From Candidatus Sumerlaeaceae bacterium (GTDB lineage: Bacteria > Sumerlaeota > Sumerlaeia > Sumerlaeales > Sumerlaeaceae), in NCBI GenBank assembly GCA_049968255.1, contig JBMFRB010000003.1, positions 192,998-256,997 of the forward strand: a stretch of 64,000 nt of DNA, in the 5' to 3' direction. The translations under genes were made by a program, and so were the position numbers. Shown in pieces: positions 1 through 64,000 of this stretch. Below the pieces are notes generated by a model that saw only the letters and a program-made list of their open reading frames with translations, did not search any database and was not told the origin of the DNA. Numbering within the stretch: the first letter of the stretch is position 1; each line of letters opens with the position of its first letter.

Positions 1-927
1 AATAGTGTATGCGCGAAAGACCCACGATTTGCACCTGCTCGGGAGCGCTTTGGGAGTGGCAAACCAATCTTGATTCACATCGTTTTGGAGGATCCGTGTA
101 GGCCCTATTCGTCCTCCGAATTTCATGTCCTTTTGAAGCGGTGTGCTGAAAGTCCAAGGAAGGCGACCTTCATTCGCAACGACCTTATCATATCTGACGT
201 TCACAAAAGAGCACACTCAAGTTTGCGCGAGTGTTTGGCTCTGGTGATCATTCCACAGGGATTTCTTTCAGAGCTTCTCGGCGATGCGGAGAATCCTGCA
301 CATACAGGATGGGACCATTGTCTTAGGGACAAGTCTAAGTATAACGACAAGGACAAGGTGGAACCAAAGAAATTCATTCAATTTGTTTCAGATGCTCCGA
401 AGAAGTTAGTGGAGTGTCTCGTGGAAGAGGATAAGGAGCTATCTCATCCTTTCGCAGAGTATTTTACGTACTGCCCCCAAAAAGGGGATATCGAAACTGC
501 AGATTCGGAAAGCGCCGAATACGAGGTCACGGAAGGTACCCAACCTGACGTCTCTTTGCCTGAAGCCCCCCGTGTCAATGCTCGCCCGTTGGGCGTTAAC
601 ATTTATCCCATCAAGCGTGGGGGTAGGTCAGGATTCCGCGTAAAAGGCTGTGGGACTGCGGATAATCACGGGAGGCTCCTCATTCGCGTGGCCTATCGCG
701 TCCGGGGCGGGCGTAATCCCCTAAAGGCGTATCGTCCACAGGACTTTGATCTCAAAGATTCCACCTTCCGTATCGTGGGGCAAAACTGTGAAGTCATTTG
801 GCGCGAGGAGAATCAGCTCGAAATAAAGCCAAAAGAGTCGGGCTCGGAATTCTCTTTGTACGTGCTGGGGTTTGATCCAAAGCGTGATCTGCATTGTGAA
901 GCAGTCATGATTGACGAGGAAATATAG
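1..927 (+). CDS. Hypothetical protein, 5'-truncated by the window edge (C-terminal ~308 aa visible); first visible gene of a lower-GC cassette
   Basis: The frame of ORF 70..927 is open back to base 1 (NSVCAKDPRF...). Contains the segment LLGDAENPAHTGW and a beta-rich C-terminus. No family recognised with certainty. Confidence 0.8.
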   Translation, partial: NSVCAKDPRFAPARERFGSGKPILIHIVLEDPCRPYSSSEFHVLLKRCAESPRKATFIRNDLIISDVHKRAHSSLRECLALVIIPQGFLSELLGDAENPAHTGWDHCLRDKSKYNDKDKVEPKKFIQFVSDAPKKLVECLVEEDKELSHPFAEYFTYCPQKGDIETADSESAEYEVTEGTQPDVSLPEAPRVNARPLGVNIYPIKRGGRSGFRVKGCGTADNHGRLLIRVAYRVRGGRNPLKAYRPQDFDLKDSTFRIVGQNCEVIWREENQLEIKPKESGSEFSLYVLGFDPKRDLHCEAVMIDEEI

Positions 928-937
928 GAGCTCTATC

Positions 938-1729
938 ATGGCGGGCAGGGCCAAGCTGACTAGGAATTTTAACTTTACAGAACGAGAGCGGATCAAGAGC
1001 AAGTATGTTACAGTTAGTGCGAGTCAGGAGGGGATCACTGACGAGGGACTGAGAGTCGACTTTCGCTTTAATTTGGCCAAATACAGGGGGAAACTTCCCG
1101 CTGAAGCTGTAGTCATAGCCGAAGCTTACAGGTCTGTTGCGTATGCACGAAAGCGGCTTGGGCTTCTCTGTGAGCTCGAAGATAATGTGTCCATTCCCGT
1201 GACTTTCGAGCGCTTTTTTCTCAGGCCGGAGGAGTCGCGTTTCCGCCTGAAAATCGTTGCTCCCTCTCACGCTTCCCCTGAGAGCCAGGGGTTACTGATG
1301 GCAGTCGCTGAAAACCTTCGCTTGCGTGCGACTCGTCAGCGCTCGAGTAAAAAAGACCTCCTTCCAACACAAACGATCGACGATTTGGGGGAAGTGCCTT
1401 GGAAATGCGACTTTGATGACAATCGCGGCGTTACACTCTTTCTCAACGGTCGACTGTTTGACTCGAGCAAGAAGATAAAAGATGCCGAGGGGTGGATTTT
1501 GCCGGCTGCTTTGCGCGACATCCTCACTTATATCTTACTGGACTCCGATGGTGATTCTGGGTGGGACAAGTGGCAGTCAGAGTGGATCGAGCACGTTACA
1601 CAGAGCTTTGCGGGGGGAATGTCGCCACCGTCACCTAAAGAGGGGAAAGAAGAAATAATCGACTGGATCGAACGCGCAGTGGAAGGATTGTGCAAACGCG
1701 GCCGATTTGTGACCAAACTCAAGCGATAG
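938..1729 (+). CDS. Hypothetical protein (263 aa), second gene of the cassette
   Basis: ATG at 938 is preceded by AGGAG (926-930), which overlaps the upstream stop. N-terminus RNFNFTERERI; Trp-rich helical C-terminus. Confidence 0.8.
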   Translation: MAGRAKLTRNFNFTERERIKSKYVTVSASQEGITDEGLRVDFRFNLAKYRGKLPAEAVVIAEAYRSVAYARKRLGLLCELEDNVSIPVTFERFFLRPEESRFRLKIVAPSHASPESQGLLMAVAENLRLRATRQRSSKKDLLPTQTIDDLGEVPWKCDFDDNRGVTLFLNGRLFDSSKKIKDAEGWILPAALRDILTYILLDSDGDSGWDKWQSEWIEHVTQSFAGGMSPPSPKEGKEEIIDWIERAVEGLCKRGRFVTKLKR

Positions 1730-1740
1730 TGGAGGGAACA

Positions 1741-2496
1741 ATGACCCTTGCGTATGTTTACCCTTTGAGTGATGAGGGAATTGAAAAGTTTAGGCAGCTT
1801 CTTCGCGAAGCGCGTGAAGAAAATGGCAAAACACCTTTGTCCCAATGGCTTGACGAAGCGCGGGAGATCCTGGAGGACAGCGAATGCATAGTCCGCAACG
1901 TCAGCCGACGCGTCGACCTCGATGACGAAAAAACATTTCCCACGCAATACGATTTCGCCACGTACCTACGAATGAAACTTCCGAAGGAGTTGCAGCGCAA
2001 CCCCTGGGCTAAGGAGGCAAAAGGACTCTGGGAAGCGATAGCAATCTTTTACGCCCATAACTTTGATTGCTCCAAGAAGCCTCTGTTCGCGACCGAGGAA
2101 GTGCGGTGGATTTTGGAAACACGCAACTGGCATTTGCACTATGCATTTTCTGGATTTTGCTTACTGTGTACGATTGGGGAGGAGAACTCCAGGTATCTCC
2201 TTTCCTCAAGGCTGGGTGTCTTTCCCGATGCGTATTTAGAGCTTTGCAAGCGGCAATGGGTGATTTCTTGCCCTTCTTTGGTCAGGCTTGCGATCCGCCT
2301 CTATTGGGACGCCGAGAATAACCGGTGGAAGCCCCTCATCGGGCGGGATAACCCAGGGGGAGTGAGACGGTTGTGTGAGGTCTTGGCACAGTTCGACTAT
2401 ACCTATGACCTCCACTCGCTCGAGCCAGAGACGCTTCTGGCGATGTTACCTTCGGAGTTCGATCCGTTCAAGGGGCTTTCTTACTCATCTCGCTGA
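1741..2496 (+). CDS. Hypothetical protein (251 aa), third gene of the cassette
   Basis: ATG at 1741 preceded by GGAGGG, 11 nt after the previous stop. C-terminal segment GGVRRLCEVLAQFDYTYDL...LPSEFD. Confidence 0.8.
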   Translation: MTLAYVYPLSDEGIEKFRQLLREAREENGKTPLSQWLDEAREILEDSECIVRNVSRRVDLDDEKTFPTQYDFATYLRMKLPKELQRNPWAKEAKGLWEAIAIFYAHNFDCSKKPLFATEEVRWILETRNWHLHYAFSGFCLLCTIGEENSRYLLSSRLGVFPDAYLELCKRQWVISCPSLVRLAIRLYWDAENNRWKPLIGRDNPGGVRRLCEVLAQFDYTYDLHSLEPETLLAMLPSEFDPFKGLSYSSR

Positions 2497-2602
2497 ACCA
2501 AGGTCCCCATGTGCGCGACTGTGGTGCTGATTCTGTGCTCTGTCCTCCCCTCAGCCTGGGAGGAGCGCGACGGGCGCCCCTGCCTATTGGCGAATGTTTT
2601 GC

Positions 2603-4105
2603 TCAATCCTCGAGAATGTCTTTTTCGAATTCGCCTTGGGGGGCTTGCCCTGGGGGATAATGGCCCGTGAAACAAGCGGTGCAATATTGCTGGGTGCGAG
2701 GGACCACGCGCAGGAGCCCCTCGAGGCTGAGGAAGCCCAGCGAGTCACAGCCGATGAATTTGCGTATGCTTTCAACGTCGCCGGCCGTGGCCGCAATGAG
2801 CCGTTCGCGCTTGGGCGTGTCAATGCCGAAGAAGCAGGGGTTGCGCCACGGTGGTGCACTGATGCGCACGTGAATTTCGCGCGCACCAGCGGCCCGGATG
2901 ATGTTGGCAATTTTCCGGCTGGTCGTGCCGCGCACGATCGAGTCGTCCACCACCACCACGCGTTTGCCCTCCAGCACGCTGCGCACGGCGTTGTACTTGA
3001 TGCGTGCGCCGAAATCCCGAATCGCTTGGCTTGGCTCGATAAACGTGCGTCCCACGTAATGCGAGCGAATGAGGCCCATAGCGTAGGGCATGCCTGAGCG
3101 GCGGGCATAGCCTATCGCGGCGGGAATAGAGCTGTCGGGCACCGCGATCACCACATCGGCCTCGGCGGGTTGCTCGTCGGCCAGTTGGGCGCCCAGGCGT
3201 TCGCGATATTCGTAAATGGCGTGGCCCAACGCCAGCGAATCGGGACGCGAAAAATAGATGTACTCGAAAACGCAGAAGGCACCGTCCGTGGGCGGAAATG
3301 GCCGCGACGCTCGCAGCTCGCCGTTCTTGTAAACGAGCATTTCCCCCGGTGCCAGCTCGCGCAGATATTCGGCATTCATGATATCGAGCGCGCAGGATTC
3401 GCTGGCGATGACGTAGGCGTCGCCGAGCTTGCCAAAGCACAGGGGCCGGAAACCTCGCGGATCTTTCACAGCCACAAGTTCATGGCTGTGGAGCACAAGC
3501 ATCGAGTAGGCGCCACGCAGCCGCAGGAGGCTCATGAAGAGTGCCTCCTGAAAATCCGAAGCGGCCGCCTGCGCCACGAGGTGAATAAGCACTTCGGTGT
3601 CCGTGGAGCTTTGAAAGATGGCGCCGCGTTGCTCCAGCTCCTCGCGGATGGTAGCCGCGTTCGTGATGTTGCCATTATGGGCCACGGCGATGCTTCCGCC
3701 GCGATAATTTGCTACAATGGGTTGCGCATTTTCCTCGCGGCTCGACCCCGTGGTTGAGTAGCGCACATGACCAATCGCCAACGTGCCCGGCAATTGGCGA
3801 AAGCTGTCGGCTGTGAAGACGTCGGCCACAAGCCCCGCTGCTTTGCGCACATGAAGGCGCCCTTCGTGAATCGTGGCAATTCCCGCGCTTTCCTGGCCGC
3901 GATGCTGTAGCGCGTAGAGGCCGAGATAAACGAGCTTGGCGGCCTCGGGGTGGCCACACACCGCCACGATGCCACAAGCTTCGCGTGGTTTGTCGGAAGC
4001 TAAGCCAATGATGTCCGCTCGGCCTGTCGTGACTTTTTGCGGAGTGGGCGAAAAGTTCCGCGGAGACAATTTCGTTTTCACGACAGAACAGTCTGCGGGT
4101 GACAA
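2603..4105 (-). CDS. purF: Amidophosphoribosyltransferase (start codon uncertain)
   Basis: REACGI Ntn-cysteine after a propeptide, LQHRGQESAG, GHVRYST, HNGN, PRPP loop VVVVDDSIVRGTT, Fe-S cysteines (CVFE, PCFFGID, YCTACF). Confidence 0.97.
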   Translation of the reverse strand: MSPADCSVVKTKLSPRNFSPTPQKVTTGRADIIGLASDKPREACGIVAVCGHPEAAKLVYLGLYALQHRGQESAGIATIHEGRLHVRKAAGLVADVFTADSFRQLPGTLAIGHVRYSTTGSSREENAQPIVANYRGGSIAVAHNGNITNAATIREELEQRGAIFQSSTDTEVLIHLVAQAAASDFQEALFMSLLRLRGAYSMLVLHSHELVAVKDPRGFRPLCFGKLGDAYVIASESCALDIMNAEYLRELAPGEMLVYKNGELRASRPFPPTDGAFCVFEYIYFSRPDSLALGHAIYEYRERLGAQLADEQPAEADVVIAVPDSSIPAAIGYARRSGMPYAMGLIRSHYVGRTFIEPSQAIRDFGARIKYNAVRSVLEGKRVVVVDDSIVRGTTSRKIANIIRAAGAREIHVRISAPPWRNPCFFGIDTPKRERLIAATAGDVESIRKFIGCDSLGFLSLEGLLRVVPRTQQYCTACFTGHYPPGQAPQGEFEKDILED

Positions 4106-4173
4106 AACTCACTGCGCAAGCATGAAAATCGTTCTTGCATGCGCGTTGTACAGCGACAATCCGCTAAACTACT

Positions 4174-5490
4174 ATGAAAGAAGAACAGGTTTATCTCGGG
4201 CGTGACGAAATTCCACGTCGCTGGTACAACATTCATGCGGACATGTCGACGAAGCTTGATCCGCCCTTGCATCCTGCCACGAAACAACCGGCTAAAGCCG
4301 AAGATCTCGGGGCAATTTTCCCTGAGCCGCTGATCGAACAGGAAATGTCGCTCGATCGGTGGCTCGAGATCCCCCAAGAGGTACTGGACGTGCTGGCTTT
4401 GTGGCGGCCAACGCCGCTCATTCGCGCGCGACACCTCGAGGCGGCGCTCGGCACGCCAGCGCAAATCTGGTTCAAGTACGAAGGCGTGAGCCCAGCCGGC
4501 AGCCACAAACCCAATACGGCCGTGGCCCAAGCTTACTTCAATAAGATCGCGGGCACGAAGCGCTTGGCCACGGAGACAGGCGCCGGCCAGTGGGGTTCGG
4601 CGCTGAGCTTCGCATGCTGCAAGTACGGACTTGAATGCAAAGTTTACATGGTCAAGGTGAGCTATCACCAAAAACCCTATCGGCGCTCGCTTATGCATTT
4701 GTGGGGCGCCGACGTGGTGGCCAGCCCAAGCGCCGACACCCAGGTGGGGCGTGCTATTCTGGAAAAGGATCCTGAGTGCCCCGGAAGCCTAGGCATTGCC
4801 ATCAGCGAAGCCATCGAGGACACTGTCACCCATCCTGGCACGAAGTACAGCCTTGGCAGCGTGCTCAACCATGTGTGCTTGCATCAAACGGTCATCGGCC
4901 TGGAAGCGCAGGAACAATTTCGCCGCGCGGGTGTGAAACCCGACACGCTTATCGGCTGCTGCGGCGGGGGCAGTAACTTTGCCGGTTTCGCTTTTCCGTT
5001 TGCTGGCGAAAAGCTGCGTGGAGAAGCGCAATATCAACTCATAGGAGTTGAGCCCGCGGCATGTCCCACTTTGACGCGCGGTGATTTTCGTTACGATCAT
5101 GGCGACACGGCTGGCATGACACCGCTTCTGCCTATGTATACGCTGGGCCATGACTTCATGCCGCCGGGCATTCATGCGGGTGGTTTGCGTTACCACGGCA
5201 TGGCCCCACTTGTCAGCGCACTCGTGCGCGATGGGGTAATCGAGGCGCGTTCGGTAAAACAATTAGAGACCTTCGAAGCAGCTGTGCTTTTCGCGCGAAC
5301 GGAGGGAATTGTGCCAGCACCTGAGAGTGCTCATGCAATCCGAGTCGCGATCGACGAGGCTGTGAAAGCGCGCGAGGAAAAAGTGCCGCGAGTCATCGCG
5401 TTCTGTCTTAGCGGTCACGGATTCCTGGACCTGGCGTCGTATGATGCGTACTTTGCGGGCAAGCTGCAAGATTACGTGTACACGCCCTAG
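4174..5490 (+). CDS. trpB: TrpB2-type (stand-alone tryptophan synthase beta-like) PLP enzyme
   Basis: [11 protein letters not shown]-lysine, [30 protein letters not shown]. The length and N-terminal extension match TrpB2, and there is no trpA nearby. Confidence 0.92.
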
Positions 5491-5980
5491 GCCCGTGCCA
5501 GCCAGCGATGCTAAGCGTGTCGCTGGGAGAAAAAATTGGGAAACCGAAAGACTTGCGACGTTCGCACTACCGCCAAGAAAAGGCCGTAGGCAGCAGGCCA
5601 CTGTACACAGTCCGCTCACGAAGACTTCCGGCAGAACTTTGGCAAGTGAATCGTGTGGGTAGAAATTGCTCGGGCGGCTTTTCGCGGGCGTGTCTGCCTG
5701 CACACCGGGCTGCACGGAGCAGTCTGCGAGCAAAAGGCACGCCCCCCGGCGCCATGAGTGAATTAGGCCATGGTAGGCCGATTGGCCGTGAATGCGCTGG
5801 CGGCATTTGTCATCTTATTCAAGCACTGTGATGCCCGGCAAAGCCAGCGTTTGCCACCCTACGATTTTTCCGTGCCAGCAGAGCTGAGTTTTCTTCAGTG
5901 AGTTGTAGCTAATAGAACATCGACCTGATTGAGCAGCGAAACTTTTTCTCACAGATGGAAAGGCAAGGAAACAAGGAAAC

Positions 5981-6355
5981 GTGAACTCACTGATAGCAAT
6001 GGTTGGTCAGGCGTCCGGGGCGGCTCAAGCTAGGCCATCGCCTCAGGATTCGCTTTTCTCAATGATCTTAATGTTTGCGGCCATTGGCGTGATTTTCTGG
6101 TTGCTGATTCTTCGACCGCAGCGACGCGAACAGCAACGCGCTGAACAAATGCGCAACGCGATCAAAAAAGGCGACCGTGTCGTCACGATCGGCGGCATCC
6201 ATGGCGTCGTGACCTCTGTAGATCAGTCGAATAATATTGTGACGGTCCAGGTTGATAGAAACACTAAGATTGACTTTTCCAAGCAAGCGATCGCGACGGT
6301 CATTCCCAAAGAAGAGGCGCGTGCAGCAAGCGAAGAGAAGAAATCCAACGATTAG
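5981..6355 (+). CDS. yajC: Preprotein translocase subunit YajC
   Basis: Single TM then LRPQRRE and KKGDRVVTIGGIHG; lies upstream of secDF. Confidence 0.95.
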   Translation: MNSLIAMVGQASGAAQARPSPQDSLFSMILMFAAIGVIFWLLILRPQRREQQRAEQMRNAIKKGDRVVTIGGIHGVVTSVDQSNNIVTVQVDRNTKIDFSKQAIATVIPKEEARAASEEKKSND

Positions 6356-6373
6356 CAGTAAGGAAAGCGCCTT

Positions 6374-7102
6374 ATGGTAACAACAGACACACTTCAGACA
6401 AAAGCAGAGGCCACTGCCTCTCAGCAGGAACTCGATCCTCATCGGGTGACTGTAGACATGGTGCGCAACGATCCCGAAGTTCGCACCTTGATTGACTGTG
6501 CGGATCGCTATCTCGCAGCGATTGGCTACACGGACCACGGCTTTGGTCACGTGTCGCGGGTGGCGATTCGCGCTCAGAAAATCTTGCGCGAGCTCGGCAT
6601 GAGCGAACGCGAAGTGGAGCTTGCCGGCATTGCCGGTTTCCTCCACGACATTGGCAATATGATCCATCGGCAGGGACACGCGCATCACAGCGCACTCCTG
6701 AGCGTCCCCATCCTCAAGCGTATGGGAATGCCGCTGGAAGAGATCGCGATCGTGGTTGGCGCAATCGCCAATCACCACGAGGATTGCGGCGAACCGGTTT
6801 CGAACGTGAGTGCTGCACTTATTCTCGCTGACAAATCGGACGTGCTGCGGTCACGCGTACGCAATCCGAAAATGATCAGCTTTGATATCCACGATCGTGT
6901 GAATTACGCCGCGGAGCGCAGCGAGATCATCGTCGAAAAGGATCGCCATCTCATCACGCTCAAGCTAAAAATTGACACATCGCTCTGTCAGGTCATTGAT
7001 TACTTCGAGATTTTCATGACCCGAATGACGATGAGCCGTCGCGGTGCAAATTACTTGAATTGCGATTTCCGGCTCATCATCAACGATGTCCAGTTAGCTT
7101 GA
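6374..7102 (+). CDS. HD-domain metal-dependent phosphohydrolase
   Basis: GYTDHGFGH, FLHDIGN, NHHE and LADKSD metal-binding motifs. Confidence 0.88.
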   Translation: MVTTDTLQTKAEATASQQELDPHRVTVDMVRNDPEVRTLIDCADRYLAAIGYTDHGFGHVSRVAIRAQKILRELGMSEREVELAGIAGFLHDIGNMIHRQGHAHHSALLSVPILKRMGMPLEEIAIVVGAIANHHEDCGEPVSNVSAALILADKSDVLRSRVRNPKMISFDIHDRVNYAAERSEIIVEKDRHLITLKLKIDTSLCQVIDYFEIFMTRMTMSRRGANYLNCDFRLIINDVQLA

Positions 7103-7351
7103 CGCAGCCTTTGGCGATTGGGGCTTGACACGCCCCGGTGATCAAGCCATGGGCTTGCGCGAGACTCGCGCGGCAGCTCATATTCCACGGTCAAGTGGTG
7201 CGCCGAGGGTGGAGGCAAGGTTTTCCTTGTCCGATGGCGGGGAGATTTTGCGCTCGCGGAAAAGTTTTGGCTCGATGACGGGCCTCATTTCGGCTGAAAA
7301 GCGCATTCGTGCCTGCGGGCTCGAATGCGCCAGAACAAGAGATGGAGCGCA

Positions 7352-10042
7352 ATGAAAGCAGAGCTTAAAGTTCGTCTGGGGATTGTTGCCGCTGTTTTTC
7401 TCATTTCCATTTGGCTCATCTGGCCGACCATGCAGTACTTCCTCGGCGTGTCGGGGAAGATCCAGGCTACGCCTGAGCAACTCGATGCATTGCGGCGCAA
7501 AAGTATTCCGCTTGGCCTGGACTTGCAAGGCGGCGTGGACGTCTTGCTGGAAGTAGACGAAGCCAAGCTCAAGGCCACAAAGATCCAGCGTTATGCCGAC
7601 GAACTGGCCAACGCCTTCAAGCAGGACAGCCCTCCGATTGATGCCACAGTCGAAGCTGTGCCCGACAAGGAAGCCGTCCGGGTCACTGTGAACAAGCCCG
7701 AGCACACACGGCCCGCCGCAGCTATTCTCAAGCGGTTCGAGCAGCAGCAGATTCTCCCGAAATTTGATGAGGCCAGTCTGCAAGTCGGCAAGCCGGTCGA
7801 GCTCCCGATCAACCGTGAGCTACTCAAGCAGGACATCGAGAAAACCGTCGACAGCGCGCTCAAGGTCATCCGAGACCGCGTGGACAAGCTTGGCGTTACG
7901 CAGCCCGTTGTTGTGAAGCAGGGGGCCAACCGTATCCGCGTACAGCTGCCGGGCGAAAAGGATCCCGAGATGGTCGTCAAGACTGTCATCCGGCCTGCCC
8001 AGCTTGAGTTCCGCGCTGTGCGTGCGGCTCAGCAGCCTGTCATGGATGCGGACGGACGCGAGCGCTACCCAGACGACAGTGCTTCTTTCATTGATATCAA
8101 CACAGGCAAGGTGCTCGAAGGAAAACAGATCCCGCCGGGCTATGAGGTGCGCCCAATGAAGCTCCAGAAGCGCGATCCTGCTACCGGCGAGCTGGCCACG
8201 GAAACGCGTTACATCCTGGTCAAGCAAAAGATCGAGATGACGGGTGAGAGCCTTGCCGATTCCTGGGTGAGCCTCGATCCGACGAAATTCAATCAGCCGA
8301 TCGTGCACCTCGAATTCAAGCCCGAGGGGGCAAAGAAATTTGAGCAGGTGACACGCCAATATGAACACAAACCCCTGGCCGTGCTGCTCGACGGTGTTGT
8401 CTACACAGCGCCCAACATCAATCAGGTCATCAGCGAAGGAAGCTGCATTATCGAGGGCGCATTCAGCCTCGAGGAAGCTCACAACCTGAGCCTCATTCTC
8501 AAGGCTGGTGCCCTGCCGGCCGAGCTCCTCACCAAGGAAAAGCGAATCGTCGAGGCCACTCTCGGCGCCGATTCGATCCGCGCCAGCGTTTATGCCCTCC
8601 TTGTGGGAAGCGTGCTCGTGGCAGCCTACATGGTTGTTTATTACGGGACAGCGGGGCTCATTGCCGACATTGCACTGCTCATCAACGTCCTGATCATTTT
8701 TGCCTTCATGAAATTGGCTAATGCCACACTTACTCTCTCGGGAATCGGCGGTATCTTGCTCACCGTCGGTATGGCGGTTGACGCAAATATTTTGATCTAC
8801 GAACGCATTCGCGAAGAGCTAGCTACGGGCAAAACACTCAAGCAGGCGATTTATTTGGGCTTTGGGCGCGCTTTTTCGGTTATCTTTGACGCGAATCTCA
8901 CGACATTGATTTCTGGCCTAACGCTGTTGCAGTTCGGTACCCAATCGGTCAAAGGATTTGCGCTCTCGCTCAACATCGGTATTCTCGCCACGCTCTTCAC
9001 GGGCTTATTTTGTACGCACGCCCTCATCGACGGCTACCTCGCTTGGCGTAAAACCATGTCCTTCGGAAAATTCCAGTGGTTCAAGCCGGGCGTCCTTATC
9101 GATTTTCTCGGCCTGCGCAAGTACTCCTACGTCTGGTCTGGGGGGCTTTTCCTCGCCTCGCTGCTTTATGTCATGCCGTTCGCGCCATTCCCCGGCTCGA
9201 ACTGGGGCGTAGATTTCGAGGGCGGGCTCTTGACCGATGTTCAGCTGTCGAAGTCCCTAGAGGTGCAGCAACTGCAGGCTGCCTATGGTGACTGGCGCAT
9301 TCAGAAAGTGGCCGGTGAGAACATGTACCTCATCCGCATGAAGTTCGTCTCCAACGATGCGGATCAGATTGCCAAAACGCAGCAGGAAGTTCAGAAACGC
9401 TTGGACAAAGTGGTCGGCCCTGGCAACTACAAGATTCTCGGCTCAGAGTCTGTAAGCAACGAAGTGGGAGGCGAGTTCACGCGCACCGCCATCATTGCGT
9501 GCGTCATCGCCTCGATCGGAATTCTCATCTACATGTGGTTCCGCTTCGAGCTCCTGTTCGGTCTCGCCGCTGTCGTCGCCCTTTTCCACGATCTCATCAT
9601 CACCTATGGGGTGTTCAACATGTTGGGTGATATCAGCTGGGCCGGCGAGGTGACCCTAGATGTGGTTTCTGCTCTGCTTGTCATTCTCGGTTATTCAGTG
9701 AACGACACGATCATTATCTTTGACCGTGTGCGCGAGAACATGAAGCTGCATCCCGCTATGCCGCTGCGCGACCTCATCAACCGCAGCATCTGCGAATCGT
9801 TGAATCGGACAGCGAACACGGTAGGCACAGTGATCATGGTGCTCGTGATCATGCTGCTGCTTGGCGGCAAGGGGCTCCATGATTTTGCTCTTGTGCTTCT
9901 CATTGGCATCATCAAAGGCACCTACTCATCAAGCTTCGTGGCCAGTCCGCTGCTTTATGATCTTTCGAACTATGCAAAGCGGCGGGCGGCAAAGAAGCCC
10001 GGTGCCCAGCATCTGAGGCCGATGCTCAAGGAGAATGCGTAA
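7352..10042 (+). CDS. secDF: Fused protein translocase subunit SecDF
   Basis: LGLDLQGG, GMAVDANILIYERIREE, GVDFEGG, GYSVNDTIIIFDRVRE. ATG 7352 follows GGAG. Confidence 0.96.
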   Translation: MKAELKVRLGIVAAVFLISIWLIWPTMQYFLGVSGKIQATPEQLDALRRKSIPLGLDLQGGVDVLLEVDEAKLKATKIQRYADELANAFKQDSPPIDATVEAVPDKEAVRVTVNKPEHTRPAAAILKRFEQQQILPKFDEASLQVGKPVELPINRELLKQDIEKTVDSALKVIRDRVDKLGVTQPVVVKQGANRIRVQLPGEKDPEMVVKTVIRPAQLEFRAVRAAQQPVMDADGRERYPDDSASFIDINTGKVLEGKQIPPGYEVRPMKLQKRDPATGELATETRYILVKQKIEMTGESLADSWVSLDPTKFNQPIVHLEFKPEGAKKFEQVTRQYEHKPLAVLLDGVVYTAPNINQVISEGSCIIEGAFSLEEAHNLSLILKAGALPAELLTKEKRIVEATLGADSIRASVYALLVGSVLVAAYMVVYYGTAGLIADIALLINVLIIFAFMKLANATLTLSGIGGILLTVGMAVDANILIYERIREELATGKTLKQAIYLGFGRAFSVIFDANLTTLISGLTLLQFGTQSVKGFALSLNIGILATLFTGLFCTHALIDGYLAWRKTMSFGKFQWFKPGVLIDFLGLRKYSYVWSGGLFLASLLYVMPFAPFPGSNWGVDFEGGLLTDVQLSKSLEVQQLQAAYGDWRIQKVAGENMYLIRMKFVSNDADQIAKTQQEVQKRLDKVVGPGNYKILGSESVSNEVGGEFTRTAIIACVIASIGILIYMWFRFELLFGLAAVVALFHDLIITYGVFNMLGDISWAGEVTLDVVSALLVILGYSVNDTIIIFDRVRENMKLHPAMPLRDLINRSICESLNRTANTVGTVIMVLVIMLLLGGKGLHDFALVLLIGIIKGTYSSSFVASPLLYDLSNYAKRRAAKKPGAQHLRPMLKENA

Positions 10043-10247
10043 GCTCTCTTGGCATCGGGGTAACGTGAGGAATGGTCTCGCGGATGTCATGGAATTAGCG
10101 TTTGAGAAGTTGTTGGCGTTCGCTGATGGGCAAGCCCGAAGCTAACACAACGGTAGCCCAGGCGATTGCACCTCGGCGATGGTGTGTGGGGTGGAGAGCT
10201 TATTCGACGCGGACGAAAAAGATGATGACGCACGAAGGAGAACAAGC

Positions 10248-12332
10248 GTGAAAGAATATGCGCCGAAACAGATTCGCAATGTAGCTCTTGCCGGTCACAC
10301 AGGCTCGGGCAAGACGACGTTCACGGAAGCCATCCTGTATAACCTCAAACTCACGGATCGCATGGGACGGGTCGAGGACGGCAACACGGTATCAGACTAC
10401 GACCCCGAAGAGCAGAAGCGCCTGATGTCTATCAACGCTTCGTTGATTCCCGTTGAGTACCGTGGCACGAAGATTAATTTTCTGGATTTGCCCGGTTATC
10501 GCGATTTCGTGGGCGAGATTCGCAATGCGATGCGCGTGTCGGAGGCGGTGGCCATCCTCGTGGACGCTTCGGGAGGAATCGAAGTCGGTGCAGAGTTGGC
10601 CTGGGAATACGCCGACGAATTCAAGCTTTCCCGCTTGGTCATCCTCAACAAGATGAACCGGGAGCGCGCAAACTTTCAGAAAGCGCTCGACGATGTCAAG
10701 GAAGCCTTTGGGTGCCGGCCAGTGATTGTGAGTTTCCCAATTGGCGAAGGACCGAATTTCAAAGGCGTGGTCAATGTGCTCACAGGCAAAATGTCGGTGG
10801 GCAACGGTGGGAAGGCGCAGCTTCAGGATGCGCCGGCAGAGGCTAAGGAGCGCCTCGAGGCGCTGCGCGCTGAGCTGATCGAGGTGGCGGCTGAAGGCGA
10901 TGACGAGCTCACGATGAAGTTCCTCGAGGGCGAAACCCTGACGCCCGAAGAGATCGTTCGCGGGCTAAAAGGAGTCGTCCTGGCGGGACGCGTTGTGCCT
11001 GTGCTCGCAGCGGCCGGCGTTGTGGGGGCGGGTGTGCTCGAAGTACTGGATTTTGCTGTGGACTGCCTACCCGCGCCGCCCGAGCGGGCGCCGTTCATGG
11101 CCAAGAGCGTAGATGGCAAGGACGACGTCGCTCTTGATTACGATGAAAATGGCTCGACGGTGGCTTTCGTCTTCAAGACCGTGAGCGATCCCTACGCAGG
11201 ACGCCTCACCTTCTTCAAAGTGCTGCGTGGTCAAGTGGCCAACGACACCGTGCTGCTCAATGTTACGCGCAGCGTGGAAGAGAAGGTCAGCCACCTCATG
11301 ACGGTGCGTGGTAAAAAGAGCGATCCCATCAGCCGCGCCTTAGCGGGCGATATCGCTGTGCTGGCCAAGCTCTCGAACACGTTCACCGGCGACACACTGA
11401 CCGATCCGAAGAATCCCGTAAAGGTCGAGCCAACGCCGATGCCTCCGCAAACCGTGCAAATGGCCGTTGTGGCCAAGTCGAAAGAGGATGAGGAAAAGAT
11501 TGGCATGGCGATGCACCGGCTCATTGAGCAAGATCCGACCCTGACGCTTTATCGCGACCAGGCCGTGCGTCAGACGATTCTGTGCGGCATGGGCGACACG
11601 CACCTCGAAGTGGCCGTGTCGCGCCTGCGGGCTCAGAGCAAAGTCGAAGTCGACCTCGAAATTCCCAAAGTGCCTTACCGCGAGACTATCACCAAGGTGG
11701 CGCAGGGTCAGGGCAAACACAAGAAGCAGTCGGGCGGACGCGGACAGTTCGGCGAATGCTGGCTACGGCTCGAACCTCTGCCCGAAGGCACCGGATTTCA
11801 GTTCGAGTGGCAGATCGTGGGGGGCGTCATTCCAACAAAATTCCAACCATCCGTGGAAAAGGGCATCATTCAGGCCATGGAAAAAGGCGTTCTTGCTGGC
11901 TATCCCGTGGTCGACGTCAAAGCGATCTGTTACGATGGCAAGGATCACCCCGTGGATTCCAGCGACATGGCCTTCCAGATTGCTGCGTCCAAGGGCTTCA
12001 AAAACGTTGCTAAGGAGGCCAACCCGATTCTGCTTGAGCCCATTTACAAAGTGAAGGTCATCGTTCCCGAACAATACATGGGCGATGTGATGGGCGACCT
12101 CAATTCGCGGCGTGGTCGCATCCTCGGCATGACCTCGCAAGGACGCAAGCAAGTGATCGAGGCCCTCGTGCCACTCGCGGAAATGTTCGAATACTCGAAA
12201 CAACTGCGTTCGATGACGCAGGGACGCGGCACCTATGAGATGGTCTTCGATCACTACGAACGCGTGCCCGGGGAAATCCAAGCTAAGGTTGTGGCGGCTG
12301 CAAAACCCGAGGCCGAGGAAGAAGAGGATTAG
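10248..12332 (+). CDS. fusA: Elongation factor G paralogue (EF-G2/FusA2-like)
   Basis: Full EF-G domain order: GHTGSGKTT, DLPGY, GMGDTHLE, HKKQSGGRGQF, VDSSDMAF, LLEP, LRSMTQGRG. Not in an rpsL-rpsG-tuf operon. GTG 10248 follows AAGGAG. Confidence 0.92.
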   Translation: MKEYAPKQIRNVALAGHTGSGKTTFTEAILYNLKLTDRMGRVEDGNTVSDYDPEEQKRLMSINASLIPVEYRGTKINFLDLPGYRDFVGEIRNAMRVSEAVAILVDASGGIEVGAELAWEYADEFKLSRLVILNKMNRERANFQKALDDVKEAFGCRPVIVSFPIGEGPNFKGVVNVLTGKMSVGNGGKAQLQDAPAEAKERLEALRAELIEVAAEGDDELTMKFLEGETLTPEEIVRGLKGVVLAGRVVPVLAAAGVVGAGVLEVLDFAVDCLPAPPERAPFMAKSVDGKDDVALDYDENGSTVAFVFKTVSDPYAGRLTFFKVLRGQVANDTVLLNVTRSVEEKVSHLMTVRGKKSDPISRALAGDIAVLAKLSNTFTGDTLTDPKNPVKVEPTPMPPQTVQMAVVAKSKEDEEKIGMAMHRLIEQDPTLTLYRDQAVRQTILCGMGDTHLEVAVSRLRAQSKVEVDLEIPKVPYRETITKVAQGQGKHKKQSGGRGQFGECWLRLEPLPEGTGFQFEWQIVGGVIPTKFQPSVEKGIIQAMEKGVLAGYPVVDVKAICYDGKDHPVDSSDMAFQIAASKGFKNVAKEANPILLEPIYKVKVIVPEQYMGDVMGDLNSRRGRILGMTSQGRKQVIEALVPLAEMFEYSKQLRSMTQGRGTYEMVFDHYERVPGEIQAKVVAAAKPEAEEEED

Positions 12333-12380
12333 AGGCTGCGGATAGGCTTAGCATCCTTGCGTTTTGGCTCGTAACGGTGT

Positions 12381-12423
12381 GGGGGCGCATTGAGGATTCT
12401 GGCTCAGCGCCCCCTCTCTTTGT
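12381..12423 (+). terminator. Probable intrinsic terminator after the EF-G paralogue
   Basis: GGGGGCGC (12381-88) pairs with GCGCCCCC (12407-14), with an inner TGAG/CTCA pair, followed by TCTCTTTGT. Confidence 0.55.
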
Positions 12424-12552
12424 GAGCAAAGGGTTGTAGACACGGCCGGTTTGCAGCGCAAAAGTTGGCATTGCATCGAAGCACTTGGTTGCACTAGACC
12501 TCTGTGGACGTCTCATGCACCAGCGCAAAAAAGTGGGTCCAGGCACTTCGTC

Positions 12553-13824
12553 ATGACGGCGACAGCGTGGAAATCGACGGCGATCTGGCTTTTGCTCTTT
12601 GGTGCCTTCACCGCGTTTGTTGTGGCGAACAAAGGGTGGGGTGTATTCTTAAACTATTTGCTACTAGGTATCCCTCAAGGCTCTATCATTGCTGCCATTG
12701 CCGTGGGCTACTCCATGGTCTATGGCATCATTCAGCTGATCAACTTCGCGCACGGCGAAGTCTTTATGCTGTCGGCTTATTTCCTGCTCATGTTTCTTGT
12801 GCCTCCAGATTCGCCCTCGTCGGTGGCGCCGCGAATCATTACGGCAATCGTGGGGCTGATTGTCGGCGTCGCGTTCCACACCGCTCTGGGCGAACATCGC
12901 TCGCCACGCTTGCGCCTGCTGATTGCCCTCGTGGTGGGAATTTCCGTCGCGGCGATCAATGGCCAGCTGTTGCCGGTGTGGGGCGGCGCGCCGCGTATCC
13001 CTTTCTTCGCAGCCTACGTTCTGGCCATTCTCTATGCGTGTTGTCTCGGTGTGACGATGGACCGTTTGGCCTATCGGCCGCTGCGAGCTTCACCGCGCCT
13101 GATTGCACTCATCACCGCCATTGGGTTGTCGCTTCTCCTGCAAAATGTGGCCCAGGTCACGTGGGGCAGCGCGAGCCGCTTCTTCCCGGCCAATGCCACG
13201 CCCAGCTTCTTTACAGGTAAGCGGATCTCTCTGGCGAAAGTTGGCGATACACAGCTCGAACTTTCCATGCTTGATGCCCTCATCATTATTGTTGCTGTGC
13301 TCTCGATGGCCGTGCTCCAGACGTTTGTCCTGCGGTCGCGCACGGGCAAGGCGATGCGCGCGTGTGCCCAGGACCGCGTCACTGCGAGTCTGATGGGGAT
13401 TCGCGTGGACACGGTTGTGGCGCTGGCTTTTGCTATTGGTGCTGGCCTTGCGGGACTCGTCGCGCCCCTCTATGTGCTGCGCGGAACGCCGCTATATCCG
13501 CAGATGGGTTATATCGTCGGCATTCTGGCTTTTGCTTCCGCAGTGCTTGGCGGCATCGGTAATCTCACGGGAGCAATGATCGGCGGGATGATCATCGGCA
13601 TCATCTACAGCTTCGTGCCGCTTTTCGATGCGTTTGATACATTTCCTGTTTTCGCCGTTTTCGAGCGCTGGGGATGGATGACGCGTGAGGGATTTCAGCA
13701 ATTCATGGCGGCGTTCGGACGACCGAGTCAGTACCAGCTCGGTGTGGCCTATGCGTTCATGATCCTTGTGATCATCTTCAAGCCAACAGGTCTGCTCGGT
13801 AAAGCGACGGCAAAACGCGCATGA
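12553..13824 (+). CDS. livH: Branched-chain amino acid ABC transporter permease (LivH-like, extended)
   Basis: GYSMVYGIIQLINFAHGE, TGKAMRA, AVLGGIGN, KPTGLLG. Confidence 0.88.
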   Translation: MTATAWKSTAIWLLLFGAFTAFVVANKGWGVFLNYLLLGIPQGSIIAAIAVGYSMVYGIIQLINFAHGEVFMLSAYFLLMFLVPPDSPSSVAPRIITAIVGLIVGVAFHTALGEHRSPRLRLLIALVVGISVAAINGQLLPVWGGAPRIPFFAAYVLAILYACCLGVTMDRLAYRPLRASPRLIALITAIGLSLLLQNVAQVTWGSASRFFPANATPSFFTGKRISLAKVGDTQLELSMLDALIIIVAVLSMAVLQTFVLRSRTGKAMRACAQDRVTASLMGIRVDTVVALAFAIGAGLAGLVAPLYVLRGTPLYPQMGYIVGILAFASAVLGGIGNLTGAMIGGMIIGIIYSFVPLFDAFDTFPVFAVFERWGWMTREGFQQFMAAFGRPSQYQLGVAYAFMILVIIFKPTGLLGKATAKRA

Positions 13825-13834
13825 GGTCAGGACA

Positions 13835-14986
13835 ATGAAGACACTCACCCCACGACAATGGCGTCTCCTCGGAGCACTTGCCTATGTGGTGTTTGCTCTG
13901 GCCTTGCCCCACGTGTTGGCTGTGCTTCTTTCGCCGATGAGTTTCTCTCCCGCGCTCAATGTGGCTGTGTTGGTCACCATTGCCGGCATGGCAGCCACTG
14001 GCCTCAACATCATCGTGGGCTATTGCGGGCTCCTCAATCTTGGCTTTGCAGGATTTATGCTGATTGGCGCCTACACGGCGGGAATTCTCATGAAGGAGCA
14101 CGGGTGGAGCTTTTGGGCGGCAGCACCGGCCGCAGCTTTGCACGGCGCGTTATGGGGAGTGATTCTCGGCATTCCGACGTTGCGCCTTGTTGGCGATTAT
14201 TTCGCCATTGTGACGTTCGGCTTCAGCGAACTTGTGATCATGGTCGCGAAGAATTGGGTCAACGTCACACGCGGTCCGGCTGGCTATCCTGATGTCCCAC
14301 GCCCGGTGCTTGATCTATCGTGGTTAGCGCCGCTGTTAGGCTTGCCCGCCGATGAGCTGCGTCTGGCCTTCACCGGAATTGATCGTGTGGCGTACTGGTA
14401 CCTTGCGACATTTCTTCTCGGATTGTGCATGCTGATTTCCGATCGGGTGGCGCGTTCGCGAGTCGGCCGTGCGTGGCTGGCTATTCGCGAAGATGAAGTG
14501 GCTGCTGAAGCTTGCGGTATTGATGCTCGGCGTTATAAAACCATGGCCTTTGCCGTGAGCGCGGCCATTGGTGCGCTGGCTGGGGCTTTCCAAGGGGCCT
14601 ATCTCACATTGGTCGATTATCGCAACTATGAATTCATGACCAGCGTGTACGTGCTATGCTACGTTGTGCTCGGCGGCATGGGCACAGTGCTTGGTCCCGT
14701 GGTAGGGGCAGCGATACTTGTCTCGCTCGTCGAGCTGCTGCGCACCAGCCCGGCCAGTTATCTGGCCGGCCTCGTGGCTTGGTGGCCTGCCCTTCGCGAT
14801 TGGCTGGCCGCTCTGCCCTGGGTGCCGGACATGCGCTTCATCATCTACGGGGTGATCCTTATTCTCATGATTCGCTTCCGCCCTGAGGGCATCATCAGGA
14901 GCCGTGTGCGTGCGCGCGAGTTGCACGCGCATTTTCAGCCAGGCGAGGAAGATGGACTGTCGTTGTACGTTCTTCATTCGCGCTGA
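13835..14986 (+). CDS. livM: Branched-chain amino acid ABC transporter permease (LivM-like)
   Basis: GLNIIVGYCGLLNLG, LRLVGDYFAIVT, GRAWLAIREDE, VVLGGMG, RPEG. Confidence 0.88.
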   Translation: MKTLTPRQWRLLGALAYVVFALALPHVLAVLLSPMSFSPALNVAVLVTIAGMAATGLNIIVGYCGLLNLGFAGFMLIGAYTAGILMKEHGWSFWAAAPAAALHGALWGVILGIPTLRLVGDYFAIVTFGFSELVIMVAKNWVNVTRGPAGYPDVPRPVLDLSWLAPLLGLPADELRLAFTGIDRVAYWYLATFLLGLCMLISDRVARSRVGRAWLAIREDEVAAEACGIDARRYKTMAFAVSAAIGALAGAFQGAYLTLVDYRNYEFMTSVYVLCYVVLGGMGTVLGPVVGAAILVSLVELLRTSPASYLAGLVAWWPALRDWLAALPWVPDMRFIIYGVILILMIRFRPEGIIRSRVRARELHAHFQPGEEDGLSLYVLHSR

Positions 14987-15062
14987 GCGCTTGACTCATG
15001 GGTCTGGCGTCCGCGCTTATTTTGCGATCCGATAGGACACACCAAATCTAGCGAGGTTTTCA

Positions 15063-15482
15063 ATGGCACAACGCACACTTATCTTTGTCAAACCCGACGG
15101 CGTGCGCCGTGGGTTGGTGGGGGAGATCATCTCGCGTTTTGAACGCAAGGGACTTCGTATCGTCGCCATCAAGATGTTGCGCTTCACCCCTGAGCTGGCC
15201 CGCAAACATTACCAGGAGCATGTGAATAAGCCCTTCTACCCAGCACTCGAGGAGTTTATCCTCAGCGGTCCCGTGGTGGCCATGGTACTCGAAGGCGAGG
15301 ATGTTGTGGAGCTCACACGGACAATGATGGGCAAGACCAAGCACACGGAAGCGGCACCGGGAACAATCCGCGGCGATTTCGCCTTCTCCACGACGGAAAA
15401 TCTCGTGCACGGCAGTGACTCGCCCGAGCGTGCTGCGATCGAAATTGCCAATTTTTTCACGCCAGATGAGATCGTCGGCTAG
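15063..15482 (+). CDS. ndk: Nucleoside diphosphate kinase
   Basis: [26 protein letters not shown] catalytic His. Confidence 0.97.
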
Positions 15483-15558
15483 GAGCCAAACGCTCGCGCA
15501 CGCCATGATGAAATTGTCCTTGGACGGCTAAAGCCATTGTGACAAACTCGCAGTTTAC

Positions 15559-18288
15559 ATGAAAGAAAGCGCACGCCAGGCCAGCGTGGATACTCCACTT
15601 CTGCGCCAGTACCAACGCATCAAGGCGCAGCATCCCGATCATATTTTGTTTTTTCGCTGCGGCGATTTCTACGAAATGTTTTACGACGATGCGAAGATCG
15701 CCGCGCGAGTCTTGGGTATTGCGCTGACGAGCCGAGGCACTGATGCAGAGGGGCTGCCCGTGCCGCTTGCTGGCGTGCCCTATCACGCCGTCGAGCCCTA
15801 CCTCGCCAAAATGATCCGTGCGGGCTACAAAGTTGCCATTTGCGAACAGATGGAAAACCCGAAGCACGCCAAAGGGGTTGTACGGCGCGAGGTCGTGCGG
15901 GTTGTCACTCCAGGCACAGTCGTCGAGGAAAACCTCCTCGATAATAAAGCAAATAATTATCTTGTTGCAGTCCTTGCGGACACAAAAGGATTCGGGCTTG
16001 CTGCGCTGGAATTTTCTACGGGGGATTTTAGCATCGCGCAGTTTTTAGGCAAAAATGCCGGTGCGCGTCTTGCCAACGAGCTCGCTCGGCTCGAGCCGGC
16101 CGAGATCGTCCTTTTACGCGAGCAACGCCCGATCCTTGAGGCGCACTTTGGCTGGCGTCGCGAAGACGAGCAACTGCCGATGGATGGTCCTTCCAAGGAC
16201 GAATCCTCTGCGCAAACCGAGCGCCCCCACGTTTCTGGCGAAAGGCGCCCCTCCGTGGCCGTCGTCGATGGCGCGCTCAGTTATCCTTACGCACGCGAGA
16301 TGCTTTTGCGCCACTTTGGCGTCCGCGATCTCGCCGGCTTTGGGGCGGAAAGGTGCGAACTCGGCGTGCAGGCCGCCGCTGCAGTCCTGGCCTATCTGCG
16401 CCAAACGCACAATGCGCAGCTTGCGCATCTCACTGCACTGCGCGTCTATGAGCCGGGCGAGTACATGACCCTCGACCCAGTGACGCAGCGTTCACTTGAG
16501 TTGGTGGTGAACCTCACCGATGCCACGCGGCGCAATACGCTTCTCGAGGTGTTGGATCATACGGCCACTGCGATGGGCGGCCGACTTCTCCGATCGTGGA
16601 TCCTGGAGCCGCTGCGCCTGCGCGAGCGTATCGCGCAGCGCCTCGACGCCGTGCAAGAGCTCGTTGAAACCTATACGCTGCGCCAACGTGTGACCGAGGC
16701 GCTGGGAGGGATTGCGGATTTGGAGCGCATCCTTGCCCGGGCCGTGTGCAAGACGGCAAATGCTCGCGATTTGTTGGCTCTGCGCCAATCACTGGAACAA
16801 GTTCCAAAACTACGCAGCTTACTGGCCGAGGTGAAGCAGTCGGCTTTGCTACGCGAGGTGCGTGATGAGCTCGATCCTCTTGAGGAGTTGGTCGCTCAGC
16901 TTCGCGCGATCGTGGATAATCCCCCCGCCACCGTGCGCGAAGGGGGAATTATCGTCGACGGCTTTGATCCTAAGCTCGACGAATTGCGCGCGATTGCACA
17001 CGACTCGAAATCTTGGATTGCTGCAATGCGCCAGGCCGAGATTGAGCGCACAGGCATCCCGAATCTCAAAATCGGCTACAACAAGGTTTTTGGCTATTAT
17101 ATCGAGGTAACGAACTCATATCTTGATCGCGTGCCGCCCACTTATATCCGCAAGCAGACGCTTGTGGGTGGTGAGCGCTTCATCACCCCTGAGTTGAAAG
17201 AAAAAGAAGAAATCATCCTTCATGCGGAAGAGCGAATCCAGGAGCTGGAGTTCGAAATATTCGAGCGTTTGCGCGAGGCCGTGTGTGGCTGCGCGCGGGC
17301 GATTCAGCAGACAGCCGCGGCGTTGGCTACCCTCGACGCCCTGCTCTCACTGGCCCATGCCGCTGTGGCGGGCAATTATTGCCGGCCGGACATCGTCGAA
17401 AACAGCGACCAGGCCGTGCTTCACATTGTGGAAGGTCGACATCCTGTGCTCGAGGCGCTCGATCTTGGCCAACCGTTCGTGCCGAATGATGTGCTGCTCG
17501 ACCACCGCGAAAATCAGATATTGCTCATTACAGGCCCCAACATGGCGGGCAAAAGCACCTACATTCGCCAAGTTGCCCTTATTGCTCTTCTTGCCCATGT
17601 CGGCTCGTTTGTGCCGGCACGTCGCGCAAAGATCCCAATTCTCGATCGCATTTTCACCCGCGTGGGCGCTATGGATCAAATTGCACGTGGACAAAGCACG
17701 TTCCTCGTGGAAATGAGCGAGACCGCCAATATCCTGAACAACGCGACTAATGAATCGCTCGTGATTCTCGATGAGATCGGACGCGGAACGTCCACGTACG
17801 ATGGGCTTTCGATCGCGTGGGCCGTGGTCGAATACCTCCACAACACAAAGGGGCGTCAGCCCCTTACGCTGTTTGCCACGCACTATCATGAGCTCACGGA
17901 GCTCGAAAATGCCCTTCCACGCGTGAGGAATTACAATGTGGCCGTGCTCGAGGAAGAGGATCGTGTGGCGTTTCTCTACAAGATCGTGCGTGGGGCGACG
18001 GATCGCAGCTACGGCATCTACGCAGCTCAAGTGGCGGGACTACCACGAGCTGCAATTCGGCGGGCCAAAGAAATCCTGCAGGAGCTCGAAGAGGGCCACG
18101 ATATTCGCGTCAAAGGTGCACCATCGCACCGCGTCTCAGCCGATGCGATCCAGCTCACATTCTTTGATCTAATCGAGGATCCCATCATCCAGCGGCTAAA
18201 ATCTATAGACGTTAACAAGCTAACACCGCTTGACGCTCTTGCCCTTCTTGCTCAGCTTGCCGAGCAAGCGCGTCGCGGGCGCCAGTGA
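15559..18288 (+). CDS. mutS: DNA mismatch repair protein MutS
   Basis: GDFYEMF mismatch-binding motif, [42 protein letters not shown]. Confidence 0.97.
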
Positions 18289-18294
18289 CCGTGC

Positions 18295-18864
18295 TCAGCC
18301 TTCCTGCCCCTGCTGTTCGCGCCCGAGACTTTCGTGCAAATAGCGCAGAACGTTTTCGAAGCGCGCTTCGTTTTCAGAATCAACCTCACACAGCTTTTGA
18401 TGAGTCTCGATCATGTGCACAATTCTATCGAGCTTTGAGACTTCCGGGATTTGTTCTTCCTGGAAACTCGCATCGGCCGGAATAGGACCGGGGCCTTTGC
18501 CCTTTTGGCCAGGCATCTCGACAAACCGGCTGATGCCGAGTGTGTCGAGCAATTTGCGCGTGTGATCATTGGCATTCACCACCACGACCGCCCGATCGCA
18601 CTCTTTGCGTTGACGCAAAGCGATGCTGGCGAGTGCACCGAGAAACGTCGAATCCATCGTGCTGCATTTGTCGAGGTCGAGGATGAAAAAGTATTTCCCT
18701 TTGCCGTATTTCGTGGCGAGCCTCTCCGCTAGCTTGAGAAAAGCGACACTGTTGACGAAGCTTCCGCGCCCGTGGATTTGAAGCACTACGATACCATCGC
18801 CTAACTCCGCAAAACGCAGAGAATCAGCAAACTGCTGTTCAGGAGTTGGATTTGTCGTGGACAT
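18295..18864 (-). CDS. STAS-domain protein (anti-sigma factor antagonist-like) with C-terminal extension
   Basis: ILDLDKCSTMDSTFLG (DS phospho-site motif); C-terminal MIETHQKL...NEARF helix. Confidence 0.82.
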   Translation of the reverse strand: MSTTNPTPEQQFADSLRFAELGDGIVVLQIHGRGSFVNSVAFLKLAERLATKYGKGKYFFILDLDKCSTMDSTFLGALASIALRQRKECDRAVVVVNANDHTRKLLDTLGISRFVEMPGQKGKGPGPIPADASFQEEQIPEVSKLDRIVHMIETHQKLCEVDSENEARFENVLRYLHESLGREQQGQEG

Positions 18865-18867
18865 GAC

Positions 18868-19287
18868 TCACTCTCCCCCTCTTTCTGCAACGACTTTGAC
18901 AAAGAACTTTCGCTGACGGGGGCCGTCGAATTCGCAAAAGAACACACCCTGCCACGTACCAAGCACGAGGTGCCCTTTGTGAACGATGAGAGTCTGCGAT
19001 GGGCCGATGAGCGAGCATTGGACATGCGAATCGCTGTTGCCCTCGCTGTGGGCGTAATCGTCCTCATGGGGAACAAGACGCCCAAGCACCATGCCGAGGT
19101 CCTGCACAACGTCGGGATCGGCGTGTTCGTTGATCGTAATGCCGGCCGTCGTATGCGGGCAATAAACGACACAAATTCCTTCACCCACCTGGCTAGCCGC
19201 CACGGCTTCACGCACTTGGGCTGTGATGTCCACAAATTGCCGCCGCGATGTTGTTCGAATCGTGTACTCTTTCATCGTTAGCTTCAA
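18868..19287 (-). CDS. yjbQ: YjbQ/UPF0047 family protein
   Basis: PHTTAGITINE..DPDV, H.EGNSDSH, LGTWQGVFFCEFDGPR. Confidence 0.92.
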   Translation of the reverse strand: MKLTMKEYTIRTTSRRQFVDITAQVREAVAASQVGEGICVVYCPHTTAGITINEHADPDVVQDLGMVLGRLVPHEDDYAHSEGNSDSHVQCSLIGPSQTLIVHKGHLVLGTWQGVFFCEFDGPRQRKFFVKVVAERGGE

Positions 19288-19457
19288 CGCACACTGTTAG
19301 TATATGGCATGATGAAAAATCATGCGAAAATTGCCAATGGGCAAGCACTAGGCAGCACTTCTTGACCAATTGTCGCCGAAGGCAAGAATGCACGAAAAAA
19401 CGAACTTTTGTGAGATTGTGCAAAAAGAGCGCTGGGCCCCGAGGAGGGATAACGAAC

Positions 19458-20462
19458 ATGACAGAATTGATGCGTGCCATGGTTCTGCGCAGATGTGGTG
19501 AGCCACTGGAGCTTGCTGAGATTCCTCGGCCAACGCCAGGACCGGGGCAGCTCCTGGTTCAGGTGGAGGCGTGCGGGGTGTGTCGCACAGATCAGCACAT
19601 TGCTGACGGTGAGCTTGCGGAACCGCCTCGTTTGCCTCTCGTACTCGGACACGAAGTTGTGGGGCGCATTGTGGAGCTAGCTCCTCAGGTCGAGGAATTT
19701 ACCATCGGCCAGCGCGTTGGAATTCCCTGGCTAGGCTCAACGTGCGGACGCTGTTGGTTTTGTGTCCACGAGCAGGAAAATCTGTGCGACAATTCTGTGT
19801 TCACCGGCTACACGCGCGATGGCGGCTATGCGCAATTTGCTGTAGCCGACGCGCGCTATTGTTTCGCTTTGCCCGTGCATCTGGATGCTGTTCACGCCGC
19901 ACCTCTGCTCTGCGCGGGGCTTATCGGTTTTCGCTCATATCGTTTTGTTGGCGAACATGCCCAGCGCATCGGTTTCTACGGCTTCGGCGCCAGCGCCCAT
20001 ATTCTTGCGCAGCTTGCGGTGGCCCAGGGACGCGAAATTTTTGCGTTCGTACGGCCTGGCGACGAGCAGGGACGCCGCTTCGCACTCGAACTCGGTTGTG
20101 TTTGGGCCGGTTTTAGCGACGAGCCGCCGCCATGCGCTCTCGATGGGGCGATCATCTTCGCACCCGTTGGCGCGCTTGTGCCCGCAGCACTCCGCGCGGT
20201 GCGAAAAGGCGGGGTCGTGGTCTGCGGCGGCATCCACATGAGTCCCATCCCTTCTTTCCCCTACAGGGACCTTTGGCACGAACGTGTGATTCGCTCCGTG
20301 GCAAATTTGACGCGCAGCGACGGCCTCGACTTTTTCAAAGCGATCGAGAACGTGGCGATCCATACTCACGTCCGCCCGTATCCGCTAGAGCAAGCTAACG
20401 ACGCGCTTGACGCTCTGCGGCACGGCCAACTCACTGGCGCGGCCGTGTTAGTGATGCCGTGA
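19458..20462 (+). CDS. Zinc-dependent alcohol dehydrogenase
   Basis: CGVCRTD, GHEVVG, CGRCWFC..ENLC, LLCAG, GFGASA. ATG 19458 follows GAGGAGG. Confidence 0.92.
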   Translation: MTELMRAMVLRRCGEPLELAEIPRPTPGPGQLLVQVEACGVCRTDQHIADGELAEPPRLPLVLGHEVVGRIVELAPQVEEFTIGQRVGIPWLGSTCGRCWFCVHEQENLCDNSVFTGYTRDGGYAQFAVADARYCFALPVHLDAVHAAPLLCAGLIGFRSYRFVGEHAQRIGFYGFGASAHILAQLAVAQGREIFAFVRPGDEQGRRFALELGCVWAGFSDEPPPCALDGAIIFAPVGALVPAALRAVRKGGVVVCGGIHMSPIPSFPYRDLWHERVIRSVANLTRSDGLDFFKAIENVAIHTHVRPYPLEQANDALDALRHGQLTGAAVLVMP

Positions 20463-20616
20463 GGCCGAGCAACATGCAAAAGTGTTCGAACGGCGCTTTG
20501 TGTGCTAAGTGGCTAAGCGAGGGCGCAGCGCCGCGCGCGTTGCTGCAGATGCTTTTCTCCGCTGATTTATACCCAGCGCGGATAAATTCCGTGCAGTCGA
20601 TCCTGCGTCGTGCAGT

Positions 20617-21525
20617 TTACGTCTCGCGCTGAGGGGGAGGGATGCGCCGGCCTCGCGCTGCAGCAAAAAGCCATCGGATTTCTTCAAGATTGGGACTCGA
20701 CGGCGTCTCCGTCACCATCGGCAGACCGCGTAACGTGTGATCGCGAAGCAGTCGGCGGAATGCTGCTTCACCGATCATCCCTCTGCCGATATGTTGATGG
20801 CGGTCCACGCGCGTCGCACACGCGACCTTCGAGTCATTGAGATGAAGGGCCACAAGCAGCTCGCGCCCAAGAATGGTATCGAAATCATGCCAGAGGCGGC
20901 GGTATCCCTCAGCAGTTCGGATGTCGTAGCCGACAGCGAAAACGTGTGCGGTGTCGAGGCACACGCCCAGGCGCGACCGGCACCGTGCACGTCGGAGCAT
21001 CTCACGCAATTCACGGAAGTCAGCGCCGAGCGACGTTCCTTGGCCCGCCGTTGTCTCGAGGAGAATGCGGCAGCGTCCGCGGCCAACGGCACCGACGATC
21101 TCATCAAGCGCTGTAGCAACGCGCTCGATGCCAACCTCAACGCCATCGCCGCCGTGCGCCCCAGGATGCACCACAAGCGCGTCAAGTCCGAGGACCTCGC
21201 AACGCTCCAGCTCGTCAACAAGATCAGCAATCGTCTTTTCGCGTAGCACCGGATCACTGGTAGCCATGTTAACAAGATAAATTGAATGAGCAATGACAAC
21301 CTTGATGGGCGAATCACGTCGTGCCTGCCGAAATAGCTCGGCCTCTTTCGCATCCAGTGGCGGAAAGTCCCAGCGTGTGTTGCCCTTGACGAAAATTTGG
21401 ATCGCTGTGCACTCATGAGCAACGCCGCGTTCAATGGCTTTGTGCACGCCACCGGCAATGCTAACATGAGCGCCGATGAGCAGTGGCGCTCCGGCTTCGG
21501 AGCCACGAATGTTATTTGCTGGCAT
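20617..21525 (-). CDS. nfo: Endonuclease IV (AP endonuclease)
   Basis: IGAHVSIAGG, HSIYLVN, VVHPG, LLETTAGQG, CLDTAH, HLNDSK, DRHQHIG, ETP. Start placed at ATG 21525, overlapping the UDG stop. Confidence 0.95.
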   Translation of the reverse strand: MPANNIRGSEAGAPLLIGAHVSIAGGVHKAIERGVAHECTAIQIFVKGNTRWDFPPLDAKEAELFRQARRDSPIKVVIAHSIYLVNMATSDPVLREKTIADLVDELERCEVLGLDALVVHPGAHGGDGVEVGIERVATALDEIVGAVGRGRCRILLETTAGQGTSLGADFRELREMLRRARCRSRLGVCLDTAHVFAVGYDIRTAEGYRRLWHDFDTILGRELLVALHLNDSKVACATRVDRHQHIGRGMIGEAAFRRLLRDHTLRGLPMVTETPSSPNLEEIRWLFAAARGRRIPPPQRET

Positions 21526-22237
21526 CCAGGATCTCCCTGGCGCGTTGCCACACCGCATCGAACATTGGCTCCGTGAGGCGCTTGGTCGAAGTGTTTTGCT
21601 GGCTTGGGTGAAACGAGCAGAGCACACGGGGAGCACGAGCCATGTGAAACTCTGCACTGTGTGCGAAAGTGTAATCGTTGATCCGCAGATGAAACCCGCG
21701 CCTGCGCAGATGCTGCAACCACCAGGCAAAAGCCACACGTCCGAGAACGACGACACAGCGAAGCCGTGGCCAAAGGATGCTGACCTCGCGTTCGAGGAAA
21801 GGCGAGCAGTTGGCGATTTCCCCTGGTGTAAGCTTGTTCTGCGGAGGGGCGCAGCGCGCCACTGCGCTCACATAACAATCGCGCAGGATAAGTCCGTCGT
21901 CACGCGACACGGAGGCCGGCTGATTAGCAAAACCTGCCCGGTAAAGTGCACGAAAGAGCCACTCGCCCGATCGATCACCGGTGAAGATGCGTCCCGTGCG
22001 ATTGCCGCCGTGCGCTGCGGGTGCTAGGCCAATCACGAGCAGACGCGCACAGGGATCTCCAAAACCTGGCACAGGCCTGGCCCAGTAGCCTTGCCCGCGA
22101 AAGCGCCGCGGTGGCTTCGTGGCAACTGCTTCGCGCCACGCGACAAGGCGCTCGCACTGTCGGCAAGAAATGATCTCTTGCGTCAGCGCCGCCAATGCGG
22201 TCGCTTCTGATTTTCCACACTCGCAACGTCTGTCCAT
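21512..22237 (-). CDS. Uracil-DNA glycosylase, family 5 (UdgB-like, Fe-S)
   Basis: CRQCERL, GLAPAAHGGNRTGRIFTGD, RCAPPQNK, HPSQQN. Confidence 0.92.
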   Translation of the reverse strand: MDRRCECGKSEATALAALTQEIISCRQCERLVAWREAVATKPPRRFRGQGYWARPVPGFGDPCARLLVIGLAPAAHGGNRTGRIFTGDRSGEWLFRALYRAGFANQPASVSRDDGLILRDCYVSAVARCAPPQNKLTPGEIANCSPFLEREVSILWPRLRCVVVLGRVAFAWWLQHLRRRGFHLRINDYTFAHSAEFHMARAPRVLCSFHPSQQNTSTKRLTEPMFDAVWQRAREILDASK

Positions 22238-22423
22238 AGGCTTTGCTTTACTTGCGTGGAACAATTCTCTTTTTACACGCAACAATCTCTCGTGCGTTTT
22301 GTTGCTCCATCCATGCCCGAGCTGCTCGCATGAGACGCGTGTTTGGCGGTATATGCGTGAATCGAGGCCTGCAGCTGACGTCAGAATTGGTCCGAGTGGC
22401 CTTAGCCTGGTGCAAGGACGACG

Positions 22424-22792
22424 ATGACGCCTACCCCTGATCGTAGAGCGAATTATGAGCTAAAGGAATTCGTGTGTGCGCGCTGCGGCAATTGTTGCCG
22501 CGGTGAGGGAATTGTTCGCGTGAAGCCCGACGAGGCGATGAGCATAGCGGCATTTCTTGGTCTTTCGCTCGACGAGTTTTATGCGCATTTCACGCGCGAT
22601 CCCGAAGATCCCGGCGATGCGCAGCAAGGCATCCGCTGGCTGATCGACAAGCCTGGGCCGCTGCGTGAATGCATTTTTCTCGATGGCAACCTTTGCCGCG
22701 TTCATCCTGTGAAACCAGAGCGGTGCCGCGCGTTTCCGCTCGCGTGGCGGACCCCCGACATCCTCGACTATTGCGTCGGCATGCAGCAGTAG
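22424..22792 (+). CDS. YkgJ-family (CxxCxxCC) cysteine-cluster protein
   Basis: FVCARCGNCC...CIFL...CRVHPVKPERCRAFP. Confidence 0.88.
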   Translation: MTPTPDRRANYELKEFVCARCGNCCRGEGIVRVKPDEAMSIAAFLGLSLDEFYAHFTRDPEDPGDAQQGIRWLIDKPGPLRECIFLDGNLCRVHPVKPERCRAFPLAWRTPDILDYCVGMQQ

Positions 22793-22905
22793 CAACCCCA
22801 TGGCCCTGCGCGCCTCTTATCTCAGCGCTTGACAACCGACAGTGCGCGCAGCGTTTGCGGAACAAAGGTTTTGCACGAAGACGTGGAGAAAGCAGGCGCA
22901 GCACG

Positions 22906-23205
22906 ATGAAACACTTTATAGTGGAAGTCATCTATAAGCAGCCGTTCGAGAATTTTGGCGATGCCGTCGCGCAGCACCGAGCCTATCTCGACAAAGGCTA
23001 CGCCTGTGGAATGATTCTTTTTTCAGGACCTCTCGTGCCACGCCTGGGCAGCATTTTTGTGGCCCGTGCAGAGAGTGCGCAAGAGCTGGCAGACTTTTTC
23101 GAGAACGATCCCTATCGAACGCGCGGCTTAGCGGATTTCCGCTTTGTTCAGTTTGACCCGACGCGCTACATTCCTGAACTTACCGAGTGGTTCGAAGAGG
23201 GATAG
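22906..23205 (+). CDS. YciI-family protein
   Basis: 99 aa; HRAYL, SGP and NDPY motifs. Confidence 0.82.
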   Translation: MKHFIVEVIYKQPFENFGDAVAQHRAYLDKGYACGMILFSGPLVPRLGSIFVARAESAQELADFFENDPYRTRGLADFRFVQFDPTRYIPELTEWFEEG

Positions 23206-23347
23206 AGAGCGAGAGCGCAGCGCAGCAAGCCTTCACGCATGACACCGCGAAAACATCTGCACAATCAGGCTCAGGCAATGTAGAGTTCAAACAGTAGCGC
23301 ATCATGCAAGCCAACAAACTCACGCGTTTCGATAGGAGTGTGCAGCG

Positions 23348-24244
23348 ATGAAATCGCGCCTTGTCGTTGCGGCAGCGATTCTGGGCTTGGCGGTTTCAGG
23401 GAGCGCTCATCCGCCTGTCGTTACTTTTTCCAATGACGATGCAGCCCGTGCTATCGCCATTGCCTGCAAGTCCGATACGTATAGTCGCGCGCCAGTGCAC
23501 GTGCATCGCAATGTGCCGGGCAACATGGTCTACTGTGTATCGGAGGATCACAAAGAGGGCGTGCTTTATTCCGAATCAAGCATGTGCCATGAGCTCACCT
23601 CCGAGACACTCAACGTCTGGCGCAACGAAGATGGCGATGTGGCCGCGCTTCTAATCCAGCGTACAGAGGGGCGGCTTCTCATGATCGGCGAGGCCGAACT
23701 GCGAGGCAAACGATTCGATGTTGAGCGCACCGGCACATATTTCATCGTCTCGCAAGGCAAGTTCACACAGCTTTCTGCCGCTGTGAAGCCATACAGGGTG
23801 CTGCATGTTTTTGAGAATTTCGACGGCAAGCGAATCTTTGCGCGCAAAGGAGACCTTGTCGTCATAGGCGATAATTTGCTCACAAATCAACTCGAGGCGC
23901 GGATTGTGCAAATCAAGGACGACCGCATTGGCGAGTTGCCGCCACAGCCGGTTGCGAACATGCCGGCTGGTGTGCGTGTGTTAGATTTTGCGGAGTCTAC
24001 AAATGATCTGCTCGTTGGCGGGGTTGATCCGCAGGGGCAAACGCTTTTTGCCGTCGTGAATCTCCAAACAGGCGAATCGTCGGCGATCGCTCCGAAAAAA
24101 GACGGCGACGATCAGGCAATGTTTCTGAGCGATGGCAACATTCGAGCTAAATTGAGCGGGACATCTGGCGCAGCTGGGTCGAAACGCAACCCCAAAACAG
24201 GCGATGGCAAGGACGGTGCAAAGTTCCCCTTTAGACTTTTCTAG
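23348..24244 (+). CDS. Exported hypothetical protein
   Basis: AGGAG RBS; signal peptide MKSRLVVAAAILGLAVSGSA; beta-strand-rich body. Confidence 0.75.
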   Translation: MKSRLVVAAAILGLAVSGSAHPPVVTFSNDDAARAIAIACKSDTYSRAPVHVHRNVPGNMVYCVSEDHKEGVLYSESSMCHELTSETLNVWRNEDGDVAALLIQRTEGRLLMIGEAELRGKRFDVERTGTYFIVSQGKFTQLSAAVKPYRVLHVFENFDGKRIFARKGDLVVIGDNLLTNQLEARIVQIKDDRIGELPPQPVANMPAGVRVLDFAESTNDLLVGGVDPQGQTLFAVVNLQTGESSAIAPKKDGDDQAMFLSDGNIRAKLSGTSGAAGSKRNPKTGDGKDGAKFPFRLF

Positions 24245-24345
24245 GCCGCGGACGGCTTAGTGCGGGGGCAAGAGCTTGGACAGGTGTGGGCTGCGCGAGA
24301 TTGCTACTGACGACAAACGAGTTGCGAAAGGAAAAGACTACGGAG

Positions 24346-25590
24346 ATGAACTGCGCATTGCCACCTTTCAGGCAACCGTCTGCAGCGGGCCAGATGCTTG
24401 AAGGAATCGCCTGCCGTCGACTTTTTACCCCAGAGATCATCCTCGACGATGTCCTGATTACCTTTTCCGGCGGCGCAATCGAAATGATGGGTGAATTTGC
24501 ATCGCAATGGATTCCCCCAAACGTTTTTGATGCGCGCGCACACGGCCTCACCGTCGTTCCCGGACTGATTGATGTGCACATCCACGGTTGCGGCGGTGCG
24601 GATTTTCTCGATCTCGACGAAGAGGCCTACCGCTGCATTAGCGAAACAGCGGCGCGCGGCGGCGCCACATCAATCGTGGCCACAACAACAATTCCGCGCG
24701 ACGATACAGAGCTAGAGCGGTTTGGGGAGTTTGTGCGTCTCATCCGGCGCTTTGATCCGCCCGGCGCGAGGTTCCTCGGCATCTTTCTGGAAGGGCCGTT
24801 TATCAATCCAGACAAGCGTGGCGGTTTCGGCCCGAAATACGTGTGGCCTGCAGATCTTCCTCATGCCGAGCGCATTCTCTCGGTCTGCGAGGACCTTTTG
24901 CTAAAAATCACGATCGCGCCTGAAATCGACGGCGGCGAAGCCCTTCTCGAGTTTTTCCACGAAAATCCGCGCACCACCGTTGAGATTTCCCTGGGACACA
25001 GCAGCGCCGACTATGATCTCGCACGCAAATTGTTTCGCTTGGAACGCGTGCGCCAGGTCACGCACGCTTTCAATGCGATGCACCCGTTCCACCATCGTGC
25101 CCCTGGCCTCATCGGGGCGGCCTTACTTGAAGAACGCGTGTGGTGTGAGATGATTCCCGACGGCCACCATCTTTCCGGACCAGCCATCGCGTTACTTCAC
25201 CGCCTGAAAGGGTGGGAGCGGCTGATGATCGTCACGGATGGAACCGGCGCGACAGCCACGACGCCTGGAACTCGCATCCACAGCGTCGGCGGCTGGACTG
25301 AGGTGCGCGACGGAGCCGTGCGCTTGCTTGATGGGACGCTTGCGGGGAGCAACCTCCTGATGGCAGGAGCGGTAAAATCCGCCTGCGAACTCGGCGGCAT
25401 CGAGTTCCACGATGCCCTGCGCATGGCCACACTCACGCCCGCGCGCTCGGTGCACTGCGACGATCGCGTGGGAAGTGTTGAGCCGCGAAAGCGCGCTGAC
25501 TTTTGTGTGCTCGACGAGCGTGGCGACGTACTCGCCACGATTCGCGACGGCAAGCTCGTTTATCTTGCTAATGAAGCTCGTAAAAATTGA
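24346..25590 (+). CDS. nagA: N-acetylglucosamine-6-phosphate deacetylase (start could be 24394)
   Basis: PGLIDVHIHG, LEGPF, APE, GHS, THAFNAM, DGHH, VTD, LAGS. Confidence 0.92.
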   Translation: MNCALPPFRQPSAAGQMLEGIACRRLFTPEIILDDVLITFSGGAIEMMGEFASQWIPPNVFDARAHGLTVVPGLIDVHIHGCGGADFLDLDEEAYRCISETAARGGATSIVATTTIPRDDTELERFGEFVRLIRRFDPPGARFLGIFLEGPFINPDKRGGFGPKYVWPADLPHAERILSVCEDLLLKITIAPEIDGGEALLEFFHENPRTTVEISLGHSSADYDLARKLFRLERVRQVTHAFNAMHPFHHRAPGLIGAALLEERVWCEMIPDGHHLSGPAIALLHRLKGWERLMIVTDGTGATATTPGTRIHSVGGWTEVRDGAVRLLDGTLAGSNLLMAGAVKSACELGGIEFHDALRMATLTPARSVHCDDRVGSVEPRKRADFCVLDERGDVLATIRDGKLVYLANEARKN

Positions 25591-26047
25591 CCACAAGAGC
25601 CCCCGCCTCGGCTAGCTCAAGGATCGCGATGGTTGGCGGGAACGACAGCGGTGCGCGAAGCGCACCCGGGTTCACCACCAAGACCCGGCCTACCTTGACC
25701 TCGTTGGGAACATGGGTGTGACCGTGCACCACCACATCGGCGCCCTCATTTTTGAAGAAGGCGGCGGCGTGACTCTCAATCTCGTCCTGCCTGAGTTGGT
25801 CGCCATGCAAAAGCCCAATGCATATGCTATTGATTTCAACCGTTCGCGAGCGCGGGAGACTCGCAAGGATTGGGCCGCTGTCGCAGTTGCCGCGGACGGC
25901 GTACACTGGAGCAAGAGATTCTAAACGGTGCAACACCGCTGGGCTGCCTACATCGCCGGCGTGCAGGATGGCAGCAACGCCTTGGAATACGTCTGGGATA
26001 GCCGGGTGCCACGTCCCATGGGTATCGGAAATCAAGCCGACGCGCAT
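25568..26047 (-). CDS. YfcE/MJ0936-type metallophosphoesterase
   Basis: ISDTHG, HAGD, VRGNCD, HG, HGHTH, NPG. Confidence 0.92.
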   Translation of the reverse strand: MRVGLISDTHGTWHPAIPDVFQGVAAILHAGDVGSPAVLHRLESLAPVYAVRGNCDSGPILASLPRSRTVEINSICIGLLHGDQLRQDEIESHAAAFFKNEGADVVVHGHTHVPNEVKVGRVLVVNPGALRAPLSFPPTIAILELAEAGALVVNFYELH

Positions 26048-26225
26048 TTTGTTTTCCCCCTGATAAAAGCGCATTCGCAAGCGAGAGAGGTCTGTGAGCT
26101 GATCCCTACGCTCACATGGGCAACACTTCACATTGTGTAGCCCGAAAAGTGCAAGCGAGTTTTTATTGGGCACCTTGGGTAGGTTGAGTAAAAACAGGTT
26201 TATGGAATTTGGGCGAGGCGAGGGC

Positions 26226-27083
26226 ATGGACGAAAAAACAACGTGTGCTGCGAGCGATGAGCCAATAGGCTCGGCAGGTATGCGCAGGGACGACAAACTG
26301 TCGCTGAGGCGGGCTTTTGCATGGCAATCGCTGGTCTTCGCAATTGTCTATGCGGTACTAGTTCTCGTGCTCGGTGAGCGGCGCAAGTTTGAGGACGCTG
26401 TTTTGACCTGGGGCGACCAAATGCCCATCGTGGCCGTGTTGCGCGACGATGTGACCGAGAAGCAGGCAAACGCCTTGGTCGAAAAGCTGCGAAGCCAGGT
26501 CAAAGGGTTGCAATGCACGGTAATCGGACGACGCGAAGCACGCTCGCTGCTTGCGCTGCAGGAGCCATGGCTGCAGCACCTTCCGGAAACGCTCGTCGGT
26601 GAACTCCCCAGTGTGCTGGAACTGCGTCATCCGGCTTTGTTCCGCTCGGCACAAGAACTCGATGCGTTTTTGAGTTTTCTGCAGGCGCAGCGCGAGGTGG
26701 ACTTTGTTGTCTTCAATTCCGTCGGTCACGACCGGGTGATCGAGGCCCTCTCCATGACTCGGCGCCACTTGAACGTCACACTGGCTGCAGTGACGGGTTC
26801 ACTTATTATCTTGTTTGCTTTAGCGCATCATTTTGTGATTCGAAGCCGCCGTGCTTTGTCAATGGGGCGCAGGCTGGTGTTTGCCCTCGGGGTTTGGATT
26901 ACAGGTGTGCTCGGAGGAGGCGCAGCGCTCTGGGCGATCGAGCAGTTCGCACTGAAAGCCGCCGAGTCGCCGCTTGGCCTCTTCCTTTCGGTGGGAGCCC
27001 CTACGAGTCTATTTCTCATTGCGTTGCTTGTGCTCCTCGAGTTGCTCGAGATGGGAGTGTGGGAAGACCGTGGGCGCGCGTAG
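26226..27083 (+). CDS. Divergent FtsX-like membrane protein
   Basis: TM1, then a soluble loop resembling the FtsX ectodomain (WGDQMPIVAVLRDD...IGRREA...LPSVLEL), then three more hydrophobic segments; followed by an EnvC-like gene. Confidence 0.62.
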   Translation: MDEKTTCAASDEPIGSAGMRRDDKLSLRRAFAWQSLVFAIVYAVLVLVLGERRKFEDAVLTWGDQMPIVAVLRDDVTEKQANALVEKLRSQVKGLQCTVIGRREARSLLALQEPWLQHLPETLVGELPSVLELRHPALFRSAQELDAFLSFLQAQREVDFVVFNSVGHDRVIEALSMTRRHLNVTLAAVTGSLIILFALAHHFVIRSRRALSMGRRLVFALGVWITGVLGGGAALWAIEQFALKAAESPLGLFLSVGAPTSLFLIALLVLLELLEMGVWEDRGRA

Positions 27084-28446
27084 GCGATACGCAACGAGAG
27101 ACTTGGGCTGGATCGCCGGCGGAACAATGGTCTTTGTCGTTTTCTTGATTGCGACAATTGGGGCGAGGCCCACTCCTGGTCCGCCTCCCTTGTCGGGCCG
27201 CAAACCGACACAGCAACACAAGGCGAAATCCGAGCCTCGCACTGAAAGAGCTGCGCCAACACCGCAGAGGAAACCCGCCAGCAAAAAGGCTGAAGCTGAA
27301 AGCAAGAGCTCTGCGGGATCTCAGGCAGGAAAGAGTACTAAATCGAAGGCCTGGTCCTCGGCTTCAAGCAAAACCGCGCCGGCTGCGCTGCGCCGTCATT
27401 CTTCTTCTGAACTCGGCGATCCTTCCGAACTTTCTTTTTTCTTTCGTGAATGGTGGAACATTGCTGAGGTGTCGATTGACTGGGACGCAGCGGCGGCCTG
27501 GCTGCAGCACAAGCAAGCAGAGACTGTGAAAAGGCTTGGGGGCATGCTCGCCGAAGTGAACGAACATTTTGAAAAGCGGCGCACCAATGCGCAGCGGGCC
27601 ACCTTGGCACTTTATCTGATGGGGCGGCTGCGCCAGCAAAGCGTAGCCATTCCCGCGCCACCGATCGGCTATCAGGCGGCTGCCCTTCGGCGCGCCGTGC
27701 TTGACGATGCCGCGGCGCTTGGGAACTATGCGGTACTCGAAGAGCATCTGCGCCTCAGCGAGGCGATGATCATAAACGAGGATTTCCGCACAAGTTCAGC
27801 GCTGCAACAACGGGCTGCACAGTTTGCGCCAGCTGACGGTGTCACCATGGCAAATATTGAGTGCGTGGAGCGCTGGAACACGTGGCTTCTGAGCTCGGTG
27901 GTGCCGCCCGAGCTCCCGGCGATTCTGTCCGATTATCGTAGCCTAGCGCAGGCTGAGCGCCAGCGTTTTTCGCTTCGTCAGCTTCCTCCGCCGCTTCCGG
28001 ACGTGACACCATCGTATTGGCCGCTCGTGGGCGACGATGTGCCACTGCCAGTCGAGCCGCTGCCAACGCCGCGAGCGCATATCGCCAATGAGGTCGCGCG
28101 TGTGCCCAAGCTAGAGGCCATCACGCTGCGTGTTGCGTCTGGCGGGGCCATCCATTGCGCGGCCGAGGGCATCGTGCGCTTCGCTGGCCAAATGCGCGGT
28201 CTTGATCACGTCGTCATCGTGGAGCACGTGGGCGGACGCCTTAGTGTTTATACCCTATTGGGGAACACTGTAGTATCCGAAGGTCAGCACGTGCGCGCGG
28301 GCGATGTCATTGGTATGGCCGCTGGCGTGCTAGGCGCGGGCGAGGCCGAGGTCTCATTCGAAGTGCGCGAAGGAGCCAAACCAGTATCGCCGCGCGTTTT
28401 GCTCGGTGATCGCAATCCTGCTGACGTGCTGCTCCGCCCGAAGTGA
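27070..28446 (+). CDS. EnvC-like protein with degenerate M23/LytM domain (start GTG 27070 or ATG 27127)
   Basis: N-terminal hydrophobic anchor, K/S/A-rich linker, helical region, C-terminal M23 fold (AAEGIVRFAG...VIVEH..G..SVY...V..GQHVRAGDVIG...FEVR...PVSP) without the Zn ligands. Confidence 0.75.
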   Translation: MGARRRYATRDLGWIAGGTMVFVVFLIATIGARPTPGPPPLSGRKPTQQHKAKSEPRTERAAPTPQRKPASKKAEAESKSSAGSQAGKSTKSKAWSSASSKTAPAALRRHSSSELGDPSELSFFFREWWNIAEVSIDWDAAAAWLQHKQAETVKRLGGMLAEVNEHFEKRRTNAQRATLALYLMGRLRQQSVAIPAPPIGYQAAALRRAVLDDAAALGNYAVLEEHLRLSEAMIINEDFRTSSALQQRAAQFAPADGVTMANIECVERWNTWLLSSVVPPELPAILSDYRSLAQAERQRFSLRQLPPPLPDVTPSYWPLVGDDVPLPVEPLPTPRAHIANEVARVPKLEAITLRVASGGAIHCAAEGIVRFAGQMRGLDHVVIVEHVGGRLSVYTLLGNTVVSEGQHVRAGDVIGMAAGVLGAGEAEVSFEVREGAKPVSPRVLLGDRNPADVLLRPK

Positions 28447-28621
28447 CGGCGGCGCTTGCGGGGGCGCAAGCTGGTTCTGCGCCGCAGCGACATGCTCAGC
28501 GCATGCGCTCAGAACCTCGCAAGCTCGACGCGCGGGCTCTCTATTGCCGACGGAGCAGAGGCGTAAATCGCAAAATCGTTTTGAGTAGAAAACAGACTAG
28601 CAAACTAAGAGAGTTTCGATC

Positions 28622-29437
28622 GTGACAACACCAACGAACAGTCAGCACAAGGGCGAGCAGTTTCTCGGAAAAGTTCGTGACACACTGACAGCCGCCGAGC
28701 GTGAGCTGCTTTTGGCTATCGACCCCATGAGACTGCCACAGCACGTGGCTATCATCATGGATGGCAATGGGCGCTGGGCACGGCAGCGCGGGTATCTCGA
28801 CCGCATCCGTGGCCACGAGGCCGGGATCGAAAGTGTCCGAGTGACAGTGCGCGCATGCGGCGAACTAGGAGTGAGAGCGCTGACACTCTACGCATTCTCT
28901 GTCGAGAACTGGAAGCGCCCGAAACGCGAAATTGATGCACTCATGAACTTGCTCAAGCGCTTTCTCCGCGATGAAATCCCAGAGCTGAATGAAAACAATG
29001 TGCGGCTCGTGGCCTCGGGGCGACTTAGCGATTTGAGCCAGGATGTGCGGGCCGAGCTCGAACGCACCATGGCGGCAACAGCGCGCAACTCCGGCCTTGT
29101 GCTCAATCTTGCCCTGAGCTATGGAGGGCGCACGGAAATCGTAGATGCGGTGCGCACCATCGTCGCGGAGGTTCTAGCACGTCGCCTTGCTCCTGAGGAC
29201 ATCACCGAATCGCTCTTTGCTCAGTATCTTTATCATCCCGAGCTCGGGGACCCCGATCTGCTCATTCGCACAAGCGGCGAAATGCGCGTGTCGAATTTTC
29301 TCTTGTGGCAAATTGCTTACGCCGAATTTTACGTAACACCGGTCCTGTGGCCGGATTTCCGTCGCGTCGATCTCTACCACGCAATCCTTGACTATCAGCG
29401 GCGTGAGCGACGTTTTGGGCAAGTGAAGGATGTCTGA
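28622..29437 (+). CDS. uppS: Undecaprenyl/isoprenyl diphosphate synthase
   Basis: HVAIIMDGNGRWA, YAFSVENWKR, SYGGR, DLLIRTSGEMRVSNFLLWQ, RRFG. Confidence 0.97.
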   Translation: MTTPTNSQHKGEQFLGKVRDTLTAAERELLLAIDPMRLPQHVAIIMDGNGRWARQRGYLDRIRGHEAGIESVRVTVRACGELGVRALTLYAFSVENWKRPKREIDALMNLLKRFLRDEIPELNENNVRLVASGRLSDLSQDVRAELERTMAATARNSGLVLNLALSYGGRTEIVDAVRTIVAEVLARRLAPEDITESLFAQYLYHPELGDPDLLIRTSGEMRVSNFLLWQIAYAEFYVTPVLWPDFRRVDLYHAILDYQRRERRFGQVKDV

Positions 29438-30287
29438 AATGGGGATGCAAAATAGTCGTGCTCGAATGGCACTGGCGCTTATCTGCGTTGTGCTGACGGC
29501 GTTGAGATTCGAGACGCTAGCGTGGGTGCTGCCGGCGCTGGGTCTTGTGCTGGCGTGGCTGGGATGCCACGAACTAGGGCATCTCATGCGGCTAAAGGGT
29601 GTGGCGTTCTCTGTGCCGATGGCCTACGTGGCGACGACCGCGTGTTATGCCGCAGGCTTAGTGGCCTGCGATATTTTTCCGTGGCTGTTTTTGCCCCTGC
29701 TTGCCGGCGTCCTTGTGGGCGCGTTTGTCGCCCATCTGGCGCGTCAGTCCTTTGAGGGCACACTTGTTGGTGTGGGTGCGGTGCTGTTGCCTGCGCTTTA
29801 TCTAGGATTCTCCCTCGCCTGTGGACTTCAGATCTTGCGCGTGGACCGCATGTACTTTCTCTTTGTTCTCGTCTGCGTGTGGGCGATGGATTCCGCGGCA
29901 TTCTATTTCGGGTGTGCGTATGGTCGGCACAAAATGGCCCCTCGCATTAGCCCCAAAAAATCCTGGGAGGGTGCGGCGGCAGCACTGGTTGCTTCGGTGG
30001 TCACAGCAATCGTTGCCAAGCCTATTCTTCAACTGGACCTGAGCTGGGTGAGTGTTGTGGCCTTGGGGATCATGTTCGCCATTGTCGGCCAGCTAGGCGA
30101 TATGGCCGAGAGTGCGCTCAAGCGCGATGTTGGCGTGAAGGATTCGGGAGCAACTTTTGCCGGCCATGGCGGCACGCTCGATCGAATAGATTCGCTTCTG
30201 TTTTGCTTCCTGGCATTTTACGTGTGGCTGTTGGTTACTGGGCACCTGCAACTTGGCGAGACGCACCCGATGGTTATGGCGGGATAA
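29430..30287 (+). CDS. cdsA: Phosphatidate cytidylyltransferase
   Basis: ISPKKSWEG, GDMAESALKR..GVKDSG...GHGG.LDRIDS. Confidence 0.95.
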   Translation: MSEMGMQNSRARMALALICVVLTALRFETLAWVLPALGLVLAWLGCHELGHLMRLKGVAFSVPMAYVATTACYAAGLVACDIFPWLFLPLLAGVLVGAFVAHLARQSFEGTLVGVGAVLLPALYLGFSLACGLQILRVDRMYFLFVLVCVWAMDSAAFYFGCAYGRHKMAPRISPKKSWEGAAAALVASVVTAIVAKPILQLDLSWVSVVALGIMFAIVGQLGDMAESALKRDVGVKDSGATFAGHGGTLDRIDSLLFCFLAFYVWLLVTGHLQLGETHPMVMAG

Positions 30288-30370
30288 AAGCAGCACTCGC
30301 GGAGCGCCACTCGATGCTGTAGCAAATTGTTGTTCCAACAAAACCACTCTCGCGGAGAAATAGAGAGAAG

Positions 30371-31441
30371 ATGTTCCAATTCGATGAAACTGGCGTTACT
30401 GCACGGCCGCTCACGCGCGAACACGTACGCGAGATCTATGAGTTGCCTTTGCCGGATTTAGCGTTCTGGGCGATGCGTGTGCACCGTGCTCATCACAATC
30501 CCCGCCATATTCAGCATTGCACTCTTGGCAATATCAAAGCGGGCGGATGCCCTGAGGATTGCGCTTATTGCCCGCAAAGCGCCCATTACAAAACAGGCGT
30601 GCGCAATGAGCCACTAGCGGATGTGGCCTCTGTCGTCGAGCAAGCAAAAGCCGCAAAAGCTTTGGGTTCGACGCGTTTCTGCATGGGCGCAGCATGGCGA
30701 AACCCACGCAATGAGGCAGAGTTCGAACGCGTCCTGGAAATGATCCGTGCGGTGCGCGCGCTGGGCATGGAAGCATGTGTCACGCTGGGGATGCTCACAG
30801 CCGAACAAGCGCGCCGGCTCAAAGAGGCCGGCCTCACTGCCTATAATCACAATCTTGACACCTCGCCCGAGTTTTACCCGGAGATCATCTCAACCCACAC
30901 TTACGAGCAACGCCTCGAGACGTTGCGCCATGTGCGTGCAGCGGGAATCGAAATCTGCAGCGGCGGCATTATTGGTATGGGGGAAAGCCGCGCGGACCGC
31001 ATCGGCCTATTGTGTGAGCTGGCAAACCTCGATCCCTATCCAGAGAGCGTGCCGATCAATGCTCTCGTGCCAGTGGAAGGAACGCCGCTTGCGGGCCGCC
31101 CCCCGGTGGATGCCATCGAAATGGTGCGTACCATCGCGACCGCACGCATCCTCATGCCACGTGCGCGGGTGCGCTTGGCTGCAGGGCGCACACGGATGAC
31201 CGACGAAGCACAAGCTATGTGCTTTCTCATGGGCGCAAATTCGATATTCACTGGCGAAAGACTGCTCACCACGCCTAATCCTGGGCTCTCGCACGACGAG
31301 CAGCTCATGACGAAGCTCGGGCTCGAAAAAGAACCATCTCCCGTGGAGGTCCCGTCGCCTTTTGTGCCTCTCGTGGAGCTCGAGCACAATGGCCATCATC
31401 GCAGCGCACCGCCGCAGCCTGTCGACGCCGGAAAGTCGTAA
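30371..31441 (+). CDS. bioB: Biotin synthase
   Basis: CPEDCAYCPQS, RFCMGAAWR, YNHNLDT, CSGGIIGMGE, ESVPIN, GANSIF.GE.LLT. Confidence 0.96.
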   Translation: MFQFDETGVTARPLTREHVREIYELPLPDLAFWAMRVHRAHHNPRHIQHCTLGNIKAGGCPEDCAYCPQSAHYKTGVRNEPLADVASVVEQAKAAKALGSTRFCMGAAWRNPRNEAEFERVLEMIRAVRALGMEACVTLGMLTAEQARRLKEAGLTAYNHNLDTSPEFYPEIISTHTYEQRLETLRHVRAAGIEICSGGIIGMGESRADRIGLLCELANLDPYPESVPINALVPVEGTPLAGRPPVDAIEMVRTIATARILMPRARVRLAAGRTRMTDEAQAMCFLMGANSIFTGERLLTTPNPGLSHDEQLMTKLGLEKEPSPVEVPSPFVPLVELEHNGHHRSAPPQPVDAGKS

Positions 31442-31559
31442 CTCCTCCCTGCGTTGGCGACATCGGCCTGTTTCTTGCTGTCTCTTGTCGCTGAATCGAA
31501 AGCGAAGAGTGTAGGTAAACGAACTAGCTAGACTTTTTCTATTTTTGCCGGACCGATCC

Positions 31560-31904
31560 ATGCCAACGATTTTACTGCTCACGATCTCGAATATCTTTAT
31601 GACCTTTGCCTGGTATGGGCATTTGCGTTTCCGCGAGATGCCGCTGTGGCAGGTTATCCCCACGAGTTGGGGCATTGCGTTCATCGAATACCTTTTTATG
31701 GTCCCAGCGAACCGCCTAGGCGCCGAGGCCGGCTGGAGTGGCTTCCAGCTCAAAATTGTTCAGGAAGCGATCACCCTTGTCGTGTTTACGTTTTTCGCTA
31801 TATTTTACCTGGGAGAGAAACCATCGTGGAATAATCTCCTCGCTTTCGCGTGCATTTTTGCAGCGGTGGTACTCACCTTCGGCGGTCGTGTCGCGGCGCA
31901 CTGA
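31560..31904 (+). CDS. Small DMT-superfamily membrane protein (DUF486-like)
   Basis: SNIFMTFAWYGHL, SWGIAFIEY, PANR, QLKIVQE; four TM segments. Confidence 0.88.
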   Translation: MPTILLLTISNIFMTFAWYGHLRFREMPLWQVIPTSWGIAFIEYLFMVPANRLGAEAGWSGFQLKIVQEAITLVVFTFFAIFYLGEKPSWNNLLAFACIFAAVVLTFGGRVAAH

Positions 31905-31991
31905 GCTTTTGCCTGCGCGTCTCACTCATTGACAAGGGGATGGGCATCGTTTTGAGTCCTATGCGCGAACTCGATTAGCGCAGGACTCGAG

Positions 31992-34900
31992 ATGGGCATT
32001 TATTCCGAAAAGGTTATTCGCGATCTCAACGAGCAGCTCGATCCGCGGGCTGTGCTCGAACTCATCAATTATCACTCGGACAAGTTGCAAGAAAGCGGCG
32101 AGACGTTACGCGGCTTTTGTCCCATTCATCGCGAAACGGTGTTCCGGACACTCATTATTGATAAGTCCAAGCGCACGTTTCGCTGCATGTACAGCTTGTG
32201 CAAAGGCGCTGCGGGGGGCACGCTTGTCGAGCTCTACGCATTGGCGCAAGATATCCCGCTCGAAAAAGCGGTCGAGGAACTCGCAGGCCATTTCCAGATC
32301 GAAGTGCGAATGACCGCCGATCCTGAGTTTCTCGAAAAGCAGGCCGAAGTGGCGGAAAACTATCTCGAGCTCGGATTTTACGAAGACGCGGAGAAGGTCC
32401 TCCGCGAGATTGTCGAAGCAGATTCAAATTACGAACGGGCCCATCGTGGTTTGCTTGAGGTCTACAAGCATCTCGGCAACACCGAAGCTCTGGGGGAGCA
32501 TCATGGCATCCTGGCGCAGTTGCTCATCCAACGCGGTGAACGCTTAGCGGCCTATGAGCACGTCAAAGCCTGGGCCGAGTACCAGCCCGACGCACCCAAA
32601 GCGCATTATTTGTTAGCAGAATATCTTCGCGAGCAGGGCGACCTCGAAGCTGCACTCGAGGAATTCATGGCAGCGGCGGACCTCTACGCTGCGAAGGAGG
32701 ATTTTCAAGCGGCCATTGATGCGTACCGCCAAGCGGACTCCTTGCGTCTCGATGTCGTGGATGTCGTGCCCCATGTCCTGCAAATCTACGAGCAGATGGG
32801 CAAGCCCACCGAGGCCGTGGCGTTTCTCAGCGAACGTGCCGAGGCGTCGCTACTTCACGCGGATTTTGCGCGCAGCGCCCAGCTTCTGGAACAGGCACTT
32901 GAGCTCGCACCTAACGACCCTTCGCTACGCGCGCGGCTTTGCGAGATTGCCATTTTGGCCGACACGGGCGGCGACTGGTTACCACGCGTTTTCGAGTGGG
33001 CGCAGTGGTTTGTCGAGTCCGGCATGCCTGAAAAAGCCGTGCAGGTCTACGAGCGCGTGCTGGGCGCGCAACCCACAAACGAGGAAGCCGTGGAGCGGCT
33101 TCGCGCGCTTTACGCAGCAATGGGAAGGACAGAAGACGCGCTTGGGTTGCGCGTGCGCGCCGCACGCGTGGCATTAGACGCAAAAGAATTTGCGACAGCA
33201 CGCAAGGAACTCCAAGCGATCCTTGAAGAGAAACCAGATCACGCCGCTGCCCTTGAGCTGCTCGCGGAGGTGAACCTAGCGGCTGGTCACCGCAAGGAAG
33301 CTGCGGACTGCCTGGCCAGGCTGGCGCGCGTGTGTGTCGCGAACCGCGATTTTTCTAAAGCGGTTTCGCAGATGGAGCGCGTTCTTAGCCTGGTGCCGGA
33401 CGATCCCCGCTTCTTGCTCGATCGCGCGGAAATTCTGGAAAACTGGGCAAGCACAGGCAACGTCCGCGCGCGCCAGCAGGCAGTAGAGGCATTTGAAGCG
33501 CTCGGCGACCGTTATGCGCAGACAGATCCGCAAAAAGCGTGCGACATGTATCGGCGCTCCGAGGCTTGCGCTCCACCATCAGCGCAATTACTGCTGAAGC
33601 AGGCACGCTGCCAGGCAAAGCTGAGGGCTTTCGATGCGGCGCGCGAATATCTCCAGCGCGCTTGCGACGAACTTGTCGCGGTAGGACAGCCAGACGTCGC
33701 AGTCGAAGCAGCACGCGAAATCGCGGCAATGGCCCCGCACGATCATGGCCTCCAGCGTTATCTCATCGAGCTGCTTGAAGTGATCGGCCGCATTCCTGAA
33801 GCCGTCGAGGTGGCTATGCTGCAAGCGGACGCGGCCGCTCAACGAGCGGAAAAGGAGCGTGTGTTCGAGTACCTCAATTATGCACTCGCTCTGGACCCGG
33901 ATCATATACCCGCCATTGAGGCTCTTGCGCTCCACTATCACGGCACAGGCGATATCGCCAGCTACTGCGACGTCTTACTGCGTCTGGCGAATGCGAACGA
34001 GCAGCGCGGCAATATCACAGGGGCCGTGGCTGCTTTGGAACGGGTGGTGGATGAGCGTCCCGAAGATGTGATGGCGCTGGGACGTCTGGCCAATCTGCAC
34101 CTCAACCTTGGAAACGCCGCGAAGTCCCGCGCTTATCGGCTAGAATTGGCACAAATTCACCATCGGCGCGGAGCTCTGGAATCCGAGCGCGAGATACTGC
34201 GGGCGCTGCTGGAGGAGGATCCAGAGGAGGAAAATGTTCTGGCGGCCCTCATCGATTGCGAGTTTGGCCTGGGCAATCGCGAGCAAGCCTGTGCGCGTGC
34301 GGTCGAGCTGGCTCGCTTACAAATGAAGCGCGGTTTTGCAGCTCAGGCGCGTACCACGCTCGAGAAGGCGATCGCGAAAGAGCCCGATGATCTCGGCGTG
34401 AATCGCCTGCTCTTTGAACTAGTGCGCCAACTCGGCAGCGCGCAGGAAACCGTCGAACGCGGCCTCCACCTTGTCGAGCTACTTCAGCTTTACGAGCAGT
34501 TGGACGACGCAGTCGCTGTTTTCGAGCAAACGACGGAGGCTGATCCAAACAACTTCGAGTTGTTTCGCAAGTATGTCGCGTTTTTGCGCGAGATTGGGCG
34601 CACAGAGGAAACGCTTGAAAAGCTCTTTGCCATCGCGCGGCGGCTGCGTGCAAGCGGCCAATTTGAAGAAGCAGAAAAAGCACTGCTCGAGATTGAGCAG
34701 TCACGTCCGCTGGACATACCCGAGCTCGAAGAAGCTCTCTCGCTCTACGAGCAGTGGGGCAAGCCCGAGCAGTTTGCACAGCGTGCCATTGAGTTAGCGC
34801 GCACCTATGAAACGAGTGGCCAGGACAAAAAGACGTTGACTCTTCTGCGGCGCGCACTCAAGGTGACGAATGGTCATCCGGAGGTGCGACGCGAACTTGC

Positions 34901-37900
34901 GGAAGCTTATGCGCGGCAGGGGCGTCCGGCTGATGCGGTGCGCGAGCTTGTGCAACTGGCCGACGCCTTTGTTGGGGCTGGCAAGCGCGACGACGAACTT
35001 GAAACACTACGGCGCGCTGTGGCACTGGTGCCGACGGAACGCCAAGTGCGGTTGCGCCTAGTGAATGCTCTCATTGAGAGAGGCGATCGTGAAGCGGCGG
35101 TCCTCCAGCTCGAGGATCTCGCAGCCGCACTCATGACGAGCAAAGACTATGAGAACGCGCTCGAAGTTCTCAACCGGATCATCGAAGAATTTCCCTCGCG
35201 CCTTGGCGCACGACGCATGCGGGCAGAGGTCTACTCCGCATTGGGCCAGAACAAGGCTGCGCAAGAGGATCTCAATGTCTTTTATGTGAAAAGTTTGCTC
35301 CGCCAGGCGGATGACTATCACACGAAAAACGATTTCACACGCGAGGCTGCTACCCTTCGCGAGGCTCTAAATATTATTCCATCAGACGAAGAACTCCTGC
35401 GTCGCATTCGCTCAGTAGAGTTTGAGGCGGGCGAACTCGATCGGGCGTGCTCAACGACGCTCGAATTAGCTAAGCTTTTGACCTGTCAGAATCGTCCCGA
35501 TGATGCGCTGGAACTGCTGCGCGAAACGCACACGCGGGTGCCAGACAACCTTGTCGTTGCTGAGCAGTTGTTCGAAACGCTTGCAGCGAGGCGTTTGAAC
35601 GAGGAAGCCGCGATGCTGGGAGAGACGCTTGCCGAACTCTACCGTGCCGCTGGCGAGAGCGGCAAAGCCCTCGCTGCGTTCAGTAGGGCTGTGGATCTTG
35701 CCTCGGATAGCGAGCAGGCGCGCCTGCGCTTCGCCCAGTTCCTCGAGCGCGCCGGTGAAACCGCCCAAGCGGTGGCGACATATTTGGCCTTGGCACGGCA
35801 AGCCATTGAACGAAGCGATTTGAGTTTGGCTCAAGTGCACTACGAGCAAGCTTTGCGTATCGACCCATCGTGCGTGCCTGCGCATGAGGGAATGGCCGAA
35901 GTGGCGGCACGTCGCGGCAATCACCCAGAGCAAGCGGTGTGGCTACAAAAACTTGCCGAGATTTGGGTCGGCCAAAAGGCCACCGAAGAAGCCATCGACG
36001 CTTTGCGTCGCGCAATTTACGCAGACCCCAGGCGAATAGATCTGCGGCAGCATCTCATTGAGCTGCTGGAGAAAGCACAACGGCCAGCCGATGCTGTGGC
36101 AGAGCTTCATGCGCTGGCCGATGTGCTGACACAGGAAGGCCGCCAGGCCGAAGCGCTCGCGGCCGAAGAACGAGCTGTAGCCTTGTGCCCAAAAGATCCG
36201 AAGTCGGCTCGGCGTCTGGCGGAAATGCTTATCATGCTCAACGAAGTCGAGCGTGGTGTGAATGAGTTCGAACGGCTCAGCGGCCTGTATGCGGAGCTCG
36301 GCGAGTATCCGCAGGCGCTAGCTGTGCTCGAGGAAGCACAAACGCTTGCGCCGGCCCGCCTAAGCGTGCGCCGATTGAAAGCCGAGATCTACGAGCGTAT
36401 GGGCGAGACCGCCCAGGCTGAAGAGGAACGTCGCCAGTTCGAAGTGGCCAAATCGCTGCAGGAGGCAGAAGTCGCTCGCGAGCGCAACGACTTCAAAGCT
36501 GAGAAGCGGGCGCTGCGCAAGGCACTCGAGGTGGCCCCTCAGGATGAAGGCGTGTGGCTTTTGCTCATTCGTTGTCATCGCGACCTCGGGGATACTCAGG
36601 CCGAGGTGGATGCGTATCTAAAATTGGCGGAAGTGCAGCGTGAGAAACACGGGCTCGAGAAGGCTATGGCCACACTCGAACAGGCGTATGCCCAACAGCC
36701 GAATGAAGAGCGCCTTGTGCAGCGCCTGTTCGAGTTAGCGCGCGAGCGTCGCGACGACGTCGCCGTGCGCCGATATGGCGAGCGCCTCATCGAGCTAGCA
36801 CAGAACAGGACGGACGCAGTCGAGCGCACCATCACGGTGTACGATGAGCTTCTGAGTTACGCTCCGCTGGATGCTGATCTCTATTTGGAAGCGGCTGATC
36901 ATTGTGCTCGTGTGGCGCGTCCGGCCGAAGCGCTAGAGCGACTTCATCGGGGCGCGGACCTGTTCGCAGAGGCTGAGCGTTGGGCTGATGCCGAGCGGCT
37001 TCTGCTGCGCACCCTCGAGATGAACCCCAAATCCACCGAAAGCCTTGCGCGATTGGTGCGTCTTTATGAGCGCGTGGGACGTACGGATGAATTCGAGCGG
37101 CGGTTACTGGAACTGGCCAAAGCTTACGACGAAAACGGCGAGCGTCCCCATGCCATCGAGACCGTGCGCCGCCTCACACTCGTCTCTCCAGACAATGTCG
37201 AGGCGCGCCGGTACTTGGTACGTTTACTCGCTGCTGCGGAACAAAAACATGCAGCCATCGAGGAACAGCTCGCGCTAGTTTTCCTTCTTCGCCAGCAGGG
37301 AGCGCTTTCGGACGCCGTGGAGGCAGCACGCGATGCCGTGGCTATGAGCGAAGGCAGCGACCGTGCAAGGCGAGCTCTGGCCGAGTGCTTGTTGGCCGCT
37401 GGAAATACCGATGCAGCAAACGCAGAACTGGAGGATCTCGCAAAATCATGCGTCGAGCGAGGTGACCTGCAGGAGGCGTTGCAAGTGCTCGACGAAATCA
37501 TTGAGCGCACCCCCCAGCGCATGAGCACTCGTGTCCTGCGTGCCGAAGTTTACGTGAAGCTCGGTCAGGCCGAACGGGCGCTCGAAGAGTATCGTCAGAT
37601 ATCAACCGCAGTAGCGGCTGGAGCCATGACCTCAGTGGCCGCACCGAGTGCACCCGCCATGCCCTCGCTGCAGATTGTGTCCGAATACGATTTCGAGCAT
37701 TTCGTTGTGGGGGCTAACAATAATTTCGCCTATGCGACCGCCCTTGCCGTGGCACGTGCCCCAGCGCAAGCCTATAATCCGCTGTTCATTTATAGCGATG
37801 TGGGACTCGGCAAAACGCATCTTGTGAACGCCATCGCCAACCACATTCTTCGCGAGAACCCAAACGTCCGCATCATCTACACAAATTCGGAGGACTTTAC

Positions 37901-38450
37901 GGCTGAAGTCGTCGAGGCTATCCAGACCAACACAATCAACCAATTCCGCGCGAAGTACAAATCCGTGGATCTCCTGATTGTGGACGACGTCCAGTTCCTT
38001 GCGGGCAAGGAACGCGCGCAGGAAGAATTCTTTCACATCTTCAATGCACTCTTCCAAGCAAAAAAACAAATCGTCATCACAAGCGATCGGCCGCCGAAGG
38101 ACATAGCAAGGCTCGAAAACAGGTTACTTTCGCGCTTTGGCGCTGGGGTGATTGTGGACATTGCCCCGCCTGATCTCGAAACGCGCATCGCCATTCTCAA
38201 CCGAGAAATTGAGCGCGGCGAAGTTGATATTCCCGACGCGGTCGTCCAACTCATCGCCGAAACCATTGATACCAATGTGCGCGAGCTCAAAGGCGCGTTG
38301 AACCAAGTCATGGCGATGCACACGATCCAAGGCAAAGAGATCAACACAGCAAACGTTCGGCAGATGTTGGAGTCACTTTACGCGCGTCCAACTGCCGTGG
38401 AGAAGCAGCCTCCGCAAGAATCGGCGAAAGATAAAAAGAAAAAAAGTTAG
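31992..38450 (+). CDS. Giant fusion protein: CHC2 zinc-binding domain (DnaG-type) + TPR-like solenoid + DnaA-type AAA+ domain without domain IV
   Basis: One uninterrupted 2152-aa ORF with an AGGA RBS. aa ~1-105: GFCPIH...FRCMYSLC..GG...AVEELA. aa ~110-1875: helical repeats. aa ~1899-2130: YDFEHFVVG.NN..A, YNPLFIYSDVGLGKTHL, DLLIVDDVQF, QEEFFHIFN, SDRPP, RLLSRF, PDLETRIAIL, NVRELKGAL. Confidence 0.93.
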   Translation: MGIYSEKVIRDLNEQLDPRAVLELINYHSDKLQESGETLRGFCPIHRETVFRTLIIDKSKRTFRCMYSLCKGAAGGTLVELYALAQDIPLEKAVEELAGHFQIEVRMTADPEFLEKQAEVAENYLELGFYEDAEKVLREIVEADSNYERAHRGLLEVYKHLGNTEALGEHHGILAQLLIQRGERLAAYEHVKAWAEYQPDAPKAHYLLAEYLREQGDLEAALEEFMAAADLYAAKEDFQAAIDAYRQADSLRLDVVDVVPHVLQIYEQMGKPTEAVAFLSERAEASLLHADFARSAQLLEQALELAPNDPSLRARLCEIAILADTGGDWLPRVFEWAQWFVESGMPEKAVQVYERVLGAQPTNEEAVERLRALYAAMGRTEDALGLRVRAARVALDAKEFATARKELQAILEEKPDHAAALELLAEVNLAAGHRKEAADCLARLARVCVANRDFSKAVSQMERVLSLVPDDPRFLLDRAEILENWASTGNVRARQQAVEAFEALGDRYAQTDPQKACDMYRRSEACAPPSAQLLLKQARCQAKLRAFDAAREYLQRACDELVAVGQPDVAVEAAREIAAMAPHDHGLQRYLIELLEVIGRIPEAVEVAMLQADAAAQRAEKERVFEYLNYALALDPDHIPAIEALALHYHGTGDIASYCDVLLRLANANEQRGNITGAVAALERVVDERPEDVMALGRLANLHLNLGNAAKSRAYRLELAQIHHRRGALESEREILRALLEEDPEEENVLAALIDCEFGLGNREQACARAVELARLQMKRGFAAQARTTLEKAIAKEPDDLGVNRLLFELVRQLGSAQETVERGLHLVELLQLYEQLDDAVAVFEQTTEADPNNFELFRKYVAFLREIGRTEETLEKLFAIARRLRASGQFEEAEKALLEIEQSRPLDIPELEEALSLYEQWGKPEQFAQRAIELARTYETSGQDKKTLTLLRRALKVTNGHPEVRRELAEAYARQGRPADAVRELVQLADAFVGAGKRDDELETLRRAVALVPTERQVRLRLVNALIERGDREAAVLQLEDLAAALMTSKDYENALEVLNRIIEEFPSRLGARRMRAEVYSALGQNKAAQEDLNVFYVKSLLRQADDYHTKNDFTREAATLREALNIIPSDEELLRRIRSVEFEAGELDRACSTTLELAKLLTCQNRPDDALELLRETHTRVPDNLVVAEQLFETLAARRLNEEAAMLGETLAELYRAAGESGKALAAFSRAVDLASDSEQARLRFAQFLERAGETAQAVATYLALARQAIERSDLSLAQVHYEQALRIDPSCVPAHEGMAEVAARRGNHPEQAVWLQKLAEIWVGQKATEEAIDALRRAIYADPRRIDLRQHLIELLEKAQRPADAVAELHALADVLTQEGRQAEALAAEERAVALCPKDPKSARRLAEMLIMLNEVERGVNEFERLSGLYAELGEYPQALAVLEEAQTLAPARLSVRRLKAEIYERMGETAQAEEERRQFEVAKSLQEAEVARERNDFKAEKRALRKALEVAPQDEGVWLLLIRCHRDLGDTQAEVDAYLKLAEVQREKHGLEKAMATLEQAYAQQPNEERLVQRLFELARERRDDVAVRRYGERLIELAQNRTDAVERTITVYDELLSYAPLDADLYLEAADHCARVARPAEALERLHRGADLFAEAERWADAERLLLRTLEMNPKSTESLARLVRLYERVGRTDEFERRLLELAKAYDENGERPHAIETVRRLTLVSPDNVEARRYLVRLLAAAEQKHAAIEEQLALVFLLRQQGALSDAVEAARDAVAMSEGSDRARRALAECLLAAGNTDAANAELEDLAKSCVERGDLQEALQVLDEIIERTPQRMSTRVLRAEVYVKLGQAERALEEYRQISTAVAAGAMTSVAAPSAPAMPSLQIVSEYDFEHFVVGANNNFAYATALAVARAPAQAYNPLFIYSDVGLGKTHLVNAIANHILRENPNVRIIYTNSEDFTAEVVEAIQTNTINQFRAKYKSVDLLIVDDVQFLAGKERAQEEFFHIFNALFQAKKQIVITSDRPPKDIARLENRLLSRFGAGVIVDIAPPDLETRIAILNREIERGEVDIPDAVVQLIAETIDTNVRELKGALNQVMAMHTIQGKEINTANVRQMLESLYARPTAVEKQPPQESAKDKKKKS
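34135..37610 (+). repeat. Intragenic protein-level super-repeat: three copies of ~386 aa, each made of six 54-aa units plus one ~62-aa unit (boundaries approximate)
   Basis: Turn positions at aa 744, 798, 852, 906, 960 (Asn), 1014 and 1068 are spaced 54 apart. Equivalent positions recur at 744/1130/1516 and 1068/1454/1841. Confidence 0.8.
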
Positions 38451-38495
38451 TAGCTCACTCTGAGGGCAAGCCAGTTGGCGGTGGTCCAATAAGGA

Positions 38496-39617
38496 CTAAA
38501 GAGTGCGCTCCTGGGCCAAGGGCAGTTCACGGCTTTTGCGATAGCCTGCCAACGCTTCCGGATACTGAAGCGTCGTCATCGTTTCGCACGAAAGACGGCA
38601 GATGCGACATGATTTCGCTTTGCGCAGGACGGCCTGTGCTTGCGGCGAGGCCAGAAGCTCACTGAAAGAGTAATCGTAGTCGCGGAGATTGCCCATAAGG
38701 AAATCGCTTGGGCAGCCGCCGTTGGGGTAGACGTTGCAATTGTCCTCGATGAGGATTATTGTGCGTCCGGCCCAGCAATCGAAATCACGCGGTCGATCGA
38801 GAAGTTGGTCAACGATTTCCCGCGTCTGAAGCGAATCGTCCTCCGCTAAAATTCTCGAGAAATGATCGAGGTAACGCTCGCGCACATCTTCCGGCAGCGA
38901 GACATTGTCCTCGTCTTCATTAAAGTAGAGCTCGCCCTGAACGCAGTAAATCGGATTGAACGCAATTTTGTTCTGGCGGCAATAGTGAAATAGTTTCAAG
39001 CAGTCGTCGAAGTTGAACGGCGTCATCACGTAATTGATTTCGAGTTTGAGCAGGGGATAGGCCGCGCGCATGGCGGCGATCGCCTCGACAGTGGCGAAGG
39101 TGTGCTGAAAAACCCGCTTCAGTCCGCGCACGCGATCATGGCTTTCGCCCATGCCATCGAGCGAGATCATGACCGTCAATCGTGGGTGGAATTTGAGGAT
39201 CTCCTCGACGTAGCCGACGATTTTCGCTGTCGAAAAACCGTTCGAGTTAAAACTCATGTTCATGTCGGGAAAATGCTTGTGCAGCACATGCCAAATCTCA
39301 ACGAAATCACGTCGCAGCGTAGGTTCTCCGCCCGTCAACGAAATGTGGCGCAAGTCCCGGAGGAAGGATTTGTTGCGCTCGAAAATTGTGTCGAGCTCCT
39401 CGACGCGAATTTCGTGAGGCAGCGCCGGCGCTGTGTTATCCTCCTGTTTCCAGATATTGCACATGATGCAGCGGGCGTTGCAGCGGTTCGTCAGGCCAAT
39501 GCGCAACTTGAGCGGACGAACAACACCCGCCCAGTCGGCGAAGTGAAATCGCGCGGTCCGCAAAGCGGCTTTCACATAAGCGAGAGGATCTGGTTTTTGT
39601 CTCAACGTATTGCGCAT
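38496..39617 (-). CDS. Radical SAM protein with SPASM/twitch-like C-terminus
   Basis: CNARCIMC, LTGGEP, ISLDG..HD.VRG, CWAG...VYP..GC...GNL...CRICRLSC. Confidence 0.9.
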   Translation of the reverse strand: MRNTLRQKPDPLAYVKAALRTARFHFADWAGVVRPLKLRIGLTNRCNARCIMCNIWKQEDNTAPALPHEIRVEELDTIFERNKSFLRDLRHISLTGGEPTLRRDFVEIWHVLHKHFPDMNMSFNSNGFSTAKIVGYVEEILKFHPRLTVMISLDGMGESHDRVRGLKRVFQHTFATVEAIAAMRAAYPLLKLEINYVMTPFNFDDCLKLFHYCRQNKIAFNPIYCVQGELYFNEDEDNVSLPEDVRERYLDHFSRILAEDDSLQTREIVDQLLDRPRDFDCWAGRTIILIEDNCNVYPNGGCPSDFLMGNLRDYDYSFSELLASPQAQAVLRKAKSCRICRLSCETMTTLQYPEALAGYRKSRELPLAQERTL

Positions 39618-39661
39618 CGGTCGCTTTTCTCGCTGTCTCGAAAGAGTATCCCCATGGTACG

Positions 39662-41467
39662 CTATTTGTTCGCTGGCAGGACCCTCTCGCTGCCCACGCG
39701 CGGCGCACTCGTAAGAGAATCTTCGGGTGGCTTAAAGATGTAAATCTTGGGACCAGCGCGTCGCCAAGGCTTGGGCGCAAATTCAGCGAGCAGCGGCAGC
39801 GTTTTGATCTCGCGCAGAAATTTCACTGTCTCCGATGCCTCGGGTGGGTCTAGCTCAAGGTAAAGCAACGTTTGCTCGGGCACGATGACCGCCGAGTATT
39901 TGCCAGCATAGTCGCGCAACGATAACGAAAATGGCTGAGGCAGGAACTGACGCGTGCCATCGCTCAGACGATGAAAATGCCATTTGACGTCGAGAAAATC
40001 GGCATCGAACTGCGGTCTGGTCTCAAACGCGGCGTACTTCATGGCACGCTCGAAGTAGCCACCCTCGCGGCCGTGACGTCGCGCCTCTTGCAGAAGATTC
40101 GCGAATGTGCGGGGCGTGAAGGCAAGCGTCGGGTAGTAACGATAATAAAACGGCGAGACGATGAGCAAAGGCTTATCGGTAAAACGCGAGCCCGACGCCG
40201 CCTGTTGCTCGATCCAACGCGCAGCCGCAATCCGTGTGTCGCCCCCAAGATATTCGGCGGTCCGTCGTGCAACACGCACAAAATTCTGCACGAGTCCCAC
40301 GGCGAGAAAGAATAAAATCGCCAAGCGGACCAACCGCTTCTGCTGCTCGTGGGCGCGCACGGTCATTTCGTGGCCCAGCATCCACGCGGTAATCGGGGTG
40401 ACCAGAATGGCGTATTGATAATCCAGGTGGCCAGCTAGCAGAAGGGTTGCCAGATAGAGGGCAACAGGAAGTGCAATCAACGCGCGCAGGCGGCGCGCCC
40501 GCTCAAGAAAAAGCCCAGCGCCAAGCAGCACGCTTACCCAAGCCAAGCCAAGCTCGGCATCCCAGATCTGCGTGAAAAAGCGCCAACCGTATTTGTCGGC
40601 ATAGTAAAGCGAAGCCAAGCCGTGACCCACTTCGCTGACGATGTCCGACGAAAGCGTGGCACGGAAGAAGCGTACCGGCTCAAGAATGACCGCAGGTGTG
40701 CCGATCACAAATCCCGCTGCGAGCGCAAGCAGGCCAGAGAAGCTCATGTGCCGAAGCACCTTGCGGTCACCGGCTGCTGCGTCCCGATAGCTCAATTCCC
40801 ACGCAAGCAAAGGAAAGAGCGCTACCCAAAAGCAGTTGTACTTCGTCGAGACGGCAAGCCCTGCAGCGAAGGCCGAACCTCTTAGCCACCGCGCGACGCG
40901 GTGCCACTGCGCTTTTCTGGCCGCAACCAGCAGTTCTAGCGCTGCAGCAAACGCCACAAAGCTCCAGAATTGCGCTACAACATCTTCCTTAGCGATGTGA
41001 CTGTACTTCACAGAGCTCGAGGCGAACGCCACGAGCGCAATCGCAACCAACTGGGCCCCTAGTCCCTGACGCCGCAAACTCCATAGCAGGAAACTCAGCA
41101 AGCCGACTGCAAACCCCGCCGTCATAAAGCGGGCCGTTGCATAGAAGAGAAACGGCGCAAGAAAGAAGCGCCGTTCAAAATCTTCGCGCGTTGTGCCCAG
41201 AAAAAGGTGCTCAACGGCGTACTGCGCACCGTAGGCTGTGGCGAGAATTTCGGCGTAATGTGTGGGCTTGTTGGCGTGGATAGGCAACAAATCGCCCGTC
41301 GCAAATTTCAGAGCGCGCGACACGGCGTCAATTTCATCCGAGGAAAAAAGTCCCCCGCTTGGCGCATCGTATGCAACGGGAACAATGCGGAAAAGCGTTG
41401 CGAAGAATAACAGTGCCAGAAGGACACGCCGAATCCTCAGCAAAGTTTTTTGACCGCGCTCATTCAT
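39662..41467 (-). CDS. GT-C fold membrane glycosyltransferase (ArnT/PMT, family 39-like)
   Basis: DE dipeptide after TM1 (SSDE), SHIAKED, GLAVSTKY, about 10-12 TM segments, soluble C-terminus. Confidence 0.8.
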   Translation of the reverse strand: MNERGQKTLLRIRRVLLALLFFATLFRIVPVAYDAPSGGLFSSDEIDAVSRALKFATGDLLPIHANKPTHYAEILATAYGAQYAVEHLFLGTTREDFERRFFLAPFLFYATARFMTAGFAVGLLSFLLWSLRRQGLGAQLVAIALVAFASSSVKYSHIAKEDVVAQFWSFVAFAAALELLVAARKAQWHRVARWLRGSAFAAGLAVSTKYNCFWVALFPLLAWELSYRDAAAGDRKVLRHMSFSGLLALAAGFVIGTPAVILEPVRFFRATLSSDIVSEVGHGLASLYYADKYGWRFFTQIWDAELGLAWVSVLLGAGLFLERARRLRALIALPVALYLATLLLAGHLDYQYAILVTPITAWMLGHEMTVRAHEQQKRLVRLAILFFLAVGLVQNFVRVARRTAEYLGGDTRIAAARWIEQQAASGSRFTDKPLLIVSPFYYRYYPTLAFTPRTFANLLQEARRHGREGGYFERAMKYAAFETRPQFDADFLDVKWHFHRLSDGTRQFLPQPFSLSLRDYAGKYSAVIVPEQTLLYLELDPPEASETVKFLREIKTLPLLAEFAPKPWRRAGPKIYIFKPPEDSLTSAPRVGSERVLPANK

Positions 41468-41975
41468 CTAAAATCGCGACATCGAGATTTTCGCGCAGGA
41501 GTTCAGCGGCAAGCGCCGCAATTTTCTCGGAAGGGGCGAGAATTCGCACGTCGCGATGCGTGTCGTCCACGGTGGAAAAATGCATACGCCAACACTCCGA
41601 TGGCAAGGATTCGGCGAAGCGATCCCCCCATTCGACAAACGCAACTGCTGTAGGCGCCAGATCGTCAAAACCGAGATCAAGCAGTTCAGCGTAGGTGTCC
41701 AGGCGATAGACGTCGTAATGAACAAACTGCTCGATCCCCAAGCTATTCTGTGGCAGGTCATAAAGCTTCTGCAGGACGAACGTGGGGCTTGTCACAGGAT
41801 GAGCATAGCCAAACGTGGCCGCAAGTTGACGCACGAAAAACGTTTTGCCGCTGCCAAGTTCGCCTTCGAGCGAGACGACATCTCCGCCGCGCAGGCAACG
41901 CCCCACTGCAGCGGCCAGGCGCCGCATGTCATCTTGCGCTATCTGTCTCAGCGCGAGTGATTTCACCGCAGTCAT
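41460..41975 (-). CDS. tsaE: tRNA threonylcarbamoyladenosine biosynthesis ATPase TsaE
   Basis: LEGELGSGKT, VTSPTF, HYDVYRL, VEWG. Confidence 0.95.
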   Translation of the reverse strand: MTAVKSLALRQIAQDDMRRLAAAVGRCLRGGDVVSLEGELGSGKTFFVRQLAATFGYAHPVTSPTFVLQKLYDLPQNSLGIEQFVHYDVYRLDTYAELLDLGFDDLAPTAVAFVEWGDRFAESLPSECWRMHFSTVDDTHRDVRILAPSEKIAALAAELLRENLDVAILDE

Positions 41976-42100
41976 AAGCTCACGTTGCCCAGGCGCACGC
42001 GGCGCCGACAAGCGATTTCCTTCGGCGGCTATGTCACCTCACACGGTGAGGGGAGAATTTTGATTGCCCACACAGCCTTGCCAGGGCATGTGTGCGGCTC

Positions 42101-43234
42101 ATGAGAATCGCGCTCAATGCAATGCAGGTGCGCGCCGCCAAAAGCGGTGTTGGTCAGCACATTCATGGGTTGGTTGACGCGCTTATCGAACTGGCGCCTC
42201 AGGAAAAGATCACTCTCTACTGCACGCCGCAAAACGTGCGCAACTATGCTTTTCGCGCGCCGAATTACCAGGCGCGTGTGTGGGGACTGCCGGAAAAAGC
42301 GCGCTCGCTGCGACTACTCTACGAGTACACATTCCTGCCAGGTGAGCTTGCGCGCTGCGGCTACGATCTGTTTCATGGTCTGTCGAATTTCTTGCCGCTG
42401 CGCAAGGTTTGCCCCTACGTGGTGACAATCCACGACCTGTCGTACTACGTGCATCCGGAACGATGCCCGTGGTTAAGGCGCCAGTACTGGTACGCCATGA
42501 CACGCCGCACGGTCGAGCTCGCTGATGCCATGATCACCGTCAGTCACGCCAGTCGCCGCGATATTGAGCATTTTTTCCCCACTACACGCGGGCGCGTCCA
42601 TGTGATCCCGAACGCGGCCCATGCGCGTTTCCGCCCACTCGAGGTCGCGCGCGAAGCCACGTGCCTGCCCGCACTCGGCATCAACTTCCCGTACGTGCTG
42701 TTCGTTGGCACGCTTGAGCCCGGTAAAAACGTTGAGCGACTGATTCGGGCTTTCGACGTTGTTGCTGCCGATTTTCCGCAACACCATCTTGTCGTCGCTG
42801 GCGACCGTGGCTGGCTCTACGAAGGAATTTTTGCGGCAGCGCAGCAGGCGCGAGCCCGTGATCGCATTCATTTCCTTGGCCACCAGCCCGACGATGCTGT
42901 GGTTGAGCTCATGAACTTCTGCGATGTGTTCGTGTTTCCCTCGCTTTACGAAGGCTTTGGTCTGCCGCCGCTCGAAGCGATGGCTTGCGGCGCACCGGTC
43001 ATCACATCGAATGTGAGCTCGTTGCCCGAGGTCGTGGGCGATGCGGCGGTGCTCGTCAACCCGCTGAATAGTGAAGAAATTGCCGAGGCGATCCAGAAGG
43101 TCTTGAGCGACGAATCGTTACGTCGCGAGCTGCGTGAAAAAGGTCTTGCACGTGCAAGCAAATTCTCTTGGAAAAATGCGGCAAAAGAAACTTTAATGGT
43201 GTATCAAAGCATCCTCAGAAAAGGTCGTCCATGA
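42101..43234 (+). CDS. Glycosyltransferase family 4 (GT-B)
   Basis: VTIHDL, FVGTLEPGKN, FPSLYEGFGLPPLEAMACG. Confidence 0.93.
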   Translation: MRIALNAMQVRAAKSGVGQHIHGLVDALIELAPQEKITLYCTPQNVRNYAFRAPNYQARVWGLPEKARSLRLLYEYTFLPGELARCGYDLFHGLSNFLPLRKVCPYVVTIHDLSYYVHPERCPWLRRQYWYAMTRRTVELADAMITVSHASRRDIEHFFPTTRGRVHVIPNAAHARFRPLEVAREATCLPALGINFPYVLFVGTLEPGKNVERLIRAFDVVAADFPQHHLVVAGDRGWLYEGIFAAAQQARARDRIHFLGHQPDDAVVELMNFCDVFVFPSLYEGFGLPPLEAMACGAPVITSNVSSLPEVVGDAAVLVNPLNSEEIAEAIQKVLSDESLRRELREKGLARASKFSWKNAAKETLMVYQSILRKGRP

Positions 43235-45390
43235 GCCAAACTGCCAGCAAACGCCGCATTCGCATCGGAATTGACGTCGGCGGCACGTTCACCCATGCCG
43301 TGGCGATTGAAGCCTCCAGCCTTGAGATCGTAGCGCAGGTCAAGGTGCCCACGACCCACCGCCACGAGCGCGGTGTGGCTGCCGGCATTGTGCAGGCGCT
43401 GTTCCAGCTGCTGCGCGAGGGCAACATTAGCTCCGACGAAATCGTTCTCATTGCCCACTCAACTACTCAGGCCACCAACGCACTGCTCGAGGGCGATGTC
43501 GCACCTGTCGGCATTGTGGGAATGGCGGGCGGTCTTGGTCGAAGCCGTGCGCGCGGTCAAACCCGTCTTGGCGATATGGAGTTGGCTCCCGGCCGATTCC
43601 TTCGCACGTATCACGTTTTCCTCGATATAACCCAGGGACTCACCGAAGAGCAGGTGGCCAGAGCGGTAGACCAGCTTCTCGAGCAAGGTGCCAAGGTCAT
43701 CGTCGCCAGCGCAGCCTTCAGCGTTGAAGATCCCCAGTACGAAGATCTCGTGGTGGAACATTGCCACAAGCGTGGCATCCTGGCGACGGCCGCTTATCAG
43801 ATCTCGCAGCTCTACGGCCTGCGGGCGCGCACGCGAACGGCAGTCATCAATGCCTCGATGCTACCGAAAATGCTTGAGACGGCCGACATGACCGAGGCGA
43901 GTGTGCGTGAGGCTGGCATTAGCGCACCGCTCATGATCATGCGCAGCGACGGCGGCATCATGGACATTGCCGAAATGCGCCGGCGCCCCATCCTCACGAT
44001 GCTCAGCGGGCCGGCAGCCGGCGTCGCCGCTGCCCTTATGTATGCTCGCATCAGCGATGGCATCTTTCTCGAAGTCGGGGGCACGTCCACGGATATCAGT
44101 GCGATCCGCAACGGCAAATCCCTCGTCAAAAGTGCCGTGGTCGGCGGGCACCGTCTTTATCTGCGCACCTTGGACGTCCGCACTCTCGGTGTTGCTGGAG
44201 GCAGTTTGCCACGCACTCAAGGGCACAACGTCGTGGATGTAGGGCCACGCAGCGCCCACATCGCAGGCGTGGGGTATGCAGCGTTTCAAAATCAACTGAG
44301 TGGGGAGATTACGACAGAGCATTTCAGGCCACTCGACGGCGATCCCGCCGACTATGTGCGCATGCGCAGCGCCGAGGGCGATGTTTTCTCTGTCACGCCA
44401 ACATGCATGGCCAATTTTCTTGGGCTCGTGCCCGAAGACAATTGTGCTCGCGGCAACATCGAAAGCATTCGCCACGCGGTGGCTGCGCTGTGCCGGTTCG
44501 TGCGCCGCGACGCGGATTCCCTTGCTCACGAGTATATGACCAAAGCCACAACCCGCGTTCGCCAAGTAGTGGAAGAAATGATAGAAGATTACGAGCTTGA
44601 CCCCCAGCTTTTGGTGCTCACGGGCGGCGGCGGTGGTGCTGCAGCGATTGTGCCTTTTACCGCAAAATCTATGGGCTTGCCATACGAAATTGCGCCGAAC
44701 TCTGCCGTGATCTCAGCCATTGGCGTGGCGCTAGCGCTTGTGCGCGACACTATCGAAAAAACTGTAGTGAACCCGACTGAGAAGGACATCCTTCAGATTC
44801 GCCAAGAGGCCGAGGAAGCTGTCGTGCGGATGGGAGCCGCTCCCGAAACCGTCGAAGTGCAGATCGAAATTGATGCACAGAAGAACATCTTGCGTGCGTC
44901 GGCCACGGGCACAACGGAACTGCGCACGCGCGATTTATCCAAAGCCGCGCTTAGCGATGCAGAACTCGATGCGCGCGTGCGCCAAAGCGTGCGCGGTGAA
45001 ATCGAAACCTTCGAACGTGTCGCCGAAGTTGGTAATTTGCTGGTCTATCGTGCGGTGACAGTCACACGCAAACTCGGCGGACTGCTGAGGCGCCGTGATA
45101 CGCAGCTGCGCGTCATTGACCGCGAAGGCATTATCCGCCTTCAACTGCGGCGCGGCGATTGTCTCGCGGGCACAAAAGCCAGCGTTCTGGGCGGGTTGAA
45201 AGAGTTTTTCGAGAAACACACCGTCTATGGCGACGCAGGTCGCGAGTTTCCGGACGTGTTCCTGCTCTTTCGTGGCCGTATTCTCGATCTCTCGGGCCTC
45301 ATGAACATCGATCAAATACTTTCCCTAACGCAGGTGGAAACCGCGGCACTCGCAAGCCATGAACCCATGGCTGCGCTCATCAAATATTAG
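43231..45390 (+). CDS. Hydantoinase/oxoprolinase A-family ATPase (stand-alone)
   Basis: IGIDVGGTFT, HSTTQATNALL, RTRTAVINA, MRSDGG, SGPAAG, EVGGTSTD, GVAGGS. ATGA overlap with the GT4 stop. Confidence 0.88.
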   Translation: MSQTASKRRIRIGIDVGGTFTHAVAIEASSLEIVAQVKVPTTHRHERGVAAGIVQALFQLLREGNISSDEIVLIAHSTTQATNALLEGDVAPVGIVGMAGGLGRSRARGQTRLGDMELAPGRFLRTYHVFLDITQGLTEEQVARAVDQLLEQGAKVIVASAAFSVEDPQYEDLVVEHCHKRGILATAAYQISQLYGLRARTRTAVINASMLPKMLETADMTEASVREAGISAPLMIMRSDGGIMDIAEMRRRPILTMLSGPAAGVAAALMYARISDGIFLEVGGTSTDISAIRNGKSLVKSAVVGGHRLYLRTLDVRTLGVAGGSLPRTQGHNVVDVGPRSAHIAGVGYAAFQNQLSGEITTEHFRPLDGDPADYVRMRSAEGDVFSVTPTCMANFLGLVPEDNCARGNIESIRHAVAALCRFVRRDADSLAHEYMTKATTRVRQVVEEMIEDYELDPQLLVLTGGGGGAAAIVPFTAKSMGLPYEIAPNSAVISAIGVALALVRDTIEKTVVNPTEKDILQIRQEAEEAVVRMGAAPETVEVQIEIDAQKNILRASATGTTELRTRDLSKAALSDAELDARVRQSVRGEIETFERVAEVGNLLVYRAVTVTRKLGGLLRRRDTQLRVIDREGIIRLQLRRGDCLAGTKASVLGGLKEFFEKHTVYGDAGREFPDVFLLFRGRILDLSGLMNIDQILSLTQVETAALASHEPMAALIKY

Positions 45391-46667
45391 TGCACGTCGT
45401 TTTTCCGAAAGCGCATAATCAGCTCGGCACCGTAAACGTAGCGATGGTCGAGGTACGTGCAATCCAGCGCTTCGACTTCCTCTTTCAGCGACGCGAATGT
45501 GTAGTGCGTGATGTGTTCGTCAGCATAGCCGCCGGGGTGCACCGCCCCGTAGATTTTCTCAATGGTGGTCCACCATGTGGCATAGTCGGGTGTGCCGACA
45601 ACCACGATGCCACCAGGCCGCACCACCCGCACGACTTCACTGAGAATTTTCGGGTCGCGTGGCAAGTGCTCAATGACCTGAGAAAAAATCACTGCGTCGT
45701 AGGATTCGGAAGCAAAGGGCAAGTCAAAGACGCTTGCCCTCACAAGACCGCCGCTGCGCCCCCGCTTGTGGCGGAGTTTGTTGAGGCGAATGTCGCAACC
45801 ATCGGCCTGGGGCAAGCCCTCGAGCACTTGGCTCGATCCGCATCCGATATCCAGCACACGCGGACAATCCCGCACCATTTCCACAAGCGCGTGATAACGC
45901 CAGCGTTGCCACGAGCGCTGAAACCAGATCCGGCTATGGAAGGCGCGCTCGTCATAGTCTGCGCAGTCAATCGAGTTTCGCAGCTGCCACAGCGGGTAGA
46001 GGGTTGTCAGGTAACCTTGCGCCATCTGCCAAAACGTGAAATCTGGCCGCCGCGAGAGAGGAAAATAGTGCAAGGGGACTTCGGCGAGGCGAAAACCCGC
46101 AGCGTAGCTTCGCACAAGGATTTCGAGAAGGACAGAAAACCCTTCATGCTCGAACGAGACTTCATCAAACACCCGCCGCCTGTAAAGGCGAAAGCTCGAA
46201 GATAAATCGCGAACAGGAAAATCAAGAACCCAGCCAATGAACCGATTGGCCCAACGGGCTGCTGTGGACCGTAGCCAGTTTCCATTGTCGTAACCGCACT
46301 CAACGAATCGCGACGCGACAACGAGGTCAGCTTCGGTGCGCCTGTGGAAGAGCTCTGGGATGATAAAGGGGCTATGGGCAAGGCCTGTTTCCATCGTGAG
46401 GATCCACTCCCCCCCCGCAAGCCGCAGAGCTTCACGCAGCGAGTCGCCGTAGTTGCCAGGGTAACGATAGGTTTGAGACGCGAAAGGCTCTAGCGCCTGC
46501 TCAACGCTGGGCTGCCCCGTTGCAGGCAAAGTCGCGATGACTTCCCAGCGCGTGCCCTCAGGAAGGCGCGCACACGCAAGAGGAAGTCGTTCGAGTAGGC
46601 GGCGCGCAGCGCCAGCATCTGGAACGTATGGAAGAACAATGCTGAGATCGAATTGATGTGTTATCAT
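45387..46667 (-). CDS. Fusion of a degenerate GT2 (DPM1-like) domain and a class I SAM methyltransferase
   Basis: GNYGDSL, DLVVASRF, RDLSSSFRLYRR, EVP (DPM1-like); VLDIGCGS, LPF...YDAV..SQVIEHL, RVVRPGG (methyltransferase). Confidence 0.85.
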   Translation of the reverse strand: MITHQFDLSIVLPYVPDAGAARRLLERLPLACARLPEGTRWEVIATLPATGQPSVEQALEPFASQTYRYPGNYGDSLREALRLAGGEWILTMETGLAHSPFIIPELFHRRTEADLVVASRFVECGYDNGNWLRSTAARWANRFIGWVLDFPVRDLSSSFRLYRRRVFDEVSFEHEGFSVLLEILVRSYAAGFRLAEVPLHYFPLSRRPDFTFWQMAQGYLTTLYPLWQLRNSIDCADYDERAFHSRIWFQRSWQRWRYHALVEMVRDCPRVLDIGCGSSQVLEGLPQADGCDIRLNKLRHKRGRSGGLVRASVFDLPFASESYDAVIFSQVIEHLPRDPKILSEVVRVVRPGGIVVVGTPDYATWWTTIEKIYGAVHPGGYADEHITHYTFASLKEEVEALDCTYLDHRYVYGAELIMRFRKNDVH

Positions 46668-47036
46668 CGCGCAAAATCACAGTTTTTAGGATAAGCTGCA
46701 TGCTCCCACGTTGAAAAAGCGCACGCTCATGAGCAAGGCCCAAAAACAGAATGTGCTTCAACCTGTGCCGGTAAGCGGCGGGGAGGATTTCGTCCACTGG
46801 CGCAGGGCTAGCACCTGCCGCACCTATGACGAAAAGCAACCGCATGAGCGCCACGAAGGACGGACCATGTGTGAGGTGCCCAAGGCAACTCTCCCTCACG
46901 CTCTTTATCGGGGCAATTGCCCAATGATTTGGGAACGAAGTCCTCACGGCGCTGAGCTCTCATTTCTCGCACGCAGGAAGAGATGGACTGGTAAGCCCCG
47001 TCTCCCACGATGGACGATGTGCGGCCTGAGGACTTC

Positions 47037-48227
47037 CTATGTTTGTTGCAGCGGCCCTGCAAGAGCGGCAGGCAGATCCACGCGGAAAATTGTCCCCTGC
47101 TCTGCTGAACTTTCGAAAGAGACATGCCCCTCAAGATACTTCTCCGCAAAAAGCTTTATCGAGTAAGTTCCCAAACCGCGACCAGTTCCTTTCGTGCTAT
47201 AAGAACGTTGGAAAATCTGAAGCTGGACTTCGTGCGGGATCATTCCCGGATTATGCACCTCAAAGCGCACGCCGCCGTTATGGCGCAAGCAGCGCAAAGT
47301 CACCGTCTGGCCCTCGCCGATTGCTTCAAGTCCATTTTTCACCATATTCTCGATCACGCGCGAGAGAAGAGTTTTGTCCGTGACGATTTCGACGTCTTCG
47401 CTCTGCGGATCGATCACGATGGTACGTCCCTGTGCCACCGGATGCAGGCGATAAGTCTCAGCAATCTCATGAATCAGCGCCCGCGCCGACACTTGCGCGG
47501 GGAACACTTCCAAATCCCCGCGCTCCGCTGCGCTGAGCAATTGCTGACCGCGAATTTCCTGAATAAGGCGCGACGTCAGCCGGACAATCCGCATGCGCAC
47601 CTCCTCGAGTTCCTCCGGCGTGATCTCACCAAGGTACTCGCTAAAGCCATGAATTGCGCCAGCGAGATTCAACAGATCGTGGAAGAACAGGCGTTCGAGC
47701 GCCGCACGTCGTTTTTCGTGTGTGATATCGGAGAGAGCAAAAATAGAAAAGTGTTGGCCCGCGATTGAGATCGGCTTGGTCCAAACACGAAACTCCAGTG
47801 CATCTTTTGTCGAGCGCAAGATGCGGCACTCCTCGGTCATTTCCTGGCCGTAAAGGCTACCGACGATAGCCTTCATTGCGCCACATGTCCGGCAAAATTC
47901 GGTTGTGCCACACCCTTGCGGCGCTTCCGTAGCGTGGATGCAGTTGAAGACCTCTCCCGGTCGCAAACCGCAAAAATCGTCGGGGCTCTGGCAGCCAAGG
48001 ACCTTGAACAATCGCCTGTTCGCGAACACGATTTGCCGCTTGTCGTTGAGCACAAGAATAATGTTTGGCACAGCATCCAGAAAGGTGCGCAGCAGCGGCA
48101 CATTCTCGAAAATCGCCTTCGCCTGAGCTATCTCTTGGAGCGTTGACCGCTTGCCCGGGAGGCAATTCTTTGGCAAAAGAGAAGCGCTCAGCCATGTCGG
48201 AGCGGCGGATTCATTTGGTCTTGTCAT
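47037..48227 (-). CDS. Cytoplasmic sensor histidine kinase with a Cys-rich PAS-like input domain
   Basis: FFHDLLN H-box, NMVKNGLEA N-box, IFQRSYSTKGTGRGLG G-boxes; no TM segment. Confidence 0.9.
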   Translation of the reverse strand: MTRPNESAAPTWLSASLLPKNCLPGKRSTLQEIAQAKAIFENVPLLRTFLDAVPNIILVLNDKRQIVFANRRLFKVLGCQSPDDFCGLRPGEVFNCIHATEAPQGCGTTEFCRTCGAMKAIVGSLYGQEMTEECRILRSTKDALEFRVWTKPISIAGQHFSIFALSDITHEKRRAALERLFFHDLLNLAGAIHGFSEYLGEITPEELEEVRMRIVRLTSRLIQEIRGQQLLSAAERGDLEVFPAQVSARALIHEIAETYRLHPVAQGRTIVIDPQSEDVEIVTDKTLLSRVIENMVKNGLEAIGEGQTVTLRCLRHNGGVRFEVHNPGMIPHEVQLQIFQRSYSTKGTGRGLGTYSIKLFAEKYLEGHVSFESSAEQGTIFRVDLPAALAGPLQQT

Positions 48228-48650
48228 CTTGTCGCAAAGGCTAGCATGAGGCGATAGACGACTTCCAGCTGAAAATGAATAGAGAGTTGGCCCGCGCCTC
48301 GAAACCGCCCGTGAAGAACTATCCTCTTGTGGCCAGGCTAGTGCACTGGAATCGCTGACTTCATTTTCGCGGCAGTGAGCAGCTCAAAATGTGCACGTGT
48401 ACGTCGTCACCAAATCCCCGGGGCTGAGGGGAAGTCCTAAGCGAAAAAACTCACGATGATATCGGGTGAAGGTGGGCAAGAGTCGACCCGCCTACTAGTT
48501 GGGATCTCGGCTGGGCGCGGACAGCTCTTCGCATGACGGGCAAAGGGCTCTGTGCGCCGTGGATAGGTGCAAAAACTGCGCACACGAGCGGCGCGGCGGG
48601 GCGTTGTGCCCCTTTTCACCTAGGGAGGAAGCTTAGCGTGGCCGGCGGGC

Positions 48651-51119
48651 TTATTCAACTCCTCCAGCTTCGTCTGCCACGACGTCAAAATGAATGATGC
48701 TGGCTCGCCCCCTCTCATCCACGCATCGCAATTCATGGCGTCCCACTTCGGGCAGCCACGAAAGAGGCGCGCCCGCGGCTTGGACACCTACAAGCTCGCC
48801 ATCAAGCAACCAGTAGAGCCTCGATGTGACGGCATCGCACACCGCCTCGAACTTGATTTTTTGGAATTCGCGCTCTCGGAACGAAGCGAGAACAAACGTC
48901 TCGCCGTCGTGCGGCGCCACGATTTGCGGCGGGTGCCCTTGACGCATGGTCGGGCAGCCGGCGTAGTGCGGCGGCAGGCCCTCAAGCTTTCCTTGCGCCC
49001 GCAACCAGCTCGCGACGGCAGGGGACCAATCCGTAGCGATGATCTCTTTTAGTCGCCGTCCGGCCATGCAGCGCGGGCACACGAGAGTGAGTGTCTCGCA
49101 CTCCACAAGCAATTTCTTGTGAGTCCGGCAGACATGGGCGGCTCCGGAGGATGTGAATTGCTTGCTGAGCTTGGCAGAGTGCGTCGTGGGGCAGAGCTCG
49201 CACGCAAGGTCGCCGGATTGATCACAAATGACCACCTGTTCAACTTCCTGGGGTGGACGTGGCCACTCTGGCGATTGGGCATACTTTTTAGCCAGCTCGT
49301 TGATGATCTTCAGCGCAACCGGCGCAGCCACTCGGCCTCCCACAAGCGCCGGACTCGGTTTCCCATCGAAGTTGCCAAACCAGACCCCCACCGTAACATG
49401 CGCGTTGTAGGCAAGCGTCCACGCGTCGCGGTACCCATTGCTTGTCCCTGTTTTCCATGCCACGCTGTGGATCCCGCGTAGCTCCGGACTCACTTCTTGC
49501 ACGTCACGCAGCCGTTCGTCACAGAGAATAGAATTAACATAGTAGCATGTGTCCTTGCTCAGAAGACGCACGGGTGCGCTCGTTGGCGAGTCTTTAGGCG
49601 TCAGAAGGCGTTCGCGAGCCTGCCGCAGGTTCCATTGGCGCGCCGCTGCAAAGAGCAGTGGTTCGTCGTGCCCCGGCGGATAAACCAGTCGATAGGGGCG
49701 CCACACGCCCCCGCGTGCCAGCATGGCATAGGCATTAGCCAATTCGAGCAAGCGCACGCTGCATGTGCCTACGGCAAGCGTCAAGCCGAGCTCTCCGTCG
49801 CGTGGCATCATCCGCCGCACTCCCGCCGCGTCCAAGAATTCGAGCACGGCGGCCGGTCCGATGCGCTCGAGCACCTGCATCGCGGGCACGTTGAGCGACC
49901 AGGCAAGGGCCCGATCCAGGGGCACGAGCCCCCGCCACTGGAGATCATAATTATGTGGATCGTAATTTGTGAAGAGCCCGGGCACATCGGCCAGCATGCT
50001 CGTTGGCCACACGACGTTGCGTTCGAGAGCGAGCGCGTAGACGAACGGCTTGAGAGTGGATCCGGGCGAACGAGGGGCGAAGGCACCGTTGACCTGACCT
50101 GAAATTGAGCGATCCCAATAGTCGGCACTTCCCACAAGGGCCAGCACGTCGCCACTTCCGTTTTCGAGCACGACAGCAGCGGCGTTTGTAACATTCTGTC
50201 CTCTCAGTTTTTCAAGTTGCTCGCGCAGCGTTCGCTCAACCGAAAGCTGCACGTCCAGATCGAGCGTTGTGTGCACACGTGGTTCTGCAGGGAAGCGTGT
50301 GTGAACCAGGTCACAAAAGTGCGGGGCATAGACCGGCGGCATCGCCGTAGAGATTTGCGGGATGTGGTGGGCCGCTCGCCGCAAATCGTCCGACGAAAGA
50401 AAACCACATTCTTTCATTCGATGGAGCACAAACAAGGCACGGCGCCGAGCCACCGTAGGGAAACGATCAGGGCGATATCGGGAAGGCGCCTGAGGGAGGC
50501 CGGCGAGCAAGGCTGCCTCGGCCGGCGAAAGCGTTCGCGCAGACTTGCCCAAGTAGCGCCACGCCGCTGCTTCGATGCCACGGATGTTGCCCCCGTAAGG
50601 TGCGTTCGTCAAATAGAGCTCAAGAATTTGCTCTTTGGTGCGGCGGCGTTCGAGCTGAAGCGCCCGCACGATTTGCCTGAACTTTCGCCACAGCGTGCGC
50701 TCGCGCGTGTCCGCGAGCCCTACGACTTGCATCGTGATTGTTGAAGCGCCGGACATAATGCGCCCGTGCGTGAGATTCTGCCAGGTTGCACGGGCCAGTG
50801 CCATCAAATCCACGCCTTTGTGGCGATAGAAGCGCCGATCTTCCGCCGCTAGCGTGGCGCGCACCACCCAGGGAGAAATTTCGCTCAGCGGCACCGCCAT
50901 GCGCCACTGTTCGTCTCGCGCAAGATACGCACGCAGAAACCGACCGTGGCGATCAAACAACGTGCTAGAAACTTCTCCCGTAAAAAGGGCATCAGGGTCA
51001 AAAGGCAAAAATGCCACCAGCAACGCCAATACGAAACTAGCGGCCAACACAGCCGCTGCCACGATCACAGCGCCGCGGCTTAGAATTCTGCTCCACTGCC
51101 GGATATTTTTTGCGTGCAT
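48651..51119 (-). CDS. pbpC: Penicillin-binding protein 1C
   Basis: EDRRFY.HKGVD, SGASTITMQ, NAPYGGN (transglycosylase); SPGSTLKPF, SLN, KTGTS (transpeptidase); C-terminal PBP1C beta domain (YWLLDG...G.HEL..VD..G). Start ATG 51119 is inferred. Confidence 0.92.
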   Translation of the reverse strand: MHAKNIRQWSRILSRGAVIVAAAVLAASFVLALLVAFLPFDPDALFTGEVSSTLFDRHGRFLRAYLARDEQWRMAVPLSEISPWVVRATLAAEDRRFYRHKGVDLMALARATWQNLTHGRIMSGASTITMQVVGLADTRERTLWRKFRQIVRALQLERRRTKEQILELYLTNAPYGGNIRGIEAAAWRYLGKSARTLSPAEAALLAGLPQAPSRYRPDRFPTVARRRALFVLHRMKECGFLSSDDLRRAAHHIPQISTAMPPVYAPHFCDLVHTRFPAEPRVHTTLDLDVQLSVERTLREQLEKLRGQNVTNAAAVVLENGSGDVLALVGSADYWDRSISGQVNGAFAPRSPGSTLKPFVYALALERNVVWPTSMLADVPGLFTNYDPHNYDLQWRGLVPLDRALAWSLNVPAMQVLERIGPAAVLEFLDAAGVRRMMPRDGELGLTLAVGTCSVRLLELANAYAMLARGGVWRPYRLVYPPGHDEPLLFAAARQWNLRQARERLLTPKDSPTSAPVRLLSKDTCYYVNSILCDERLRDVQEVSPELRGIHSVAWKTGTSNGYRDAWTLAYNAHVTVGVWFGNFDGKPSPALVGGRVAAPVALKIINELAKKYAQSPEWPRPPQEVEQVVICDQSGDLACELCPTTHSAKLSKQFTSSGAAHVCRTHKKLLVECETLTLVCPRCMAGRRLKEIIATDWSPAVASWLRAQGKLEGLPPHYAGCPTMRQGHPPQIVAPHDGETFVLASFREREFQKIKFEAVCDAVTSRLYWLLDGELVGVQAAGAPLSWLPEVGRHELRCVDERGRASIIHFDVVADEAGGVE

Positions 51120-51317
51120 CTCGTCAAGCGCTTTTTTGCATTGCTTGAAAATCCTCACACTTCAACCCCAGGTTTTTCTAGTTAGAAGCAGGTCAGCTAT
51201 TGTCGCGAAATTCCCATTGCCATATTTTAGGCTTTTAGGTTTTGAAACGATTCATGTATGGGTTGAACTGGAAGGCATCCTGATCGCGCCACTGGGTTGC
51301 TTAGGAAAAACGGTGCC

Positions 51318-54131
51318 ATGGCAGATCATCGGAAGGAGGATATATTGGGTTCGGGCGCCGGCGCTCACCGCAACGAAGAGATAAGCTCCGAAGCGCCGAC
51401 AGTGGAGCGTGCCACACCGGCGGACCTTGCCGCACCTGTCGAGTGGGCACGGGCTTTGCGCTCATACATCCCCACGCTGAAAATCGCCGAAGGAGGTTTC
51501 AGCGAAATTTGGGAAGCCGTGCAGGTAGAACTTGGCCGTGTGGTAGCCATCAAGCGCCTGAAGAAGCGTACGGACAAAACCGGTAAACCCAGCCCTATCG
51601 CCCCGCGTCATATCACGATGTTTCGCCAAGAAGCAGTCGTTGCGGCGCATCTCGAACATCCAAACATCCTTCCCGTCTACGACCTCGAATACGATGCGGA
51701 CGGCTTGCCATTTCTTGTCATGAAACGCGTGCGTGGCGAGCCCTGGGGCCAAGTGCTCAACCGCGATTTCGACACACTTGCTCCGCGAACATTTCTTGCC
51801 AAGCATCTGCCGATTCTTGTGGCGCTTGCGCGTGCTGTGGCCTATGCCCATTCCGAAGGCATTGTCCATCGCGACTTGAAACCCGCGCAGGTGATGATTG
51901 GGTCCTTCGGCGAAGTACTCCTCATGGACTGGGGACTTGCGATGGCCTATCCACGCCGCGTGGACGATCCCGACGCGCCACCATGGTTGCGCGACCCCAA
52001 CGCCCCCATCAATCGCCCGCTCAATCCCGCGGGTACGCCCACCTACATGGCGCCCGAGCAGACTGAATCCACCGTGCACAAGCTCGGCCCCTGGACCGAT
52101 GTCTATCTGCTCGGCGGCATTCTTTACCGCATTCTCACGGGCAGTCCACCGCACGTGGGCGCAGATGGCAGCAGTACCTTTAGGCTTGCCCAAGCCGGGA
52201 TTGTGGAACCGCCCACACGACTTGCCCCAGGGCGGGAGATGCCACCGGAACTCGTGGAACTTGCGATGAAGGCGCTCGAGCCCAAGCCAGAACACCGCTT
52301 GCAGAGCGCGGAAGAATTTCTCCAAGCGTTGGAAGATTATCTCATAGGTGCCGACAAACAGCGCGAATCGATCCTGCTCGCCATCAGCGCTCGCGATAGG
52401 CTTGCTGATTTGCAGGCGAATTACGACACGCTGGCAAACGCCATCAACTTCCTTGAGCGCGCGCTGGTGCTCTGGCCGGATAACATGGAGGCCGCACAAT
52501 GGCGGACTGAGGCGATCAAACGCTACGCGCGTCTTGCTATAACGAACAAAGACCTTAAACTGGCGCGCGTGCAAGCGGAGCGGCTGCCTGAATCCGATGA
52601 GCGGGCACAACTCCTCGACGAAATCTCGCGACTCGAGGCGATAGAAAGCCAGCGCGACGCCGAACTCGCCGTTGCGCACGAGCGCGTGCGCCAGGAGCGC
52701 AACCGCGCCGAGCACCTTGTCATTTTCCTCGTCGGCGACCTCACGCGTCAGCTCCGGCGCATCGGGCGTGTGGATATTCTCGCAGACCTATGCCAACAAA
52801 CGATCCAGTATCTGGAGAAACTTGCCACCGAGGATGAAGCGCCCGCCGTCTTGGTCGGCCGTGTCCAGGCATTTCTCAACATCGCGGATGTGGAGTTGGC
52901 TCGTGGCGATTCCGAGCGTGCCGCCCAGGCATGCCATCGTGCGCTAGAACTGCTGGCAAAAATTCCGTCGGAGCAGATTGACCTTTTGCAGCGGGAACTG
53001 TTTCGCGCCGAGTCGTGGAGACGGCTCGGTCATATTGCCTATCTTCAAGGCAAATACGACCAAGCCAAAACGGCTTACGAATGTGGGTGCGAGGCTCTGA
53101 AAAGCGCATCCGGGGTAGCTATTCCTGTTGCGGAGAAAGAAGCTTCCATGGCCATGCTCCTCCACGGTCTGGGAATTGTGTTATGGCGGCAACGGCGCTT
53201 TGAGGAGGCACTTGCTTATCACATTGAGGCAGAAACGCTCATAACGCGCTTGTGCCGCACCTTTCCCTCGAGCGAGCCATACGTGGAGACGCATGCGTCA
53301 GTTTTGGCGACTCTCGGCAACTGTTATCGGGACCTCGGCGAGCTCGAATTCGCGATATCGGTCACACAGGAAGCTCTTCGCCTGTGGGAACGACTCTATC
53401 GCTTGGATATGGGCAACCTGTCGCGTCTCAGCAACGTGCTGTGGGTGCGAAACAATCTGGCGTTACTCCTTCTTCTCAAGGGGGATCAGAGCGGGGCCAA
53501 ATCGTTGTTCCTGGCCAACCGGGATGCGGCGTCACGCCTGATCGAGCACGATCCCGAGAATCTTCAGTACGTGCGCGATCTGGGCTTCGCCCTGAGCATC
53601 GCAGGAGAGATCAGCTACATGCAGGGGGCGCTGGAGGAAGCCCGCGCCCTGCTTCAGGAAGCCTTGGTTGTCGCCAAAGAGATCCTCAGCCGAGAACCAG
53701 AATCCATTTATGCGGGCAATGGAGTTGCCCGTGCGCATGGGCAACTCGGAGAAGTCTTGCTTGCGATTGGCGATCAGCCTGCAGCCACAGATCATCTGCG
53801 CGCGGCACGCGATAAGTCCGGCGCTATGCTTGAGCGCGCACCTGAAAACATCAACGCAGTGAAAACGTGGGTGCGCGCGACACTTTTGCTCACGCTCCTA
53901 GGCAAAGCTCCCACCACCCCGATGGAAAAATTGTACGCCGAGGTCCGCCAGTCCCTCTCCCAAATTACAGCGCCATGCGATGAACTCGATCGCTGGGATA
54001 ATGAAGCCGCCTTCGCTCTGGCCTGTGGCGATCTGGATAAAGCCCGGGAGTTCATGGACAAGCTTGCCAAGCGAAACTGGTTGGCTCCCGCACTTGTCCG
54101 ACTGGCCTGTGCTCAGGGCGGTCCTGCTTGA
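51318..54131 (+). CDS. Hanks-type Ser/Thr protein kinase with C-terminal TPR region
   Basis: AEGGFSEIW, VAIK, HRDLKPAQ, DWG, GTPTYMAPEQ, DVYLLG, followed by helical TPR repeats; no clear TM segment. Confidence 0.92.
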   Translation: MADHRKEDILGSGAGAHRNEEISSEAPTVERATPADLAAPVEWARALRSYIPTLKIAEGGFSEIWEAVQVELGRVVAIKRLKKRTDKTGKPSPIAPRHITMFRQEAVVAAHLEHPNILPVYDLEYDADGLPFLVMKRVRGEPWGQVLNRDFDTLAPRTFLAKHLPILVALARAVAYAHSEGIVHRDLKPAQVMIGSFGEVLLMDWGLAMAYPRRVDDPDAPPWLRDPNAPINRPLNPAGTPTYMAPEQTESTVHKLGPWTDVYLLGGILYRILTGSPPHVGADGSSTFRLAQAGIVEPPTRLAPGREMPPELVELAMKALEPKPEHRLQSAEEFLQALEDYLIGADKQRESILLAISARDRLADLQANYDTLANAINFLERALVLWPDNMEAAQWRTEAIKRYARLAITNKDLKLARVQAERLPESDERAQLLDEISRLEAIESQRDAELAVAHERVRQERNRAEHLVIFLVGDLTRQLRRIGRVDILADLCQQTIQYLEKLATEDEAPAVLVGRVQAFLNIADVELARGDSERAAQACHRALELLAKIPSEQIDLLQRELFRAESWRRLGHIAYLQGKYDQAKTAYECGCEALKSASGVAIPVAEKEASMAMLLHGLGIVLWRQRRFEEALAYHIEAETLITRLCRTFPSSEPYVETHASVLATLGNCYRDLGELEFAISVTQEALRLWERLYRLDMGNLSRLSNVLWVRNNLALLLLLKGDQSGAKSLFLANRDAASRLIEHDPENLQYVRDLGFALSIAGEISYMQGALEEARALLQEALVVAKEILSREPESIYAGNGVARAHGQLGEVLLAIGDQPAATDHLRAARDKSGAMLERAPENINAVKTWVRATLLLTLLGKAPTTPMEKLYAEVRQSLSQITAPCDELDRWDNEAAFALACGDLDKAREFMDKLAKRNWLAPALVRLACAQGGPA

Positions 54132-54209
54132 TTCTTTCGCGTATTCTGCAGTAAAAAACAAGGATCTCGCGATTTGCTCAATAGTTTGCTCGTTCCGACG
54201 GGGTGCACG

Positions 54210-55577
54210 ATGGGAACGTTGCGGTTGCTGTCGGTCACGGAAAAATTCAAAGCACTCATCACTTGGGCCGAGCGCTCGCCCGTGCGTGCGCTGGCGGCTT
54301 TGTGGCTTGTCCTTGCGATTGTGGTGAGCACCGGGGATGCACTCACCGGCAGTACGCGGCGCGACTTCACATCCTATTCATTGGCGGCCGCGCGCACGAT
54401 GTACCAGGGGGGCAATCCCTATTCACGCGAGGATGCGAAAACAAGTTATAAGTACTTGCCACTCAACGCGACGTTGCTCTGGCCATTCACGAGAATGCCC
54501 GTGGCGTTGGCCCAAGGCATGTGGACGGCAACGAATGTCGTGCTCCTTGCGGTTTGCCTTTGGGCGCATAGGCGCCTGTGGGCACATGAACTCTGTGTTC
54601 CGTGGTGGGTCTGGGCGGTAGCTTTGGCCGTCGGACTTCGCTTCTTCGTGAAAAACATTCGCTTGGGTCAGTGGAATACTTCGGTTTATTGTCTGTCGTT
54701 TTTGGGGCTCACAGTCCTCTATCGGGGCCGAGCATGGCTCGGCGGTGCGCTGCTGGCACTAGCAGCAGCCCTCAAATATATGCCAAGTTTTTTCGTCGTG
54801 CTTCTGGGACTAGAACGCCGGTGGCGTGCGATGGCCATCGTTGTCCTTGCCTATGTGGGGTGGGTCTTTGTGCTCCCGACAATTGTTCATGGCCCGTCGC
54901 GCCACCTGGAGTTGCTTGCCCTTTATCGCCAGAAAGCGGCCAAGAGTTACAACCATATGCTCGACGGCGACTACACGTCAAGCTTGTCGTTGCGCTCGAC
55001 CGTCATGCGTTTGACATCGCCGATCAAATCGCGTCTCCCCAATCCCGACGCCTATGATTTCACGATTGTTCTTTTGCCAAAAGCAACAGCGCGGCTCCTT
55101 AGCGAAGCCGTGGCCCTGGTGGTGTTTCTCGCCACAGTTGGGGCATCATGGTATATTCTCCGGCGTCAAGCTTCGCTGCGTGCCGAATCACGTCCCGAGT
55201 CCGCGTCTTTTGATAATCCGCTTGGCGCGATGCAGCAACTTCTCCTGATCGGCCTTTGGTATACCATGCTGCTTATGATCAGTCCCGAGACGCGCACGCC
55301 TCATTTCCTCACTCTTTTCACGCCTGCCTTCGCCCTCAGCTTGGTATTAGCAAATTGGCGCTGGCATGCTGCTCGGCGGGCATTGGTTGCCCTGCTGCTC
55401 GGCGCGGCGACCGTTTTCTTGCTTGCCACAGCGGAAATTTCCGAGAAAGCGCGGTATCATCTTATCGCCAGTGGACTCGGTGCTTACGCCTGGGCGCAAG
55501 TGGCCATGTGGCTTGCCTGTCTCTTCGCCCTCAGCGTCGTGTCGCAAGTCCCCCGTGACAGCGACGGGAAAGAGTAG
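54210..55577 (+). CDS. GT87/DUF2029-family membrane glycosyltransferase
   Basis: RDFTSY..AA....G.NPY, YKYLP, GQ.N, LKYMP; multiple TM segments. Confidence 0.82.
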   Translation: MGTLRLLSVTEKFKALITWAERSPVRALAALWLVLAIVVSTGDALTGSTRRDFTSYSLAAARTMYQGGNPYSREDAKTSYKYLPLNATLLWPFTRMPVALAQGMWTATNVVLLAVCLWAHRRLWAHELCVPWWVWAVALAVGLRFFVKNIRLGQWNTSVYCLSFLGLTVLYRGRAWLGGALLALAAALKYMPSFFVVLLGLERRWRAMAIVVLAYVGWVFVLPTIVHGPSRHLELLALYRQKAAKSYNHMLDGDYTSSLSLRSTVMRLTSPIKSRLPNPDAYDFTIVLLPKATARLLSEAVALVVFLATVGASWYILRRQASLRAESRPESASFDNPLGAMQQLLLIGLWYTMLLMISPETRTPHFLTLFTPAFALSLVLANWRWHAARRALVALLLGAATVFLLATAEISEKARYHLIASGLGAYAWAQVAMWLACLFALSVVSQVPRDSDGKE

Positions 55578-55719
55578 AAAAAGTTCTTGGCAACTTCAGA
55601 TTTTTCTTCGTTGCCAGAAATGCTCTGGTAACCATGTCCACTCAGGTCGTCGCGGCGTGTCCTGTTATTTTGGCAGGGCATGTCGGCGACGTCACACATT
55701 CTGAGAGAGGAGGCGATCT

Positions 55720-57102
55720 ATGCTCGGATTGCTTCTCAAGCCGGAAATTGAACAACTTATTCAGGAAGGCAACTTCGCGGTTCTTCGCGACGCTCTCTCG
55801 GAGCTTCCGCCTGCTGATGTGGCAGACGCACTCGTCGATTTGCCACCAGAACAAAGCGCGATTGTCTTTCGCATTTTGCCGCGCGCTCTAGCGGCCGAAG
55901 TCTTCGACTTCCTTCCCACTGATGCTCAAGAAGCCATTCTCAAGGCGATGGCGGATCGCGACGTCAGCGAGCTGCTCGATGCCATGGCTCCCGACGACCG
56001 CACGCGCCTGCTCGAGGAACTCCCGGCTTCCGTCACGCGCCGCCTCATGGATCTTCTCAGCCCCGAGGAATTAGCAGTCGCCAAGACGTTGCTCGGCTAT
56101 CCGCCCCACAGTGTCGGGCGCCGCATGACGCCAGATTACCTTGCGGTGCCGGACAATTGGAATGTTGGCCAAGTGATCCGTTTCATTCGCCAGCATGGCA
56201 AAAACAAAGAAACACTCAACGTCATCTATGTTACCGACGAGCGAGGTGTTCTGCGTGGCGATGTGACGATTTCTGACCTCCTGCTTGCAGCCGACGAGAC
56301 GCCAGTTATAGAAATTGTCGACGAAAGCGTTCCGCGTTTGCTGGCCACCGACGACCAGGAAAAAGCGGTCGAAATGTTTGGCCGTTACCGGCGCGACGCG
56401 CTACCCGTTGTCAGTTCCGACGGCGTCTTGCTGGGCATCATCACGGTGGACGACGTGCTTGATGTGGCCCAGGAAGAGGCAACGGAGGATATTCACAAAA
56501 TCGGTGGTACGCTGGCGATCGATGAGCCTTACTTGCGCGTGGATATTCGGACGATGGTGCTCAAGCGTGCGCCGTGGCTTGTCATCCTTTTCCTCAGCGA
56601 AATGCTCACTTCCACCGCCCTTTCCTTCTATGAACATCAAATTGCCAGTGTGGCCGCTCTTGCCTTCTTCATCCCGTTGATTATTTCCAGCGGTGGCAAC
56701 TCGGGCAGTCAGGCCGCCACGCTGATCAATCGCGCTCTGGCCCTCGGCGAAGTCACAGTGCGCGACGTGTGGGCCGTATTTCGGCGCGAGGTCACAGCTG
56801 GCGCGTTCCTTGGTATTCCGCTCGCTGTCATTGTCTTTTTGCGCATTGTTGTTTGGCATTGGCTCGCGCCTGAAAAACTCGGCCCCATCTGGTTCTCGCT
56901 TGCCATCATTGTTGGCCTCTCGGTGATCGCTGTGGTGTTATGGGGCAATCTGATAGGATCACTCCTGCCGCTGCTTTTTAAAGCTATCGGTGTAGATCCA
57001 GCAGTAACGTCTGCGCCCTTCGTGGCCACACTCGTGGATGTTACCGGCATCATCATCTATTTTACCGTTGCAACTTGGGTCTTGGGAGGTATGCTACACT
57101 AG
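55720..57102 (+). CDS. mgtE: Magnesium transporter MgtE
   Basis: MgtE-N domain, CBS pair (LLGIITVDD), SSGGNSGSQ, DPAVTSAPFVATLVDVTG; AGGAGG RBS. Confidence 0.96.
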   Translation: MLGLLLKPEIEQLIQEGNFAVLRDALSELPPADVADALVDLPPEQSAIVFRILPRALAAEVFDFLPTDAQEAILKAMADRDVSELLDAMAPDDRTRLLEELPASVTRRLMDLLSPEELAVAKTLLGYPPHSVGRRMTPDYLAVPDNWNVGQVIRFIRQHGKNKETLNVIYVTDERGVLRGDVTISDLLLAADETPVIEIVDESVPRLLATDDQEKAVEMFGRYRRDALPVVSSDGVLLGIITVDDVLDVAQEEATEDIHKIGGTLAIDEPYLRVDIRTMVLKRAPWLVILFLSEMLTSTALSFYEHQIASVAALAFFIPLIISSGGNSGSQAATLINRALALGEVTVRDVWAVFRREVTAGAFLGIPLAVIVFLRIVVWHWLAPEKLGPIWFSLAIIVGLSVIAVVLWGNLIGSLLPLLFKAIGVDPAVTSAPFVATLVDVTGIIIYFTVATWVLGGMLH

Positions 57103-57157
57103 CAGCAGTTGGAGTCGCCGTCGCCCAAGAAATGGCGGCCAAGAGGGGGAGCCAACA

Positions 57158-58018
57158 ATGAACGACACCGGCGAGGAACTCTTGAGCAAGGCCGCCAGAG
57201 CGTTGGCGGAGGCTGATGCCCTCTTTATCGCAGCGGGCGCGGGCATGGGCGTGGACAGCGGCTTGCCCGATTTTCGAGGTGCCACCGGTTTTTGGCGGGC
57301 CTATCCCCCGCTTGCACGGCTGGGCTTAGGCTTTGAAGACATTGCCAATCCCCTGTGGTTCCGCACCGACCCCCATCTGGCGTGGGGATTCTACGGCCAC
57401 CGCCTTATGCTTTATCGGCAACGGACGCCACATGCCGGCTACCAAATTCTCCTCAGATGGGCAAAAGCAAAACCAGTCGGATACTTTGTATTCACCTCGA
57501 ATGTGGATCGCCACTTTGCGCGAGCTGGTTTTTCCGAAGAGCGGATTGTCGAGTGCCACGGCAGCATCGAGCATTTGCAGTGCGTGGAACCGTGCACCCA
57601 CGATTTGTGGGAAGCGCTAGCCGAGGGCATTGTGGTGGACGAACACACTATGCGTGCTGCGGATCCTCTTCCGCACTGCCCCCGATGTGGAGAGCTCGCG
57701 CGTCCTAACATCCTCATGTTCTGCGATTGCCACTGGGTCGAGGACCGGACGGCGGCGCAACGGCACCGACTCGACCAATGGTTCAACACGGTTTTCCACG
57801 GTGGAGCTAAGGTCGCAATCATCGAACTCGGAGCAGGCCCCACCGTTCCCACCGTGCGTTGGACGTGCGAATCCCTCATGCGTGCGGTGGGTGCCCCCTT
57901 GATCCGCATTAATCTTCACGACGCTGAGGGCCCACCGGGTTGCATCTCGCTGGCAGGTGGGGCGCTCGCCATCCTCGAGCAGCTGGATTCGAAGCTTGCT
58001 GCTGAAGGATCCCGCTGA
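57158..58018 (+). CDS. Sir2-family NAD-dependent deacylase
   Basis: AGAGMGVDSGLPDFRG, TSNVD, ECHGS, C...C...CPRC, RPNILMF, ELGAG, RIN. Confidence 0.92.
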   Translation: MNDTGEELLSKAARALAEADALFIAAGAGMGVDSGLPDFRGATGFWRAYPPLARLGLGFEDIANPLWFRTDPHLAWGFYGHRLMLYRQRTPHAGYQILLRWAKAKPVGYFVFTSNVDRHFARAGFSEERIVECHGSIEHLQCVEPCTHDLWEALAEGIVVDEHTMRAADPLPHCPRCGELARPNILMFCDCHWVEDRTAAQRHRLDQWFNTVFHGGAKVAIIELGAGPTVPTVRWTCESLMRAVGAPLIRINLHDAEGPPGCISLAGGALAILEQLDSKLAAEGSR

Positions 58019-58204
58019 GCCCAACTTCGTGTGGCGGCCGCCACTTTTTTGACCGATTTTGGCGATCCCTGGGCATAGAAAACAGCTTTTCATCATTTCT
58101 TGGCTTGACCCTCGACAGCGAATTGCCTTGATTGCGACATGAATCATGGGTTACCCTAGAGCGGTTTTAGTGAGTTGACGATTCGGTAAACAGGAGCAAC
58201 AGCA

Positions 58205-59344
<1,140 letters not shown>

Positions 59345-59529
59345 AAGCGCGCTTCGGGTCTTTATCTTCTCACTAGCTTTTGAGAAAGAAAACATGCATG
59401 CCACAGCGAACGACGCGTTTCTCGAATGGGGTTGACCATTCGTGGCCGCCGTGCGTAGCTCAATCTTTTTTCACATCATCGAGGCTCACTCAAACGCGAC
59501 AGCCGGTTTTCCGGGAGCGCCTACTCCGC

Positions 59530-61317
59530 TCATTGTTCCTCGCGGCACAACCCTTGAAGATATTTTGCTATCTCCGCCGCCGGAGCTGCCCTACCGAATA
59601 GAAAACCTTGAGCAAACTGGCACCCCGTAGCTTCCAGGAATTGCGCCTGTTCCTCGGTTTCCACGCCCTCGGCCACAACCTTGAGTTGGAGATGGTCGCT
59701 TAGCCCAACGATCGTCCGTGCGATCCCTTCTGCCTCGGCGGTTCCCGGCACGGAACGGACGAAGGAGATATCCATTTTCAATAGGCGGATCGGCAAGTGC
59801 GCGAGGTAACCTAGAGCCGAGTAACCAGTTCCAAAATCGTCAAGGCATGGCGCCACGCCCAGATTGGCTAAGTCGGTGAGAACCTTTTTGGCCTGCTCCA
59901 AATCAGCGAACATGAGCGTCTCAGTCACCTCGATTTTCAACTGCCACGGATCAAGCTTGGTATCTTTGAGAATTTGCTCAATTTCTTTCACGAACCCAGG
60001 CTGAAGAACGTGGCGCGGAGAGAAGTTGACGCTCACCCAAAGCGGCGTTTTGCGAAGCGTTGGCATCTCTTCGAGCCACTGGCGGAGTTGCTGGCAAGCA
60101 CGCTGGCAGACGTAATAGTCCAGCGCACAAATGAGCCCCGAGTCTTCGGCCACCGGGATAAATTCCGAGGGGGAGATAGGCCCTTTTTCAGGATGCATCC
60201 ACCGCACCAGAGCCTCTAAGCCGACCACCTGCGTATCGGTCAACCGCACGATCGGCTGGTAATAGACTTCGAGTTGTCGCTCTTCTAGGGCGCTTCGCAA
60301 ATCACGTTCGAGCTCGAGTGTGCGGAGCGCCGCCTCATGAAGTTTCTGGTCATAAATCACGCAGCTCCCGGGCCCCTCGCGTTTTGCTTTGCCCACCGCG
60401 AGTTCAGCCTCTGCCAAGACCTGACTCGGCTCTGGAAAAGGTGGGCGCAGAAGTACAATTCCAATGCTCGAGGAAAGCCTGAGTGACTGCCCCATAATGA
60501 AAAAGGGGTGATCGAACGTGTCGGACAGCCGCTCGGCAATCCGCAATGCTTCCGCTTCGTCGTCGAAGCCTTCCACCAACACGGCGAATTCGTCGCTGCC
60601 GAGGCGCGCGACGGTGTCCGATGGTCGCACCACCGCTCGGAAACGCGCCGCGATTTCTCGCAGGACCGTGTCGCCGCCAGCGACTCCAACGATGTCATTG
60701 ACACGTTTGAACTGGTCAACGTCAGCAAACAGAAGCGCGGCCCCGATTTCTGGCGCTCGTTCCAACCTCCGCACGCACTGAGCAAGGCGATCGAGAAAGA
60801 GCATGCGATTGGCAATATTGGTCACCGGATCGGTCAACAACTGCTGTTTGTACCTTTCTTCAAGCAGCTTGTGTTCAGTAATTTCGCGGATGACCACGAC
60901 GACGCCGCAAAAGCGCCCACCCAAAGTTCTAGGACTCACGCGCGCGCTGTACCACCGGCGGCCGTCGGGCATGTCGAGGGGGTAGGAGTACTCGGAAAGT
61001 TCGCCACGCTTGGCTCGCTCGAAGGCCGGATCAAAAAGCGCACAAAGCTCCGGCGGCATAACCTCATTGTGCATTCTGCCAATAAAAACGGAGGGACTTA
61101 GGTACAGACCAGGTCCCGACGTGTGATACGTCAAAAACCTTCCTTGCTCATCGAGGACAAACACGAGACCCGGCAAGGCGTTCAACAGCGCTTCGAAGTT
61201 CGCTTGACAATCCGCTAGCTGTTCCTGCAACTCCTTGGCACTCTGGGGGGTGTTGGCTGTCTCTTTTGCAATCTTTGGCTCTTTATCGCCGTCGAAACCG
61301 TTCTGTGAGTTATTCAC
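59530..61317 (-). CDS. PAS-GGDEF-EAL c-di-GMP signalling protein
   Basis: PAS domain; DVDQFKRVND, RLGSDEF; YQP, EALVRW, VN, IEVTE, DDFGTGYS, EGVE, QG. GTG 61317 follows a G-rich RBS. Confidence 0.92.
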   Translation of the reverse strand: MNNSQNGFDGDKEPKIAKETANTPQSAKELQEQLADCQANFEALLNALPGLVFVLDEQGRFLTYHTSGPGLYLSPSVFIGRMHNEVMPPELCALFDPAFERAKRGELSEYSYPLDMPDGRRWYSARVSPRTLGGRFCGVVVVIREITEHKLLEERYKQQLLTDPVTNIANRMLFLDRLAQCVRRLERAPEIGAALLFADVDQFKRVNDIVGVAGGDTVLREIAARFRAVVRPSDTVARLGSDEFAVLVEGFDDEAEALRIAERLSDTFDHPFFIMGQSLRLSSSIGIVLLRPPFPEPSQVLAEAELAVGKAKREGPGSCVIYDQKLHEAALRTLELERDLRSALEERQLEVYYQPIVRLTDTQVVGLEALVRWMHPEKGPISPSEFIPVAEDSGLICALDYYVCQRACQQLRQWLEEMPTLRKTPLWVSVNFSPRHVLQPGFVKEIEQILKDTKLDPWQLKIEVTETLMFADLEQAKKVLTDLANLGVAPCLDDFGTGYSALGYLAHLPIRLLKMDISFVRSVPGTAEAEGIARTIVGLSDHLQLKVVAEGVETEEQAQFLEATGCQFAQGFLFGRAAPAAEIAKYLQGLCREEQ

Positions 61318-61736
61318 GGAATAGCCCCCTTTCCTCACTCCTGGTTGCAGTAAAAAACGAACTTTTTTCGTTGAGCTAATGGCGAGGCAAAGGAGATCCC
61401 CCTTGTCGCCGAGATCCACCTTGTCGGGCCATCAGCTCACTGCATTTGCGCTACGTCATAGGCAATGAAATTCTTTATAGTTCAATGGGAAAATGCGAGT
61501 TTGAGCATGTGTTTTTTTGTTTTTTCGCCAAAAAAACTAGCGGATCTCCTTGGGTGGTCATTTTTATTGCTTCGAGACAAAATGTCTTTCCTAAAGAGCC
61601 GCAAGGGACCAAGTAATTACTTTCACGAATAAAAACGTTCCAAGCTCTTACGCTGATAAAGGACTGGGCTTGACGCGCTTTGTTTGTGCTCCGCTGCTTG
61701 ACTCAGTTCAATTTCAGGAAAGGAAGGTTTCTCGCT

Positions 61737-62768
61737 ATGCCTCTCGTTCCAATGCGGATTCTTCTCGATCACGCGGCTGAACATGGTTATGGCCTGGCCG
61801 CACTCAACGTCAACAACATGGAGCAGATCCAGGCCATTATGGCCGCGGCCGAAGAAACAAATTCTCCGGTCATCATCCAGGCGTCGCGAGGTGCACGTGC
61901 TTACAGTCAGGATGCTTACTTGCGTCACCTCATCTTGGCGGCGGCTGAACTGCATCCGCGAATTCCCATCGCGATGCACCTCGATCACGGCAACGAGCCA
62001 GCCACGTGCTACAGCGCGATTGCCCAGGGCTTTACGTCGGTCATGATGGACGGCTCGCTCATGCCGGACGGAAAAACGGTGGCCTCTTACCAGTACAACG
62101 TCAAAGTCACTCGCGAGGTGGTGCTCGTGGCCCACGCACTCGGCGTGACCGTTGAGGGGGAGGTCGGTGCGCTCGGCGGTATCGAAGACGGCCATGGGGC
62201 TGGTCTCGACGAAGAGAAGGCCAAGGAGCATCTCACAGATCCGACGCAGGCTGAACAATTTGTGGCTGAAACCGGTGTTGACGCGCTCGCCGTCGCTATT
62301 GGCACCAGCCACGGCGCCTACAAATTCAAGAAGCCCCCGACAGGCGATGTTCTGCGCATTGACCTGGTGAAAGAGATTCATCGCCGTCTCCCAAATACCC
62401 ACCTCGTTATGCACGGCTCTTCCAGTGTGCCGCAGGAGCTCGTCGAGATCATCAACAAGTATGGAGGCGCCCTCAAACCATCGTTTGGCGTTCCCATCGA
62501 GCAGATTCAGGAAGCCATCAAGCACGGTGTGCGCAAAGTCAATGTGGACACCGATAACCGTCTGGCCATCACGGGAGCTATCCGTAAGGTCTTTGCGGAG
62601 ACCCCGGAAAAATTCGACCCGCGCGATTACCTGAAGCCTGCACGCGAGGCAATGAAGGAAGTCTGCAAGGCGCGCATGATCGCCTTCGGTCAGGCCGGCT
62701 GGGCTGACAAAGTGAAGGCCATTTCGTGCCGTGAAATGATCTCCTTCTACGTGAGCAAGCAGAGCTAA
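61737..62768 (+). CDS. fba: Fructose-bisphosphate aldolase class II
   Basis: MHLDHG, FTSVMMDGS, EGEVG, AIGTSHGAYK, HLVMHGSS, KVNVDTD, FDPR. Confidence 0.96.
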   Translation: MPLVPMRILLDHAAEHGYGLAALNVNNMEQIQAIMAAAEETNSPVIIQASRGARAYSQDAYLRHLILAAAELHPRIPIAMHLDHGNEPATCYSAIAQGFTSVMMDGSLMPDGKTVASYQYNVKVTREVVLVAHALGVTVEGEVGALGGIEDGHGAGLDEEKAKEHLTDPTQAEQFVAETGVDALAVAIGTSHGAYKFKKPPTGDVLRIDLVKEIHRRLPNTHLVMHGSSSVPQELVEIINKYGGALKPSFGVPIEQIQEAIKHGVRKVNVDTDNRLAITGAIRKVFAETPEKFDPRDYLKPAREAMKEVCKARMIAFGQAGWADKVKAISCREMISFYVSKQS

Positions 62769-63068
62769 TCCACATCGGACATGCGTGCTTTGCCGCTCAG
62801 CGCGGCAGGTCGGATGTTTCGGGGCTGACGTGCTTGGCTTCGCGGTGCCTCCGGCTAAGCGTGCCATCGCCGCGGGCGCTAGACGAAAGCGCGTTGACGC
62901 CATCGGCATTTCTCAAAATGCGTGGTCGAACGTTGCTCGTCGCATATCCTGGGCGCCGACAGTGGTGAGGGTCCAAGGATGGAGGGGTTGCGGTGACGCG
63001 CAGGCGCGAGCGCCGGCACGAGAATATTGGCGCACGTCGCGCTTGCTCACACGCCTAAGAAGCGCTTC

Positions 63069-63112
63069 GCCGTGGCGAGGGACGGGAGTCCCTCCCACGG
63101 CTTTTTGTTTTT
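63069..63112 (+). terminator. Intrinsic terminator
   Basis: GCCGTGG/CCACGGC plus GAGGGAC/GTCCCTC stem (14 bp, one bulge), GGGA (GNRA) loop, then TTTTTGTTTTT. Confidence 0.75.
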
Positions 63113-63171
63113 CGCGGCAATTAGCATGGGGGCGATTTATGCGACAAACAGTCGGCATGATGAAATGTTCC

Positions 63172-63207
63172 TTCACGACAGAAACGCAGTTAATATAATA
63201 ATATAAT
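63172..63207 (+). promoter_or_regulatory. Possible sigma70-type promoter
   Basis: TTCACG (63172-77), 16-nt spacer, TATAAT (63194-99). A second TATAAT at 63202-07 arises from a tandem TAATATAA duplication. Confidence 0.35.
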
Positions 63208-63372
63208 GTTCTCTCAATAGCAAAAAAAGAGAACGATGGCACGTCTCGCCTCTGACGCCGGAGCTGGCGTCAGGAATCATGAGCTCATGCCATACGGCTT
63301 TTCTGCCAACACGGTACTTCGCGCAAGTTTGGGGACGGCTACCGGCGGCCGAGCGCTGGTTTGTCGTTTTTG

Positions 63373-64000
63373 TCAATTCGCCTTCGTATCGATTGGCTCC
63401 TGTGGGGAGGACCTCACAGCGCGTGGCTGTCCGTGGCCGCGAGGCCGATCGCGCGTCTCCGATTCTCTCGAGCTTTCGCGCATCGCCGCAGACTTTGTCC
63501 GCAGCGTTGACAAGAGCTCCGTTAGGTCATCGAGCTGATTCTGAACGTTTTCCAGCCGCCGCCGCAATTCATCCTGCTCGCGCTGCAAGCGGTCGAGTTG
63601 GCGCAGGGCCCCTTCGATGGCCTCCTGGCTCGTGCGTTCCTGCTGCCACATAGCACGCGTGAGCGCCCCGAACCACTCTCCGGCATTTCCAGCTTCATCG
63701 AGGCGATCGAGTTGGGCAAGCACTGCCCCGTAGTAGCGCCGCCAACGTTTTGCCATCGGAGTGCCCTCACCCTTCGTGGCTTGGTGCTCGGCAGGCGCAG
63801 GATGCTCATCAAGCTGGTCGAGCCGAAGCTTCACTTCCTGTTCAATGATGCGACGATCAGCTTTGAGTTGACTCAGAAGGGCAATAGACTGTGTATTGAG
63901 TTCATCCTCGCGCTTGAGCACCTCGTGAAATCGTGCCAACTGCTCCGCCGCGGGCCTTTCCGAACTTCGCGCAATCTGCTCGCGCTCGCGTTGTAGCTTC
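63373..64000 (-). CDS. Coiled-coil hypothetical protein, 5' end beyond the window
   Basis: The frame of ORF 63373..63939 is open to the window end (KLQREREQIARSS...); heptad-rich Q/E/L/R composition. Confidence 0.7.
   Translation of the reverse strand, partial: KLQREREQIARSSERPAAEQLARFHEVLKREDELNTQSIALLSQLKADRRIIEQEVKLRLDQLDEHPAPAEHQATKGEGTPMAKRWRRYYGAVLAQLDRLDEAGNAGEWFGALTRAMWQQERTSQEAIEGALRQLDRLQREQDELRRRLENVQNQLDDLTELLSTLRTKSAAMRESSRESETRDRPRGHGQPRAVRSSPQEPIDTKAN

Follow-up and report, generated by a model that had tools for sequence, protein, structure and literature searches.

Bacterial origins are opened by an engine, domain III of DnaA, and the locus described here raises the question of why this engine should also occur at the end of a giant protein that is not DnaA. 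The gene lies in a 64,000-nucleotide stretch of DNA (the window) from a Candidatus Sumerlaeaceae bacterium, a member of the Sumerlaeota, which is an uncultured phylum known mainly from metagenomes. An earlier note on this DNA had described a three-part protein of 2152 residues with an architecture not known from any described protein. Matches to Pfam and TIGR domain models uphold this architecture, which consists of a zinc-ribbon head, a TPR array, a flexible linker and DnaA domain III (Table 1), and literature searches turned up no description of such a zinc-ribbon/TPR/DnaA-ATPase protein. The reading frame contains no internal stop and its start codon agrees with the starts of aligned homologues. 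The gene is real and intact, codes for a giant protein and is Sumerlaeota-wide, and its product is a paralogue assembled from already known domains.

Table 1. Coordinates of the giant open reading frame and its parts, in window positions.
Feature	Residues	Position	Strand	Basis
Whole ORF P0001, including stop codon	1-2152	31992..38450	+	ATG start, 2152 aa
DnaG-type zinc-binding domain (head)	1-108	31992..32315	+	Pfam PF01807, family profile, AF2/Foldseek
TPR solenoid	~110-1870	32319..37601	+	TPR_19, TPR_14, TPR_16 matches
Ala/Pro/Ser-rich linker	1871-1894	37602..37673	+	read from sequence
DnaA domain III (AAA+ base and lid)	1895-2135	37674..38396	+	PF00308, TIGR00362, PDB 8bv3/8btg
Lys-rich C-terminal tail	2136-2152	38397..38447	+	read from sequence

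At its C-terminus the protein carries a complete AAA+ domain of the DnaA type. Bac_DnaA (PF00308) matches residues 1898-2056 with 222.8 bits (cut-off 23), and the TIGR00362 DnaA model gives a partial match of 343.4 bits that narrowly misses its equivalog cut-off of 343.9. Because the latter match is confined to model positions 61-340 of 437, it leaves domains I and IV uncovered. The top PDB match is Bacillus subtilis DnaA (8bv3/8btg, ~271 bits), and since the alignment is ungapped across 232-240 residues the initiator-specific insert is retained. Neither the domain IV helix-turn-helix (PF08299) nor domain I (PF11638, DnaA_N) is matched among the best 25 of 33 families at E <= 0.01, and the protein terminates 17 residues past domain III. 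Thus Pfam and the coverage of TIGR00362 both agree with the earlier claim of a domain III without a domain IV.

Key positions of this module include Walker A K1941/T1942, Walker B D1998/D1999, sensor I D2032, box VII R2044 and R2048, and sensor II R2097. In all 37 family members the residues corresponding to E. coli K178, T179, D235, D236, D269, R281, R285 and R334 do not vary and the V211 equivalent is I or V, whereas K243 is K in 36/37 and R245 is R in 33/37. Given the roles of these E. coli positions in catalysis, filament formation and ssDNA contact, the family shows no variation at any nucleotide-binding, hydrolysis or arginine-finger position checked, and it retains the ssDNA-contact positions. 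The family also carries substitutions relative to E. coli DnaA that are fixed (E337 to K and R342 to Q, each 37/37) or nearly so (T253 to I in 32/37, G186 to A in 35/37), and its P-loop has S/A-D in place of G-G (35/37 and 34/37, respectively). These substitutions could have changed partner or nucleotide behavior.

The same genome codes elsewhere for a canonical DnaA (PF08299 99.8 bits, DnaA_N 49.9 bits) and for a true DnaG (617-aa open frame, PF01807 127.8 bits), so that both separate replication proteins sought as a check on the fusion have been located. The fusion ATPase has 41-49% identity to the DnaA encoded in the same genome, and its evolution is about as slow as that of the ATPase in canonical DnaA, with mean pairwise identities over 55 genome pairs of 58.4% and 60.3%, respectively. 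In a phylogenetic tree 37 fusion domains are split from 29 DnaA-type domains by a branch with 99% SH-aLRT support. The fusion shares with DnaA a complete domain III, including its Walker, sensor, box VII arginine and ssDNA-contact positions, but unlike DnaA it has no domain I, DnaA-type domain II or domain IV, no dnaN context, ~1870 aa of other domains ahead of its ATPase, and a clade of its own with signature substitutions.

The head at the opposite end of the protein is a zinc ribbon of the DnaG type, for which the sequence likeness is weak and the modeled fold likeness is clear. Pfam Zn_ribbon_DnaG (PF01807) aligns to residues 6-107 (profile positions 3-95 of 98), scoring 22.1 bits by hmmscan, below the 24.9 cut-off, and 28.2 bits, above it, in a six-frame search of the genome. 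A profile built from 36 family N-termini matches only 2au3 (E 0.0056) and 1d0q (E 0.015) in the PDB, which are two DnaG zinc-binding-domain structures. An AlphaFold2 model of the head (pLDDT 84.5) is matched by Foldseek to 1d0q with E 4.9e-5, a TM score of 0.73 on the target and an rmsd of 2.6 A over 102 columns, and to 2au3 with E 2.1e-4, with all remaining matches at E >= 0.56. The ligand pattern that had been noticed by eye is present as C43-x2-H46 ... C65-x4-C70. Of these putative zinc ligands C43 is invariant along with P44 (36/36 head sequences), and H46, C65 and C70 are each retained in at least 90%, the ligands being gone in one lineage (3/36). The head thus has the DnaG fold over the entire domain and a CHC2-type ligand pattern, but DnaG in 1d0q and 2au3 has two fewer residues between the cysteines of the second pair. 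The head also differs from DnaG in that it precedes no Toprim/RNA-polymerase or helicase-binding domain, neither of which has a Pfam match among the best 25 of 33 families. TPR matches start at ~ residue 102, which leaves no Toprim core after the head, just as the earlier note had it.

Between the two ends lie ~1760 aa in which TPR families span residues ~102-1870 (TPR_19 E 4.5e-92, TPR_14 E 4e-75, TPR_16 E 1.7e-55). The usual family member is ~1360 aa long, and the TPR part of the window protein exceeds that of such a member by ~790 aa. For example, the 1365-aa homologue P0013 is colinear with both residues 1-1094 and residues 873-2132 of the window protein; TPR blocks were gained in the window protein's own family. 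Identity to the full-length homologues is 85-91% for the AAA+ domain, 69-84% for the head and 44-66% for the TPR part, the least conserved of the three. The linker, which is found in the sequence where an Ala/Pro linker had been claimed, is poorly conserved (29-54%). The Lys-rich tail that had been claimed is likewise present, but P0002 and P0007, the nearest relatives, are the only ones to share it, and most family members lack it.

How might a protein of this kind work? We tentatively favor, at somewhat less than even confidence, a reading in which the DnaA-type module, gripping ssDNA with ATP, would tether a huge scaffold where DNA is unwound, probably together with DnaA at the origin. Judging from its motifs, the module would bind ATP, stack head-to-tail through its arginine finger and hold single-stranded DNA in the manner of DnaA. 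The protein should not be able to find an origin through DnaA boxes, and it would consequently most likely act on a DnaA-type filament on unwound DNA, which it would join, nucleate or cap, most probably beside the canonical DnaA of the cell at the origin. Of the roles suggested in the earlier note, a regulator that co-polymerizes with DnaA would thus be the best guess. The protein would thereby bring in a TPR platform of 1100-1750 aa that could recruit or exclude other factors, with the zinc-ribbon head touching DNA or a partner at a second point. The effect on initiation could be either positive or negative.

The head is not restricted to the fusion. Head matches occur in 72 of 75 Sumerlaeota genomes, with one to five heads per genome; no match was found in G014 and G064, both at least 90% complete. 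The genome of the window also codes for head-plus-TPR proteins of 2603 and 481 aa that contain no ATPase, and the 878 matches to the head profile fall into length classes of ~1360, 2600, 2950-3120 and 140-650 aa, of which the TPR-only proteins account for ~2600-3100 aa and shorter head proteins for ~140-650 aa. In this phylum the head thus opens TPR proteins instead of primases; it is the head of a family and not specifically a primase module, and a head-plus-scaffold role needs no DnaA module. This weakens the earlier picture of two replication modules held apart. In the f16 family the fusion is the sole head-bearing protein in 7/7 genomes, which makes it independent of the paralogues.

Neighboring genes code for an M23 peptidase, UppS, CdsA, a BioB-like protein, a DMT protein, a radical SAM protein, a GT4 protein and a hydantoinase. 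Neither mobile-element genes nor dnaN or gyrB occur among the neighbors in the window, as had been stated in describing the context as non-origin, and no neighbor is common to more than three of the 11 loci compared. Several observations run against a role at the origin: the neighborhoods of these 11 loci show no link to replication, the paralogues carry the zinc-ribbon head and TPRs without the ATPase, the family has its fixed differences from DnaA, and G014 and G064 have no head match.

A different reading is that the protein is a DNA-anchored scaffold outside of initiation control, as one member of a set of zinc-ribbon-headed TPR proteins specific to Sumerlaeota, with its DnaA module acting solely as an ATP-switched DNA clamp on the chromosome for organization, segregation, repair or some other process. 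The ATPase-free paralogues, the breadth and length classes of the head proteins and the absence of replication genes from the gene context all point this way. Even so, we regard it as rather unlikely, as every DnaA-specific position tested is retained, including those needed for DnaA-type filaments on ssDNA, the ATPase changes as slowly as DnaA's own, and the f16 genomes keep the fusion as their only head-bearing protein. On balance improbable, in our estimate, is also the bolder proposal of a Sumerlaeota-specific machine of zinc-ribbon-headed TPR giants, one of which would bear a DnaA-type filament module, fully active and assembling on unwound DNA with DnaA or in competition with it.

Comparison with known DnaA relatives bears on two further possibilities. 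Hda/HdaA is likewise a DnaA-family AAA+ protein with an arginine finger and no domain for binding DNA boxes, and a domain-III-only negative regulator of this type, whose arginine finger triggers ATP hydrolysis on DnaA, would agree with the missing domain IV, the invariant arginine finger and the lack of any Hda-like protein in this genome, where the further PF00308 matches are only the canonical DnaA and a DnaC/IstB-like loader. Nevertheless, the fusion is much nearer to DnaA than to Hda (~271 bits to DnaA in the PDB search versus 40.5 bits to Hda 5x06; TIGR03420 Hda 93.3 bits, cut-off 194.8), and at 2152 aa it is ~10 times longer. Additionally, no clamp-binding peptide is seen by eye in the linker region, the stretch preceding the AAA+ domain is the ordinary beginning of DnaA domain III, and the protein fully retains Walker A and B motifs of its own, all of which leave an Hda-like role quite unlikely. 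A helicase-loader analogue, with the TPR array as a giant insert, is less probable still. DnaI combines a zinc-binding N-terminal domain with an AAA+ domain of the DnaA/DnaC clade, and the DnaI/DnaC loaders have these in the same order as the fusion, which also matches IstB_IS21 (PF01695) with 32.9 bits, above the 24.1 cut-off. However, the fusion ATPase is of the DnaA type, its Bac_DnaA score lying far above its loader scores (PDB loaders 2w58 and 2qgz, ~30 bits) and the loader NCBIfam models falling far under their cut-offs, the fold of the head is that of the primase zinc-binding domain, and the genome already codes for a separate loader, namely the DnaC/IstB-like protein of 231 aa with a Cys-rich N-terminus.

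A big repeat array plus NTPase bears a general resemblance to some defense proteins, but the suggestion in the earlier note that the protein is an anti-phage decoy or sensor fares poorly and is in our view highly improbable. The gene is phylum-wide with housekeeping, non-conserved neighbors, there is no mobile gene or defense-island context, and PADLOC run on the protein returned only mad8 at chance level (17.5 bits, E 5.9e-4). In STAND defense NTPases the ATPase precedes the repeats, whereas here the repeats come first. Finally, an assembly chimera or dead gene, as might be suggested by the same-genus genome G055 where an extra 199 nt splits the gene into two frames, is refuted for the window copy by full-length homologues of 2132-2151 aa (50-69% identity) on independent contigs from independent sources, by the head and ATPase sharing a single open frame in 54/75 genomes on our reading of the genome searches, G056 of the same genus among them, and by the strong conservation of both ends, which dispels the doubt voiced earlier. 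The fusion gene is a core, phylum-wide gene and apparently vertically inherited.

Other long DnaA-ATPase fusions exist in metagenomes, such as MshEN proteins of 1867-1999 aa with two DnaA ATPase domains and ~630-680-aa "DnaA/Hda family" proteins named Gemmatimonadaceae, and we know of no characterization of either type. Domain III is likewise a cassette in these long non-initiator proteins, but their partner domains are unlike those of the TPR fusions, and three MshEN proteins cluster in the tree with canonical DnaAs, apart from the TPR fusions. Database labels for the family are limited to "DnaA/Hda family protein", "tetratricopeptide repeat protein" or, wrongly, "chromosomal replication initiator protein DnaA", so that genome annotation could mistake the fusion for the initiator.

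A second domain III that is catalytically intact by its motifs, slow-evolving and phylum-wide, and that sits on a giant scaffold without an origin-reading domain, suggests either an unrecognized partner of DnaA in initiation or the reuse elsewhere of the initiator's ATP-switched ssDNA filament. Either outcome would widen the DnaA-family repertoire past DnaA, Hda and the loaders. Although most knowledge of the phylum comes from metagenomes, the individual domains are of a size that lends itself to direct biochemistry. If the proposed machine of zinc-ribbon-headed giants is real, a copy of the initiator's ssDNA-filament engine would be tethered to a scaffold with a length of tens of nanometres, and bacteria would have a hitherto unrecognized layer of replication-initiation control or of chromosome handling.

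The earlier note had read the 2152-aa frame as a DnaG-type zinc-binding domain, a long helical-repeat array and a DnaA domain III, a three-part layout that is borne out by Pfam and NCBIfam matches. The Pfam DnaG CHC2 zinc ribbon gives a full-length, weak match to residues 6-107 (22.1 bits, below the 24.9 threshold), TPR families match very strongly from approximately residue 102 to 1870, and Bac_DnaA covers residues 1898-2056 with 222.8 bits. The NCBIfam DnaA equivalog scores 343.4 bits, just below its cut-off of 343.9, and its match spans only model positions 61-340 of 437, which leaves domains I and IV both uncovered; the NCBIfam Hda model reaches 93.3 of the 194.8 bits that it requires. Since the matches comprise the head, the TPR array and a domain III devoid of domains I and IV, the first description was accurate. 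GC content across the frame (0.587-0.592) is typical of the window, which ranges from 0.51 to 0.60.

Coordinates of the fusion gene and of other features discussed in the text (L-numbers are genome loci)
Feature	Position	Strand	Length	Remarks
Fusion ORF	window 31992-38450	+	2152 aa	ATG start, uninterrupted
P-loop start of fusion, S1935-D1936	window 37794-37799			
ORF without Pfam match	window 39662-41467	-	601 aa	
Counterpart of 601-aa ORF, genome G066	L006:8874-10706			
DnaC/IstB-like loader, window genome	L003:1258-1953, contig C1	+	231 aa	Cys-rich N-terminus
ORF without Pfam match	L003:627-1301, contig C1	+	224 aa	overlaps loader start
Head + TPR to its end, window genome	L062:1365-9176, contig C1	-	2603 aa	
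Head + short TPR stretch, window genome	L060:358-1803, contig C10	-	481 aa	
Heads of family f15	L009:5095-5469, L029:583-957, L031:4226-4600			
Split orthologue, genome G055	L063:4072-5682, L063:5480-6499		536 aa + ~1707 aa	two frames

Searching 5.8 billion proteins with the window protein returned 105 matches, including the full-length homologues in related genomes that the earlier note had called for (2132-2151 aa, 50-69% identity) and many others of ~1354-1410 aa. All TPR plus DnaA matches that carry a taxon name are from Sumerlaeota except P0009 (labeled "Hydrogenedentota") and P0060 (labeled just "bacterium"). A PF00308 match is present in each of 75 Sumerlaeota species genomes, nearly all of which contain both a canonical DnaA frame of ~450-540 aa and a long frame that encodes another DnaA ATPase domain. 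The head profile matches in 72 of these genomes, with no match in G014, G058 and G064 (91%, 66% and 92% complete, respectively). Combining two genome tables, head and ATPase share one open frame in 54 of the 75 genomes, and approximately 12 more, with fragmented assemblies, have both split between contigs or frames. The fusion is a real, phylum-wide family. Two genomes belong to the same genus as the window genome. One, G056, has an intact 2160-aa frame; the other, G055, has an orthologue split by an extra 199 nt after gene position ~1420 that partially repeats the preceding 80 nt, which may reflect either a genuine break in the gene or misassembly of a repeat. No RNA run is listed as carrying the gene. 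One DNA run, from a hot-spring metagenome, contained 0.32 of the sampled words and gave 14 low-depth pieces (the 8 listed are 190-431 nt), none of which spans a domain junction, so that it bears on neither expression nor assembly.

The commonest length in the family is ~1360 aa. The shorter homologue P0013 (1365 aa) can be aligned colinearly with two stretches of the window protein, residues 1-1094 and 873-2132, and P0010 (1749 aa) is offset by ~330-380 aa; thus, the 1365-, 1749- and 2152-aa classes differ by additional TPR blocks. The ends of the protein are far better conserved than its middle, with identities to four full-length homologues of 69-84% in the head, 44-66% in the TPR array, 29-54% in the linker and 85-91% in the AAA+ module.

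The C-terminal module aligns without gaps to Bacillus subtilis DnaA (8bv3/8btg; ~271 bits) and also matches the DnaA structures of Thermotoga (218 bits) and Aquifex (175 bits), and judged from its sequence it is a complete DnaA domain III. Its residues were numbered on E. coli DnaA, taken from its genome locus, with K178/T179, D235/D236, D269, R281/R285 and R334 representing Walker A, Walker B, sensor I, box VII and sensor II. None of the eight equivalents varies among the 37 family members, in which V211 is always I or V; K is retained at K243 in 36 and R at R245 in 33. Relative to 25 canonical DnaAs, E337K and R342Q are fixed in all 37 members, and A153T (36), G186A (35), G173D (34) and T253I (32) are nearly so. 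Canonical DnaA has G-G at the start of the P-loop, where the family has S-D or A-D; the first glycine is replaced by S or A in 35 of the 37 members, and the second position is D in 34. S also occupies the first position in three MshEN-DnaA proteins.

The N-terminal head, from its sequence profile and modeled fold, is a primase-type zinc-binding domain. When the N-termini of 36 family members, extracted from genome loci, were built into a profile, its only PDB matches were two DnaG zinc-binding domains, each aligned over most of the domain (2au3, E 0.0056; 1d0q, E 0.015). An AlphaFold2 model from the same alignment (mean pLDDT 84.5) recovered with Foldseek the same structures (1d0q, E 4.9e-5, rmsd 2.6 Å over 102 columns; 2au3, E 2.1e-4), followed by phage T4 primase chains at E >= 0.56. 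The nearest protein-atlas clusters are also CHC2 zinc-finger proteins. Among the 36 sequences C43 and P44 are invariant, and H46, C65 and C70 are retained in at least 90%, being absent from the three sequences of one lineage, family f15. The f15 heads, together with that of protein P0075, read CPLC and have no second cysteine pair; the zinc site has probably been lost in this lineage with the remainder of the domain retained. Complex prediction of the head with the AAA+ module scored 0.00, which is no answer and speaks neither for nor against contact.

Separate canonical dnaA and dnaG genes, whose presence elsewhere in the genome the earlier note had left to be confirmed, were both found in the 3.1-Mb, 31-contig window genome, as a 479-aa DnaA at L001:1090-2529 with DnaA_N, Bac_DnaA and Bac_DnaA_C and a 617-aa DnaG frame (PF01807, 127.8 bits). 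The fusion ATPase is 42% identical to its own genome's DnaA over 271 aa, and 40-49% identical to same-genome DnaA across 11 genomes. It is as conserved as that of canonical DnaA, with mean identities over 55 genome pairs of 58.4% and 60.3%, respectively, and in 17 pairs it has the higher identity. We constructed a maximum likelihood tree of 66 domain III sequences, 37 from fusions and 29 others (14 Sumerlaeota DnaAs, Bacillota-like DnaAs, one from Caldatribacteria, E. coli DnaA, three MshEN-DnaA proteins and P0131), so that sampling of DnaA outside Sumerlaeota is narrow (Bacillota-like, one Caldatribacteria and E. coli). E. coli Hda and the genome's DnaC-like loader were left out for their very long branches, as were the fragment P0125 and the incomplete L040. 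A branch with 99% SH-aLRT support separates the 37 fusion domains from the 29 DnaA-type domains. A tree constrained to group the fusions with the Sumerlaeota DnaAs loses 22 log-likelihood units yet survives the AU test (p = 0.14), so that the ATPase may have arisen by duplication at the base of the phylum. With Hda or DnaC as root, branch lengths of 5-10 result and the rooting is unreliable. An apparent closeness of the fusion ATPase to Bacillota rather than Sumerlaeota DnaA held only against the rather divergent DnaA of the window genome, and is reversed by mean identities over 11 genomes (fusions 48.5% vs canonical DnaAs 55.0%).

What emerges is an intact DnaA-type AAA+ module joined, via a short linker of low conservation, to a very long array of TPRs headed by the primase-type zinc ribbon, with no DnaA-box reader or domain I detected by Pfam or NCBIfam. 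By analogy with DnaA domain III, the module would assemble head-to-tail in an ATP-dependent manner via its arginine finger and would bind single-stranded DNA via the initiator-specific insert. Alone it would presumably be unable to find an origin, and the only other DnaA-type ATPase is DnaA itself, which makes it most economical to suppose that, where origin DNA is unwound, the module enters, seeds or caps a filament of DnaA, bringing the TPR platform with it. We hold this reading tentatively, at somewhat less than even odds.

The main rival, which we rate only a little less probable, is that the ATPase is a mere DNA clamp for a lineage-specific scaffold system of head-bearing TPR proteins. 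Such proteins do exist. Against 1.84 billion representative proteins the head profile gave 878 matches at E <= 0.001 (265 at E <= 1e-10), with lengths of ~1360 aa (the fusions), ~2600, ~2950-3120, ~440-650 and ~140-240 aa, and the two giant representatives scanned, P0078 and P0269, contain only TPR-type Pfam families and no ATPase. The window genome itself encodes two, the shorter of which also has a Pro/Gln-rich stretch and a C-terminal ~80 aa that match no family. Genomes across the phylum have 1-5 heads, family f16 having the fusion only. As TPR-only proteins bear the same head, the zinc ribbon is not confined to the fusion; it is the common head of a Sumerlaeota TPR family, only one member of which has the DnaA module, and this weakens the earlier picture of two replication modules held apart.

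An Hda-like role is improbable, the module giving only 40.5 bits to Hda vs ~271 to DnaA. The window genome has no Hda-like protein of its own by PF00308 search, as the only matches are the fusion, canonical DnaA and the DnaC/IstB-like loader. Still less probable is a helicase-loader-like role, for which the module gives only ~30 bits to loaders. The ORF that precedes the genome's loader might be a DnaD/DnaB-like co-loader. Least probable of all, to the point of being very doubtful, is a defense role, as the neighbors are of housekeeping type and PADLOC returned no meaningful match to the fusion. Upstream genes encode an M23 peptidase, UppS, CdsA, a BioB-like radical SAM enzyme and a DMT transporter. 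On the downstream side, the opposite strand carries genes for a radical SAM protein and the 601-aa protein, beyond which come a GT4 glycosyltransferase and a hydantoinase. No neighbor is common to more than 3 of 11 loci from 9 taxonomic families, and those that recur are QRPTase or have no Pfam match, which offers no hint of function. The 601-aa ORF is conserved in the same-family genome G066, where it adjoins a radical SAM gene downstream of the fusion gene. The varied neighbors and blank PADLOC result argue for a core chromosomal gene that is neither mobile nor part of a defense island, and the earlier suggestion of a phage decoy or sensor loses its footing.

As the earlier note had surmised, full-text literature searches found no paper describing this architecture, and "tetratricopeptide", "TPR", "primase" and "initiator" are absent from the main text of the main Sumerlaeota genomics paper (PMC8092238), whose supplementary tables might list the family. 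In databases the family goes by generic or misleading names ("DnaA/Hda family protein", "tetratricopeptide repeat protein" and "chromosomal replication initiator protein DnaA"). The fusion is a DnaA-family AAA+ paralogue of new architecture, and its interest is real but moderate pending function.

Other DnaA fusions also occur. Metagenome proteins of 1867-1999 aa (P0080, P0082, P0084 and P0352-P0356) carry MshEN and then a DnaA ATPase domain close to their N-terminus; P0080 has a second DnaA ATPase match, and its AAA-type matches lie near residues 1620-1720. In the domain III tree, three MshEN-DnaA proteins fall among canonical DnaAs, apart from the TPR fusions. A further set of ~630-680 aa (P0358, P0363-P0372, P0403 and others), named "DnaA/Hda family" or "ATP-binding" and in a few cases labeled Gemmatimonadaceae, appears in precomputed Pfam lists with a DnaA ATPase domain and without domain IV. 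Consequently, domain III may be reused as a cassette more widely than in the Sumerlaeota fusion family.
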